The notes below the pieces were generated by a model. The model ran no database searches. It worked only from the letters and a program-made list of their open reading frames with translations, and had not been told where the DNA came from. Source: Patescibacteria group bacterium (lineage in GTDB: Bacteria; Patescibacteriota; Patescibacteriia; Patescibacteriales; UBA12465). From it: a stretch of DNA of 57,449 bases. Numbering within the stretch: the stretch's first letter is position 1; every line of letters starts with the position of its first letter. This document shows positions 1-57,449 of the stretch, piece after piece. A program made the translations under genes and the position numbers. The DNA lies in the NCBI GenBank assembly GCA_041664445.1, contig JBAYKT010000008.1:1-57449 (forward strand), in the 5' to 3' direction.

Positions 1-35
1 ATTTTTAATTGCAATCAAGTTCTCTGATGAGCTTT

Positions 36-1163
36 ATGATAAAAAAAATAAGCGTCCTACACATCCTGCCCAGTCTTAGCCGCGGTGGAGCGGAAAGAGT
101 GGCAGTTGATATTTTAAAGAACCTTGACCAGACGCATTTCGCTCCGGCCTTATTGTTATTTAAAGACAATAAGCAGGGTGAGGAGCTAAAAGCTGAACTG
201 GCCGCTGCTGGCGTTCCGGTAATTTCTTTACACAAACGCTTATTAATTGACCCCTTGAATATTGCTCTGATAATCAGGGCAGTAACTAAATTAAAGCCGG
301 ATATTATTCACACCCATCTTGGCGGCGATATCTATGGCATCTTAGCTGGCAAGCTGCAAAAAGTACCGGTGATTGTTTCCACGGAACACAATATTAATCA
401 AAGCGCTAAAAAAAGCGCGGAATTAATTAAAAAAGTAAATCTCAAAAGTGTTACTAAAATTTTTGCCGTCAGCAATGCGGTGCGCGAAGACGCCATTAGC
501 CGCTATCATCTAAAACCGGAAAAAATAACTGTTGTTTATAATGGTATCGATAGTCAGCATTTTGACCCTTCTAAGGTCTCAGATTGGCTGCCTGGACGCT
601 CTGACGGCGAAAAGGTAATCATAGGCGCCATCGGCCGCTTAAGTCAGCAAAAAGGCTTTATGAGCCTGATTGAGGCTGCCGCTAAAACTAAGAATAAAAA
701 TTATTTAATTGAAATTGCCGGTGTCGGGGAAATGGCCGGAGAACTACAAAAAAGAATTAAAGACTTAGAATTAATTAACCGCGTTAAGTTAATCGGTCCA
801 GTTAACGCCCGTAATTTTTTAAGCCAAATTGATATTTTTGTTTTACCTTCGCTTTGGGAAGGTTTGGGTTTAGTAATTTTAGAAGCCGGGGCGAGTGAGA
901 AACCAATTATTGCTAGTGCCACCGGCGGTATTTTAGAGATTTTAAATGAAGATAATGCTTGGTTATTTCCGGTGGGTGATGATGATATTTTGGCGCAAAA
1001 AATAGATTTTTTAATTAATAATTTGCAAACCGCGGAAACAGCCAGAAAAGTAGCGGCTGTAAATGAATTAGTTAAAGAAAAATTTTCTTTAACCAAGATG
1101 GTGGCTAAGTACGCCACTTGGTATGAAGAACTTTTGGCGGCCAAGCTTAATAAACAACAATAA
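36..1163 (+). CDS. Glycosyltransferase family 4 (GT-B)
   Basis: N-terminal LHILPSLSRGGAERV; C-terminal IFVLPSLWEGLGLVILEA signature; start moved to ATG 36. Confidence 0.9.
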   Translation: MIKKISVLHILPSLSRGGAERVAVDILKNLDQTHFAPALLLFKDNKQGEELKAELAAAGVPVISLHKRLLIDPLNIALIIRAVTKLKPDIIHTHLGGDIYGILAGKLQKVPVIVSTEHNINQSAKKSAELIKKVNLKSVTKIFAVSNAVREDAISRYHLKPEKITVVYNGIDSQHFDPSKVSDWLPGRSDGEKVIIGAIGRLSQQKGFMSLIEAAAKTKNKNYLIEIAGVGEMAGELQKRIKDLELINRVKLIGPVNARNFLSQIDIFVLPSLWEGLGLVILEAGASEKPIIASATGGILEILNEDNAWLFPVGDDDILAQKIDFLINNLQTAETARKVAAVNELVKEKFSLTKMVAKYATWYEELLAAKLNKQQ

Positions 1164-1166
1164 ATT

Positions 1167-2384
1167 ATGCGTATTCTTCAGGTCAATAAATTTCACTACG
1201 CTCGCGGCGGCGCCGATAAGTATTATTTGTCTTTAGGAAAAGCTTTAGAACAAGCAGGAAATGAGGTTGCCTATTTTTCCATGCAGCATCCTAAAAACGA
1301 GGTGACGCCTTACGCTAAATATTTTGTTTCGCGCCTGAGTTTCAATGAAGGTGGTTTTAAAGATAAACTTAAAAGTCCTGGGCGCATGATTTATAGCTTA
1401 GAAGCGAAGCGGAAATTTAAAAAATTAGTGGCCGATTTCAAGCCGGAGATAATTCATATCCATAATATTTATCATCAGCTTTCGCCCTCCATTCTGGACG
1501 TTGCTAAAAAAGCCGGTATTCCGGTGGTGATGCATGTCCATGATTACAAACTAATTTGTCCAAATTATCAGTTATTTGCGCATGGTGAAATTTGTGAAGC
1601 CTGCAAGCCTCATAAATATTATAAATGCGCACAGAAAAAATGCTTTAAGGACTCGCGTTCCAAGAGTTTTTTGGCGGCTTTAGAGATGTATTTGCATCAC
1701 TCAGTTTTAAAAATATATGAACGCAATATTACCACGTTCATCACTCCGAGCGCTTTCATGAAGTCTAAATTAGTTGAATGGGGCTGGCCGGCAGTTAAAA
1801 TAAAAGTTATTGTTAACCCCTTTGATGCGCAAATGAGCCTGTCTTTAAATGAAGAAATTCCACCGCTAGAAAAGTATCTATTATATTTTGGTCGACTATC
1901 CGAAGAAAAAGGTTTAAAAACTTTGATTGAAGCGGCGGCCTTAACTGGCGCTAAGTTGAAATTTGTTGGTGACGGACCACAGAAAATAGAACTAGATACG
2001 CTCGCTAAAAAAATTAATGCTCATCTGGAATTTTTAGGGTTTAAAAGCGGGGAAGAGCTTAAGCAATTAATCTTAAAGGCGCGTGCCGTGGTTATCCCGT
2101 CTATTTGGTTAGAGAATATGCCCCTGAGCCTCCTGGAGGCTTTAAGCTTAGGTAAAGTAGTTATTGCCTCAAATATCGGCGGCATTCCGGAAATTATTAA
2201 AGACGGCGATAATGGCCTATTATTTATTCCTGGCAATATTAAAGATTTGGTTAGAAAAATAAATGATTTGGATGTTTTAGATTTAGATAAGATTGGTCGA
2301 GAAGCCAAGGAAAGCGTTAAGAATTTTAACGAGCCTGAGAATTTAAAGCAGGTAACGAATGTTTATCACGAGCTTTTAAAATAA
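1167..2384 (+). CDS. Glycosyltransferase family 4
   Basis: MRILQVNKFHYARGGA; LYFGRLSEEKG; VVIPSIWLENMPLSLLEA; internal Cys cluster (CEACK..CAQKKC). Confidence 0.9.
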   Translation: MRILQVNKFHYARGGADKYYLSLGKALEQAGNEVAYFSMQHPKNEVTPYAKYFVSRLSFNEGGFKDKLKSPGRMIYSLEAKRKFKKLVADFKPEIIHIHNIYHQLSPSILDVAKKAGIPVVMHVHDYKLICPNYQLFAHGEICEACKPHKYYKCAQKKCFKDSRSKSFLAALEMYLHHSVLKIYERNITTFITPSAFMKSKLVEWGWPAVKIKVIVNPFDAQMSLSLNEEIPPLEKYLLYFGRLSEEKGLKTLIEAAALTGAKLKFVGDGPQKIELDTLAKKINAHLEFLGFKSGEELKQLILKARAVVIPSIWLENMPLSLLEALSLGKVVIASNIGGIPEIIKDGDNGLLFIPGNIKDLVRKINDLDVLDLDKIGREAKESVKNFNEPENLKQVTNVYHELLK

Positions 2385-2410
2385 AATTTAAGATAGTTTT
2401 TTAAATAAAA

Positions 2411-2440
2411 AAATACCGAGTCGATTAAGACCCGGTATTT
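2411..2440. terminator. Bidirectional intrinsic terminator
   Basis: AAATACCG...CGGTATTT hairpin between convergent genes. Confidence 0.7.
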
Positions 2441-2460
2441 TATTAAATTAAGCTAATAAT

Positions 2461-3738
2461 TTATTGAACTTGGAAGGAGATGCTGTAATGAAGTTTGGAG
2501 GAAGTACCATCAACTCGGATATCATGTCCGCCCTTAATTAAAGTCGGAACTTTAATGATAGTAGCAAAACGTCCACGGCTATCAGCTTTAACGATAGTTT
2601 TCTGATCACCAAACTTAATAGTTAATTCTTCATTGGCTAAGAAGCCGCCGCCGGAAAGCGCAACCTCGGAATTGACTGCTGCTGAACTCTTGTCTAATTT
2701 TAAGAATAAGTTTTCAGTTGCGTAAGTAGTATTTTCTTGTTCGGTAGCGGAAACAGAAGCAATCTTATTTAAATTAGCATCAAGTACTAAAATATTGGAA
2801 TTGTTAAAAACGACAACTTTATCGCCATCGGCATAGACCGACTTCAGGCCCATGGCCCAGCCGGCATAGCCGCCTAGATTTCCGGTCCAAGCAAAATCTT
2901 TTTCCTTCAAATTAGAATCGAGTCTTACAACCCCAACCCCGTTAGAGAAATAAACATTATCGGTATTGTTGCTGACCGCAATATCAAAACCTTGATAATC
3001 TAAGTGCTTATAACTAGCTAATAATTTTCCGGATAAATCAAATTTCTTGGCATAGTAATCATCAACAACGTAAATATTATCGCTGGCGTCTAAAATGGCG
3101 CGGCGATTGCCCTTATCAAATTTAAAATTTAAAGGAATAGTTTTGATAATAGAACGAGATTCAACATTATAGACCTCAATTTTACTGTTAGCCTCATCAA
3201 CATTCAAATAGAAATCATCATTACCACTTAAATTATAAGGGGCTTCTTGATTTTTAAAATCGTAAGCGACGATAGTTTGTAAGTCGGAATTAAAAACTTT
3301 AACGCCTTTGGCACTAACAGTTACAATGTTGGAACCGAATTTATCAATGCGATTGTACCATTCCCAATAAGTATTGGTGTTGGTTTGGATTTCCGTTAAC
3401 TTATTATTAGCAACTTCATATTTGTAAATAGTGTAGTTGCTGACCGCGTAGACATACAAGCGGTTATTCTCGGATACTAACTTAGCATCAAAGAATTCGC
3501 CGTAGTTATTAAAACGGGCGTTGTAAGGTTTTAGCTTAGCGACTAAACCTAAGTCTTTGCCGTCAAGCTTAAATACCTCCAAACTACCAGTATTAGTAGT
3601 AGCGACATAAACTTGATTATTAAAGGCGAGTGCATCGCCAGAATAATAAGATTTTGTTTTGGTTTTTCCCGGGGTAACCAGTAAAAACGGGGAGGCAACG
3701 GTAATAACGGCTACCGCGGCAATAATCCACTTTTTCAT
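2461..3738 (-). CDS. Secreted/anchored hypothetical protein, probable beta-propeller plus C-terminal Ig-like domain
   Basis: N-terminal hydrophobic segment; repeated short beta-strand motifs; C-terminal ALSGGGFLANEELTIKF..ADSRGRFATIIKVP Ig-like pattern. Confidence 0.6.
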   Translation of the reverse strand: MKKWIIAAVAVITVASPFLLVTPGKTKTKSYYSGDALAFNNQVYVATTNTGSLEVFKLDGKDLGLVAKLKPYNARFNNYGEFFDAKLVSENNRLYVYAVSNYTIYKYEVANNKLTEIQTNTNTYWEWYNRIDKFGSNIVTVSAKGVKVFNSDLQTIVAYDFKNQEAPYNLSGNDDFYLNVDEANSKIEVYNVESRSIIKTIPLNFKFDKGNRRAILDASDNIYVVDDYYAKKFDLSGKLLASYKHLDYQGFDIAVSNNTDNVYFSNGVGVVRLDSNLKEKDFAWTGNLGGYAGWAMGLKSVYADGDKVVVFNNSNILVLDANLNKIASVSATEQENTTYATENLFLKLDKSSAAVNSEVALSGGGFLANEELTIKFGDQKTIVKADSRGRFATIIKVPTLIKGGHDIRVDGTSSKLHYSISFQVQ

Positions 3739-3778
3739 ATTTTTTAACTAATTTTAATATTAAAATTTTTATCAAGTT

Positions 3779-3807
3779 ATTATACATTTTATTTTTATAT
3801 TTGTCAA
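3779..3807 (-). promoter_or_regulatory. Sigma70 promoter for 2461..3738
   Basis: TTGACA-17-TATAAT on minus strand. Confidence 0.8.
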
Positions 3808-3838
3808 TACCTAAAAATTGGAGCCGGACAAATTGCTA

Positions 3839-3867
3839 TTGACAAATAAAAATAATTGTAGTATAGT
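3839..3867 (+). promoter_or_regulatory. Sigma70 promoter for Wzz-like gene
   Basis: TTGACA-17-TATAGT. Confidence 0.75.
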
Positions 3868-3911
3868 GAAAAGTCAATAATAAAGTGAGATAAATAAATT
3901 TATAAAATTAT

Positions 3912-4673
3912 ATGGAATTTAACGAGTTTTTAAAGCTAATTGGCCGTAAAAAACAAACTATTTTAGCTATTATGTTTGTGGCTATAGTTCTAGCTATCGG
4001 TCTTTCTTTGCTAAATCCGCTCAAATATGGCGCTAAATCTCGACTTTTAGTTTTACAAAATGCCGGTAGTGCTGATGCTTATTCACTTTCCAAGTCTAAT
4101 GAATACTTAGGTAACTTATTTGCCCAGGTTGTATATTCCAGCTCTTTCTACGATCAAGTGATTGCTTCACCTTATAGTATAAATCGTGATTATTTTGCTG
4201 GTAATTACAGCCAGCAACTTAAAAAATGGCGTGAAACTGTTTCTACCAGTACTCAGGGAGATACCGGAATTGTCGAAATTAATGTTTATCATACCAGCAC
4301 CCAAGAGGCTAAACAAATTGCTTTAGCCATTAATGATATTTTAATTAACAATAATCAGAACTATCATAGCGGTCAAAATATTAAAGTGAATATCATTGAT
4401 CAGCCTTTAGTTTCTGCTTATCCGGTTAAACCGAATATTCCTTATAACGCTGCTTTGGCTCTAGTCGCTTCTTTCTTAGTATCCTTATTCTATATCTATA
4501 TTTTTCCAGAAAGACGCAATGATTTAAATATCGTTGGTGGTCGCCACAAAAAACACGTTAAAATTAACGATATGGAAATCAGACATAATTTAGCCGAGAG
4601 AGAAGAGTTGGCTGAGCAATCACATAGCAATCATGATTTGCATGGTAATATGGGGAATGTTTTACGAAAGTAA
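3912..4673 (+). CDS. Wzz/CapA-like polysaccharide chain-length determinant
   Basis: Two TM segments flanking an extracytoplasmic domain; Y.AKSRLLV near N-terminus and PVKPN before second TM. Confidence 0.75.
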   Translation: MEFNEFLKLIGRKKQTILAIMFVAIVLAIGLSLLNPLKYGAKSRLLVLQNAGSADAYSLSKSNEYLGNLFAQVVYSSSFYDQVIASPYSINRDYFAGNYSQQLKKWRETVSTSTQGDTGIVEINVYHTSTQEAKQIALAINDILINNNQNYHSGQNIKVNIIDQPLVSAYPVKPNIPYNAALALVASFLVSLFYIYIFPERRNDLNIVGGRHKKHVKINDMEIRHNLAEREELAEQSHSNHDLHGNMGNVLRK

Positions 4674-4690
4674 ATTAAAAAGATAAAACC

Positions 4691-4811
4691 ATTCAAGATA
4701 CAGAAATAATTTTTTGTCGCTCCGGATTTTTTCTGGGGCAAAAATTAACTAACATTAATTTTTGCTCTACGAAAAAATAGTCGCTTAAAAAACTATTTCT
4801 GTATCTTGAAT
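4691..4811. repeat. 121-nt imperfect palindrome with 25-bp terminal inverted repeats
   Basis: 4691-4715 vs reverse complement of 4787-4811 match 24/25; inner stem GGGGCAAAAATTAA/TTAATTTTTGCTCT. Confidence 0.85.
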
Positions 4812-4860
4812 ACATATATATATTTCTTTAACAATTTGTTTCACTTAAAAATTCAGTATC

Positions 4861-5391
4861 ATGAAAGTAAATTTTGTCGACGCAATCGCTTGGCTTAAAG
4901 CTAAGTGGTTCACAGTGTTTTTGTTTTTGGTGATCGTAGCGCTTATCGTAATTGTGCTATTTCGCCCAGCAAACAACGGAGTTGCAACTGCAACTGATCC
5001 CAGTACATTAATTGTGCAGCCCACCACTCCCGTACCTGGAGGCAATTCAACCGGCATTAGCGCCCCCGTACCAGTTGGTACAACCACTTTCTGCATCCGT
5101 TTAGACGGGCGCGAAAATGGTCACTTACCAGCACTTATGGGTAGCGCCGCTCAAAACGCTTACGCTAATGGTCTTAACGGAAGTAACTGGTCTTTACCAG
5201 CAACATCTTCCGGATCGGAACCTTATGGCGTTATGGCTGATGGCAGAATATTTGCCAAAGTATCATTCCTGAAACAATATGGAATGTTAACTTTCGCAGA
5301 GATTAAATGCGATGCAACTGGTTGGATGGCCGAAAAAATGACAACTGCCACAATTGGCGGGGAAGAAGCACTGGTATTTCAGTTAAAATAG
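4861..5391 (+). CDS. Membrane-anchored hypothetical protein with unnamed Cys-containing domain (paralog of 6534..7289)
   Basis: N-terminal TM, Pro/Thr linker, motifs FC..DGRE, NGSNW, YGV..DG, IKC..TGWMA..MT shared with 6534..7289. Confidence 0.75.
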   Translation: MKVNFVDAIAWLKAKWFTVFLFLVIVALIVIVLFRPANNGVATATDPSTLIVQPTTPVPGGNSTGISAPVPVGTTTFCIRLDGRENGHLPALMGSAAQNAYANGLNGSNWSLPATSSGSEPYGVMADGRIFAKVSFLKQYGMLTFAEIKCDATGWMAEKMTTATIGGEEALVFQLK

Positions 5392-5423
5392 GTTATACCT
5401 ATAAGCGCTTAACTCGTCAAAAA

Positions 5424-5460
5424 GCCCTCGAACCCACCACAGTTCGGGGGTTGTTTTTTT
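5424..5460 (+). terminator. Intrinsic terminator
   Basis: CCCTCGAAC/GTTCGGGGG stem followed by T-run. Confidence 0.65.
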
Positions 5461-5477
5461 ATATATAACTTATTAAC

Positions 5478-5506
5478 TTGACAGATTTTAAAAAATAGTG
5501 TATGCT
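5478..5506 (+). promoter_or_regulatory. Sigma70 promoter for barrel-lipoprotein operon
   Basis: TTGACA-17-TATGCT. Confidence 0.7.
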
Positions 5507-5605
5507 ACCTTGATAATCTTTTGATTATTTTTATAGCTAGAATTATATATTTCCAGCTTTAAACTCTTTTAAAAACGAACATTAACAATCAAAATTAAAT
5601 AAGCA

Positions 5606-6493
5606 ATGAGAAAAACTCTTTTTTTATTGGCCTTGATGACCTTAGTGGTTGTCGGCTCGGCTTTCGCGCAATTTCGCGAACGTGTAAATTTATCTTTATT
5701 TGCTGGTGGCTACGCCGCTCAACAGAACGCCAATAACCGCGGTTATTGGTATGGCGCGTATATCGATTACATGCCAATTAAAACCGAAACTGGTTGGTTG
5801 CTTGGTTTTTGTGCGGTCGGTGATCGCGTCTACTTCAAAAGCAACACAACTTTGTCGCGTTACGATGGGAGTAGCGATGAAATGGGGATTGGACTTGCCG
5901 GTGGAAAATGGTCAGAATTTTTGACTCAAAAGTATTCCGGCTACTTCGGTGCTAATTTGATGCTCAAAAGCGTCAGAGACAATGGCACCGGCAAAAGTGT
6001 CCAACCCAACAAAGAACTCGGTGTCTATGACATGCGCCAAGAAGATTTAATCCTATCTGGAGAACTTAACATTAATTTGTTAAAAGCTTTCGGGATTAGA
6101 GAAAATCTTTTACCACGCTCACAACTGAAGTTGACCTATCAAAAACCTATTAAATCAGAGAAGACTTCCTTCTGGAACGAAACTCCGATTAAAGAATCCA
6201 TGATTTGGAACAAAGCGGCTTTCGGTCTTGAACTGAAGCAGAGCATTGTGCAAATCGGGAGGGGGAACACTTTAGTGGAACCCAAAATTATGATTGGTTA
6301 TCATCACTATGTCGGTGATGACAGTCGGTGGCTGTCTGCAGGCCCAGAAATTGCGCTTAAAAAACGCGGTTGGGATGACTTTTTATCAATCTACTGTTTT
6401 TGGAAACAGCAGACTGGTGATTTTGAGCCCAACTTAAACAGTGGGCAAATCGTGCTTGGCGTAAATGTTATGCCATTCAATATCAGAAGATAA
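5606..6493 (+). CDS. Secreted protein, predicted outer-membrane-type beta-barrel
   Basis: Signal peptide ending SAFA-Q; about 12 amphipathic alternating strands; C-terminal IVLGVNVMPF. Confidence 0.55.
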   Translation: MRKTLFLLALMTLVVVGSAFAQFRERVNLSLFAGGYAAQQNANNRGYWYGAYIDYMPIKTETGWLLGFCAVGDRVYFKSNTTLSRYDGSSDEMGIGLAGGKWSEFLTQKYSGYFGANLMLKSVRDNGTGKSVQPNKELGVYDMRQEDLILSGELNINLLKAFGIRENLLPRSQLKLTYQKPIKSEKTSFWNETPIKESMIWNKAAFGLELKQSIVQIGRGNTLVEPKIMIGYHHYVGDDSRWLSAGPEIALKKRGWDDFLSIYCFWKQQTGDFEPNLNSGQIVLGVNVMPFNIRR

Positions 6494-6533
6494 GAAAAAT
6501 AAATTTGTTGAACCATAAAAAAAATCGTTGAAA

Positions 6534-7289
6534 ATGAAAAAAATTATCTTTATTTCGATGCTGGCCTTAAGTTTAGGCCTTGTAACAAGTTGTAACATTT
6601 TTGGTGACAAAAAAACCGCAACTAAAGTTGTCGCTGATCCTTGCCCGGAAAAATCTGGACAAATTATTTCTCTACAAGCCGAAGTCATCAGATTACAAGA
6701 ACAAATTGGTGATTTAAAAGCCGAAAACGCTAAATTAACAGCCGACTTACAGTGTTGTGAAAGTAAATTACCAGCCGCTAAGAAAACAACCTACACGGCT
6801 AAAAAAACAACCACGCAAACCACTCAAAAAGTCACAACTCCGGTTGTAACTAAATCAGCGACTATTCCCGCTGCTACTGCTCCTACTGACACTAAATTTG
6901 TCAGCAATGCGGTTGGCGGTACAGCTAATTTAGATTACCTCAGGGAAGGTAAAGACATCATTTTTTGCGCACAAGCCAATAACCGGGAAGATTGTTATTT
7001 CCCGCATTATGCTATGCAGCATGGCGTGATGTTTTCCAAGGCTCCGGAAGACAATGAAATCAAAGGGTACAACTGGAGAGTTGAGCCCACTGAATTCTAT
7101 GACGGCGATTACGGCGTCACAGTTGACGGAACCTTCTACGTTTCCGACAATTTGATTCAACAATCCATGAAAGCCGGTGGCTTATCCTTTGAAGCTCCGC
7201 TTCGCATTAAATGTCCATATACTTCATGGATGGCGAAGGACATGACCTTATCGGACGGCTACTGGACTCTCAAGACTCAAAGAAAATAG
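6534..7289 (+). CDS. Lipoprotein with coiled coil, Thr/Lys linker and unnamed C-terminal domain
   Basis: Lipobox LVTSC; heptad segment LQAEVIRLQEQIGDLKAENAKL; C-domain aligns with 4861..5391; start moved to MKKIIF. Confidence 0.75.
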   Translation: MKKIIFISMLALSLGLVTSCNIFGDKKTATKVVADPCPEKSGQIISLQAEVIRLQEQIGDLKAENAKLTADLQCCESKLPAAKKTTYTAKKTTTQTTQKVTTPVVTKSATIPAATAPTDTKFVSNAVGGTANLDYLREGKDIIFCAQANNREDCYFPHYAMQHGVMFSKAPEDNEIKGYNWRVEPTEFYDGDYGVTVDGTFYVSDNLIQQSMKAGGLSFEAPLRIKCPYTSWMAKDMTLSDGYWTLKTQRK

Positions 7290-7310
7290 CTAATAATAGC
7301 TAAATTGCTT

Positions 7311-7343
7311 GCCCCTGGGATTATTTATTCCGGGGGCTTTTTT
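7311..7343 (+). terminator. Intrinsic terminator
   Basis: GCCCCTGGGA/TTCCGGGGGC stem plus T-run. Confidence 0.7.
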
Positions 7344-7347
7344 ATTA

Positions 7348-7409
7348 TTGACAATATTAATAAAATATGCTATAATAACCTTGACAAATAAAATCATTAA
7401 TTGTATAAT
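7348..7409 (+). promoter_or_regulatory. Two tandem consensus sigma70 promoters
   Basis: TTGACA-17-TATAAT at 7348-7376 and again at 7381-7409. Confidence 0.8.
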
Positions 7410-7431
7410 AAGTAGTTCCCAAAATAATATT

Positions 7432-8520
7432 ATGAAGATAGCCTTTATCGGACAAAAAGGAATCCCCGCTCAAAATGGAGGAGTTGACCGCCACGTAGAG
7501 AACCTGGCGATGTTTTTGGCGAAAAAAGGAGAAGACGTAATTGTTTACAACCGACAAAATTATCTACCTGAAAAAATAAATAAGTGGGAAGGCGTAACCC
7601 TGGTCCATTTACCTTACATAAATCAAAAAAATTTAGCGGCCATCACTCACAGTTTTCTGGCAACGCTTGACGCGATGAGACGGAAAGTCGATGTGATGCA
7701 TTATCACGGCATTGGTCCTTGCTTACTCGCCTGGATGCCCAGAATCTTTGCTCCTAAAATAAAAGTTGTAGCTACTTTACACAGCTTCGACTACGGCAAT
7801 GAAAAATGGAGCACCTTCGCTAAATTTATGTTAAAGCGCGGCGAAAAAAGCATGAGCCGTCACGCACATAAAATTATCGTCTTGACCGATTTGATGCATG
7901 ATTACTTTTTACAAAAATACGGACGTCAAAGCACCATCATTCCTAACGGCGCCTACATTGAAAATAGTTATGATAGTAATAATTTAGTCGGCTTTGGATT
8001 AAAGCCAAAAAAATATTTAGTCAGCATTTCCCGGATTATTAAATTAAAGGGCATCCAATATCTAATTGCCGCCCTAAAAGAACTACCGACTTACGATATT
8101 AAATTAGCAATTGTTGGCGACGGCGAATATCGCGAAGAACTGGAAAAATTGGCTGGAGATGATCCGCGGATTGTCTTTACCGGCAATCAAAGCGGTGAAG
8201 TTTTAAATCAACTATATAGCCAAGCCAAATATTTTATTCAATCTTCAGAAATGGAAGGCTTATCGATTTCTTTACTGGAAGCAATGGCTCACGGCCTGCC
8301 TTGTATCGTCAGCGATATTTCCGCGAATCAAGAAGCAACGGGTGAAACCGCTTTATACTTTAGACAAAAAGATAAAGATGATTTAAGAAACAAGTTAATT
8401 TATGCGCTTGAGCATGAAGATAAAATGACTGAATTAGGAGTTAAGGCGAAAGAACGGGCAATTAGCCTGTTCAACTGGGAGAAAATTTCCGAAGACACCC
8501 TTAAAATTTACAAAAAATAG
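7432..8520 (+). CDS. Glycosyltransferase family 4
   Basis: MKIAFIGQKGIPAQNGGVDRHVE; FIQSSEMEGLSISLLEAMA; start moved to ATG 7432 downstream of the promoters. Confidence 0.9.
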   Translation: MKIAFIGQKGIPAQNGGVDRHVENLAMFLAKKGEDVIVYNRQNYLPEKINKWEGVTLVHLPYINQKNLAAITHSFLATLDAMRRKVDVMHYHGIGPCLLAWMPRIFAPKIKVVATLHSFDYGNEKWSTFAKFMLKRGEKSMSRHAHKIIVLTDLMHDYFLQKYGRQSTIIPNGAYIENSYDSNNLVGFGLKPKKYLVSISRIIKLKGIQYLIAALKELPTYDIKLAIVGDGEYREELEKLAGDDPRIVFTGNQSGEVLNQLYSQAKYFIQSSEMEGLSISLLEAMAHGLPCIVSDISANQEATGETALYFRQKDKDDLRNKLIYALEHEDKMTELGVKAKERAISLFNWEKISEDTLKIYKK

Positions 8521-8596
8521 TTTAAGATATAGTTAAACATTTTTAGTTCGTTAAAAATTTAACCAAAAATAAGAGACCAGAGGAGGACTCTAGACA

Positions 8597-25809: not shown

Positions 25810-28278
25810 TTATGATTTAATTTCTGTACGCCTAGATATTTCAGCTTCCACTAAACGTGCGTTCTGGCCATATTTTAAGCGCGATAATGATCTAATTTTA
25901 TCTTTCATGCCCTCGCGCTTAACGCCAATAAGCGGCCAAACAGTATGCAGAGAAAACGGCCGCGCGGCGCTATTATCAATTAATAATTTAATACAAGCTG
26001 TTCCTTTGTCAACATTTATTAAATCATATTCATTGAAAACAGGAGCAAATTCTTTAACTAAAAATTCCGCATCTTCGGAGCCAATCTTAAAACTAACCAT
26101 CGTACCGACGTTGCCAAAGACCGCATCCTTAATTTCTGTATTGTTATTTTTAGATAACTGGCCGATATATTGATGCGCCACAATTAGATTAAGCGCATAT
26201 TTTCGCGCCTCGGACAAAATTTGGCAAATTGAATTAGTGGTAAAATTTTGAAACTCATCAATATAAAGATAAAAGTCTTTTCGGGCTTCGCTCGGCATAT
26301 CAGTACGCGATAAGGCGGCCATTAAAATTTTACCGACCACGATCATGCCCAATAAATAAGCGTTCATCTCGCCGACTGTTCCTTTTGGCAAGTCAATGAG
26401 TAATATTTTTTGTTTATCCATTACATCACGCAAATTAAAAGCGCTGTGCTGTTGGCCAATAATCGGCCGCATCATATCGTTGGAAATAAAAGAGGTTAAT
26501 TTGGAAGTGATATAAGGGACAATATTAGCCAAAGCTGCTTCACCGCCAGCCTTTTCCGCTTCATTAATCCAAAAATCGACGACTGTTTTATTGCGGCAAT
26601 TTTTAAGCTTCAGACGACGAAAATTTTCATCCGCTAAAACTTTAGGAATTTCCATTAAGGTTGAACCGGTTTCCGGATCGTCCATAATGAGCAACATAGC
26701 GTTACGCATATACTGTTCAAACATCGGTCCGCCAGTCGCCTTTAAATCATAAAGCTTATCAAAAATACCAATCATCTCGTTAATTACAAAACTTTTTTGT
26801 TCCGGATAACGCGGATCATATTCCAATAAATTAAGAGCTAGTGGCCGTTCCAAGTCGGATGGTGAGAAAATAATAACATCCTCAGCTCTCTCCGGCGGGA
26901 TTCTTTCCAAAATATCAGTAATTAAATCGCCGTGCGGATCAAGTACGCACACGCCTTCCCCGTTTTGAATATCTTGAATAGCCATGTTGGCTAACAAAAC
27001 TGATTTACCGACACCGGATTTACCGATAATATAAGTATGGCGTCTGCGGTCGGCGCGTTTGATTCTAATATCTTTTTTAACACCGCGATAAAGATTACTT
27101 CCCAAAGAAATTCCCTCCTCAGGCACGTTGGCTGGCGCCGGCGCCGATTTGGCGGTTAACCACAAAATATTTGGTGTTTCGGTGGTGCTCAGCGGAAAAT
27201 GGAAAATACTAGCCAGTTCTTCGCTATTTAATAAAAAACTAATATTTTCTCGGAAATGGCGATAGATAAAATCTTTAACAATTCGATCTTGATTATTTTT
27301 ACGAGCGCGGGAAAAAGAATTGCCATAACTAAAGTTGTTATACTCCGCAAAAGCACTGGCAATATTTTCTAAATAAAGATTGGCTCTTTCTTTAGTCTTA
27401 GCAAAACTTAAAACCCGGATATTAACATCCAAGCCGGCTTTTAAATTTTTTTCTTCCATGGTTTTAACCATTTCCTCTTCAACAGCACTCAATCGTTTAA
27501 GCGGTTTCCCTTGAGCATTCATGCCGGAGGGGCCGTCATTTTTAAAATTAACATGGAACAGGGCGCGTATCGGATTACTATACTTGAGTCCCAGGGCAAC
27601 GGAATTTTTACGGTGAATCATAAAGACCACCTTACGAACTTTGGCGTGCCAAGATCTTTTAGCGCTTCGAACTAAATATTGAATCGCTAAATTTTCGCCC
27701 TTTTCCAGCTTGGACAAAACATTAATCAAGGAATTCATGGGGTCAATGTCCATTTTTTGGTAAGTCTTGAGTGGGAAAATAAAACTTTTAGTTGTTCTTA
27801 AATAAGCAGCCGCAACCGCCCCGTTTAGTCCGAAAGAATTATAGTCCTCAACTTGTTCAATCACCGCGGCCGGATAATGGGCTTGGATTTGTTGTTCCAA
27901 ATAGCGAACATCGTCTTGCGGAGAGGCAAAATAAAAAGTAATGTGTTTGGAATCGGCCACTATTTCAAAAGAAATGTGATCATCGCGACCAAAAAGCCAG
28001 GACTTAAAACTTTTCTGGGCGCTCATGCCGCCAATAGAAGCAAAAATTGTTTCCCCTTTGGCAATTTCCTCCTTCAAACTTTGAACTGATTGAGTTTTAT
28101 CTTCTTCATTTGGTTTTTCTTTCGGCAGTCTAACCGAAAAAACATGATGGGAGGTATATTTACGTGAAGAAAAAACCAAACGTAAAACATTAAGAATTAC
28201 AAATACAAGAAGGACCGTTAAAGAAACGGTTAGCAAGATTGGCATGACTAAACTAAAACTTGTAACATTGAAATCCAT
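25810..28278 (-). CDS. Membrane-anchored HerA/FtsK/TraD-superfamily ATPase (type IV coupling-like)
   Basis: N-terminal TM; Walker A GKSGVGKS; DPHGDL; Walker B LYIDEFQ; EARKY; AHQY. Confidence 0.8.
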   Translation of the reverse strand: MDFNVTSFSLVMPILLTVSLTVLLVFVILNVLRLVFSSRKYTSHHVFSVRLPKEKPNEEDKTQSVQSLKEEIAKGETIFASIGGMSAQKSFKSWLFGRDDHISFEIVADSKHITFYFASPQDDVRYLEQQIQAHYPAAVIEQVEDYNSFGLNGAVAAAYLRTTKSFIFPLKTYQKMDIDPMNSLINVLSKLEKGENLAIQYLVRSAKRSWHAKVRKVVFMIHRKNSVALGLKYSNPIRALFHVNFKNDGPSGMNAQGKPLKRLSAVEEEMVKTMEEKNLKAGLDVNIRVLSFAKTKERANLYLENIASAFAEYNNFSYGNSFSRARKNNQDRIVKDFIYRHFRENISFLLNSEELASIFHFPLSTTETPNILWLTAKSAPAPANVPEEGISLGSNLYRGVKKDIRIKRADRRRHTYIIGKSGVGKSVLLANMAIQDIQNGEGVCVLDPHGDLITDILERIPPERAEDVIIFSPSDLERPLALNLLEYDPRYPEQKSFVINEMIGIFDKLYDLKATGGPMFEQYMRNAMLLIMDDPETGSTLMEIPKVLADENFRRLKLKNCRNKTVVDFWINEAEKAGGEAALANIVPYITSKLTSFISNDMMRPIIGQQHSAFNLRDVMDKQKILLIDLPKGTVGEMNAYLLGMIVVGKILMAALSRTDMPSEARKDFYLYIDEFQNFTTNSICQILSEARKYALNLIVAHQYIGQLSKNNNTEIKDAVFGNVGTMVSFKIGSEDAEFLVKEFAPVFNEYDLINVDKGTACIKLLIDNSAARPFSLHTVWPLIGVKREGMKDKIRSLSRLKYGQNARLVEAEISRRTEIKS

Positions 28279-28285
28279 AGATACT

Positions 28286-28780
28286 TTATTTTAGGCGCAT
28301 TATTTTGTCAGCTTTTATTTTTGCTTCTTGTTCCAAGAAAAATTTATTAACCCCGGGAATAATCTTGAGCCACTTTTTAATAAGTTCGATTATTTTACTG
28401 ATTTTAACTTTTCCCTTGTCCAACATAGCGACAATTTTAATGGTCGTTTCTTCGCCCACACGCTTAAACTCTTTTTGTTCCTGCGGATTCATTTTCAAAA
28501 AAACATCATGCAAGCCAGCAGAAAGAATGTTATCAATTTCTTGGGCGCGTTGATTATGGAAAGAAAGCGCCTGGCCGCCAACTGGCGGTAGATTGGAGCT
28601 GATTTTTTCGGTAGTCACAGCCGCCTTAGATTCCAAGCTTTTTTCCGATTCCACACCCTTTTCCTGAGAAGATTCAAAACGCTGCTCTAAAGACGGCAGC
28701 GCTTCCGGCTGTTTATTAGCAATTGGTTTTTCCGGCAGTTTATCCAAATCAATTTTACCGGCGATATTTTCGGTCGCCAT
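28286..28780 (-). CDS. Conserved-looking hypothetical protein upstream of the ATPase
   Basis: Intact ORF, 7 nt from ATPase start; C-terminal IPGVNKFFLEQEAKIKADKI. Confidence 0.6.
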   Translation of the reverse strand: MATENIAGKIDLDKLPEKPIANKQPEALPSLEQRFESSQEKGVESEKSLESKAAVTTEKISSNLPPVGGQALSFHNQRAQEIDNILSAGLHDVFLKMNPQEQKEFKRVGEETTIKIVAMLDKGKVKISKIIELIKKWLKIIPGVNKFFLEQEAKIKADKIMRLK

Positions 28781-28790
28781 ATATTTATAA

Positions 28791-28961
28791 TTAAAGCGTT
28801 ATCGCTTCTACGGGGCAATTTTCCGCCGCATTCTTAGCGCAATCAGTAACCGCGTCATTTAAAACTTCACTTTTACCATCGGCGTTCATCTGAAAAGTTT
28901 CTGGGCATAAACCCGCGCACATCCCACAGCCGATACACTTGTTTTCGTCAACTTTTACCAT
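28791..28961 (-). CDS. Ferredoxin, single 4Fe-4S cluster (56 aa, not in ORF track)
   Basis: CIGCGMCAGLCP...CPVEAI. Confidence 0.9.
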   Translation of the reverse strand: MVKVDENKCIGCGMCAGLCPETFQMNADGKSEVLNDAVTDCAKNAAENCPVEAITL

Positions 28962-29064
28962 AAAATTAATAATTATTTTTTAATTATTTTATGTTCCTAT
29001 TATAGCATATTATAAAAAAATTAAAACCACTTTTATCGCTAAAATATAGCCAAATAAACGACAT

Positions 29065-29093
29065 TTGACAATTTAAGAAGCTTTTGTTATATT
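29065..29093 (+). promoter_or_regulatory. rpmA promoter
   Basis: TTGACA-17-TATATT with extended TG. Confidence 0.7.
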
Positions 29094-29168
29094 AAGTAAA
29101 TAAAACCTAAGCTAATCACAAAAATACGAGCCTTAAGGCCAGCGTATTTTTTATGAAAAAACACAAAT

Positions 29169-29579
29169 ATGGCACATAAGAAAGCCGCCGGCTCAACCTC
29201 TCTTGGACGCGAATCAGAGAGTAAGCGTCTTGGCGTAAAACTAACAGATGGCGAATGGGCAAAAACCGGCTCAATCATTATCAGACAACGTGGAACTAAA
29301 TATCATCCTGGCGTTAATGTCAAAAAAGGCAATGATGATACTTTATTTGCCATGCAGTCTGGCTTTGTTAAATTCTCCACTAAAAAATTAAAGAAATTTG
29401 ACGGTAATTTAAAAACTACCAAGATTGTCGGTGTCTATCCGATGACTGAAGCCAAGCGCGCCGAATTAAAGAAGTTTGCCGAAGCTGCCTTAGAAAGAAA
29501 AAAGAAATCAGCCGTTAAAAATGCAGCTAAAAATAAACCCGCTAAAAAGACCACTAAAAAGAAGACTAGCAAAAAATAA
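29169..29579 (+). CDS. rpmA: 50S ribosomal protein L27 with Lys/Ala-rich C-terminal extension
   Basis: [16 protein letters not shown]; [13 protein letters not shown]; GNDDTLFA. Confidence 0.95.
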
Positions 29580-29595
29580 ATAATTCCGATATACC

Positions 29596-29624
29596 AAAAA
29601 GTCATCCCAAAAGGATGACTTTTT
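29596..29624 (+). terminator. Intrinsic terminator
   Basis: GTCATCC/GGATGAC plus T-run. Confidence 0.75.
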
Positions 29625-29706
29625 ATGTTTCCAAAATTAATTGACACGAAATATCTTTTATATTAAAATACAAAGATTTTTGAACATTAACATAAAAACC
29701 ATCATC

Positions 29707-30339
29707 ATGAAAAAAATCGTACTTTTTTGTTTATTTTTAGCTGCAACGTTAGCAGCTAAGACTATTTTTGCTTCCGAACGCTTTCAACAGTCATTCCGTG
29801 ACACTTGGACGGGAGAGATTATTAAAGTAAGCCCCGAAATATCTTATGATATTTATGAAACTGCGCAGAAAGCCTTAAAGGACCCTGGTGCTCCAGCCTG
29901 GACAAAAGACAGTGTCTATTCTATGCAATGGAACCCTCTGAAGCCATTTACTATGATAAAGGGGCATGTACGAAGCGGAATTATTTATAATAAAAACGCG
30001 TCAATCTTGGAGCCGACAAAAATGGACTTCCCAAAAGACAAACAAAAATCAATTTTTATTCTTTCTCCATTTTTATTGATTATCTGTTCTCTTTTTTATT
30101 ATTTTAGAAGAGAAATAGTTTGGATGTTCATATCTATGATTTTTTGGGCAGTGGCTTTAGATATTGCATTTGACGTCTTTAAAAACTCTACCTTTTTTGC
30201 GATGTCTGCAATTAGCTCAATTATTCCCCTGGTCTTAATCGCAGTGACTAAACCAAAAAGCTTAATTGCAAAAATAAATTTTACAACTTTTCTGCTAATC
30301 ATGGCTTGCGAAATTACTTTTCTGATTTTTGGCATCTAA
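29707..30339 (+). CDS. Hypothetical membrane protein (signal peptide, soluble domain, about 4 C-terminal TM)
   Basis: Start moved to MKKIVLF after promoter TTGACA-17-TAAAAT at 29641-29669. Confidence 0.6.
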   Translation: MKKIVLFCLFLAATLAAKTIFASERFQQSFRDTWTGEIIKVSPEISYDIYETAQKALKDPGAPAWTKDSVYSMQWNPLKPFTMIKGHVRSGIIYNKNASILEPTKMDFPKDKQKSIFILSPFLLIICSLFYYFRREIVWMFISMIFWAVALDIAFDVFKNSTFFAMSAISSIIPLVLIAVTKPKSLIAKINFTTFLLIMACEITFLIFGI

Positions 30340-30361
30340 ATTAAAAAACCACAAAAAACAC

Positions 30362-30393
30362 AAAACCCCGTTTCAATTGAAGCGGGGATTTTT
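30362..30393. terminator. Bidirectional terminator
   Basis: CCCCG/CGGGG stem with A and T runs between convergent genes. Confidence 0.65.
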
Positions 30394-30417
30394 ATTTTCT
30401 AAAATTGCTTAAATTTT

Positions 30418-32094
30418 CTATCTCTTTCCCTTACAAGTCTTGATAAATTCCACGAATAAAGGATGCGGGGCTAAGGGCCGAGAAATGTATTCCGGGTGGA
30501 ATTGAACACCGACGAAGAACGGATGATTTTTAATTTCAATCGCTTCCACAATCGTTCCATCCGGCGAAGTCCCGGCGACAATTAATCCCAGCTCGGCAAA
30601 ACGGCTGCGATAATCATTATTAAATTCATAGCGGTGGCGATGACGTTCAGAAACGGTTTTCTTATCAGTAAACTTAGTATAAGCTTTTTCTAATTTTGTC
30701 CCAGCCTGCAATTTACAAGGCCAACCACCTAAACGGATAGTGCCGCCATAGCCCTTTTCTTTAATAAGCTTCTCTTGACCGGGCATGATATGGATAACTG
30801 GGTCTGGAGTTTTAGGATTTACTTCAGCCGAATTAGCTTCTTTCAAACCGGCGACATTGCGGGCAAATTCAATCACGGCCATTTGCATGCCATAACATAA
30901 GCCAAAATATGGCACTCCTTTTTCGCGGCAATATTTAATGGCTTCAATCTTACCCTCGGCTCCACGTCCGCCCCAGCCCTGAGGAATAATTAAGCCATCC
31001 AAGCCTTTAAAGGCCTTGGCTCCTTGTTTTTCAACGTCCTCAGCTCCGAGCCAATGAGTTTTAACTTTACATTTATTAAAGGCGGCGGCGTGTTTAATGG
31101 CCTCAATTACTGAAATATAGGAATCACCGAGCGAAAAATCACCGCTCGCAAAATACTTCCCGACAATGCCAATATTTACTTCCGGGGTCTTGATTTTTGT
31201 AGCCTGAACCATTTTCTGCCACTCTTCGTTATTACTTTTCTTTTTTGGTAAATTAAACTTTTCTAAAATACGTTCACTGAGGTTGTCTTTTTCAAAATTA
31301 AGCGGAATATCATAAATTGAATCGGCGTCCGGAGCCGCAATCACGCTCTCTAGAGCAACATTGCAGTTAATCGAAAGTTTTTCGCGACGTGCCTGGTCTA
31401 TCATGCGTTCGCTGCGGGCCACTAAGAAATCCGGTTGAATGCCGGCACTTTGCAAATTGCGAACAGCATGTTGAGTCGGCTTGGTTTTCATTTCCCCAAT
31501 TTTGTTCGGAATCGGCAGATAAGAAACCATTACAAATAAAACGTCTTTGGGTTTATATAATTTCATAACCCGCGCTGCTTCTAAAAATAACAGATTTTCA
31601 TATTCACCGACTGTGCCGCCAATTTCAATAATCATAATCTCGGCCCCGGTTTTTTGAACGGCGCGTTCAATTCGATCTCTTATTTCCATTGGAATATGAG
31701 GAACTACTTGAACACACTTCCCTTTATACTCCAGATTTCTTTCCCGAGCGATGACCGTTTGATAAACACGACCGGTAGTCATGTAATTTTCTTTATAAAT
31801 ATTTTTATTCAGGAAGCGTTCATAATTGCCAATATCCTGGTCGGTTTCATCGCCATCTTCGGTTACAAAAACTTCGCCATGCTCAATCGGATTCATAGTC
31901 CCGGCATCCACATTAATGTAGGGGTCCATTTTGATAGCACTCACATTATAGCCGCGAGCTTGTAAAATTTGGCCGATGGAAGCGGTGGTTACTCCTTTTC
32001 CGACTCCGGACATCACCCCGCCGACCACAAAAATATATTTAGGGTCAGGGTTTGAGTTTTTATTTTTTTTAGTTTTTACTGGCAATTTTGACAT
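30418..32094 (-). CDS. pyrG: CTP synthase
   Basis: GGVMSGVGKG; KMDPYINVD; KTKPTQH; GLCYGMQ; RHRHRYE; QFHPE; start moved to MSKLPVK. Confidence 0.95.
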   Translation of the reverse strand: MSKLPVKTKKNKNSNPDPKYIFVVGGVMSGVGKGVTTASIGQILQARGYNVSAIKMDPYINVDAGTMNPIEHGEVFVTEDGDETDQDIGNYERFLNKNIYKENYMTTGRVYQTVIARERNLEYKGKCVQVVPHIPMEIRDRIERAVQKTGAEIMIIEIGGTVGEYENLLFLEAARVMKLYKPKDVLFVMVSYLPIPNKIGEMKTKPTQHAVRNLQSAGIQPDFLVARSERMIDQARREKLSINCNVALESVIAAPDADSIYDIPLNFEKDNLSERILEKFNLPKKKSNNEEWQKMVQATKIKTPEVNIGIVGKYFASGDFSLGDSYISVIEAIKHAAAFNKCKVKTHWLGAEDVEKQGAKAFKGLDGLIIPQGWGGRGAEGKIEAIKYCREKGVPYFGLCYGMQMAVIEFARNVAGLKEANSAEVNPKTPDPVIHIMPGQEKLIKEKGYGGTIRLGGWPCKLQAGTKLEKAYTKFTDKKTVSERHRHRYEFNNDYRSRFAELGLIVAGTSPDGTIVEAIEIKNHPFFVGVQFHPEYISRPLAPHPLFVEFIKTCKGKR

Positions 32095-32141
32095 AATAAG
32101 ATATTTTAAAATAGGCGACAAGAAACCTCATCGCCTACAAG

Positions 32142-33377
32142 TTATTTTTTCTTAGGAATTATTAATTCAATCGCTTTCTGCATCTGAGGGTCTAAATCCT
32201 TATTAACATCATTTTCAGTCAATTCAATTTTTATTTCCGGCTCTATGCCTTTGTCATTAATAGAGTCTCCAGCCGGAGTCAGCCATTTAGCTACCGTCAC
32301 CTTCAAAGAAGAGCCGTCGCTTAAATCTTTAATAGTTTGGACCGAGCCTTTACCAAAACTTGTTTCTCCAACTAAAGTGGCCTTCTTATAGTCTCTCAAG
32401 GCGCCAGCGACAATTTCTGAGGCCGAAGCACTTCCCTGATTTATCAAAACTACAGTTTTAAAATTCTTAAGCTTGGCGCTGCCGTTAGAAAAATGTTCTT
32501 CACGCTTGTTTTCTCCAAATTGTTCCGCGACCACCGGTCCTTCTGCAACCCATTCACTAGCCATATTAACGGCCGCCTCTAAATAACCTCCCGGATTATT
32601 ACGTAAATCCAAGATTAGGCCTTTAGGTTGCTTGGCAACAATTTCCGCCACCGCTTTTTTTAGTAAATCATCGGTGTCATTATTAAAACTGCTAACCTTA
32701 ATTACATAAATGCCATCTTTACGCATCTCAGTTTTAATACTAGCCACAAAAATTTGGTCACGCGTAATTTTAATATCCGCTGGTTTGCTCTCCCCTCTGA
32801 TAATAGTTAAAGTAACTTCAGTTCCTTTAGGGCCTCTGATTTTTTTAACGGCATCATTAACAGTTAAGCCGATAGCTGATTCCCCGTTAATAGCGTAGAT
32901 TTTATCACCGGAACGTAAACCAGCTTTTTGAGCGGGCATGCCGTCCAGGGGCGCAATTACGGTAATGACATCATTTCTCATGCCGATTTCAGCACCAATT
33001 CCTTCAAAGGTTCCTGATAAATCTCCATAGAACTCTTGAGTAGTGTCAGGATCCATAAAAACGGTGTAAGAGTCCTTGGTGGCTGCGGCCAAGCCCTCCA
33101 AAGAACCGTAGAATAAATCTTTATCAGATATCTGGTTCTTATCAACATGATTACTTTTTAGCGTATTCCAAACTTCAAAGTATAAGTTAAAATCAAAGCT
33201 ATCTTCTTGACCGCCGTTAACTATATTTTTAGCGTCTTCGGAATAAGCAATGCCGGTTTTTTTTATTTTATTTTGATTATCGCCGAAATATAGGCCAGCG
33301 GAAAAAATTCCGAACGTGACTACCAAAAAAAATGCGGCACTAATGATTTGCTGACGAGTATATTTCATTTGCATCAT
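32142..33377 (-). CDS. S41 family C-terminal processing peptidase (PDZ)
   Basis: FEGIGAEI PDZ; LDLRNNPGG; SASASEIVAGAL; FGKGSVQ. Confidence 0.9.
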   Translation of the reverse strand: MMQMKYTRQQIISAAFFLVVTFGIFSAGLYFGDNQNKIKKTGIAYSEDAKNIVNGGQEDSFDFNLYFEVWNTLKSNHVDKNQISDKDLFYGSLEGLAAATKDSYTVFMDPDTTQEFYGDLSGTFEGIGAEIGMRNDVITVIAPLDGMPAQKAGLRSGDKIYAINGESAIGLTVNDAVKKIRGPKGTEVTLTIIRGESKPADIKITRDQIFVASIKTEMRKDGIYVIKVSSFNNDTDDLLKKAVAEIVAKQPKGLILDLRNNPGGYLEAAVNMASEWVAEGPVVAEQFGENKREEHFSNGSAKLKNFKTVVLINQGSASASEIVAGALRDYKKATLVGETSFGKGSVQTIKDLSDGSSLKVTVAKWLTPAGDSINDKGIEPEIKIELTENDVNKDLDPQMQKAIELIIPKKK

Positions 33378-33378
33378 A

Positions 33379-33981
33379 TTATTTTCTAATTATTTTTAAA
33401 TTCCCGCCTCGTAAATCAACTAAGCGCGAGGGCTTTTTTTTCTTAGCTAAACCGGTGTTTACTATTAAATCTGGTTTATTTTTTCCGGAAAAAATATCAT
33501 CTAATTTATCAACCGCGATTAACGGCGCTTCACCACTTAAATTTAAGCTGGTAGAAATGATGGGGAGATTAGCTTTCTTTATTATTTTAATTAAAAAATC
33601 AGATTTAGGCAAACGACAAGAAAGCCCGCCGGAATCACTGATAATTTCTGCCGGTAAATTATTTTTAGCTCTTAAAATTACGGTCGTGGGCGGCGCCTCC
33701 TGAGACCAAAGCTTCTTTAAAAGTTCCGCCTCCGGTCTTGCTAACTGGACGTAACGCTTAGCCATCGCGACGCTGGAAACCAGGGTTATTAAAGGTTTAT
33801 GTGCTTCCCTTTTTTTCAGTTTAAATATTTTTTTAATTGCCTCCGCATCAGTCGCCAGGCAGCTTAAACCATAAATAGTATCAGTCGGCAAAATTAAAAC
33901 TTTGCCAGCATGAAGATAAACGGAAATCAAATCAAAATCCGAGGGCTTAAAATCAGCCAATTTTTTTTCTAATTTTATCAT
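33379..33981 (-). CDS. tsaC: Threonylcarbamoyl-AMP synthase (YrdC/Sua5)
   Basis: LPTDTIYGLSC; FKLKKR; ISTSLNLSG. Confidence 0.85.
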   Translation of the reverse strand: MIKLEKKLADFKPSDFDLISVYLHAGKVLILPTDTIYGLSCLATDAEAIKKIFKLKKREAHKPLITLVSSVAMAKRYVQLARPEAELLKKLWSQEAPPTTVILRAKNNLPAEIISDSGGLSCRLPKSDFLIKIIKKANLPIISTSLNLSGEAPLIAVDKLDDIFSGKNKPDLIVNTGLAKKKKPSRLVDLRGGNLKIIRK

Positions 33982-33988
33982 GCTCCTT

Positions 33989-34504
33989 TTAAATAATTGA
34001 TTTAAGCGCCTTTAAGGCTTCCGGTAAAACCGGTAGGATAATGTCCACGACTTTCAGCAACCACGGCGCGATTACGGATTTAGCTAAATTATCGCCCAAT
34101 AAATTACCGATGATTGCATAGCGAGAAGCCACAAAAACTAGCAAGCCTAAAAACAAAGAGCCCTCCAGCAAACCAAGTAAGGCTCCTAGAATATTGTTGA
34201 GGTAGCGGCTTCCAGGAATGATTGCCAGTAAATTAAAAACTTTTTCAATTAAAAAGAAAATCAGGTTAGTCAAACTGCTGGCCACAATAAACAAAATAAT
34301 AAAGGCGGCAATTTTGCCTCCCGCCTCATGATTAGCGACGAGCGAATGTCCCCATTCAAAAAAGGTTAAATAAAAATGACTGGCAACATAAGCGCCGATA
34401 ATTAAACCAATAATTCTGCCTACCGAGCGAATTAAGCCTTTTTTTAAACCGCTAAATACAAAGGTTGCTAAAATAACGGCTAAGACGATGTCAAAAATTA
34501 TCAT
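33989..34504 (-). CDS. cvpA: CvpA family membrane protein
   Basis: FDIVLAVIL..GLKKGLI; YLNNILGALLGLLEG; four TM. Confidence 0.8.
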   Translation of the reverse strand: MIIFDIVLAVILATFVFSGLKKGLIRSVGRIIGLIIGAYVASHFYLTFFEWGHSLVANHEAGGKIAAFIILFIVASSLTNLIFFLIEKVFNLLAIIPGSRYLNNILGALLGLLEGSLFLGLLVFVASRYAIIGNLLGDNLAKSVIAPWLLKVVDIILPVLPEALKALKSII

Positions 34505-34508
34505 ATTT

Positions 34509-35948
34509 TTAAGTTAACCTCGGAAACAAAGCTGTTCCCTTAGTAATTTGCGAAGTTAAAAATTGCTTTTGAATTTTTTGCGCGGCCTCCGGAATAAACG
34601 GTTCCAACAAATAAGCGAGGTTTAAAATTGTTTGCGCCAGCGGCTTCAGGGATTTAGCGATTTCTTGAATATCGGTCATCTTCCAAGGAGTCTCTCGGCT
34701 TAAAGTTTCGTCGCTCGCTTTAATTTTTTCCCAAATTACTTGCAAGGCCTCATTAAATCTATAAGCATTCATTGCCTCCTTAAAAGCCCCGACTGTTTTT
34801 TGGATGTCTGAATCTTCAAGTTCAACTTTTAAATCCGTCTTGATGGCATTTTTTTCCAACAAATTGGAAACGCGAGCCGCCAAATTTCCTAAACCATTAG
34901 CTAAATCGGCATTATAACGGGTACGGAACTTTTCTTCCGAATAATCGCCATCTTCAAACGGCGACATTTCCGCGAGCAAATAATAACGCACGGCATCGCT
35001 GCCATACTGAGCAGACAATTCAAAGGGATCAACCGAATTGCCGGCACTCTTACTAATTTTAGCGCCGTTAATTGTTAAAAAACCAAAAACTAAAACTTGA
35101 GTAGAGTTGGCTAAACCGGCCGACATCAACATCGCCTGCCACATGGCCGCTTGCGGACGCAAATTATCCTTGCCGCAAACTTGTAGGCCTGGCCATAATT
35201 CATTGAAATTAGCCTCATTTTCCGGCCACCCAAGCGTGGAAATATAATTAACTAAAGCGTCAAACCAGACATACATTACCTGGCTATCATCTCCAGGAAC
35301 GGGCACGCCGTGAGGCATTTTTTCTTTCTGGCGAGAAATACTGAAATCCTGCAAACCGGAACCAACAAAAGCCTCAATCTCTTTTAAGCGGCTAGCCGGT
35401 AAAACAAAGTGGGGGTTATTTTTATAAAGCGTGAGCAACTTATCTTGATATTTGGAAAATTTAAAAAAATAATTTTCTTCATCAATAATTTCCAAATCCA
35501 TGCCAGCATGCAAAGGACAGCGTCCATTTTCCAATTCTGAATCTGTTTTTTCCATTTCACAGCCAATACAATATTTTACTTGATAATTTTTCTTATAAAT
35601 ATCGCTATTTTTTTCACAGCGTCGCCAAAATTCTTGAGCCGCCGCGATATGATGTTCATCGGTAGTGCGAATAAATTTATCATAACTCAAATTCAAAGCT
35701 TCTTTTAAGGGCCTGAATTTAGCTGAATACAAATCGCAATATTCCTGAACCGGCATCTCCATTGCTTTAGCCTTCATAAATATTTTCAAACCATGTTCAT
35801 CGGTGCCGGTATTGAAAAATACCTCGTCGCCTAACTGGCGTCGATAACGGGCGACGACATCGGCCTTGATAATTTCCGCCGCAAAACCAATATGCGGCTC
35901 GGAATTAATATAAGGCAAGGTAGTAGTAATATAAAATTTTTTATTCAT
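34509..35948 (-). CDS. metG: Methionine--tRNA ligase (short form)
   Basis: YITTTLPYIN..PHIG; TGTDEHG; YVWFDAL; KISKS. Confidence 0.95.
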   Translation of the reverse strand: MNKKFYITTTLPYINSEPHIGFAAEIIKADVVARYRRQLGDEVFFNTGTDEHGLKIFMKAKAMEMPVQEYCDLYSAKFRPLKEALNLSYDKFIRTTDEHHIAAAQEFWRRCEKNSDIYKKNYQVKYCIGCEMEKTDSELENGRCPLHAGMDLEIIDEENYFFKFSKYQDKLLTLYKNNPHFVLPASRLKEIEAFVGSGLQDFSISRQKEKMPHGVPVPGDDSQVMYVWFDALVNYISTLGWPENEANFNELWPGLQVCGKDNLRPQAAMWQAMLMSAGLANSTQVLVFGFLTINGAKISKSAGNSVDPFELSAQYGSDAVRYYLLAEMSPFEDGDYSEEKFRTRYNADLANGLGNLAARVSNLLEKNAIKTDLKVELEDSDIQKTVGAFKEAMNAYRFNEALQVIWEKIKASDETLSRETPWKMTDIQEIAKSLKPLAQTILNLAYLLEPFIPEAAQKIQKQFLTSQITKGTALFPRLT

Positions 35949-36651
35949 ATTTATCTTTGGAATTTGGTTTTTTAATAATCACCACAAATTCGCCTTTTAA
36001 ATTATTAGCATCTTTGAGCAGCTCGGCTAAAATTTCCGCGGCACTGCCCTCATAAAGACTCTCAAACATTTTTGTCAGCTCGCGACCAACGGTCACTTGA
36101 TAGGGTTTTTTATTCTCATTAAAAGTTTCTAATTCCTCGAGTAATTTAACAATTCGATGCTTTGATTCGTAAACAATTACCGGATAAGCGCTACTGCTAA
36201 TTTCTTTCAGCATTGTTTGTCGGCCCTTCTTATGCGGCAAAAATCCTAAAAATAAAAAGCGATCAAAACCGGAACCGGCAATAGAAATCGCGGTTGCCAG
36301 CGCCGTTGGTCCGGGGACACTCTCTATTTTAACACTCTCGCCCAGCTTTTCTCTAACCACAGATACTAACTTCCCTCCCGGATCGGAAATACCCGGCGTG
36401 CCGGCATCAGTTACCAAAGCCAAATTTTTCCCCTCTTCCAAGAGCGCTAAAATTTTATCGACTTTAAGCTCTCCAGAATGCTGATGATAGGAAATAGTCG
36501 ACGTTTTAATTTCATAATTATCCAAAAGTTTGCGCGTTACTCTCGTATCTTCACATAAAATAAAATCCGACTCTTTAAAAATTCTTAAAGCGCGCAGACT
36601 GATATCCTCTAGATTCCCAATCGGGGTGCCGACAACTCTTAATATCCCCAT
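35941..36651 (-). CDS. rsmI: 16S rRNA C1402 2'-O-methyltransferase
   Basis: TPIGNLEDIS; CEDTR; DAGTPGISDPG; RELTKMFE. Confidence 0.9.
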   Translation of the reverse strand: MGILRVVGTPIGNLEDISLRALRIFKESDFILCEDTRVTRKLLDNYEIKTSTISYHQHSGELKVDKILALLEEGKNLALVTDAGTPGISDPGGKLVSVVREKLGESVKIESVPGPTALATAISIAGSGFDRFLFLGFLPHKKGRQTMLKEISSSAYPVIVYESKHRIVKLLEELETFNENKKPYQVTVGRELTKMFESLYEGSAAEILAELLKDANNLKGEFVVIIKKPNSKDKYE

Positions 36652-36653
36652 AA

Positions 36654-38381
36654 TTATTCCATGTTATCGCGGCGTTCGCGAACATATTTAGTCCAATCCT
36701 CAGCTACTTCCACTAAAATTTTAAAGGGGGCTTCAATAATAAAATCAAAAATAAAGATAAAGATATTAACACGTGACATATTATTTGACAGCCAGCGTCC
36801 GACTAAAATAATCGGCATATAGAACAGATCAATAATAAAGGTGCCTAAATTTTCTTGGCGTTCAATAATCATTAAATCCTTGACACCGCGGGAAACGATA
36901 ATACTGAAGAAGCTCACAAAGGCTAAAAAGAATAAGAAAATAGTAATACTTACCCAATTAAAACCAATAAAGCTTAGGCCCTTAATAATAATGTAAAGCG
37001 AGAACAGAAATGAGGCGGAATAAATAAGATTAAAAATCGCGCTGGCCCAAAAACCTCTTTTACGTTGTAGGCGTAAAATTAACGGCTGCTTCTTCTCACG
37101 GCCAATAAAAGAAATTTCCTTGATGCCCTCAACAATCATGTCAGTATTATTTTTCTGTGGCTTTTGCGTCATCAAAACAATAAAAAATAATAAAACGGCT
37201 GGAAAAGCAACATTAATCGCCAGTGAAATCGGGTTTAAAGGCTCCTTAAACCAGTGAATAGCCGGGACTTCAATTAAAAAGACGAAGATGGACTTGGTTA
37301 AGAAAATATAAATAATACTACGCATCGCTGCCCGCCATAAACGTGATTTAGCTTTGCCATATTTTCTTTCACAGGTTTTGCGGACCAAGTTCAGGAAGCC
37401 TTTTTCGCCTTTTTGAATTTCACCATAAACTTTTGCCGGATCACTCTCTACTGTTTCCAGAAGAACATTAAAATATAAAGAATAACGTCTAACGATTTTA
37501 TCCAGTTGTTTGGCTAGTGGATGGACTAGCTGAGCCTCAATCTTATCATTAAGCTCTTTAATATTGGCGGCGATTTTCTGAATATTTTTCTCATCCTCGG
37601 CGCTAAATTTATCATTATGTCCAATCTCCAACCATGAATCATTATAATATTTAAACAAAACAAAACTAAGCATTTCCTTATCAAATTTCAAAAATTTACG
37701 GCCGATGCTTAAATAAATTTGAATTTCTAAATCATTCTCGTAAGGTAATTCTTTGGGCAAAACAATATCGCTAGATAAAATGTCAAACATGTTACTGACA
37801 ATCACCTGCTTAGTTTTATTGGGTGCTAGAATTTCCTCAATTTCACAAGCCGCCGTGTTAAGCAGCCAGCGAACAAGACTATTTTTTTCATTTAAATGAT
37901 CTTTAGCTTCAACAATATCGGAATGAATATTTAAAGCCGGGGTAATTTTTAAAGAAATTTGATTCTTCAGACGAATATATTTTTCCAACATCAAGGCTAC
38001 TTCGGAAATTTTACTTTCCGGGACTTTATTATTTGGCAAGTAGCCGCCACGAATTAATTCTACCAAAAGGTGCTTAGAAAGCTCTTCGCTGCTAACGTCT
38101 TTTAAAACACCTTCAATTACTACCTGGCGATGTAAAATTCTAGCAATCGCGTTCTTGCGCAAAAGATGATCCTCCTCATAATCGACAGCATTTCTTACTT
38201 TTTCATAAACAAAGGCCAAACGCGAAATTAATTGCGAAACTCTAATAACCGGGGCATCCTGATCTGATTCCTCTTTAGCATTTTGCTCACTATAAATAAC
38301 TTGAAAAAGTTTCTTGGTATTACTATTAATCTCCACGGGCTCTTCAGCCTCTTTACGTCTAATCAAATTTGGGCTAACCAT
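36654..38381 (-). CDS. Hypothetical membrane protein with large helical N-domain
   Basis: 575-aa intact ORF in operon; C-terminal TM bundle. Confidence 0.6.
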   Translation of the reverse strand: MVSPNLIRRKEAEEPVEINSNTKKLFQVIYSEQNAKEESDQDAPVIRVSQLISRLAFVYEKVRNAVDYEEDHLLRKNAIARILHRQVVIEGVLKDVSSEELSKHLLVELIRGGYLPNNKVPESKISEVALMLEKYIRLKNQISLKITPALNIHSDIVEAKDHLNEKNSLVRWLLNTAACEIEEILAPNKTKQVIVSNMFDILSSDIVLPKELPYENDLEIQIYLSIGRKFLKFDKEMLSFVLFKYYNDSWLEIGHNDKFSAEDEKNIQKIAANIKELNDKIEAQLVHPLAKQLDKIVRRYSLYFNVLLETVESDPAKVYGEIQKGEKGFLNLVRKTCERKYGKAKSRLWRAAMRSIIYIFLTKSIFVFLIEVPAIHWFKEPLNPISLAINVAFPAVLLFFIVLMTQKPQKNNTDMIVEGIKEISFIGREKKQPLILRLQRKRGFWASAIFNLIYSASFLFSLYIIIKGLSFIGFNWVSITIFLFFLAFVSFFSIIVSRGVKDLMIIERQENLGTFIIDLFYMPIILVGRWLSNNMSRVNIFIFIFDFIIEAPFKILVEVAEDWTKYVRERRDNME

Positions 38382-38489
38382 ATTTAAATATTAAACTTAA
38401 GAAGAGAAACCAGAAAGGCTGATTTCGCTTATATTTCTATTGTATATGGTTTAAAGGCAAAAGGCAATAAAACCAAGTCCCGGCAAGCC

Positions 38490-38518
38490 TTGACAAGTGT
38501 CACACTATTTTGTATCAT
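38490..38518 (+). promoter_or_regulatory. secE-nusG promoter
   Basis: TTGACA-17-TATCAT. Confidence 0.7.
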
Positions 38519-38575
38519 TTTAGTAGATAAAAAAGTGGCCAAAAGGCTATTTTTAATTACCTATTTTTAGTCAAT

Positions 38576-38755
38576 ATGAACAAATTAACCAATTATATCA
38601 AGGAGTCTGTCTCCGAGATGAAAAAAGTGACTTGGCCGACCAAGAAAGAAACCTACAACTACACAATCCTGGTAATTGGGATTAGTCTAGCCGTTGCCGT
38701 CTTTTTAGGCGCTCTGGACTTTGTTTTCAATTTAGGTCTTCAATTCATCGTTTAA
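38576..38755 (+). CDS. secE: Preprotein translocase subunit SecE (59 aa, not in ORF track)
   Basis: EMKKVTWPTKKE followed by one TM; directly upstream of nusG. Confidence 0.92.
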   Translation: MNKLTNYIKESVSEMKKVTWPTKKETYNYTILVIGISLAVAVFLGALDFVFNLGLQFIV

Positions 38756-38786
38756 AAAAAATAAATAGTTCTTAAAGCAAAAATTT

Positions 38787-39332
38787 ATGGCCAAACAACT
38801 TTTAAATCAAGGCCGACGCTGGTACGTTATCCATACTTACTCCGGTTACGAAGAAAACGTCGCGCAAAACCTCAAACAAAGGGTTGATTCCTTGGACATG
38901 GAAGACAAAATTTTCAACATTTTAATTCCGACCGAGAAAAAAATTAAAATTAAAAACGGTAAACGCAAGGTCACTGAAGAAAAAATCTTTCCCGGCTATA
39001 TTTTAGTAGAAATGGTGGTAACCGATGAATCTTGGTATATTGTCAGAAATACACCAAATGTTACCGGCTTTATCGGTACCGGCACCATCCCTACCCCAAT
39101 CGGCGAAGCCGAAGTTAAGTCTCTGCAAAAGAGAATGGGCGTAGAAGATCCTAAATTCCAAATCGACGTGATTATTGGCTCTCCGGTTAAAATCAATGAG
39201 GGCCCATTTAAGAACATGGAAGGTAAAGTTACTGCCGTTGATGAGGCTAAAGGTAAAGTTAAGGTGTCCGTTTCCCTCTTCGGCCGTGAAACTCCGGTAG
39301 AACTTGATTTCTTACAGATTAAAAAAGTTTAA
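38787..39332 (+). CDS. nusG: Transcription factor NusG
   Basis: WYVIHTYSGYE; FPGYILVEM; KOW GPFKNMEG; FGRETPVEL. Confidence 0.95.
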   Translation: MAKQLLNQGRRWYVIHTYSGYEENVAQNLKQRVDSLDMEDKIFNILIPTEKKIKIKNGKRKVTEEKIFPGYILVEMVVTDESWYIVRNTPNVTGFIGTGTIPTPIGEAEVKSLQKRMGVEDPKFQIDVIIGSPVKINEGPFKNMEGKVTAVDEAKGKVKVSVSLFGRETPVELDFLQIKKV

Positions 39333-39387
39333 TTAAGAATTATAATAAACCCTGGCGACGCTTCTACGTCAGAAAAAAGCAATTAAT

Positions 39388-39813
39388 ATGGCAAAAAAGA
39401 TAAAGACAAAAATAAAATTACAGATTGCCGGCGGTCAAGCTAACCCAGCTCCTCCAGTCGGTCCGGCTTTAGGTCAACACGGCTTAAACATTGCCGAATT
39501 CTGCAAACAGTTTAATGACAAAACTAAGGATAAAATGGGTGATATTGTACCGGTAGAAATTACGGTTTATGAGGATAGAAGCTTTGACTTCATCTTAAAG
39601 ACTTCCCCAGCTAGTGAACTTATCAAAAAAGCCGCAGGAATTAAAAAGGGTTCCGGCAAACCCTTAACTGAGAAGATTGGTTCCATTACTGAAAAGCAAT
39701 TGGAGGAAATCGCTCTCGCTAAGATGCCTGACTTAAATGCGCGCGACATTGAGGCTGCCAAGAACATTATCGCCGGCACCGCCAGACAAATGGGCGTCGA
39801 AATTAAAAAATAA
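39388..39813 (+). CDS. rplK: 50S ribosomal protein L11
   Basis: [17 protein letters not shown]; IAGTARQMG. Confidence 0.97.
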
Positions 39814-39822
39814 TAATTAATT

Positions 39823-39870
39823 GTGGGAGTTAGGCTCTGTCATTAAGACAGTCGCTGACGTTAAACCACG
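39823..39870 (+). promoter_or_regulatory. L1-binding autoregulatory leader between rplK and rplA
   Basis: GTGG/CCAC closing stem with GGAG...TAAA internal loop and CTGTC/GACAG hairpin; position matches the known L1 leader upstream of rplA. Confidence 0.65.
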
Positions 39871-39878
39871 AAAAATAT

Positions 39879-40619
39879 ATGGCTAAAGAAAAAGCTGAAA
39901 AAGTTAAGAAAAGTTCAAAAAAAGCCGCTCCGGTTGTTAAGGCCGTAGCTAAAAAGAAAGACTTTTCTACTGTTTACGACAAAAACCAAGCTTATAGCAT
40001 TAACGAGGCTTTGGAAATTGTTAAAAAATTAAGTAAAACTAAATTTGACGCTTCCGTAGAAGTCCACTTCCGTCTAGGAATTAATACTAAAAAGGGTGAC
40101 CAACAAGTTCGCGGCGCCGTTAGCTTGCCTAATGGTACTGGTAAAACTGTTAAAATTGCCGCCTTTGTCTCTCCGGAAAATGAAAAAGCTGTTAAGGCTG
40201 CTGGTGCCGATTTCGTTGGCGGCGAAGAATTAGTGGCGGAAATTAAAAAGACTGAAAAAACTGACTTTGAGGTCGCTATCGCTGAACCAGGAATGATGAA
40301 AAACTTAGCAATCATTGCTAAAATCTTAGGCACTAGAGGCTTAATGCCTTCTCCTAAGAACGATACTGTTACCATGAACCCAGTGAAGACCGTTGAGGAG
40401 CTCAAAAAGGGCAAAATTAGCTTCAAAAATGACGATACCGGCAACTTACACGCCGTTATTGGTAAAATCAGTTTTGAGAGCTCAAAATTGGCTGAAAACT
40501 ACCAAACTCTCTTAGAAACTGTTCGAAAAGCTAAACCGAGTTCTGCTAAAGGCAGCTTCCTGAAAAATATCAGCATTGCCGCTTCTATGACTCCAGGTGT
40601 TAAAGTCATTATTTCCTAA
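39879..40619 (+). CDS. rplA: 50S ribosomal protein L1 with Lys-rich N-terminal extension
   Basis: KFDASVEVHFRLG; LPNGTGK; LGTRGLMPSPK; SMTPGVKV. Confidence 0.95.
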   Translation: MAKEKAEKVKKSSKKAAPVVKAVAKKKDFSTVYDKNQAYSINEALEIVKKLSKTKFDASVEVHFRLGINTKKGDQQVRGAVSLPNGTGKTVKIAAFVSPENEKAVKAAGADFVGGEELVAEIKKTEKTDFEVAIAEPGMMKNLAIIAKILGTRGLMPSPKNDTVTMNPVKTVEELKKGKISFKNDDTGNLHAVIGKISFESSKLAENYQTLLETVRKAKPSSAKGSFLKNISIAASMTPGVKVIIS

Positions 40620-40621
40620 TA

Positions 40622-40650
40622 TTGACTTATCCACAGAAATAGGATATAAT
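40622..40650 (+). promoter_or_regulatory. Promoter containing a perfect DnaA box
   Basis: TTGACT-17-TATAAT; TTATCCACA at 40627-40635. Confidence 0.65.
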
Positions 40651-40753
40651 AGCCTATAGGTAAGCATTTTTTAAAGAAAGAGCGGATCCTAATCCGCCTT
40701 TTTCTTTAATCAAAGGTCGTCTTACATTTATAAAATAAGTATAGTCAAACAAG

Positions 40754-41011
40754 ATGAAAAAATTATTTATCGGTGGCTTGTCTTTCAAGACAACTGAAGA
40801 AGGTCTAGCTGAAGCTTTTGCTAAAGCCGGAAAAGTTCTCTCCGCCGTAATCATCACCGATCGCATGACCCATCGCTCTAAAGGCTTTGGTTTCGTCGAG
40901 ATGGAAAATGACGCTGACGCGGATGCCGCGATCGCGATGTACAACAATCAAGAATTAGACGGACGCCGTGTCGTTGTTAACGAAGCCCGCCCTCTAGAAA
41001 AGAGATTCTAA
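40754..41011 (+). CDS. RRM (RNP-1) RNA-binding protein
   Basis: RNP2 LFIGGL; RNP1 KGFGFVEM. Confidence 0.92.
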   Translation: MKKLFIGGLSFKTTEEGLAEAFAKAGKVLSAVIITDRMTHRSKGFGFVEMENDADADAAIAMYNNQELDGRRVVVNEARPLEKRF

Positions 41012-41035
41012 TAGATCTAAATAGATTGGAAATAC

Positions 41036-41062
41036 AAAAAACACCCCGTCAGGGGTGTTTTT
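41036..41062. terminator. Bidirectional terminator
   Basis: AAAAACACCCC/GGGGTGTTTTT. Confidence 0.8.
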
Positions 41063-41068
41063 GTTTAA

Positions 41069-41548
41069 TTATTTTTTCTTGCTAGCTTGCTTTTTCGACG
41101 CCAGATTTTTCTTAGATATTGATTTTTTCGGCGCTACTTTTTTCGCCTTAACGGTCGCTTTCTTTTTAGCCACCGGCTGGCTCTTCTCATAGTCAGCAAT
41201 CGCTTTTTTCAAACCATCAACCGCCATGACCGAACAATGAACTTTTTGGTTAGGCAAACCGCCAAGCTCAGCGACTACTTTCTGCCAGGGATATTTTTTG
41301 GCGGCCACAACGGTCATGCCTTTCACTTTTTCGGTGAGCACCGAGGCGGTCGCGATATTGGAAGCACAACCGAAAGACAAGAATTTAACATCTTTAATCT
41401 TTCCCTTTTCCACTTTCAGAAAAAAATCCAACTGGTCACCGCAAACCATATTGCCGATTTGCGCATAACCGTCCGGTTTATTAATTTTACCGACGTTCTT
41501 CGGTTTAAGAAAGTTATCTAAAGTTTTCTTGGTATAATTCAAAGCCAT
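41069..41548 (-). CDS. iscU: IscU/NifU-type Fe-S scaffold with Lys-rich tail
   Basis: GNMVCGD; FGCAS; KVHCS. Confidence 0.88.
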   Translation of the reverse strand: MALNYTKKTLDNFLKPKNVGKINKPDGYAQIGNMVCGDQLDFFLKVEKGKIKDVKFLSFGCASNIATASVLTEKVKGMTVVAAKKYPWQKVVAELGGLPNQKVHCSVMAVDGLKKAIADYEKSQPVAKKKATVKAKKVAPKKSISKKNLASKKQASKKK

Positions 41549-41560
41549 ATAATATTTAAA

Positions 41561-42715
41561 TTAATTAATCGGTGAAAAGCTGCGTAAGCGTTTAACCGTT
41601 GCCTTTAAGGCGCGAATTGTATAATCAATTCCCTCTTTGTTATTAAAACGACCAAGCGAAAAACGAATATTGCTGTTTAAAAAATTCTTATCCAGACCCA
41701 TTGATTTCAAAACATAGGAAGCGCGCAAATCCGAAGCCGAACAAGCGGAGCCGGTGGAAACATAAACCCCCTTATAAGAAAGGTCCATTAAAATGGCTTC
41801 GCCTTCAATATAGCCGAACATGATATTTAAGTTGGCAGGAACACGTTTTTTTAAACTGCCATTAAGCTTCAATTCCGGAATTTCTTGTTTAATTTTCTGC
41901 CAAAAATAATCACGTAAAGCCGTGACTTTCTTTAAATAAATAGCTCTTTCTTTATAGGCTAATTCCAAGGCTTCGGCCAAGCCAATAATTCCCGGTAAAT
42001 TATAGGTTCCGGCTCGGAGTCCGTCTTCTTGCCCGCCACCGATAATTTGCGGCTGGACTTTAACTTGACGATTAACATAAGCCACTCCTACACCCTTGGG
42101 GCCATAAAATTTATGAGCCGATAAGCTTAAAAAATCAATGCCCATCTTTTTGACGTCTAATTTTAAATACGGAACAGCCTGAACGGCGTCAGTATGAAAA
42201 TAAGCACCATGAGCGTGAGCAATCTTGGCTAGGGCCGCAATATCCTGAATCGTGCCAATTTCATTATTAACCGCCATAACTGAAACTAAAATCGTCTCTT
42301 TATCAATTAATTTTTCCAATTCTTTTATTTCAATCAAACCCTCAGAGTTAACTGGAATAAACTCCACTTTAAAACCGGCACGCGCTAAAAATTTGGCCGA
42401 CTCCATCACACAAGGATGTTCAATACTAGAAATAATAATTTTATTTTTTTTCTCGCTTCTATTTGCTAAGGCGACGCCTTTAATAATTAAGTTGTTGGCC
42501 TCGGTCGCGCCGGAAGTAAAAATTACACCATTTGTCTCACCACCAATTAACTTGGAGACTTTTTCTTTAGCCTTTATCAAGTCCCGAAAAGCGCTCTGGC
42601 CTAAATCATGGATAGAGGAAGCATTGCCATATTCTTTCATAAAATAAGGCTCCATTTTCTTCATGACGCGCGGATCCAACTTAGTCGTGGCGGCATTATC
42701 TAAATATACTTGCAT
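41561..42715 (-). CDS. iscS: Cysteine desulfurase
   Basis: YLDNAATT; SAHKFYGPKG; STGSACS. Confidence 0.92.
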   Translation of the reverse strand: MQVYLDNAATTKLDPRVMKKMEPYFMKEYGNASSIHDLGQSAFRDLIKAKEKVSKLIGGETNGVIFTSGATEANNLIIKGVALANRSEKKNKIIISSIEHPCVMESAKFLARAGFKVEFIPVNSEGLIEIKELEKLIDKETILVSVMAVNNEIGTIQDIAALAKIAHAHGAYFHTDAVQAVPYLKLDVKKMGIDFLSLSAHKFYGPKGVGVAYVNRQVKVQPQIIGGGQEDGLRAGTYNLPGIIGLAEALELAYKERAIYLKKVTALRDYFWQKIKQEIPELKLNGSLKKRVPANLNIMFGYIEGEAILMDLSYKGVYVSTGSACSASDLRASYVLKSMGLDKNFLNSNIRFSLGRFNNKEGIDYTIRALKATVKRLRSFSPIN

Positions 42716-42782
42716 ATGTAAATCGTTAAATAATCTATAAGTACTTTTATTATAGCTTTTACGGGCAAAATTTCAAGCCAAG

Positions 42783-42814
42783 AAAAAACCCGCCTTCAAA
42801 AAAAAGACGGGTTT
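42783..42814 (-). terminator. Intrinsic terminator
   Basis: AACCCGCC/GACGGGTT stem with A-run on plus strand. Confidence 0.6.
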
Positions 42815-42836
42815 CCAAAATGACAAAATTCAGATA

Positions 42837-43211
42837 TTACGCTGCTAACACCAGCGAGTAATTTCTTTTTGCGCTTTCAGACATGTGTTCGGAAAAATAA
42901 TGCGGTTCTTTGTCTCTTTCGGACAAGAACCATAAAACTTCTCCCTCCATTTGATCGGGAGATTTTCCAATACCCAGGCAGATAAACATAACGTTGTTAT
43001 GATCAATCAAAATATCGCCGGGGGCGAAAGCAAACTTTTTACGGTCATAATCCCGAAGGAATTCGCGAAAATAACCATTACAACGAATTCTGATAACATT
43101 TAAGGGGTAGTGTTTCTGACGCGAATCTTCCACTTTCTTCTTTAGCTCCTCAATGCGATCCATAACTTTAGGGTCAATTTTCCCTACGATTTCATCTGTT
43201 CTTTCTTTCAT
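42837..43211 (-). CDS. Hypothetical protein (possible KOW/SH3-like C-terminal part)
   Basis: Own promoter TTGACA-17-TATATT (43274-43246); FAPGDILID..MFICLG pattern. Confidence 0.55.
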   Translation of the reverse strand: MKERTDEIVGKIDPKVMDRIEELKKKVEDSRQKHYPLNVIRIRCNGYFREFLRDYDRKKFAFAPGDILIDHNNVMFICLGIGKSPDQMEGEVLWFLSERDKEPHYFSEHMSESAKRNYSLVLAA

Positions 43212-43304
43212 TTTTATCCTTTTTTTTAAAATGTACGTGGGTTTAAATATATACTAAAAAACAGCTCCTGTCAATAGAAGGAGCGGTTCTTTAAAGGGCT
43301 TATT

Positions 43305-45530
43305 TTAGTTAGCTGGAAATAAATCTTCAATTTGTTTTTGATATTTAGCATCAATCGCAATTGTTTTCTCTGCCGCTACCGCGGCTTTATCAATATCGCC
43401 GACAATCAAATAAAGCTTAGTCAAATTAAACCAAACGTCAGCGTTATTGCCATAGTTTTCTGTCAGTTTTTCTACAACTTTTATCGCCCGAGGAAAATCT
43501 TTTTGCTCAACTAGATAAGAGGCTGCGCTCATTAAAGAATTACCGGAACCGAGCTGCCCAGCCGCTTCGCCATCAACGCATTTATCTAAACTGTCCTTAA
43601 CTTGATCCATTTTGTCACCCATAATATAAACTTGAGCTAAACGACAATAAGTGTAGGGGAAATCCGGATTTAAGCTGGCAGCATAATTTAAAACCTCAAT
43701 TGCCTCATCAACCTGGCCACTCAAAAATAAAGATTGGGCTTTAGCAAAATAAACTGGAATCCGACCGGGGCTGGCATTAATTGCTTTCTCAACTTGAGCA
43801 ATAGCTTTATTAAAATATTCCCGACCCTTCGTTTGATCTTGATAAAAAATGCGTCCGCCTAAATCATAGACCTGGGCTAACTGTAAATTAGCTAAATTAT
43901 CCTGAGGATTATATTCCAAATTAGCCTCCGAAAGTGAAACAATATAATTATAAGCCGTCTCAAGTTTATTGGATTCTAGAGTTGATAAAAAATCGGGGCT
44001 ACCAAGAGCTAAATTTATCAAGACCGAGCGTCCATCCCGGTCCAAGGGCGTGCCCGTCAAGCTCGCCTTAAAATCATTAATTCCTAATTCGCTCTTACCA
44101 CTTAAAATTTCTGAATAACCAGTAATCACTCCACTCATCATCTTCAAAGGCTTAACATTAAACTGAAAAATAGCAATTAAAGCGATAATTGATAGGCCAG
44201 CCAAAGCTAGCCATTCCCGTTCTTCATTCTTTAAAAAACTCGACACTTGTATTTGATTTGATTCCTCTACCGCCAGGGCCTCCTCCTTAGGTAACCAATA
44301 AACAAACCCAAGAATTATCATCAAAGCAATATAAGTTACCAATGAATCAAAGACCGCAAGATTTTGGATGAAATAAGCCGTAAGCAACCCCAGTATAAAT
44401 ATTATTTCTAAATTACGACGACCGGCGGCCTCCTGGCTTATTTTAAAACCATTTTTCTTTAGTCCTAAATAAAGATAGCGCAACACAAACACAAAGATGC
44501 TTAAATAAGTAATTAGCCCGACTAGTCCGGTTGTGGAAACAATATCAATTAGATTATTATGAGCTCTATCAAAATAAGTCTCCACTCGATCATAGTTAAG
44601 AAACTTAGGGTTAAATTGCTTATCAAAAATAATGGCGTAATTACCAAAACCTGTTCCCAACAAAGGATGATATTTGAAATCTCTAGCCGCCCCCTCCCAA
44701 GAGAGCAAACGTGTCTGAAAGGTTGCCTTTTGCGCGGTTAAATTTCGTAAAAAGCTAGTTTCAAACCAAGCAGCGTGCTGCTGGGAAAATAGAAAAATTA
44801 TGGCTATTACCCCTAAAGCAAAAACTCCCAATAAACTATATTTAAGTTTTTTGTTAATGGTTAAAATCCCAACCAAAAGAATAATTAAGAAGATGCTTGC
44901 CGCCAGCCCAATAATCGCGCCAGAAGTATGCATATTTTTAAACTGTAAAAGCATCAATAAAATCGGCACCAAATAAGCGAAGCGCCAATTAGAGCGGGTA
45001 CGCAAAAATAACAGAGCGCTAAAAAATAAGTTAAAAATCAAATAACCACTCACATAGGCGGTGTTACCGATAGTACTATAAGAATTTTTTCCCAATAAGC
45101 CCCAAAGGCTGACAATCACGGCAACAATAACTGATGAAAATAAAAGTGCGCGCCACTCTGGCCAACTTCGAAAAACTGTAATTAAAATAAAGAAAAAAAT
45201 TAGAAAATGGAAAATTTGAAAAAACCCAAGCAATCTTTCAATGTCTCCCCAAAAACTCAAATTAAAATCAACGCCAGTAAAACAAGAAAGCAGGATGGCG
45301 GTAAAATAGGCCAGTAATCCGTAAATCATTAAATTAAGCCGCGGACGAAAATCCGGATAACGCCAAATAAAAACTAGCCAAATAGCGGCGAGCGCTTCCA
45401 TCAAAATATTAAAAGGCAGCTGCTTGGAGCTGATATAAGGAAACAGGAGTCCGGAAAAAACAAATAAGACAAAAAATAATGAGGTTATCAAAGCTCCCTG
45501 AAGTATGCGTAAATAAATTTTTGGGGACAT
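43305..45530 (-). CDS. O-antigen ligase-like membrane protein with C-terminal TPR repeats
   Basis: Multiple TM; PLLGTGFGNY; AHNNLIDI; TPR-like helices at C-terminus. Confidence 0.8.
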   Translation of the reverse strand: MSPKIYLRILQGALITSLFFVLFVFSGLLFPYISSKQLPFNILMEALAAIWLVFIWRYPDFRPRLNLMIYGLLAYFTAILLSCFTGVDFNLSFWGDIERLLGFFQIFHFLIFFFILITVFRSWPEWRALLFSSVIVAVIVSLWGLLGKNSYSTIGNTAYVSGYLIFNLFFSALLFLRTRSNWRFAYLVPILLMLLQFKNMHTSGAIIGLAASIFLIILLVGILTINKKLKYSLLGVFALGVIAIIFLFSQQHAAWFETSFLRNLTAQKATFQTRLLSWEGAARDFKYHPLLGTGFGNYAIIFDKQFNPKFLNYDRVETYFDRAHNNLIDIVSTTGLVGLITYLSIFVFVLRYLYLGLKKNGFKISQEAAGRRNLEIIFILGLLTAYFIQNLAVFDSLVTYIALMIILGFVYWLPKEEALAVEESNQIQVSSFLKNEEREWLALAGLSIIALIAIFQFNVKPLKMMSGVITGYSEILSGKSELGINDFKASLTGTPLDRDGRSVLINLALGSPDFLSTLESNKLETAYNYIVSLSEANLEYNPQDNLANLQLAQVYDLGGRIFYQDQTKGREYFNKAIAQVEKAINASPGRIPVYFAKAQSLFLSGQVDEAIEVLNYAASLNPDFPYTYCRLAQVYIMGDKMDQVKDSLDKCVDGEAAGQLGSGNSLMSAASYLVEQKDFPRAIKVVEKLTENYGNNADVWFNLTKLYLIVGDIDKAAVAAEKTIAIDAKYQKQIEDLFPAN

Positions 45531-45599
45531 AAAATAAATTTAAATATAAAACTTAAAGTTAAGCTTAATTATAGCAGATTTTAGGCTAAATTAAACCAC

Positions 45600-45628
45600 T
45601 TGACAAAAATTAAATAATTTGCTATTGT
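45600..45628 (+). promoter_or_regulatory. Sigma70 promoter for small ORF unit
   Basis: TTGACA-17-TATTGT with extended TG; GTTCTTTCTAAAA just downstream. Confidence 0.6.
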
Positions 45629-45733
45629 ATAATTAGTTCTTTCTAAAAATATATATAGGGCAAACCAATGGCAGCAGCTAAAATTTGCTGGGGGTAAAAA
45701 GATATTAAATCTTTACCCCTAATCCTTAAACAT

Positions 45734-45886
45734 ATGTTTAAGAATTTTTTCGCTCTACTATTAGCCATTCTAGTACTCAGATGGTGTTTGCCTCCAGAGA
45801 CAGTTAATCTTGCTAACGAAATTTTGGTCAAAATTTTGACTCTTATTTCCAACTCATTAGCAATGATTACACTGCCTCCTCAATAA
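45734..45886 (+). CDS. 50-aa hydrophobic small protein (not in ORF track)
   Basis: MFKNFFALLLAILVLRWCLPPETVNLANEILVKILTLISNSLAMITLPPQ; framed by promoter and terminator. Confidence 0.6.
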   Translation: MFKNFFALLLAILVLRWCLPPETVNLANEILVKILTLISNSLAMITLPPQ

Positions 45887-45889
45887 CCG

Positions 45890-45918
45890 AAAAGGTATTC
45901 TTCGCAGAATACCTTTTT
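45890..45918. terminator. Bidirectional terminator
   Basis: AAAAGGTATTCT/AGAATACCTTTT. Confidence 0.8.
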
Positions 45919-45942
45919 AATTTTCTAATTTTAATTCAATTT

Positions 45943-46818
45943 TTATTCCATAACTCCTTCAAGGATGTCACCCCCGCCGTCTTCAACCATTAAGGCCTCG
46001 GTAGCGCTAGCGGAACTTCCACAAACCTTGAGTTCATTGAGATAAGCAGTCCAAACCGTCTTATGATTAGCAGCTGCCTTTTCCTTAACGCCATGAGCGC
46101 TTTCTTTAAAAGCTTGTAAACAAAGTTGGAGTTCAGAGCGCTGTTGCTTTATTAAGTCGGTAGTGGAAGTGGCTGCTGTGGTGGCGTTAATTGCCGCTTC
46201 TTGACAAGCAGTACGGCTGGAAATAGCAGCATTAAAAGCTAAAGAAGTTGCTTCATTATTAGTTTTAAGAGCAGTATCTTTAGTTTTAATGGCGCTAGTA
46301 ACGCAAGCGGATTCGGTAGCCGTTATATATTTCGGGGTAGAGCTAGCCTTTTTTTGTTCTTGATTTTTATTGGCATCCATTTTCTTTAGACCCCAAAGAG
46401 CAGTCCCAACTTTTTTAATCTGCTCATACTGATTTAACAACCAAGGGGCGGCAATTTTTTCAAATTGGCTGGATAGGTTATTAGCATTACCATCAACTTT
46501 TTTCGGAGTCGTACTGGCCAAGCGTTCAGTTTCTGTAGTGCTAGCCATTTTACGAACACCGTAAAGACTATTTCCCTGCTTGACGATGTTAGTAAAATTT
46601 TTAATCTGCTCGGGAGTAAGAATCTTCTCCAAACTAGACATTAATTGTCGAGTCTTAATGTCATTAGACTCTGACTTCTCTGCCGTTGTGCTTACGGCTT
46701 CACGCTCCCGCTCTTGTTCCTGCTCCTGTTCCTGATTTTGCTCCGCTAAAATAGGAGACAAGGCAACGAAGGAAAAAATCATTACGGCCGCTAAAGAGAT
46801 AGCGATTAGTTTTTTCAT
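45943..46818 (-). CDS. Secreted hypothetical protein with duplicated internal motif and helical C-terminus
   Basis: Signal peptide; QE-rich stretch; SLEKILTPEQI..VKQGNSLYGVRK vs QFEKIAAPWLL..IKKVGTALWGLKK. Confidence 0.65.
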   Translation of the reverse strand: MKKLIAISLAAVMIFSFVALSPILAEQNQEQEQEQEREREAVSTTAEKSESNDIKTRQLMSSLEKILTPEQIKNFTNIVKQGNSLYGVRKMASTTETERLASTTPKKVDGNANNLSSQFEKIAAPWLLNQYEQIKKVGTALWGLKKMDANKNQEQKKASSTPKYITATESACVTSAIKTKDTALKTNNEATSLAFNAAISSRTACQEAAINATTAATSTTDLIKQQRSELQLCLQAFKESAHGVKEKAAANHKTVWTAYLNELKVCGSSASATEALMVEDGGGDILEGVME

Positions 46819-46861
46819 ATTTTTTTATAATTAATAATTATATATAAATTTAGCTTTTTTA

Positions 46862-48001
46862 TTATTCAAAAATGGCCCGTGCGACCGCCAGCGCGACTTG
46901 TTTATCAAAGGGATCCGGTAAAATTAATTCCCGACTCGGGGCAGTAACCAAAGCGGCTAAATTTTCGGCAGCCCTAACAAGCATTACATCGGTAATCTGT
47001 TTAACTTTATTATCAAGCGCTCCCCGGAAAATGCCCGGAAAAGCCAAAACATTATTGATTTGATTTTTAAAATCACTACGTCCAGTAGCCACAATAAAAG
47101 CGCCGGCAGCTTCAGCCACGTCAGGCATAATTTCCGGAACCGGATTGGCGAGCGCAAAAATAATTGGTTTCTCGGCCATTGTTTGTACCATTTCCGGACT
47201 CAGAATTCCCGGAGCGCTGACGCCAATAAAAACATGAGTATTTTTAATAATTTCTTCTAAGTGGCCAGACTTTTTTTCGCGATTAGTGAAGGACGCTAGT
47301 TTAATTTTTGCCTCATTTAAACCGGGACGACCTTCGTAAATAGCGCCTTCGCGATCAATTGCAATAATATTTACAAAACCATAATCATATAAAAGCTTAG
47401 CGATGGCATCGCCAGCCGCCCCCGCGCCGCTAATAACCAATTGCGCCTCAGTTTTGCTAAGCCCTCGTAATTTTAAAGAATTTATGAGGCCAGCCAAAAC
47501 AACGGTTGCTGTTCCGTGTTGGTCATCGTGCATTACCGGAATATCTAACTCTGCTTTCAGGCGAGCTTCAATATTAAAACAACGAGGCGCCGAAATATCC
47601 TCCAGATTAATGCCACCAAAATTAGAAGCAATTAATTTAACCGTTTTGATAATTTCTTCCTCGTCTTGGGTAGCAATACAAATTGGAAAAGCATCAACGC
47701 CGGCAAATTCCTTAAAAAGCACACATTTCCCTTCCATAACCGGCAAAGCAGCTTCAGGGCCTAGGTTGCCTAAACCTAAAATAGCGCTACCATCGCTAAC
47801 CACTGCAACGGTATTGCCTTTAAGAGTTAGGGTGTTTGCCAAGGATTTATCTGCGGCGATTGCTCGAGAAATTTCTGCCACTCCGGGGCTATAAGCCAAA
47901 GAAAGTTCGGAGCGGCTGCCAAGCGGCACTTTGCTCCGAACTTCCAATTTTCCTCGATATTTTTTATGAAGCGCTAATGACTCCTGGTAAATATCCATCA
48001 A
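46862..48001 (-). CDS. NAD(P)-dependent malic enzyme
   Basis: VSDGSAILGLG; PVMEGKC; INLEDISAPRC; HDDQHGT; GAGAAG; NNVLAFPGIFRG. Confidence 0.93.
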   Translation of the reverse strand: MMDIYQESLALHKKYRGKLEVRSKVPLGSRSELSLAYSPGVAEISRAIAADKSLANTLTLKGNTVAVVSDGSAILGLGNLGPEAALPVMEGKCVLFKEFAGVDAFPICIATQDEEEIIKTVKLIASNFGGINLEDISAPRCFNIEARLKAELDIPVMHDDQHGTATVVLAGLINSLKLRGLSKTEAQLVISGAGAAGDAIAKLLYDYGFVNIIAIDREGAIYEGRPGLNEAKIKLASFTNREKKSGHLEEIIKNTHVFIGVSAPGILSPEMVQTMAEKPIIFALANPVPEIMPDVAEAAGAFIVATGRSDFKNQINNVLAFPGIFRGALDNKVKQITDVMLVRAAENLAALVTAPSRELILPDPFDKQVALAVARAIFE

Positions 48002-48012
48002 AATATTTTATA

Positions 48013-48444
48013 TTATTCGCTAGTAATCCCGGCCGGAGTAGCGACATTAAGACCGGAAGGAATTTCTGCGGTGGTAGCGCCTAAGCAATACTTAAGCGTG
48101 TATGAAGTTTGATCGCCACTAACGGTTTGCATAGCGTAAGTATAGGCGGCTGAACCAGAACAACCATCGTCAGGAATTGGCGGAGCAGGAACAAGTGCCA
48201 TGTAAACGACACCATTATAACTGATAGATGCACCCGGAGTAATACTAGCTGTTGCCGGATAAGACTGGGCATCATGCTCATACAAACCAAGAGCGGTTTG
48301 TAATTGTTTGACATCGCTCAAACGTTTAGCGTCACGCGCTCTGGCTCGAGACGATTGCAGGGCCAAAACAGACATGGTTGTTAATAGTCCAATGATAGCA
48401 ATTACCACTAAAAGCTCTATCAAGGTAAAACCTTTTTTGTTCAT
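48013..48444 (-). CDS. Type IV pilin / pseudopilin (class III signal peptide)
   Basis: KKG-FTLIELLVVIAIIGLL; ARDAKRLSDVKQLQTAL. Confidence 0.9.
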   Translation of the reverse strand: MNKKGFTLIELLVVIAIIGLLTTMSVLALQSSRARARDAKRLSDVKQLQTALGLYEHDAQSYPATASITPGASISYNGVVYMALVPAPPIPDDGCSGSAAYTYAMQTVSGDQTSYTLKYCLGATTAEIPSGLNVATPAGITSE

Positions 48445-48495
48445 ACTTTTTTTATATTTTAGTTTAATATTAACTACTATAAGTTTAATACTTTT

Positions 48496-48966
48496 TTAAG
48501 ATAACGACAAGTTTTTTCCCCAAAGAGTGGCCCGCTCCCTCTCACCATCTTTAAGCGCGCCCTTCTTACCTTGAACAATAAAACCTTCTGGGGATGAAGC
48601 TACCTCCCCACCCTTAGCAACTAAAATTTTTAAAATTCGCGGAGCGGCATAACCAATTGTTTTCATTAAAATCCGCAAACCAAAGTTTTGTTCTTTGGCT
48701 AGAAACCTGGTATCAAAGGCGGCTACTTTCTTGCCGCTTAAAGCGGCGGCCGGAATCATTTCTAAAAATGTTTGAGTTTCTTGTTTGGGGCGCCCACCAT
48801 AAGTCGGCGAACCAACAATTAAAAGTTGGACTTCCAATAAATCGGCAACTTTTACCTCTTTAACATTGAGCAGGCGCGTATTTTCTGGCGGAAAGGCCTT
48901 AGCGATATCGCGAGCGATTATTTCTGTATTCCCGTACATTGAATCAAAAATAATTAAAGTTTTCAT
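48496..48966 (-). CDS. Flavodoxin family protein
   Basis: FDSMYGNTE; VGSPTYGG; AAFDTR. Confidence 0.88.
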   Translation of the reverse strand: MKTLIIFDSMYGNTEIIARDIAKAFPPENTRLLNVKEVKVADLLEVQLLIVGSPTYGGRPKQETQTFLEMIPAAALSGKKVAAFDTRFLAKEQNFGLRILMKTIGYAAPRILKILVAKGGEVASSPEGFIVQGKKGALKDGERERATLWGKNLSLS

Positions 48967-48978
48967 ATATTTGAAAAA

Positions 48979-49413
48979 TTAAAATAGCTTATTTATTTTT
49001 TGCCAATTGCCTGGGAATAATTTGTCAGAGTTGCTTTCATTTATTTCTACCCAGATTGCCTCAAATTCCTCACCGCCATCAATAATTTTAAAACTATCTT
49101 GTTGATAGAGGCTTTTATCAACAAACTCGGCCTCATAAATAAAAGCGATTTCATGGCCAGCCTGATTATTATAAATAAAAATATTTTCCGCGACTTCTAA
49201 CAATTTAAGATTTTCTAATTCTGCGTTTAATTCTTCATGAATTTCCCTTTTGATTGCCTGTTCGCTAGTTTCTCCAAATTCAATTCCGCCTCCCAGTAGG
49301 CGGTAAAAATCCGTTCCCTTAATATCATCGTGACCAGGAGAAACTAAAATTTTGTTACCCTGTCTGATTAAGGCGACCGCTAAGCCCCTAATTCTACCTT
49401 CATGTATTGGCAT
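48979..49413 (-). CDS. NUDIX hydrolase
   Basis: LGGGIEFGETSEQAIKREIHEEL Nudix box; start moved to MPIHE. Confidence 0.88.
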   Translation of the reverse strand: MPIHEGRIRGLAVALIRQGNKILVSPGHDDIKGTDFYRLLGGGIEFGETSEQAIKREIHEELNAELENLKLLEVAENIFIYNNQAGHEIAFIYEAEFVDKSLYQQDSFKIIDGGEEFEAIWVEINESNSDKLFPGNWQKINKLF

Positions 49414-49498
49414 ATTGATTATTGACAAAAACTTAATAAAATTATACTATACTTTAATCGTAAAAAATCGCAATTTAACAACCAAAAACATATCCGTC

Positions 49499-49996
49499 AT
49501 GAAAAAACCAAGAACAAAAAAAATGAGAAACAAGGAACTGATTAGCTACATTAAGCTTCTAAGACAAAGGGCGGCAAAAAACATTTTTCGGAAGTGCCTA
49601 CTCCTTTTAATGTATTTAAATCTTCCCTATATTATTAGCGACAATTTAAACGATGCCAAACAACTAATTTTAGTGGGCTTTAATTTTAGTGTTATTATTA
49701 TCGGCCTGATGATTATTCACTTATACCCCCTAACTATTAGTCGTCGTCGCTACATAGAGCTGGCCGCCCCTTATGTGTATGATTATTTTCATACTTCAAT
49801 AAAAAATGCACATTTATATTGTCAGAAGGCGACTCGTTATCGGGAGTATCCTTTACCACCTGGGATCTGGGGATTTATGGCAAAAATGGAGCTCGACCAA
49901 AAAATTGAAGAGGCGCTTTTTATAGCGCGGCAACACGAGGAAGCTGCTAAAATCGTTCTAAAGGATATCCAATTATTAAAAAGGACTCTGGACTGA
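49499..49996 (+). CDS. Hypothetical membrane protein (2 TM)
   Basis: Start moved to ATG 49499, downstream of TTGACA-17-TACTAT at 49422-49450. Confidence 0.55.
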   Translation: MKKPRTKKMRNKELISYIKLLRQRAAKNIFRKCLLLLMYLNLPYIISDNLNDAKQLILVGFNFSVIIIGLMIIHLYPLTISRRRYIELAAPYVYDYFHTSIKNAHLYCQKATRYREYPLPPGIWGFMAKMELDQKIEEALFIARQHEEAAKIVLKDIQLLKRTLD

Positions 49997-50036
49997 CAAC
50001 GCTAATTTTTTGAAAAATTTTAATTTCATGTTACTT

Positions 50037-50070
50037 AAACCGCATCTTATTTAAAAGGGCGGTTTTTTTT
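50037..50070 (+). terminator. Intrinsic terminator
   Basis: AAACCGC/GCGGTTT plus T-run. Confidence 0.65.
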
Positions 50071-50163
50071 ATTTTAACATATTTTTCCCATTCCCTCTAT
50101 TTTTAAAACAAAAGAGACCCGATTGAGGGTCTCTTGTTATTTTTACATTCAAAAAAATTTCTT

Positions 50164-51639
50164 CTATTTAGCGAAGCTTCTTTTAAATTTCGGCGCCACC
50201 GCTTTTCCAAAAAAAGGCTGGCCGGTCGGACGTCTATTAGCCGCCGGACGCCCACTACCAGATGTTGGGTGACTGCGTCGAGCCGCCGCGCTGGCTGAAA
50301 GCTTGGGGCGAAATGGTTTGGCATCTGCGCTTCGTTCACGAAATGGTTTGGCTTCAGCACTACGACTACGAAATTGTTGTGCTCCTCCGGTTTTATGGCT
50401 AACAAATGGCTTACCAGAAAAAGACTTCCTTCTTACTTGGCTAGAATTATTAGAGCCAGAAACCGCCGCTCTTTCCTTAGAAAAAGCGACAAACTCTGTT
50501 CGTTTAATACTTTTATTAATTAATTTTTCAATCGCCATAATTTCTTTGCGCTCATCCATAGTGGCAAAGCTAATCGCTTTACCGGATTTACCAGCACGAG
50601 CCGTGCGGCCGATACGATGAACGTAATCTTCAGAATTATCCGGGAGATTATAATTAACTACCAGTTCAATTCCATTAACATCCAAACCCCGAGCGGCAAC
50701 ATCAGTCGCTACTAGAATACGTTCTCTTTGAGATTTAAAGGCGTCAAGTGCGGCGCGGCGGCGACTTAAGGATAAGTTGGAATGTATTTCCGTGGCTCGC
50801 TGTCCCAATGCTTTTAGTTTCATAGTTAGAGTCTTAACTCCGTGCTTAGTGCGCACAAAAACTAAAACTGAACCAGAATAAGTAGCTAAAACTTTTACTA
50901 AATGTTCAAAGCGTTCATCACCTCTGATAATAAAAATTTCTTGATCAATTTGAGCGGCGGTGGTTCCCTGGGGAGCAACTTCAATACTAATCGGCAGTTT
51001 CATATAATTAGCTGCGATTTTTACAATTGCTGCCGGCATGGTCGCGGAAAACAACATTGTTTGGCGCGCCGCTGGCATCTGATCTAGAATTTCTTTGATT
51101 TGCGGTGCAAAACCCATATCTAACATCATGTCAGCTTCATCAAGCACCAATGTGTTCACTTGGTCTAACTTAAAAGTATGGCGCTTTAAATGGTCAATTA
51201 AACGACCGGGGGTGGCTACCACGATATGCGGTTTCTTGCGTAAATGAAAAAGCTGGCGATCTAAGGATTCACCACCGATTAAAACCGCGGTGCGCAGACC
51301 CAAAGGCTGACCGAGCTTTTTAATACTCTCCTCAACCTGCAGGGCTAACTCGCGAGTAGGAGCGATAATCAAGCCTTGTCCTTTCAATTTACCCAGTCTT
51401 TCGAGCATGGGAATACCAAAAGCAAAAGTCTTGCCGGTGCCTGTTTGAGCAATACCAATGATATCCTGGCCGGAAATAGCCGCCGGAATAGTCTTAGCTT
51501 GAATTGGAGTCGGAGACTCTAAATTAAGTTTCTTGAGAATTTCCAAGATTGAATTACTGATTCCTAAATCAGCAAATGCTGGTTTTTCTTTTTCAGAAAA
51601 AGCAAGCGTTTGACGCTGAGCGTCATCGTTTTTTGTCAT
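50164..51639 (-). CDS. DEAD-box RNA helicase
   Basis: AQTGTGKT; APTRELA; TPGRL; DEAD; SAT; HRIGRTAR. Confidence 0.95.
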   Translation of the reverse strand: MTKNDDAQRQTLAFSEKEKPAFADLGISNSILEILKKLNLESPTPIQAKTIPAAISGQDIIGIAQTGTGKTFAFGIPMLERLGKLKGQGLIIAPTRELALQVEESIKKLGQPLGLRTAVLIGGESLDRQLFHLRKKPHIVVATPGRLIDHLKRHTFKLDQVNTLVLDEADMMLDMGFAPQIKEILDQMPAARQTMLFSATMPAAIVKIAANYMKLPISIEVAPQGTTAAQIDQEIFIIRGDERFEHLVKVLATYSGSVLVFVRTKHGVKTLTMKLKALGQRATEIHSNLSLSRRRAALDAFKSQRERILVATDVAARGLDVNGIELVVNYNLPDNSEDYVHRIGRTARAGKSGKAISFATMDERKEIMAIEKLINKSIKRTEFVAFSKERAAVSGSNNSSQVRRKSFSGKPFVSHKTGGAQQFRSRSAEAKPFRERSADAKPFRPKLSASAAARRSHPTSGSGRPAANRRPTGQPFFGKAVAPKFKRSFAK

Positions 51640-51805
51640 AAAAAAAATAAGTGACCCGATTATCTTTCAGGCCACTTAATATATGACAGAAATACTTGAT
51701 ATTCGAATCTTGATTTAATAACTTAATAATAGCACATAATTTAAATTAAGTCAAGATATTTGTCTAGAGTAATTTTGGCTTATATTAGCCACTAAATCGC
51801 AAAAT

Positions 51806-52732
51806 TTAAATTATTTTTTTCTTTCGCAAGAAAATCAATAAAACCCCGATTAGAATAACAATTGAGGTGATTATCCCCCAATAAGCCTCCGGGCTCTTAT
51901 CATAAGGCAGACGGACATTCATACCGTAAAAGCTGGTAATCATAGTCGGCAAGGCCAGAATAACCGTGGAAACGGTTAAAACTTTCATAACCCTGTTTAA
52001 ACGGTTGGTAGAAATAACTTCATGCGCCTGACGAATATTAACGATATTAGTCAGGTTGCTTTTAGAGCGTTCGATTAACTGTTCATTATTAAGCTGCAAA
52101 TCTTCAACCAGCTCTTTATCATCTTGATATAGCTCTAAAGTTTTTCCACCCAGGATATTAGTCAGAACATGGCGTAGAGGCAAAAGAGCGTTAATAAAAT
52201 CATTCAAGACCACTTCATAGTTAACAAAATTAATAATATCCTGGTCTTTAAAATTACCGACATTAAGGGAAAAATAATTTATTCGTTTATTTATTTTGTT
52301 CAATAAGTCGCTATACAAGCCTTCCATCTCAGAAAATAAACGTAAAAATAATTTAGTCCTCTGGGTTGTGAAATACTTTTTCCGTTTATCAACTACGGAA
52401 ATTAAAAAGTCGGGATTCTTACGCGACACAATCATTAAAAAATCCTTACCGACGCAAAACATTACCGGGAAAGTAGAAATTTGCCGCAAACTTTCTTTAA
52501 GCTCGGGAATGCGCGAAAAAATATAAGCCGCATTTTTCTTAATTTCCATACGCGGCGATTCGTAAGGATCAAGCGCATCCATAATCAGGCCTTCTTCCAG
52601 GGAAAATTTTTTAGAAATAAACTCAACCTCCTCCTCGCTGGGATCGCTAACATATACTAAACTACCGATTTGAAACTCGGCTAATTTTTTAAGCTTATTG
52701 TCTTTAACAGTGCGTTGATAATATTTAATCAT
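51806..52732 (-). CDS. corA: CorA-family Mg2+ transporter (second copy)
   Basis: SFYGMNVRLP signature with two C-terminal TM. Confidence 0.88.
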   Translation of the reverse strand: MIKYYQRTVKDNKLKKLAEFQIGSLVYVSDPSEEEVEFISKKFSLEEGLIMDALDPYESPRMEIKKNAAYIFSRIPELKESLRQISTFPVMFCVGKDFLMIVSRKNPDFLISVVDKRKKYFTTQRTKLFLRLFSEMEGLYSDLLNKINKRINYFSLNVGNFKDQDIINFVNYEVVLNDFINALLPLRHVLTNILGGKTLELYQDDKELVEDLQLNNEQLIERSKSNLTNIVNIRQAHEVISTNRLNRVMKVLTVSTVILALPTMITSFYGMNVRLPYDKSPEAYWGIITSIVILIGVLLIFLRKKKII

Positions 52733-52858
52733 AAAGTTACCATAAAAATATTTACAAATTTATTATAACTCTAAATAATCAGAAATACTAATAAAAAAAT
52801 AAAAGCGGTCTCTAAATAAATAAAGACCGCTCCAAAATTTTAAAATCTACATTACAAT

Positions 52859-53554
52859 TTAACGCATCATTTGATCAATAATTTTAGCCACCTCCGCTTT
52901 ATTGGCGTCGGCAGTTATAATTATAGAAGTAACTTTGGGATAAATTTTCCCATTGTTTTCTTTGCGCCTAACAGACTGGACACAATACGTGCCCCCGATA
53001 ACTTGAATAGTCGCTTCACGAATCGGACAAAATTTGCCGCGAGCATGCTTGGCATGCACTTGACGACGCAGTTCTACGGTATTTCCATCAGTGGCATAGG
53101 AATAGCAATAATCACCGGCGCGTGAATGTTCACACAGATTACCGCCCTCATAGACTTTAACATCGATTTCAGAGACTGTCTGTAAAAAATCTGAAGGTAA
53201 TTCGTGAGACCATAGGGAAATCAAAATTGGATCGTTAACATTTTTTAATAAATGCCAAACGCCGCGATGAGCACTACCGGAAGAAACAGCCCATAATCCT
53301 TTTCCGGGTTTCAGAATGAAACCTTTCTGACGACTTCTTTTTAAATTTCGGATTTTTTGAAAATTCTCATTAGGGCCGAGAGTAATCAGGGCGATAAACG
53401 GTTGGCGACTCCACCAAATTTTTTTAGCAAAGTAGCTAATAAAATCACCGATGCCAAAAATAGTGTTCGGCTCTATCCGCTGATAAAGGTCGCCGTTTTC
53501 TTTACGTAACACGAAGGCTTGGCCTTCGTAGTTACCATGTAATAGGACTCGCAT
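52859..53554 (-). CDS. Hypothetical cytoplasmic protein
   Basis: Intact 231-aa ORF 2 nt downstream of the lipoprotein gene. Confidence 0.55.
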   Translation of the reverse strand: MRVLLHGNYEGQAFVLRKENGDLYQRIEPNTIFGIGDFISYFAKKIWWSRQPFIALITLGPNENFQKIRNLKRSRQKGFILKPGKGLWAVSSGSAHRGVWHLLKNVNDPILISLWSHELPSDFLQTVSEIDVKVYEGGNLCEHSRAGDYCYSYATDGNTVELRRQVHAKHARGKFCPIREATIQVIGGTYCVQSVRRKENNGKIYPKVTSIIITADANKAEVAKIIDQMMR

Positions 53555-53556
53555 GA

Positions 53557-53892
53557 CTAATACTTTTTGATGATGACAGCGTGATGATAAGTGGCGCCTT
53601 CAACTAAGCGTTCCCGCGGCGTTCCTTTCGCCGCCCAAACAAAAGCAGTCTTTAGGCGTCTTTCAGATTCAATCTTAGTTACCGTCTTATATTCTTCGCG
53701 GTAGTAATTGCCGTCAAAATAATTAAGCCAGTGTTTTTCAACGATACACGTATCGCCGATAGAGAGATTTAAGCGGTTTTCAATGAGAGGAATTGTGTCA
53801 TTACTGCCAACAATTCGCACATCAATTGCTTCCGGAGCGCAACTCAATAAGCACCCCATTAATAACAATACAAAAACAAAAATAGTCTTCAT
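53557..53892 (-). CDS. Small lipoprotein
   Basis: MKTIFVFVLLLMGCLLSC lipobox. Confidence 0.6.
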   Translation of the reverse strand: MKTIFVFVLLLMGCLLSCAPEAIDVRIVGSNDTIPLIENRLNLSIGDTCIVEKHWLNYFDGNYYREEYKTVTKIESERRLKTAFVWAAKGTPRERLVEGATYHHAVIIKKY

Positions 53893-54050
53893 TTTTCAGA
53901 GTTTTATCAGTTTAAAGATTCGTATTAAATATTTAAATTATTAAAGGTCTAATAGCCAAAAATTATCACAAAGATATAATTATGTCAATACTAGCTTAAT
54001 TATGACTATTGCCCGCTTGCAAATAATTTAATATTTGCTAAAATAGCTTT

Positions 54051-54131
54051 ATGTTTAATTTATCGCTGAACAACTACTACAATAATCAATTTAATTTCTG
54101 GAGCAATCTCCGGCAAATTTTTATTGATTAA
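54051..54131 (+). CDS. 26-aa Asn-rich leaderless small ORF (not in ORF track)
   Basis: MFNLSLNNYYNNQFNFWSNLRQIFID; ATG 6 nt after extended -10 TGCTAAAAT. Confidence 0.4.
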   Translation: MFNLSLNNYYNNQFNFWSNLRQIFID

Positions 54132-54177
54132 ACCCTGTTGAATAAACATCCCAAAAATAAAAAAATCAATAAATAAC

Positions 54178-54210
54178 GACCGGATTCAATATCAGAATCC
54201 GGTCTTTATT
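54178..54210 (+). terminator. Perfect 10-bp hairpin / terminator
   Basis: GACCGGATTC/GAATCCGGTC followed by TTTATTT. Confidence 0.7.
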
Positions 54211-54266
54211 TGTTTTAATAGAACTTTAATAATTAAATATTTGTTTCACTCTTAAAATTATGATTT

Positions 54267-54992
54267 ATGAAAAGTAAAAATCAAAACTCCGGAAGAAAAG
54301 TAAAGTTTGTAAGTTCCAACAACATTATGGAATTAGACGACTTCCATGCCGTTAAAGCTAATGAATTAGTGGCAAAGTTGCGAACCAATGTTAAGGAAAG
54401 TATTTTTGTGGAAATTGATTGCGCGCCTAATGGCAGCTTAAATGCCTTCAATTATGGCAACGGATTAAATTCGGTAAAAATTATCAAAGAAATCGGTCTG
54501 CCCTTATTGCGCAATGAACTAGCTGACTGGGAAAGAAAAATTAAAGCCGCGTCCAATTCTTCCTTCCAAACCGATTTTGCTTTAGGGGAAATTGCCGGTC
54601 TCTGGAAAAGAATAACTATGACTAATTATTCAGAGATGCTTGATTGGAGCCAGCCATTTTGCCTTAAAAACGAAAAGGGGCTAACTAAAATTTGGCATCC
54701 AGAATGGCGACGCCTGGGATTCAAAAATGGCTTTTCTACCCGTAGCGCGCTAATTAAATTCATTGCCGCTGGAAATGTCTATTGGCAGAAATTTTACATG
54801 CCGCTCCCCACGCCGGAATGCAGCTTGAATTGGCGGATGTATTATCGTCTGGTATTTTTTTCTCCGGCCGATAGTTTCGACTTAGAATTGATGGGCGGAT
54901 TATGGATTAGTCGTCCGGGATATAAAATTTACCCCGAGGAAAACGCTTTAGTCGGTTTAGTGTCGCCGCTAACAACAGCGGAATTTATTTAA
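54267..54992 (+). CDS. Hypothetical protein, possibly degenerate ATP-grasp-like C-terminus
   Basis: VYWQKFYMP...YYRLVFF...GGLWISRP pattern; family not recognised with certainty. Confidence 0.5.
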   Translation: MKSKNQNSGRKVKFVSSNNIMELDDFHAVKANELVAKLRTNVKESIFVEIDCAPNGSLNAFNYGNGLNSVKIIKEIGLPLLRNELADWERKIKAASNSSFQTDFALGEIAGLWKRITMTNYSEMLDWSQPFCLKNEKGLTKIWHPEWRRLGFKNGFSTRSALIKFIAAGNVYWQKFYMPLPTPECSLNWRMYYRLVFFSPADSFDLELMGGLWISRPGYKIYPEENALVGLVSPLTTAEFI

Positions 54993-55027
54993 GAGTGAAA
55001 TTGCTCTTTACTAAAAAACCTAAAAAC

Positions 55028-55059
55028 AAAAAAGGCGGGAAACAAAATCCCGCCTTTTT
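55028..55059. terminator. Bidirectional terminator
   Basis: AAAAAGGCGGGA/TCCCGCCTTTTT. Confidence 0.8.
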
Positions 55060-55081
55060 CATTTATCTTTAACCTTTAATT

Positions 55082-57449: not shown

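What the first reader, a model, noticed from the sequence alone, without database searches (positions are those of the whole stretch)
4861..7289. Unnamed extracellular domain present in two differently anchored paralogs
The C-terminal domains of 4861..5391 (TM anchor) and 6534..7289 (lipoprotein) align motif by motif: FC...[DN][GN]RE....P, [NK]G[SY]NW....T, YGV..DG, L[TS]F, IKC..T.WMA..MT. Two invariant Cys suggest a disulfide. I do not recognise the family. The two genes flank the predicted beta-barrel gene.
Basis: seen in the sequence. Interest (0 to 1): 0.65.

Follow-up and report, generated by a model that had tools for sequence, protein, structure and literature searches.

The report
Unnamed, circularly permuted envelope domain
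Two membrane-tethered proteins of an ultra-small groundwater bacterium (Candidatus Falkowbacteria) share a real, previously unnamed 115-residue outward-facing domain whose predicted fold matches no solved structure. The domain also exists in a circularly permuted form and travels with an outer-membrane-style barrel inside the cell's surface-sugar gene cluster.

Summary
The C-terminal ~115 residues of ORF 4861-5391 (membrane-helix anchor) and ORF 6534-7289 (lipoprotein) are homologous: BLASTP E 6e-11, and profile-profile 98.6%.

No Pfam, NCBIfam, PHROG, PADLOC or PDB-sequence match exists. A confident AlphaFold model (pLDDT 90.6) has no Foldseek match in PDB or BFVD.

The family is small, about 160 clusters among 1.84 billion representatives. 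In Patescibacteria it was found only in the window's own order.

New points:
- The second cysteine is not a family trait; both cysteines occur in 10 of 118 representatives, so the disulfide idea fails at family level.
- The domain exists in two circularly permuted topologies.
- The window holds a third, permuted paralog at 15493-15981.
- Permuted copies also occur in type IX secretion cargo, fused to fn3, BACON and M23 peptidase domains.
- The lipoprotein is co-transcribed with a 12-stranded outer-membrane-type barrel, always adjacent to it, in a variable cassette just downstream of a Wzz-like gene.
- Sister genomes carry, at the same position, a divergent barrel plus a stalked protein with the permuted domain; the two versions never occur together.

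The function is inferred, not shown. I read it as a stalk-displayed binding module for a surface glycan or partner that works with the barrel.

The parts
3912..4673 (+). Wzz-like (chain-length-determinant type) two-helix membrane protein. It is the conserved left neighbour of the cassette.
   Evidence: Weak Pfam hits to Wzz (E 1.8e-4) and GNVR (E 1.6e-3), both below the gathering scores. Present in 156 of 201 genomes of the order. Always immediately upstream of the barrel cassette.
4670..4832 (.). Nested inverted repeat (palindrome) in the spacer between the Wzz-like gene and the first paralog.
   Evidence: Outer arms 4670-4715 / 4787-4832 are 78% complementary; inner arms 4727-4748 / 4755-4776 are 82% complementary. 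Its role was not tested.
4861..5391 (+). Paralog A (P0001, 176 aa): N-terminal signal-anchor helix (residues 16-34), a Pro/Thr/Gly-rich spacer, then the domain in standard topology (nt 5047-5385).
   Evidence: E 1.6e-36 to the family profile. 14 homologs. Present upstream of the barrel in 15 of the 19 related loci compared (L004-L013, L015-L018; in L014 that position is off the contig, and L019, L024 and L027 lack it).
5423..5452 (+). Terminator-like hairpin plus T-run after paralog A.
   Evidence: Consensus scan only.
5478..5506 (+). Promoter-like site (TTGACA-17-TATGCT) ahead of the barrel gene.
   Evidence: Consensus scan only.
5606..6493 (+). Signal-peptide protein (P0003, 295 aa) predicted to be a 12-stranded outer-membrane-type beta-barrel.
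   Evidence: AlphaFold2 pLDDT 86.1, pTM 0.78. Foldseek against PDB: autotransporter beta-domains on top (9oqa E 5.8e-9; BrkA 3qq2, target-normalised TM 0.60). 46 homologs, no Pfam family.
6534..7289 (+). Paralog B (P0002, 251 aa): lipoprotein (Cys20, nt 6591-6593), Cys-flanked coiled-coil-like segment (~residues 36-80), Thr/Lys/Pro-rich spacer (~81-127), then the domain in standard topology (nt 6918-7280).
   Evidence: 47 homologs; E 1.8e-56; model pLDDT 90.6. The lipobox Cys is at least 90% conserved. Lgt and LspA are present in the genome. The coiled coil is inferred from the heptad-like sequence and from weak hits to coiled-coil families.
7311..7337 (+). Terminator-like hairpin plus T-run after paralog B. 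It would close a two-gene barrel+B transcription unit.
   Evidence: Consensus scan. The barrel-to-B spacer is about 40 nt.
15493..15981 (+). Third paralog (P0065, 162 aa): N-terminal membrane helix plus a divergent copy of the domain in circularly permuted topology (nt ~15640-15960). It lacks both cysteines.
   Evidence: A profile built only from 19 foreign permuted domains hits it as one continuous match (profile positions 5-104, E 5.7e-9 over all 7613 six-frame ORFs of the genome). The standard profile hits only its first half (E 1.4e-3).

Best explanation
This is a genuine, so far unnamed extracytoplasmic domain of about 115 residues. Its predicted secondary structure is seven strands and two helices. 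Its family-wide core residues, numbered by profile position, are C18, P30, G50, N52, G66, G71, W104 and M109.

In this Falkowbacteria genome the cytoplasmic membrane displays the domain on flexible stalks in three ways:
- by a lipid anchor plus a coiled-coil-like stalk (B, 6534-7289);
- by a signal-anchor helix (A, 4861-5391);
- in circularly permuted form, by another helix anchor (15493-15981).

B is the core partner of a 12-stranded outer-membrane-type barrel. The two genes appear to form one transcription unit, are always adjacent, and diverge together. They form a variable cassette inserted directly after the Wzz-like gene of the conserved surface-glycan locus (glycosyltransferase family 4 (GT4), Wzy, WecG).

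My best reading is that the domain is a non-catalytic binding module held some distance from the membrane. It would recognise either the glycopolymer made by the locus (or another cell-surface polymer) or a partner surface, and B would work with the barrel as a two-part envelope device.

Shown: homology, family limits, lack of known relatives, both topologies, the anchors, gene linkage and gene neighbourhood.

Inferred: binding function, ligand, contact with the barrel, and location relative to the wall.
For: Real domain:
- BLASTP E 6e-11; profile-profile 98.6%.
- 160 representative clusters at E<=1e-3.
- AlphaFold2 pLDDT 90.6, pTM 0.86.

Unnamed and no known fold:
- No Pfam, NCBIfam, PHROG or PADLOC hit.
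- No PDB sequence hit with either profile.
- Foldseek best E 1.0 in PDB and 1.4 in BFVD, with TM at most 0.36.

Extracytoplasmic:
- Among standard-topology clusters, 78 have a helix anchor or signal peptide and 32 have a lipobox.
- Lgt and LspA are present in this genome.
- Distant members carry the type IX secretion sorting domain.

Behaves like a binding module:
- It occurs as a single small secreted protein, as tandem repeats (P0163, P0182), and fused to fn3 arrays, BACON and an M23 peptidoglycan peptidase.
- The conserved residues are Gly, Pro and aromatic or polar (N52, W104, Y/F), with no conserved acid/base set.

Glycan-locus context in three different arrangements.

Link to the barrel:
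- 14 of 15 domain-positive genomes have the barrel, against 5 of 186 others (p 1e-16).
- The barrel-then-B order is adjacent in all 13 genomes where both lie on one contig.
- A shared promoter-like and terminator-like frame brackets the pair.

Co-divergence:
- Sister genomes have, at the same position, a ~26%-identical barrel plus a stalked protein with the permuted domain. This alignment reaches 95-96% profile-profile probability and is colinear only with the permuted order.
- The two versions are mutually exclusive across 25 genomes.
Against: - There is no experimental data of any kind.
- No similarity to any known carbohydrate- or wall-binding fold.
- One Cys is 87% conserved without a partner, which could point to chemistry rather than binding.
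- The genome lacks BamA/Omp85, and this phylum is regarded as single-membraned (bioRxiv 10.1101/2021.05.31.446380), so where the barrel sits is unknown.
- The domain also occurs without any barrel (third paralog; locus L028; type IX secretion cargo), so barrel contact cannot be its general role.
- AlphaFold DB was not available, so 'no known fold' covers solved structures and viral models only.
- Foldseek depends on sequence order and could miss a permuted relative.
- Promoter and terminator calls are consensus matches only.
Confidence: 0.45

Rival explanations
1. The domain is mainly a protein-protein partner of the barrel. The stalked lipoprotein would dock on, plug or gate the 12-stranded barrel, as LptE does for LptD or RcsF for OmpA. 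Paralog A would be a second ligand for the same barrel. Binding of glycan or other surfaces would be secondary or absent.
For: - Barrel and B are strictly adjacent and apparently co-transcribed.
- Barrel and domain diverge together into two mutually exclusive types, while flanking genes stay 40-50% identical.
- Paralog A was found beside the barrel only in genomes carrying the standard-topology (type I) cassette.
Against: - The domain is found without any barrel: the third paralog at 15493-15981; locus L028, where a permuted copy sits between a Wzz-like gene and GHL15/Wzy genes; and type IX secretion cargo proteins.
- Tandem repeats and fusion to enzymes are typical of ligand-binding modules.
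- No complex model could be computed here.
Confidence: 0.25
2. The domain is a variable surface adhesin or receptor of this probably host-dependent (episymbiotic) bacterium. It would contact the partner cell, or be targeted by phages, and is therefore exchanged as a cassette. The barrel would be delivered to, or interact with, the partner's membrane.
For: - There are at least three cassette types at one site within a single genus.
- Barrel and B diverge much faster than their flanks.
- The long stalk could span a wall.
- No BamA is present for self-insertion of the barrel.
- An inverted repeat lies at the cassette border.
- The idea was also raised by an earlier first-stage note.
Against: - There is no evidence of the organism's lifestyle or host in these data.
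- The cassette is embedded in, and oriented with, a housekeeping-like glycan locus.
- The domain core is well conserved (P30, G50, N52, G66 and W104 are each kept in 94% or more of clusters), which is not what a purely hypervariable tip would show.
- No diversifying-selection test was run.
Confidence: 0.15
3. The domain is a small enzyme that uses the conserved Cys as a nucleophile, for example a transpeptidase- or hydrolase-like activity on the wall or glycopolymer.
For: - A lone Cys is kept in 103 of 118 clusters and in the foreign permuted forms, without a disulfide partner.
- A His or Tyr lies ten residues downstream at profile position 28 (His in 63% of clusters).
- The genes sit in a polymer-assembly locus.
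Against: - The Cys lies in the middle of a hydrophobic beta-strand (IIFCAQA) in the model's secondary structure, which looks like core packing.
- It is replaced by Y or N in the third-paralog subfamily, by A, W or S in the sister-genome permuted type, and by T, A or I in some clusters.
- No other polar residue is invariant.
- No match to any hydrolase or transferase fold.
Confidence: 0.08

Closest known systems
Lipoprotein plus beta-barrel pairs of double-membraned envelopes (LptE/LptD, RcsF/OmpA, PelC/PelB, AlgK/AlgE)
   Same: A lipoprotein gene lies next to, and is apparently co-transcribed with, an outer-membrane-type barrel. The pair sits beside polysaccharide-assembly genes (a Wzz-like gene and GT4, glycosyltransferase family 4, genes), as in the Pel and alginate export modules.
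   Different: - No sequence or fold similarity of the lipoprotein domain to LptE, RcsF, PelC or AlgK.
- The host genome has no BamA and belongs to a phylum regarded as single-membraned.
- The barrel has only 12 strands and most resembles autotransporter beta-domains.
- The lipoprotein carries a long coiled-coil and linker stalk.
Accessory binding modules of secreted and cell-surface proteins (BACON, fn3, SH3b, LysM, carbohydrate-binding modules)
   Same: It is a small, autonomous extracytoplasmic module. It is found alone, in tandem, and fused to enzymes (M23 peptidase) and to type IX secretion sorting domains. The conserved residues are aromatic or polar.
   Different: No match to any of these families by sequence or fold. 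The ligand is unknown. A single conserved Cys is unusual for such modules.
Braun's lipoprotein (Lpp) and other stalked envelope lipoproteins
   Same: N-terminal lipid anchor followed by a coiled-coil-like rod that would set a distance from the membrane.
   Different: Lpp has no globular head and is linked to peptidoglycan through a conserved C-terminal Lys. Here the C-terminus varies (…TQRK, …TQR, …TQ) and a 115-residue head domain is present.
Classical circular permutants (concanavalin A versus favin, swaposins; recalled from general knowledge)
   Same: The same domain occurs with its N- and C-terminal halves in swapped order. Tandem-repeat members exist (P0163, P0182), which is the usual intermediate for the duplication-then-trimming route.
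   Different: Here both topologies occur within one bacterial genus at the same gene position, and also within one genome.

Membership tests
Any curated protein family (Pfam-A, NCBIfam, PHROGs, PADLOC) | Profile match at or near the curated threshold | tested here: not met
   No hit on the domain in P0001, P0002, P0065 or in 16 distant members. The only hits are sub-threshold coiled-coil or membrane-helix noise.
Any solved structure (PDB) or viral predicted structure (BFVD) | Sequence-profile or fold similarity | tested here: not met
   Profile searches of PDB sequences gave 0 hits (standard-topology profile) and nothing better than E 0.66 (permuted profile). Foldseek best E was 1.0 (PDB) and 1.4 (BFVD), TM at most 0.36.
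Bacterial lipoprotein (Lgt/LspA substrate), for paralog B | Signal peptide ending in a lipobox [LVI][ASTVI][GAS]C | tested here: met
   The sequence …GLVTS-C20 fits. The Cys is at least 90% conserved among 22 aligned homologs.
Bacterial lipoprotein (Lgt/LspA substrate), for paralog B | The genome encodes the Lgt and LspA maturation enzymes | tested here: met
   PF01790 at C13:28714-29472 (E 1.1e-67) and PF01252 at C13:5409-5810 (E 2.5e-23), both above the curated cut-offs.
   The first Cys is present in 103 of 118 clusters. Both Cys occur together in only 10 of 118, and the second position is A (31), T (20), S (17) or G (11) in most of the others. The second Cys is absent in the permuted forms, and both are absent in the P0065 subfamily.
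One domain family in two circular permutations | The two halves match the same profile in swapped order within single-domain proteins, and reciprocally | tested here: met
   At least 20 clusters show profile positions ~60-119 followed by ~12-59, including 131-148 aa secreted proteins with one copy. The reciprocal permuted profile hits P0002 and P0001 in split, swapped order and hits P0065 colinearly at E 5.7e-9.
Outer-membrane beta-barrel (Omp85-assembled), for the neighbouring gene 5606-6493 | Closed antiparallel transmembrane-type barrel after a signal peptide | tested here: met
   AlphaFold2 gives 12 long strands at pLDDT 86.1. Foldseek gives probability 1.00 to autotransporter, NalP and OmpG-type barrels.
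Outer-membrane beta-barrel (Omp85-assembled), for the neighbouring gene 5606-6493 | BamA/Omp85 insertase present in the genome | tested here: not met
   PF01103 is absent from the 92%-complete genome. The control search found it in 7 of 14 named control genomes, all of them double-membraned species (E. coli, Caulobacter, Synechococcus, Thermus, Deinococcus, Bacteroides, Thermotoga).
Type IX secretion cargo | C-terminal Por_Secre_tail sorting domain | tested here: not met
   Absent from all three window proteins. Present only in distant permuted members P0136, P0163, P0169, P0180, P0182 and P0185.
Braun lipoprotein-like wall tether | Conserved C-terminal Lys for peptidoglycan linkage | tested here: not met
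   C-termini vary among homologs (…QRK, …QRR, …TQR, …TQ, …RTR).

The most novel reading that the evidence does not exclude
A clade of Falkowbacteria-like, supposedly single-membraned bacteria builds a two-part surface device from a self-inserting outer-membrane-type barrel and a stalked head domain of a new fold. The device would be exchanged as cassettes, including a circularly permuted version, at one site of the surface-glycan locus. The head domain would set specificity for the partner cell or its glycan, and the barrel would sit either in an unrecognised outer lipid layer of the bacterium or in the partner's membrane.
Probability: 0.15. Interest if true: 0.85.

Novelty: new variant of a known kind. 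Interest (0 to 1): 0.62.

Why it matters
Most proteins of these ultra-small bacteria have no assigned function, and their envelope is poorly understood. This finding offers four things.

- It defines a compact, confidently modelled domain family with no solved relative, which is a candidate new fold and a ready target for structure determination.
- It is a clean natural case of circular permutation. Both topologies sit at the same gene position in closely related genomes, which is useful for studying how permutations arise and are tolerated.
- The domain's tight coupling to an outer-membrane-type barrel, in a genome without BamA, makes the question of what lies outside the cytoplasmic membrane of these cells testable. 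There are now two defined proteins to localise.
- The cassette variability suggests a surface specificity determinant, possibly relevant to host or phage recognition.

Tried and rejected
- Pfam, NCBIfam, PHROGs and PADLOC scans of all three paralogs, the barrel and 16 distant members gave nothing on the domain.
- PDB sequence searches with both profiles gave nothing. LolA at E 0.66 is chance level.
- Foldseek against PDB and BFVD gave nothing for the domain.
- The N-terminal ~210 aa domain of the type IX secretion relatives, searched against PDB, gave nothing significant.
- Link between the third paralog and the M23 peptidase next to it (14096-15328), prompted by the M23 fusion in P0182: rejected as a conserved association, because its three homologs have unrelated neighbours.
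- Disulfide: rejected at family level.
- First attempt at search for related loci with the mixed alignment failed for lack of a conserved stretch. It was redone with B-only sequences.
- Names for the distant members: none on record.
- Literature searches found no description of this domain or of a barrel in this phylum.
Full report
**1. Observation**

The window holds ORF 4861-5391 (+, 176 aa, P0001) and ORF 6534-7289 (+, 251 aa, P0002). They flank ORF 5606-6493 (+, 295 aa, P0003).
- P0001 starts with a 19-residue hydrophobic helix (residues 16-34) preceded by two lysines, which makes it a signal anchor.
- P0002 starts with a signal peptide ending in the lipobox VTS-C20.
- BLASTP aligns the two C-terminal regions at 32% identity over 97 columns, E 6e-11 for the single comparison.
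- Profiles built separately from relatives of each gene align at 98.6% probability, E 1.3e-15.

**2. Organism and family size**

Named homologs and earlier notes place the genome in Candidatus Falkowbacteria (Patescibacteria). The assembly is 0.97 Mb and 92% complete.
- P0002 has 47 homologs and P0001 has 14; all named ones come from Patescibacteria.
- I trimmed 45 C-terminal domains into alignment A1.
- A profile search of 1.84 billion representative proteins found 160 clusters at E<=1e-3 and 90 at E<=1e-10. This is a small family.

Sampling whole genomes with A1 gave these counts, each including the window's own genome:

| Sample | Genomes with the domain |
|---|---|
| Phylum | 1 of 401 |
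| Class | 2 of 301 |
| Order | 15 of 201, almost all in the window's own genus and family |

**3. Is the domain known?**

No.
- There is no Pfam, NCBIfam, PHROG or PADLOC match on the domain in any paralog or in 16 distant members.
- There is no PDB sequence match with either profile.
- AlphaFold2 on A1 gives a confident model: pLDDT 90.6, pTM 0.86. Its elements in order are strand, short helix, three strands, helix, three strands.
- Foldseek finds nothing better than E 1.0 in PDB or 1.4 in BFVD, with TM-scores at most 0.36.

Two limits apply. AlphaFold DB was not available, and Foldseek depends on sequence order.

**4. Conservation and the disulfide idea**

I aligned 118 representative clusters of standard topology to the profile. 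Conservation by profile position:

| Position | Share conserved |
|---|---|
| P30 | 99% |
| G50 | 97% |
| G66 | 96% |
| N52 | 95% |
| W104 | 94% |
| G71 | 92% |
| C18 | 87% |
| M109 | 81% |

- The second cysteine (the 'IKC' motif) accompanies the first in only 10 of 118 clusters. Elsewhere it is A, T, S or G.
- It is absent from the permuted forms, and both cysteines are absent from the third paralog's subfamily.
- The 'two invariant Cys, hence disulfide' reading therefore holds at most for this lineage.
- The single conserved Cys sits inside a hydrophobic strand (IIFCAQA).

**5. Circular permutation**

In at least 20 clusters the profile matches in two pieces in swapped order: positions ~60-119 first, then ~12-59.
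- These include 131-148 aa secreted proteins with exactly one copy, so this is true permutation and not a repeat artefact.
- Tandem-repeat members exist (P0163, P0182). They are the expected intermediate.
- Several permuted members end in the type IX secretion sorting domain and carry fn3 arrays (P0136) or BACON plus an M23 peptidase (P0182). The domain therefore also serves as a module of secreted surface proteins in bacteria with type IX secretion.

**6. A third paralog in the window**

A profile built only from 19 foreign permuted domains hits ORF 15493-15981 (P0065, 162 aa, helix-anchored) as one continuous match, at E 5.7e-9 over all 7613 six-frame ORFs of the genome.
- The same profile hits P0002 and P0001 in split, swapped order.
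- P0065 aligns with its own sparse homologs and with the foreign permuted domains over the whole length.
- The M23 peptidase gene next to it is not a conserved neighbour.

**7. Gene context**

The two-gene transcription unit proposed here rests on consensus scans only.
- A terminator-like hairpin (5423-5452) follows A.
- A promoter-like site (5478-5506) precedes the barrel.
- The barrel-to-B spacer is about 40 nt.
- A terminator-like hairpin (7311-7337) follows B.

Across 16 related loci the gene order is fixed:

GT4 – GT4 – 425-aa anchored protein (minus strand) – Wzz-like – A – barrel – B – GT4 – lipoprotein(s) – CorA (minus strand) – WecG

In the order-level sample:
- 14 of 15 domain-positive genomes also have the barrel, against 5 of 186 others (Fisher p 1.3e-16).
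- The barrel-then-B order is adjacent in all 13 genomes where both lie on one contig.
- A is found beside the barrel in only five of these genomes, and on a separate contig in a sixth (G436).
- Two of the 'barrel-only' genomes have the barrel at a contig end.

Other arrangements also occur:
- In locus L027 a small secreted standard-topology copy sits between the barrel and B.
- In L028 a permuted small copy sits between a Wzz-like gene and GHL15, Wzy and GT4 genes, with no barrel.

**8. The barrel**

- AlphaFold2 gives 12 long antiparallel strands after a signal helix (pLDDT 86.1).
- Foldseek matches outer-membrane barrels, with autotransporter beta-domains first (E 5.8e-9; TM up to 0.60, normalised to the target).
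- The genome has Lgt and LspA but no Omp85/BamA.
- The phylum is treated as single-membraned in the literature (bioRxiv 10.1101/2021.05.31.446380).
- An earlier follow-up on another genome reached the same view of the barrel and lipoprotein pair.

**9. A variable cassette with two topologies**

The Wzz-like gene is present in 156 of 201 genomes of the order. The locus backbone is therefore common, and the barrel/B unit is an insert directly downstream of it.

In genomes of the same family that lack the standard domain, the same position holds two genes:
- a divergent barrel, about 26% identical, with profile E-values of 1e-7 to 1e-14;
- a 220-350 aa helix-anchored stalked protein.

The C-terminal domain of that stalked protein aligns colinearly with the permuted topology:
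- 95.1% probability (E 3e-8) against the foreign permuted profile;
- 95.8% (E 7.4e-9) against the P0065 alignment;
- only its first half aligns to the standard profile.

This version occurs in 10 of 201 genomes. None of them overlaps the 15 standard-type genomes, and both types occur within the window's own genus. Two further genomes of the genus carry a third, unrelated cassette.

Between the two types, flanking genes stay 40-50% identical while the barrel drops to ~26% and the stalked protein becomes undetectable by BLAST. The pair therefore diverges together and faster than its surroundings.

**10. Interpretation**

*Firmly shown:*
- This is a real, unnamed extracytoplasmic domain family with two topologies.
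- There are three differently built copies in this window.
- B is tightly coupled to an outer-membrane-type barrel inside a surface-glycan locus.

*Inferred:*
- The domain is a non-catalytic binding module held on a stalk. This rests on its use alone, in tandem, and fused to enzymes and sorting signals; on its conserved aromatic and polar residues; and on its glycan-locus context.
- B works with the barrel. This rests on linkage and co-divergence.

*Rivals:*
- a dedicated barrel plug or partner;
- a variable adhesin or receptor;
- a Cys-dependent enzyme.

None of these can be settled without complex prediction, a permutation-aware fold search against AlphaFold DB, and biochemistry.

**11. Novelty and score**

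I found no description of the family in curated libraries or in the searchable literature.
- I rate it a new variant of a known kind. The known kind is stalked envelope modules and lipoprotein-barrel pairs. The new features are a fold with no solved relative, a circular-permutation polymorphism at one gene position, and a setting in a phylum regarded as single-membraned.
- Interest is 0.62. The domain alone is a solid uncharacterised family. The permutation and the barrel coupling make it more than that.

Noticed in passing
window 14096-15328 (+): Signal-anchored protein with a ~250-residue coiled-coil region and a C-terminal M23 peptidase-like end (…HLHFEVR…), immediately upstream of the third paralog. 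The adjacency is not conserved in relatives.
   Followed up: partly
window 4670-4832: Nested inverted repeat in the spacer between the Wzz-like gene and paralog A (outer arms 46 nt at 78%, inner arms 22 nt at 82%). It lies at the left border of the variable cassette. I did not test whether it recurs at cassette borders in other genomes.
   Followed up: partly
L030 (G483) 2918-3913 and L031 (G440) 2836-3804: In two genomes of the same genus, the slot after the Wzz-like gene holds a 322-331 aa signal-peptide protein with no match to the barrel profile. It is followed by unrelated lipoproteins, making a third cassette type at this site.
   Followed up: no
L023 2763-3365 (G355): A 200-aa signal-peptide protein carries only the 'GEYGITKDGMFFMSERYL' half-motif of the domain followed by a C-terminal membrane helix. 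It may be a half-domain or a very divergent member.
   Followed up: no
L025 6001-7184 and L026 483-1666: The relative P0164 is followed by a separate 48-aa ORF matching the type IX secretion sorting domain. Its sorting signal therefore appears split from the body by a stop or frameshift, in two independent metagenomes. The neighbourhood looks like a defence island (methylase, ResIII, Abi_2, DndD).
   Followed up: no
L009-L012, L014, L015 (records titled 'uncultured Gammaproteobacteria bacterium') and L013 ('Marivirga sp.'): These public records carry the full Patescibacteria-type locus (425-aa protein, Wzz-like, A, barrel, B, GT4, CorA, WecG) at 50-75% identity to the window. Their organism labels are probably placeholders or binning errors.
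   Followed up: partly
window 2461-3738 (-): A 425-aa anchored protein with no Pfam family is conserved at 38-94% identity next to the Wzz-like gene in every related locus examined. It looks repeat-rich and beta-propeller-like, with a C-terminal Ig-like end.
   Followed up: no
L036 (G491) 4277-5110: One genome has a barrel homolog (E 8e-37) between the GT4 and WecG genes, with no stalked-domain gene beside it. It is the only clear barrel-without-partner case seen.
   Followed up: no

Follow-up and report, generated by a model that had tools for sequence, protein, structure and literature searches.

A predicted 12-stranded outer-membrane-type beta-barrel encoded in a glycan gene cluster of Falkowbacteria-type Patescibacteria

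The analysed window, that is the whole stretch of 57,449 nucleotides of contig JBAYKT010000008.1, carries a gene whose product is confidently predicted to be an outer-membrane-type 12-stranded beta-barrel, and which forms a two-gene operon with a partner gene inside a Wzy/GT4/WecG glycan cluster (Table 1). The transmembrane beta-barrel is commonly seen as a hallmark of the outer membrane, and Omp85 is, to our knowledge, regarded as their universal assembly factor. Here, such a barrel is encoded by a conserved core gene in a lineage which is classed as monoderm and in which Omp85, Lpt, TamB and LPS synthesis are lacking. Either the barrel enters another membrane or the cells possess an outer layer that has gone unrecognized. 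The reading that we prefer, tentatively and at somewhat below an even chance, is that of a wall- or membrane-tethered barrel which lies in a hydrophobic layer beyond the wall and there serves the pathway of surface glycans.

Table 1. Features of the barrel locus (positions in the window; strands of the barrel in residues of the precursor)
Feature	Position	Strand	Remarks
Two GT4 glycosyltransferases of the glycan cluster	9-2384	+	
425-residue protein	2461-3738	-	One N-terminal hydrophobic segment (signal or anchor), no family match; conserved cluster member
Wzz-like polysaccharide co-polymerase (PCP)	3912-4673	+	Two TM helices; Wzz E 1.8e-4, GNVR E 1.6e-3, both below Pfam cut-offs
Small protein	4861-5391	+	N-terminal TM anchor, Pro/Thr-rich linker, C-terminal domain paralogous to that of the partner
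Terminator-like hairpin closing the upstream gene	5423-5452	+	11 pairs, 6 GC, T-run
Promoter-like site ahead of the barrel-partner operon	5478-5506	+	TTGACA-17-TATGCT, consensus match only
Barrel gene	5606-6493	+	ATG start; 295-residue precursor of the predicted 12-stranded outer-membrane-type beta-barrel
Signal peptide, residues 1-21	5606-5668	+	MRKTLFLLALMTLVVVGSAFA; predicted cleavage AFA↓Q
AlphaFold2 strands 1-6	residues 27-38, 45-59, 64-80, 84-103, 110-132, 138-160		
AlphaFold2 strands 7-12	residues 171-190, 205-213, 222-235, 240-253, 258-270, 280-288		
Partner gene, lipoprotein	6528-7289	+	34 bp downstream of the barrel gene
Strong terminator-like hairpin closing the barrel-partner operon	7311-7337	+	11 pairs, 7 GC, T-run
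GT4 glycosyltransferase	7432-8520	+	Start inferred from signal positions
WecG/TagA-family glycosyltransferase	11864-12589	+	Conserved far end of the cluster

Export signal, predicted fold and sequence family

The N-terminus of the precursor is a typical Sec signal, with Lys/Arg at its start, a hydrophobic core, A19-x-A21 followed by Q22, and no lipobox cysteine. Type I cleavage, as found in outer-membrane proteins (OMPs), was placed by the −3/−1 rule and would leave a mature barrel of 274 residues beginning with the conserved Gln22-Phe23. The core of the signal spans residues 5-23 (Kyte-Doolittle 2.2) and is the sole helix-type TM-like segment of the protein; AlphaFold2 places the signal helix at residues 2-16. 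A previous inspection of the letters alone (the sequence-only reading) had proposed a cleavable signal peptide with cleavage at AFA leaving an N-terminal Gln, and our prediction concurs. It had also likened this Gln to that of Bacteroidota secreted proteins. The residue is indeed kept, in at least 90% of the sequences and also in a 71-sequence alignment with a mean column identity of 26%, but the likeness to Bacteroidota is one of analogy only, as no Bacteroidota homologue was found.

AlphaFold2 modelling based on a 47-sequence alignment (mean pLDDT 86.5, pTM 0.78) yielded exactly 12 long antiparallel strands, with both termini and the short turns on one side of the barrel and the long hairpins on the opposite side, an even strand number and an arrangement that are those of OMPs. 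About 12 strands had been anticipated from the sequence, and the five peptides quoted for them are present and fall in strands 2, 5, 6, 10 and 12; the modelling, which had been named as a check, gave a barrel and no soluble non-barrel fold. Foldseek comparison with the PDB resulted in 136 matches at E<=0.001, and all 50 listed were integral outer-membrane beta-barrels, while a structure search of a viral library returned the same kind of matches, i.e. bilayer-embedded barrels. The best PDB matches were the 12-stranded translocator beta-domains of type Va autotransporters, namely Hbp (3AEH, TM 0.54/0.57), BrkA (3QQ2), EspP (2QOM), NalP (1UYO) and AaaA (9OQA), with E 4e-8 to 3e-5 and TM 0.43-0.57 for the group. 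Like these domains, the protein measures about 270 residues and is predicted to form an antiparallel transmembrane barrel from 12 strands. Unlike them, it has neither a passenger nor a pore-filling linker helix, since the mature chain starts at Q22, strand 1 at residue 27, and the sole helix is that of the signal peptide; identity to the autotransporter structures is 8-14%, and the Pfam Autotransporter family (PF03797) was not matched even at E<=1. Furthermore, autotransporters need BamA, whereas the genome encoding the barrel is devoid of it. The C-terminal beta-signal of OMPs ends in an aromatic residue. In the last strand here, Q-F-V-F/L-G-L-N-F, aromatics alternate and Q281 and G285 are invariant, but the chain runs on with M-P-F-N-I-K/R-x and its end is not aromatic. 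Closure of the barrel, thickness of its belt and size of its pore were judged indirectly, by means of its secondary structure and of the Foldseek matches.

A face analysis on the AlphaFold2 strands took the place of a simple hydrophobic-moment scan, which had not been informative. The hydrophobic face contains 2% polar or charged residues and has an entropy of 1.54 bits (0/32 invariant residues), the polar face 33% and 0.65 bits (21/32 invariant residues), with a difference in entropy of p = 3e-10; as the faces were assigned by hydrophobicity, only this contrast in conservation is independent. A hydrophobic, variable face opposed to a polar face rich in invariant residues thus argues for a lipid-exposed barrel, with the lipid-facing belt and polar interior of an OMP. 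A soluble barrel with a hydrophobic core was rejected because it is the hydrophobic face that varies and because the face-assigned invariant strand residues are all on the polar one. The most conserved positions are those of the lumen and of loop L4; conserved residues, bulky and charged, line the lumen, which may be closed.

No Pfam family was matched by the barrel protein at E<=1 and no NCBIfam family at all, and PDB profile searches with a close (A1) and a broad (A2) alignment detected no outer-membrane protein; the sole PDB sequence match, papillomavirus L1 at E 0.54, was dismissed as a chance one. Judged by these sequence comparisons, the barrel is a new family, and a search of the literature on beta-barrels and porins in Patescibacteria, most subscription journals lying outside its reach, found no earlier description of it. 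A set of 5.8 billion proteins contained 46 homologues (43-93% identity), and 75 cluster representatives of the family were present among 1.84 billion. These homologues and representatives, together with the Foldseek matches and the conserved +1 Gln, indicate that the barrel is more than a product of chance. A metatranscriptome contig of 167 nt, covering positions 6280-6446 of the gene, gives a hint of its expression.

Taxonomic spread and outer-membrane machinery

The nearest homologue (93% identical) belongs to a Candidatus Falkowbacteria bacterium, whose closed chromosome (CP066698.1, 977,025 bp) shows the same gene order, and a genome scan with alignment A1 revealed the same locus in about 20 other genomes of 0.7-1.1 Mb. 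The assignment to Patescibacteria made from the sequence alone therefore holds and can be narrowed to a Falkowbacteria-type organism with a genome of 0.97 Mb; the contig, whose taxonomy had been marked for confirmation, is not chimeric, as follows from the gene order shared with a closed chromosome and some 20 small genomes. The family was detected in 57/63 genomes of the genus, the other 6/63 being without a barrel, and in 123/301 genomes of the order, as opposed to 0/400 other genomes across the phylum. There are also sister genera without the barrel. The carriers of the order are all 0.5-1.4 Mb in size and their reading frames are intact. The 1.84 billion representatives included no homologue outside the lineage.

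The phylum has been described as monoderm (PMC11665869, PMC12102498), cryo-TEM of groundwater CPR cells shows no outer membrane but only a periodic surface layer (PMC7906910), and CPR bacteria are reported to be without de novo fatty-acid synthesis (PMC7906910). Omp85/BamA was detected neither in the genome of the window nor in any of 20 small carrier genomes, nor above cut-off in any of the 301 genomes of the order. LptD and TamB were each found in 0/61 genomes of the genus, as was OPX (Poly_export domain over cut-off), and LpxC was absent from the genome itself. The earlier statement that Patescibacteria lack the LPS and BAM machinery is borne out by these counts, and a diderm host genome is ruled out by the missing Omp85, LpxC, LptD and TamB. 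The cell shows no sign of Omp85/BamA, or of the LPS or other outer membrane that would be expected alongside an OMP, and a lineage without Omp85, LptD, TamB, LpxC and OPX has no known builder or supplier of a second lipid layer. Secretin genes are present sporadically in the same genus. In one such island, which may be a filamentous prophage, the M13 pIV phrog is matched by the secretin along the full length, whereas the other genes gave no phage-function match, with one weak match to a PHROG of unknown function.

The operon, its partner protein and the glycan cluster

The position matching the window start is directly preceded, in relatives, by a gene for a Wzy_C polymerase/ligase, and loci with an identity as low as 43% retain the order Wzy-GT4-GT4-x-Wzz-(TM protein)-barrel-partner-GT4...WecG. 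The Wzz-like gene is located upstream of the barrel and on the same strand in 10 of 12 remote loci. The barrel is thus encoded with a PCP and Wzy in a Wzx/Wzy-type cluster, the PCP being recognized by its sub-threshold Wzz and GNVR matches and its two-TM topology (helices at residues 16-34 and 180-198), which resembles the small Gram-positive type. The small TM protein encoded upstream occurs in most loci and is missing from some; hhalign matched it to the C-terminal domain of the partner with a probability of 97.3% (E 2e-11), and alignment A3 gave a second match at positions 5077-5346, within its gene. Two perfect-consensus promoters at positions 7348-7409 follow the terminator of the operon, and the true start of the next GT4 gene is likely the ATG placed after these signals. 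Gene adjacency in such a compact genome is suggestive and is no proof of function. The sequence-only reading had missed this context, which narrows down the function: the partner in the operon, the conserved Wzz-like gene nearby, the surrounding glycan cluster and the relatives fused to LysM.

The partner is predicted to be a cytoplasmic-membrane-anchored coiled-coil protein, with a lipobox (LVTS↓C), a 41-residue helix (residues 40-80), a linker that is disordered and rich in Thr, Lys and Pro (81-135) and, at the C-terminus, a conserved domain (136-253). Lgt is present, and orthologues are anchored either by a lipobox or by an uncleaved TM helix. All 49/49 partner-positive genomes carry the barrel (p = 8e-23), the two genes being adjacent in 46/46 listed pairs. 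The C-terminal domain was modelled confidently by AlphaFold2; the partner has no Pfam match, and the lack of any Foldseek match in the PDB at E<1 led us to reject OPX, lectin or another known fold. No wall-binding domain is fused to the barrel of the window. Long remote relatives, however, consist of LysM, a Pro/Glu-rich spacer and then the barrel, still next to Wzz, and LysM exceeds the Pfam cut-off in 8 of 10 of them, from other families of the order. The partner helix of ~60 Å and linker of ~55 residues, like the Pro-rich spacers of the LysM forms, imply that the barrel is distant from the membrane or wall.

Possible location and role of the barrel

In the reading that we prefer, the protein, a Sec-exported, single-chain 12-stranded transmembrane-type barrel with a lipid-exposed belt and a conserved polar interior, would be the outermost part of a conserved envelope module leading from the Wzz-like co-polymerase to the barrel and its tether, as part of the cell's own Wzy-dependent surface-glycan pathway. 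We infer that its place would be a hydrophobic layer beyond the peptidoglycan, where the coiled coil and long linker of the membrane-anchored partner would tether it to the cell, a task which in related families would fall in cis to the LysM domain and its Pro-rich spacer. It could act there as glycan exit or attachment point; a barrel of 12 strands is smaller than the 16-18-stranded exporters, which, with a possibly closed lumen, counts against this reading, as do the cryo-TEM images without an outer membrane, the monoderm description of the phylum and the lack of any known builder of a second lipid layer. The barrel would fold without BAM and, if so, would be a single-chain 12-stranded barrel whose assembly is BAM-independent. 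Outer-layer beta-barrel channels without Omp85-dependent assembly are exemplified by MspA, in the mycomembrane of mycobacteria, and by self-inserting secretins; both are multimeric, with folds unrelated to the single-chain barrel, and we know of no mycolate or comparable outer lipid in CPR bacteria.

Known polysaccharide-exporter barrels have 16-18 strands (PMC9603273), and diderm Wzx/Wzy systems include PgaA-like porins paired with Class-3 OPX lipoproteins as well as the Wzi lectin barrel (PMC9603273, PMC9601211). As in those systems, the barrel gene stands beside lipoprotein and PCP genes in a Wzy-type glycan cluster, and the likeness would extend to the proposed role in the outermost step of glycan export or attachment. 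In contrast to their 16-18-stranded barrels in a true outer membrane, the present one has 12 predicted strands, PgaA (4y25) ranking only 35th among its structural matches (TM 0.34). The diderm partner is an OPX with Poly_export/SLBB, of which there is none beside the barrel, whereas the partner here is probably anchored in the cytoplasmic membrane and has no PDB fold match. Peptidoglycan-tethered barrels are exemplified by OmpA and by the OmpM/SLH tethers of diderm Terrabacteria (bioRxiv 10.1101/2021.05.31.446380). In layout, the LysM-spacer-barrel relatives are built like OmpM with its SLH domain, coiled coil and barrel; the wall-binding domain is LysM instead of SLH or OmpA_C, the protein of the window uses a separate partner, and, unlike OmpA and OmpM hosts, these organisms lack every other outer-membrane marker tested.

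A wider claim, which we regard as doubtful, is that cells of one order, Falkowbacteria and their kin, are surrounded by a cryptic outer layer of lipid or proteolipid, assembled without BAM, Lpt or TamB. Such a layer would host genuine transmembrane barrels and in some strains secretins, which LysM would link to the wall or a coiled-coil partner to the cytoplasmic membrane, and which would be coupled to the Wzy-dependent assembly of glycan. It could be what is left of a diderm-like envelope, or such an envelope invented anew, in a phylum treated as monoderm and, if real, would bear on the loss and gain of outer membranes in Terrabacteria. The barrel is small and has a defined partner, and ordinary laboratory systems could serve for its expression and refolding, which makes the question directly testable; for cryo-ET of the envelopes of Falkowbacteria, the family offers a specific marker and a target for antibodies or tags.

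Alternatively, though this seems unlikely to us, the barrel might be secreted and, coming from outside, insert into a Gram-negative host's outer membrane, where it would serve as an anchor or as a pore for nutrients and be tied back to the epibiont envelope by the partner or LysM. Ultra-small groundwater cells without an outer membrane of their own do attach to Gram-negative hosts (PMC7906910), and the organism of the window came from groundwater; runs X1 and X2 stem from groundwater filtrates of 0.1-0.2 µm. The tethers would suit a grappling function, the termini are on the side that would keep facing the epibiont, and a genome without BAM requires a self-inserting barrel in any case. Host-interaction effectors, however, are not typically encoded by a syntenic core gene that lies within a glycan cluster of the cell itself and keeps its link to a Wzz-like PCP over deep divergence; it is the lumen and loop L4 that are most conserved, and not variable exposed surfaces, and no host is known for the lineage. 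If true, this would provide a mechanism of attachment or nutrient theft.

A 12-stranded barrel is roughly 3 nm across. This width can be set beside the 3.2-3.8 nm periodicity of the outermost layer seen by cryo-TEM on ultra-small groundwater cells (PMC7906910), cells which were not identified as Falkowbacteria. Barrels packed side by side via their belts, possibly with glycolipid, might accordingly form or anchor the periodic proteinaceous surface layer of CPR cells outside any lipid bilayer, with wall and membrane tethers that resemble S-layer anchoring and with no need for the lipid-supply machinery that was not found. We consider this decidedly unlikely, as the belt consists of variable hydrophobic residues, none of them invariant, as for lipid contact and not for specific lattice contacts, and as all structural matches are bilayer-embedded barrels.

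Still less probable is an insertion from outside into the cell's own cytoplasmic membrane, where the barrel would be a channel or anchor beside the Wzz-like protein. We know of no precedent for a single-chain OMP-type barrel in an energised cytoplasmic membrane, through which an open barrel would leak ions and the long charged hairpins L2-L4 would need to cross into the cytoplasm; the helix and linker of the partner and the Pro-rich LysM spacers also imply a distance from membrane or wall. On the other hand, the PCP, the partner and the small TM protein are all anchored there, and it is the only membrane documented for such cells (PMC11665869).

That the locus is an artefact, i.e. a mis-binned or chimeric diderm contig or a recently transferred gene non-functional in the cell, is hardly credible: one homologue does lie in a 3.5-Mb 'Marivirga' bin with Omp85, several carrier MAGs are titled 'uncultured Gammaproteobacteria' and the gene ranks at the 90th percentile in GC content among the ORFs of its genome, but the lone 'Marivirga' contig is only 3.7 kb long and probably mis-binned, all 'Gammaproteobacteria'-titled carriers are among the 20 small genomes without Omp85, and contamination is refuted in practice by the closed chromosome, by the order-wide spread with conserved synteny and by a GC content within the host range.

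Fold and membrane belt of the barrel protein

The open reading frame reported by the sequence-only reading as an outer-membrane-type beta-barrel of about 12 strands (hereafter the barrel) was located exactly. Residues 1-21 of its product (MRKTLFLLALMTLVVVGSAFA), the sole helix-type hydrophobic segment, close with A-x-A followed by Gln22 and lack a lipobox cysteine, in agreement with the cleavable signal peptide claimed for it. The proposed fold was borne out by an AlphaFold2 model built on a 47-sequence alignment (mean pLDDT 86.5, pTM 0.78), which showed 12 strands of 9-23 residues with short connections and the signal peptide as the only helix; the five amphipathic peptides named in that reading were all found and map to predicted strands 2, 5, 6, 10 and 12. 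Foldseek comparison of the model with the PDB gave 136 matches (E ≤ 0.001), of which the 50 listed were without exception integral outer-membrane barrels, headed by the 12-stranded autotransporter translocators AaaA (E 4e-8), Hbp (3aeh, TM 0.54/0.57), BrkA, EspP and NalP, with OmpG, OpcA, FadL, Occ porins and PgaA ranking lower. A viral structure library yielded barrel matches of the same kind.

The membrane belt was tested on the alignment, with the faces taken from the predicted strands. Every strand carries three to six alternating hydrophobic positions with polar residues or Gly in between. The hydrophobic face has 2% polar or charged residues, a column entropy of 1.54 bits and 0/32 invariant residues, whereas the opposite face has 33%, 0.65 bits and 21/32 (entropy difference, p = 3e-10). 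As the faces were chosen by hydrophobicity, the conservation contrast alone is independent; judged from the alignment, it is as expected for a putative lipid-exposed exterior and a structured polar lumen, and speaks against a soluble barrel whose core is hydrophobic. Termini and short turns lie on one side of the model and the long hairpins L2, L3 and L4 on the other, as in canonical outer-membrane proteins (OMPs). Conservation is high in loop L4 (191-204; W190, N191, W201, K203), a possible cap or lining of the lumen. In the C-terminal strand, where a BAM-type beta-signal would be sought, aromatics alternate and Q281 and G285 are invariant, and the chain continues for seven residues, the last of which is not aromatic. 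The barrel is a Sec-exported, 12-stranded protein of OMP type with a lipid-type belt.

In look and working it resembles an outer-membrane barrel, and it falls outside each named family tested. It shares 12 strands with the autotransporter translocators but has neither their passenger nor their linker helix, and no PF03797 match. OPX/PgaA-like translocons have 16-18 strands and Poly_export, which was above cut-off in 0/61 genomes of the genus. OmpA/OmpM was rejected as the window's barrel is not fused to a wall-binding domain. Neither Pfam (E ≤ 1) nor NCBIfam had a family that matched the barrel. A search of 5.8 billion clustered proteins gave 46 homologues (290-306 aa, 43-93% identity), the named ones being 'Candidatus Falkowbacteria' or 'Patescibacteria group', and 1.84 billion representatives, searched exhaustively by profile, gave only 75 family proteins, nearly all of 270-300 aa. 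Despite the missing family match, its conservation marks the barrel as a real gene. It is a new sequence family, of which no earlier description was found in the searchable literature, with a known fold, an unexpected cell type and a new partner.

The Gln that follows the predicted signal cleavage at +1 (window 5669-5674, Gln22-Phe23) is kept in at least 90% of the family, even where mean column identity is 26%, and also occurs in other secreted proteins of the lineage (SKAQ/T and SFSQ/N in the secretin-island locus L050). This conservation and recurrence suggest an N-terminal pyroglutamate, comparable to the Bacteroidota 'Q-rule'.

Taxonomic origin and distribution

The window's own genome comprises 969 kb in 22 contigs (92% complete, 1.6% contaminated), the window being contig C8. 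The closest barrel homologue, with 93% identity and the same gene order, lies on the closed 977,025-bp Candidatus Falkowbacteria chromosome CP066698.1, a taxon that NCBI places in the Patescibacteria/Parcubacteria group. Scanning of GTDB species representatives gave 25 barrel loci, and 20 of the 21 carrier genomes examined are of 0.7-1.1 Mb and without Omp85, including every carrier titled 'uncultured Gammaproteobacteria'; these titles thus appear wrong. The exception, which has Omp85, is a 3.5-Mb 'Marivirga sp.' MAG, whose barrel lies on a 3.7-kb contig (JBEPWY010000372.1). With a GC content of 0.42-0.43, the barrel operon falls at the 80th-90th percentile, inside the ORF distribution of its own genome, and a chimeric contig is excluded by this, the shared gene order and the small, Omp85-less carriers.

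The outer-membrane machinery whose lack had been presumed was searched for with positive controls detected in each search. Omp85 was above cut-off in 0/301 genomes of the order, LptD and TamB were each found in 0/61 genomes of the genus, and LpxC was not found in the own genome. Patescibacteria are described as monoderm (PMC11665869, PMC12102498), and ultra-small groundwater cells seen by cryo-TEM have a periodic surface layer and no outer membrane and are attached to Gram-negative hosts (PMC7906910). Fold and taxon both hold, so that the original observation is confirmed and its interpretation supported.

A broad, divergent profile of the family matched 123/301 genomes of the order and 0/400 other genomes sampled evenly across the phylum, all carriers being of 0.5-1.4 Mb. 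The barrel is present in 57/63 genomes of its genus and most of its family, and six or more further families of the order have divergent forms. It is a core gene specific to this order and kept by vertical descent.

The apparently mistitled MAGs (L014, L015, L017, L019-L021, L026-L028, L030 and L031; 'uncultured Gammaproteobacteria bacterium', third-party assembled, 0.7-1.0 Mb, without Omp85) have the Falkowbacteria gene order. The Marivirga-bin contig (L018), very short and of low coverage, also holds a CPR-type partner gene and is probably a mis-binned CPR contig. The own genome encodes a second, divergent barrel paralogue at the end of contig C9, adjoining a gene for a 263-aa multi-TM protein, and several relatives likewise have two copies. 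Metagenomes from groundwater, river, wetland and rhizosphere contain the organism or a close relative of it.

Operon, partner and glycan cluster

Barrel and partner look like a two-gene operon, to judge from the predicted terminators and promoter-like site that bracket them.

Coordinates of the barrel operon and other features
Feature	Position	Strand	Remarks
Upstream TM-anchored protein	window 4861-5391		
Terminator	window 5423-5452		bounds barrel-partner pair upstream
Promoter-like site	window 5478-5506		ahead of barrel-partner pair
Barrel gene	window 5606-6493	+	295 aa, start ATG
Partner gene	window 6528-7289	+	34 bp downstream of barrel
Strong terminator	window 7311-7337		bounds barrel-partner pair downstream
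Two paralogous colinear lipoproteins	window 8597-9445 and 9517-10719	+	lipoboxes FSS/C and LTA/C
VirD4/TraD-like coupling protein	window 25810-28278	-	822 aa
Second barrel paralogue	C9:51007-51915	-	302 aa, signal peptide ...TPTLA/K, profile E 1e-15
Secretin island	L050:7017-11672 (CP066698.1 about 390,000-394,700)		~4.6 kb, adjoins tRNA-Thr(GGT)

The partner is a predicted lipoprotein (lipobox LVTS/C) in the own genome, where Lgt is present, and among orthologues its N-terminal anchor is in some a lipobox and in others an uncleaved TM helix, an alternation compatible only with the cytoplasmic membrane. Its AlphaFold2 model has a 41-residue helix (40-80), a disordered Thr/Lys/Pro-rich linker of ~55 residues and a confident C-terminal domain (136-253), which has no match in the PDB and of which the upstream TM-anchored protein has a paralogous copy (hhalign 97.3%). 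In the order sample, the barrel is carried by every one of the 49 genomes in which a partner was detectable (Fisher p = 8e-23), and the two matches share one contig in 46/46 listed pairs, separated by 96 bp in the median. In a riverine metatranscriptome (run X11), a 167-nt contig agrees with window 6280-6446 at all but two positions; as DNA carry-over is possible, this is weak evidence of barrel transcription.

The surrounding genes are, in order, Wzy_C, GT4, GT4, a 425-aa exported protein (opposite strand), a Wzz-like two-TM polysaccharide co-polymerase (PCP), (a small TM protein), barrel, partner, GT4, lipoprotein, CorA, WecG/TagA and GluRS, and this order is conserved from 93% to 43% barrel identity. 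Remote relatives (profile E 1e-4 to 1e-5) directly follow the Wzz-like gene, with Wzy and GT4 genes nearby, and in 10/12 remote loci the Wzz-like gene is found upstream in the same orientation. Genetic linkage ties the barrel to a Wzy-dependent glycan cluster, to a PCP-like protein and to a tether-like partner.

For the GT4 gene after the partner (start region, window 7309-7431), the longest ORF opens with a TTG that overlaps the operon terminator and lies ahead of two perfect sigma-70-like promoters (7348-7409); the true start is probably the ATG at 7432 (MKIAFIGQKG...). The two lipoproteins have no Pfam match, and relatives keep one or more copies (373-401 aa) as a conserved part of the cluster. 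The coupling protein lies inside a long same-strand block of large genes (18532-28780), probably a T4SS of the monoderm type reported in Patescibacteria (PMC12102498).

Proposed tethering and location of the barrel

Other families of the order have longer proteins (420-640 aa) that end in the barrel region; from the N-terminus they comprise a signal peptide, LysM (8/10 above the Pfam cut-off), a conserved middle domain, a Pro/Glu-rich spacer and the barrel. Fusions and partner thus represent two solutions to one design: the barrel would be tied in cis to peptidoglycan by LysM and spacer or, with a separate partner, in trans to a protein that is anchored in the cytoplasmic membrane and has a coiled coil and a long linker. 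Such long spacers suggest that it stands off from membrane and wall. The middle domain (~120 aa; L039-L047, e.g. L039:2440-4107, -) has the motifs F.WK.GG.NPFG.R ... C.NWSWW and no Pfam match.

We tentatively favour, at somewhat less than even chances, a reading in which the barrel would be the outermost element of a Wzy-dependent glycan pathway: located in a hydrophobic layer beyond the wall and held by partner or LysM, it would serve as exit or attachment point of the polymer and would fold without BAM. Against this stand that a second membrane has not been observed on such cells, that no lipid-supply or insertion machinery was found (markers Omp85, LpxC, LptD, TamB and OPX), and that 12 strands are few for a polysaccharide exporter. 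Insertion into the outer membrane of a Gram-negative host, as anchor or pore, would suit an epibiotic lifestyle and the absence of an own outer membrane, but accords poorly with core-gene status and PCP linkage and is unlikely. A 12-stranded barrel is about 3 nm wide. Its nearness to the 3.2-3.8-nm periodicity of the surface layer of ultra-small groundwater cells (PMC7906910) would fit a barrel lattice that forms or anchors a periodic layer with no true bilayer, although this comparison is speculative and we consider such a lattice distinctly unlikely. Insertion into the cell's own cytoplasmic membrane is improbable, being disfavoured by the long spacers of relatives and partner, the charged hairpins and the risk of ion leak. 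That the barrel is an artefact is scarcely credible.

Secretins are outer-membrane channels and normally reside in outer membranes; their sporadic presence in this BAM-less lineage is hence in line with what the barrel suggests. A 439-aa secretin lipoprotein (Pfam Secretin, E 9e-41; STN sub-threshold), with a full-length match to the M13 pIV phrog, was found in 5/61 genomes of the genus, the closed chromosome included. The secretin island also encodes a 390-aa lipoprotein and secreted proteins of 165 and 210 aa. The own genome lacks it at the corresponding site (C7:19275-20109), and it could be either a mobile element or a surface system based on the secretin.
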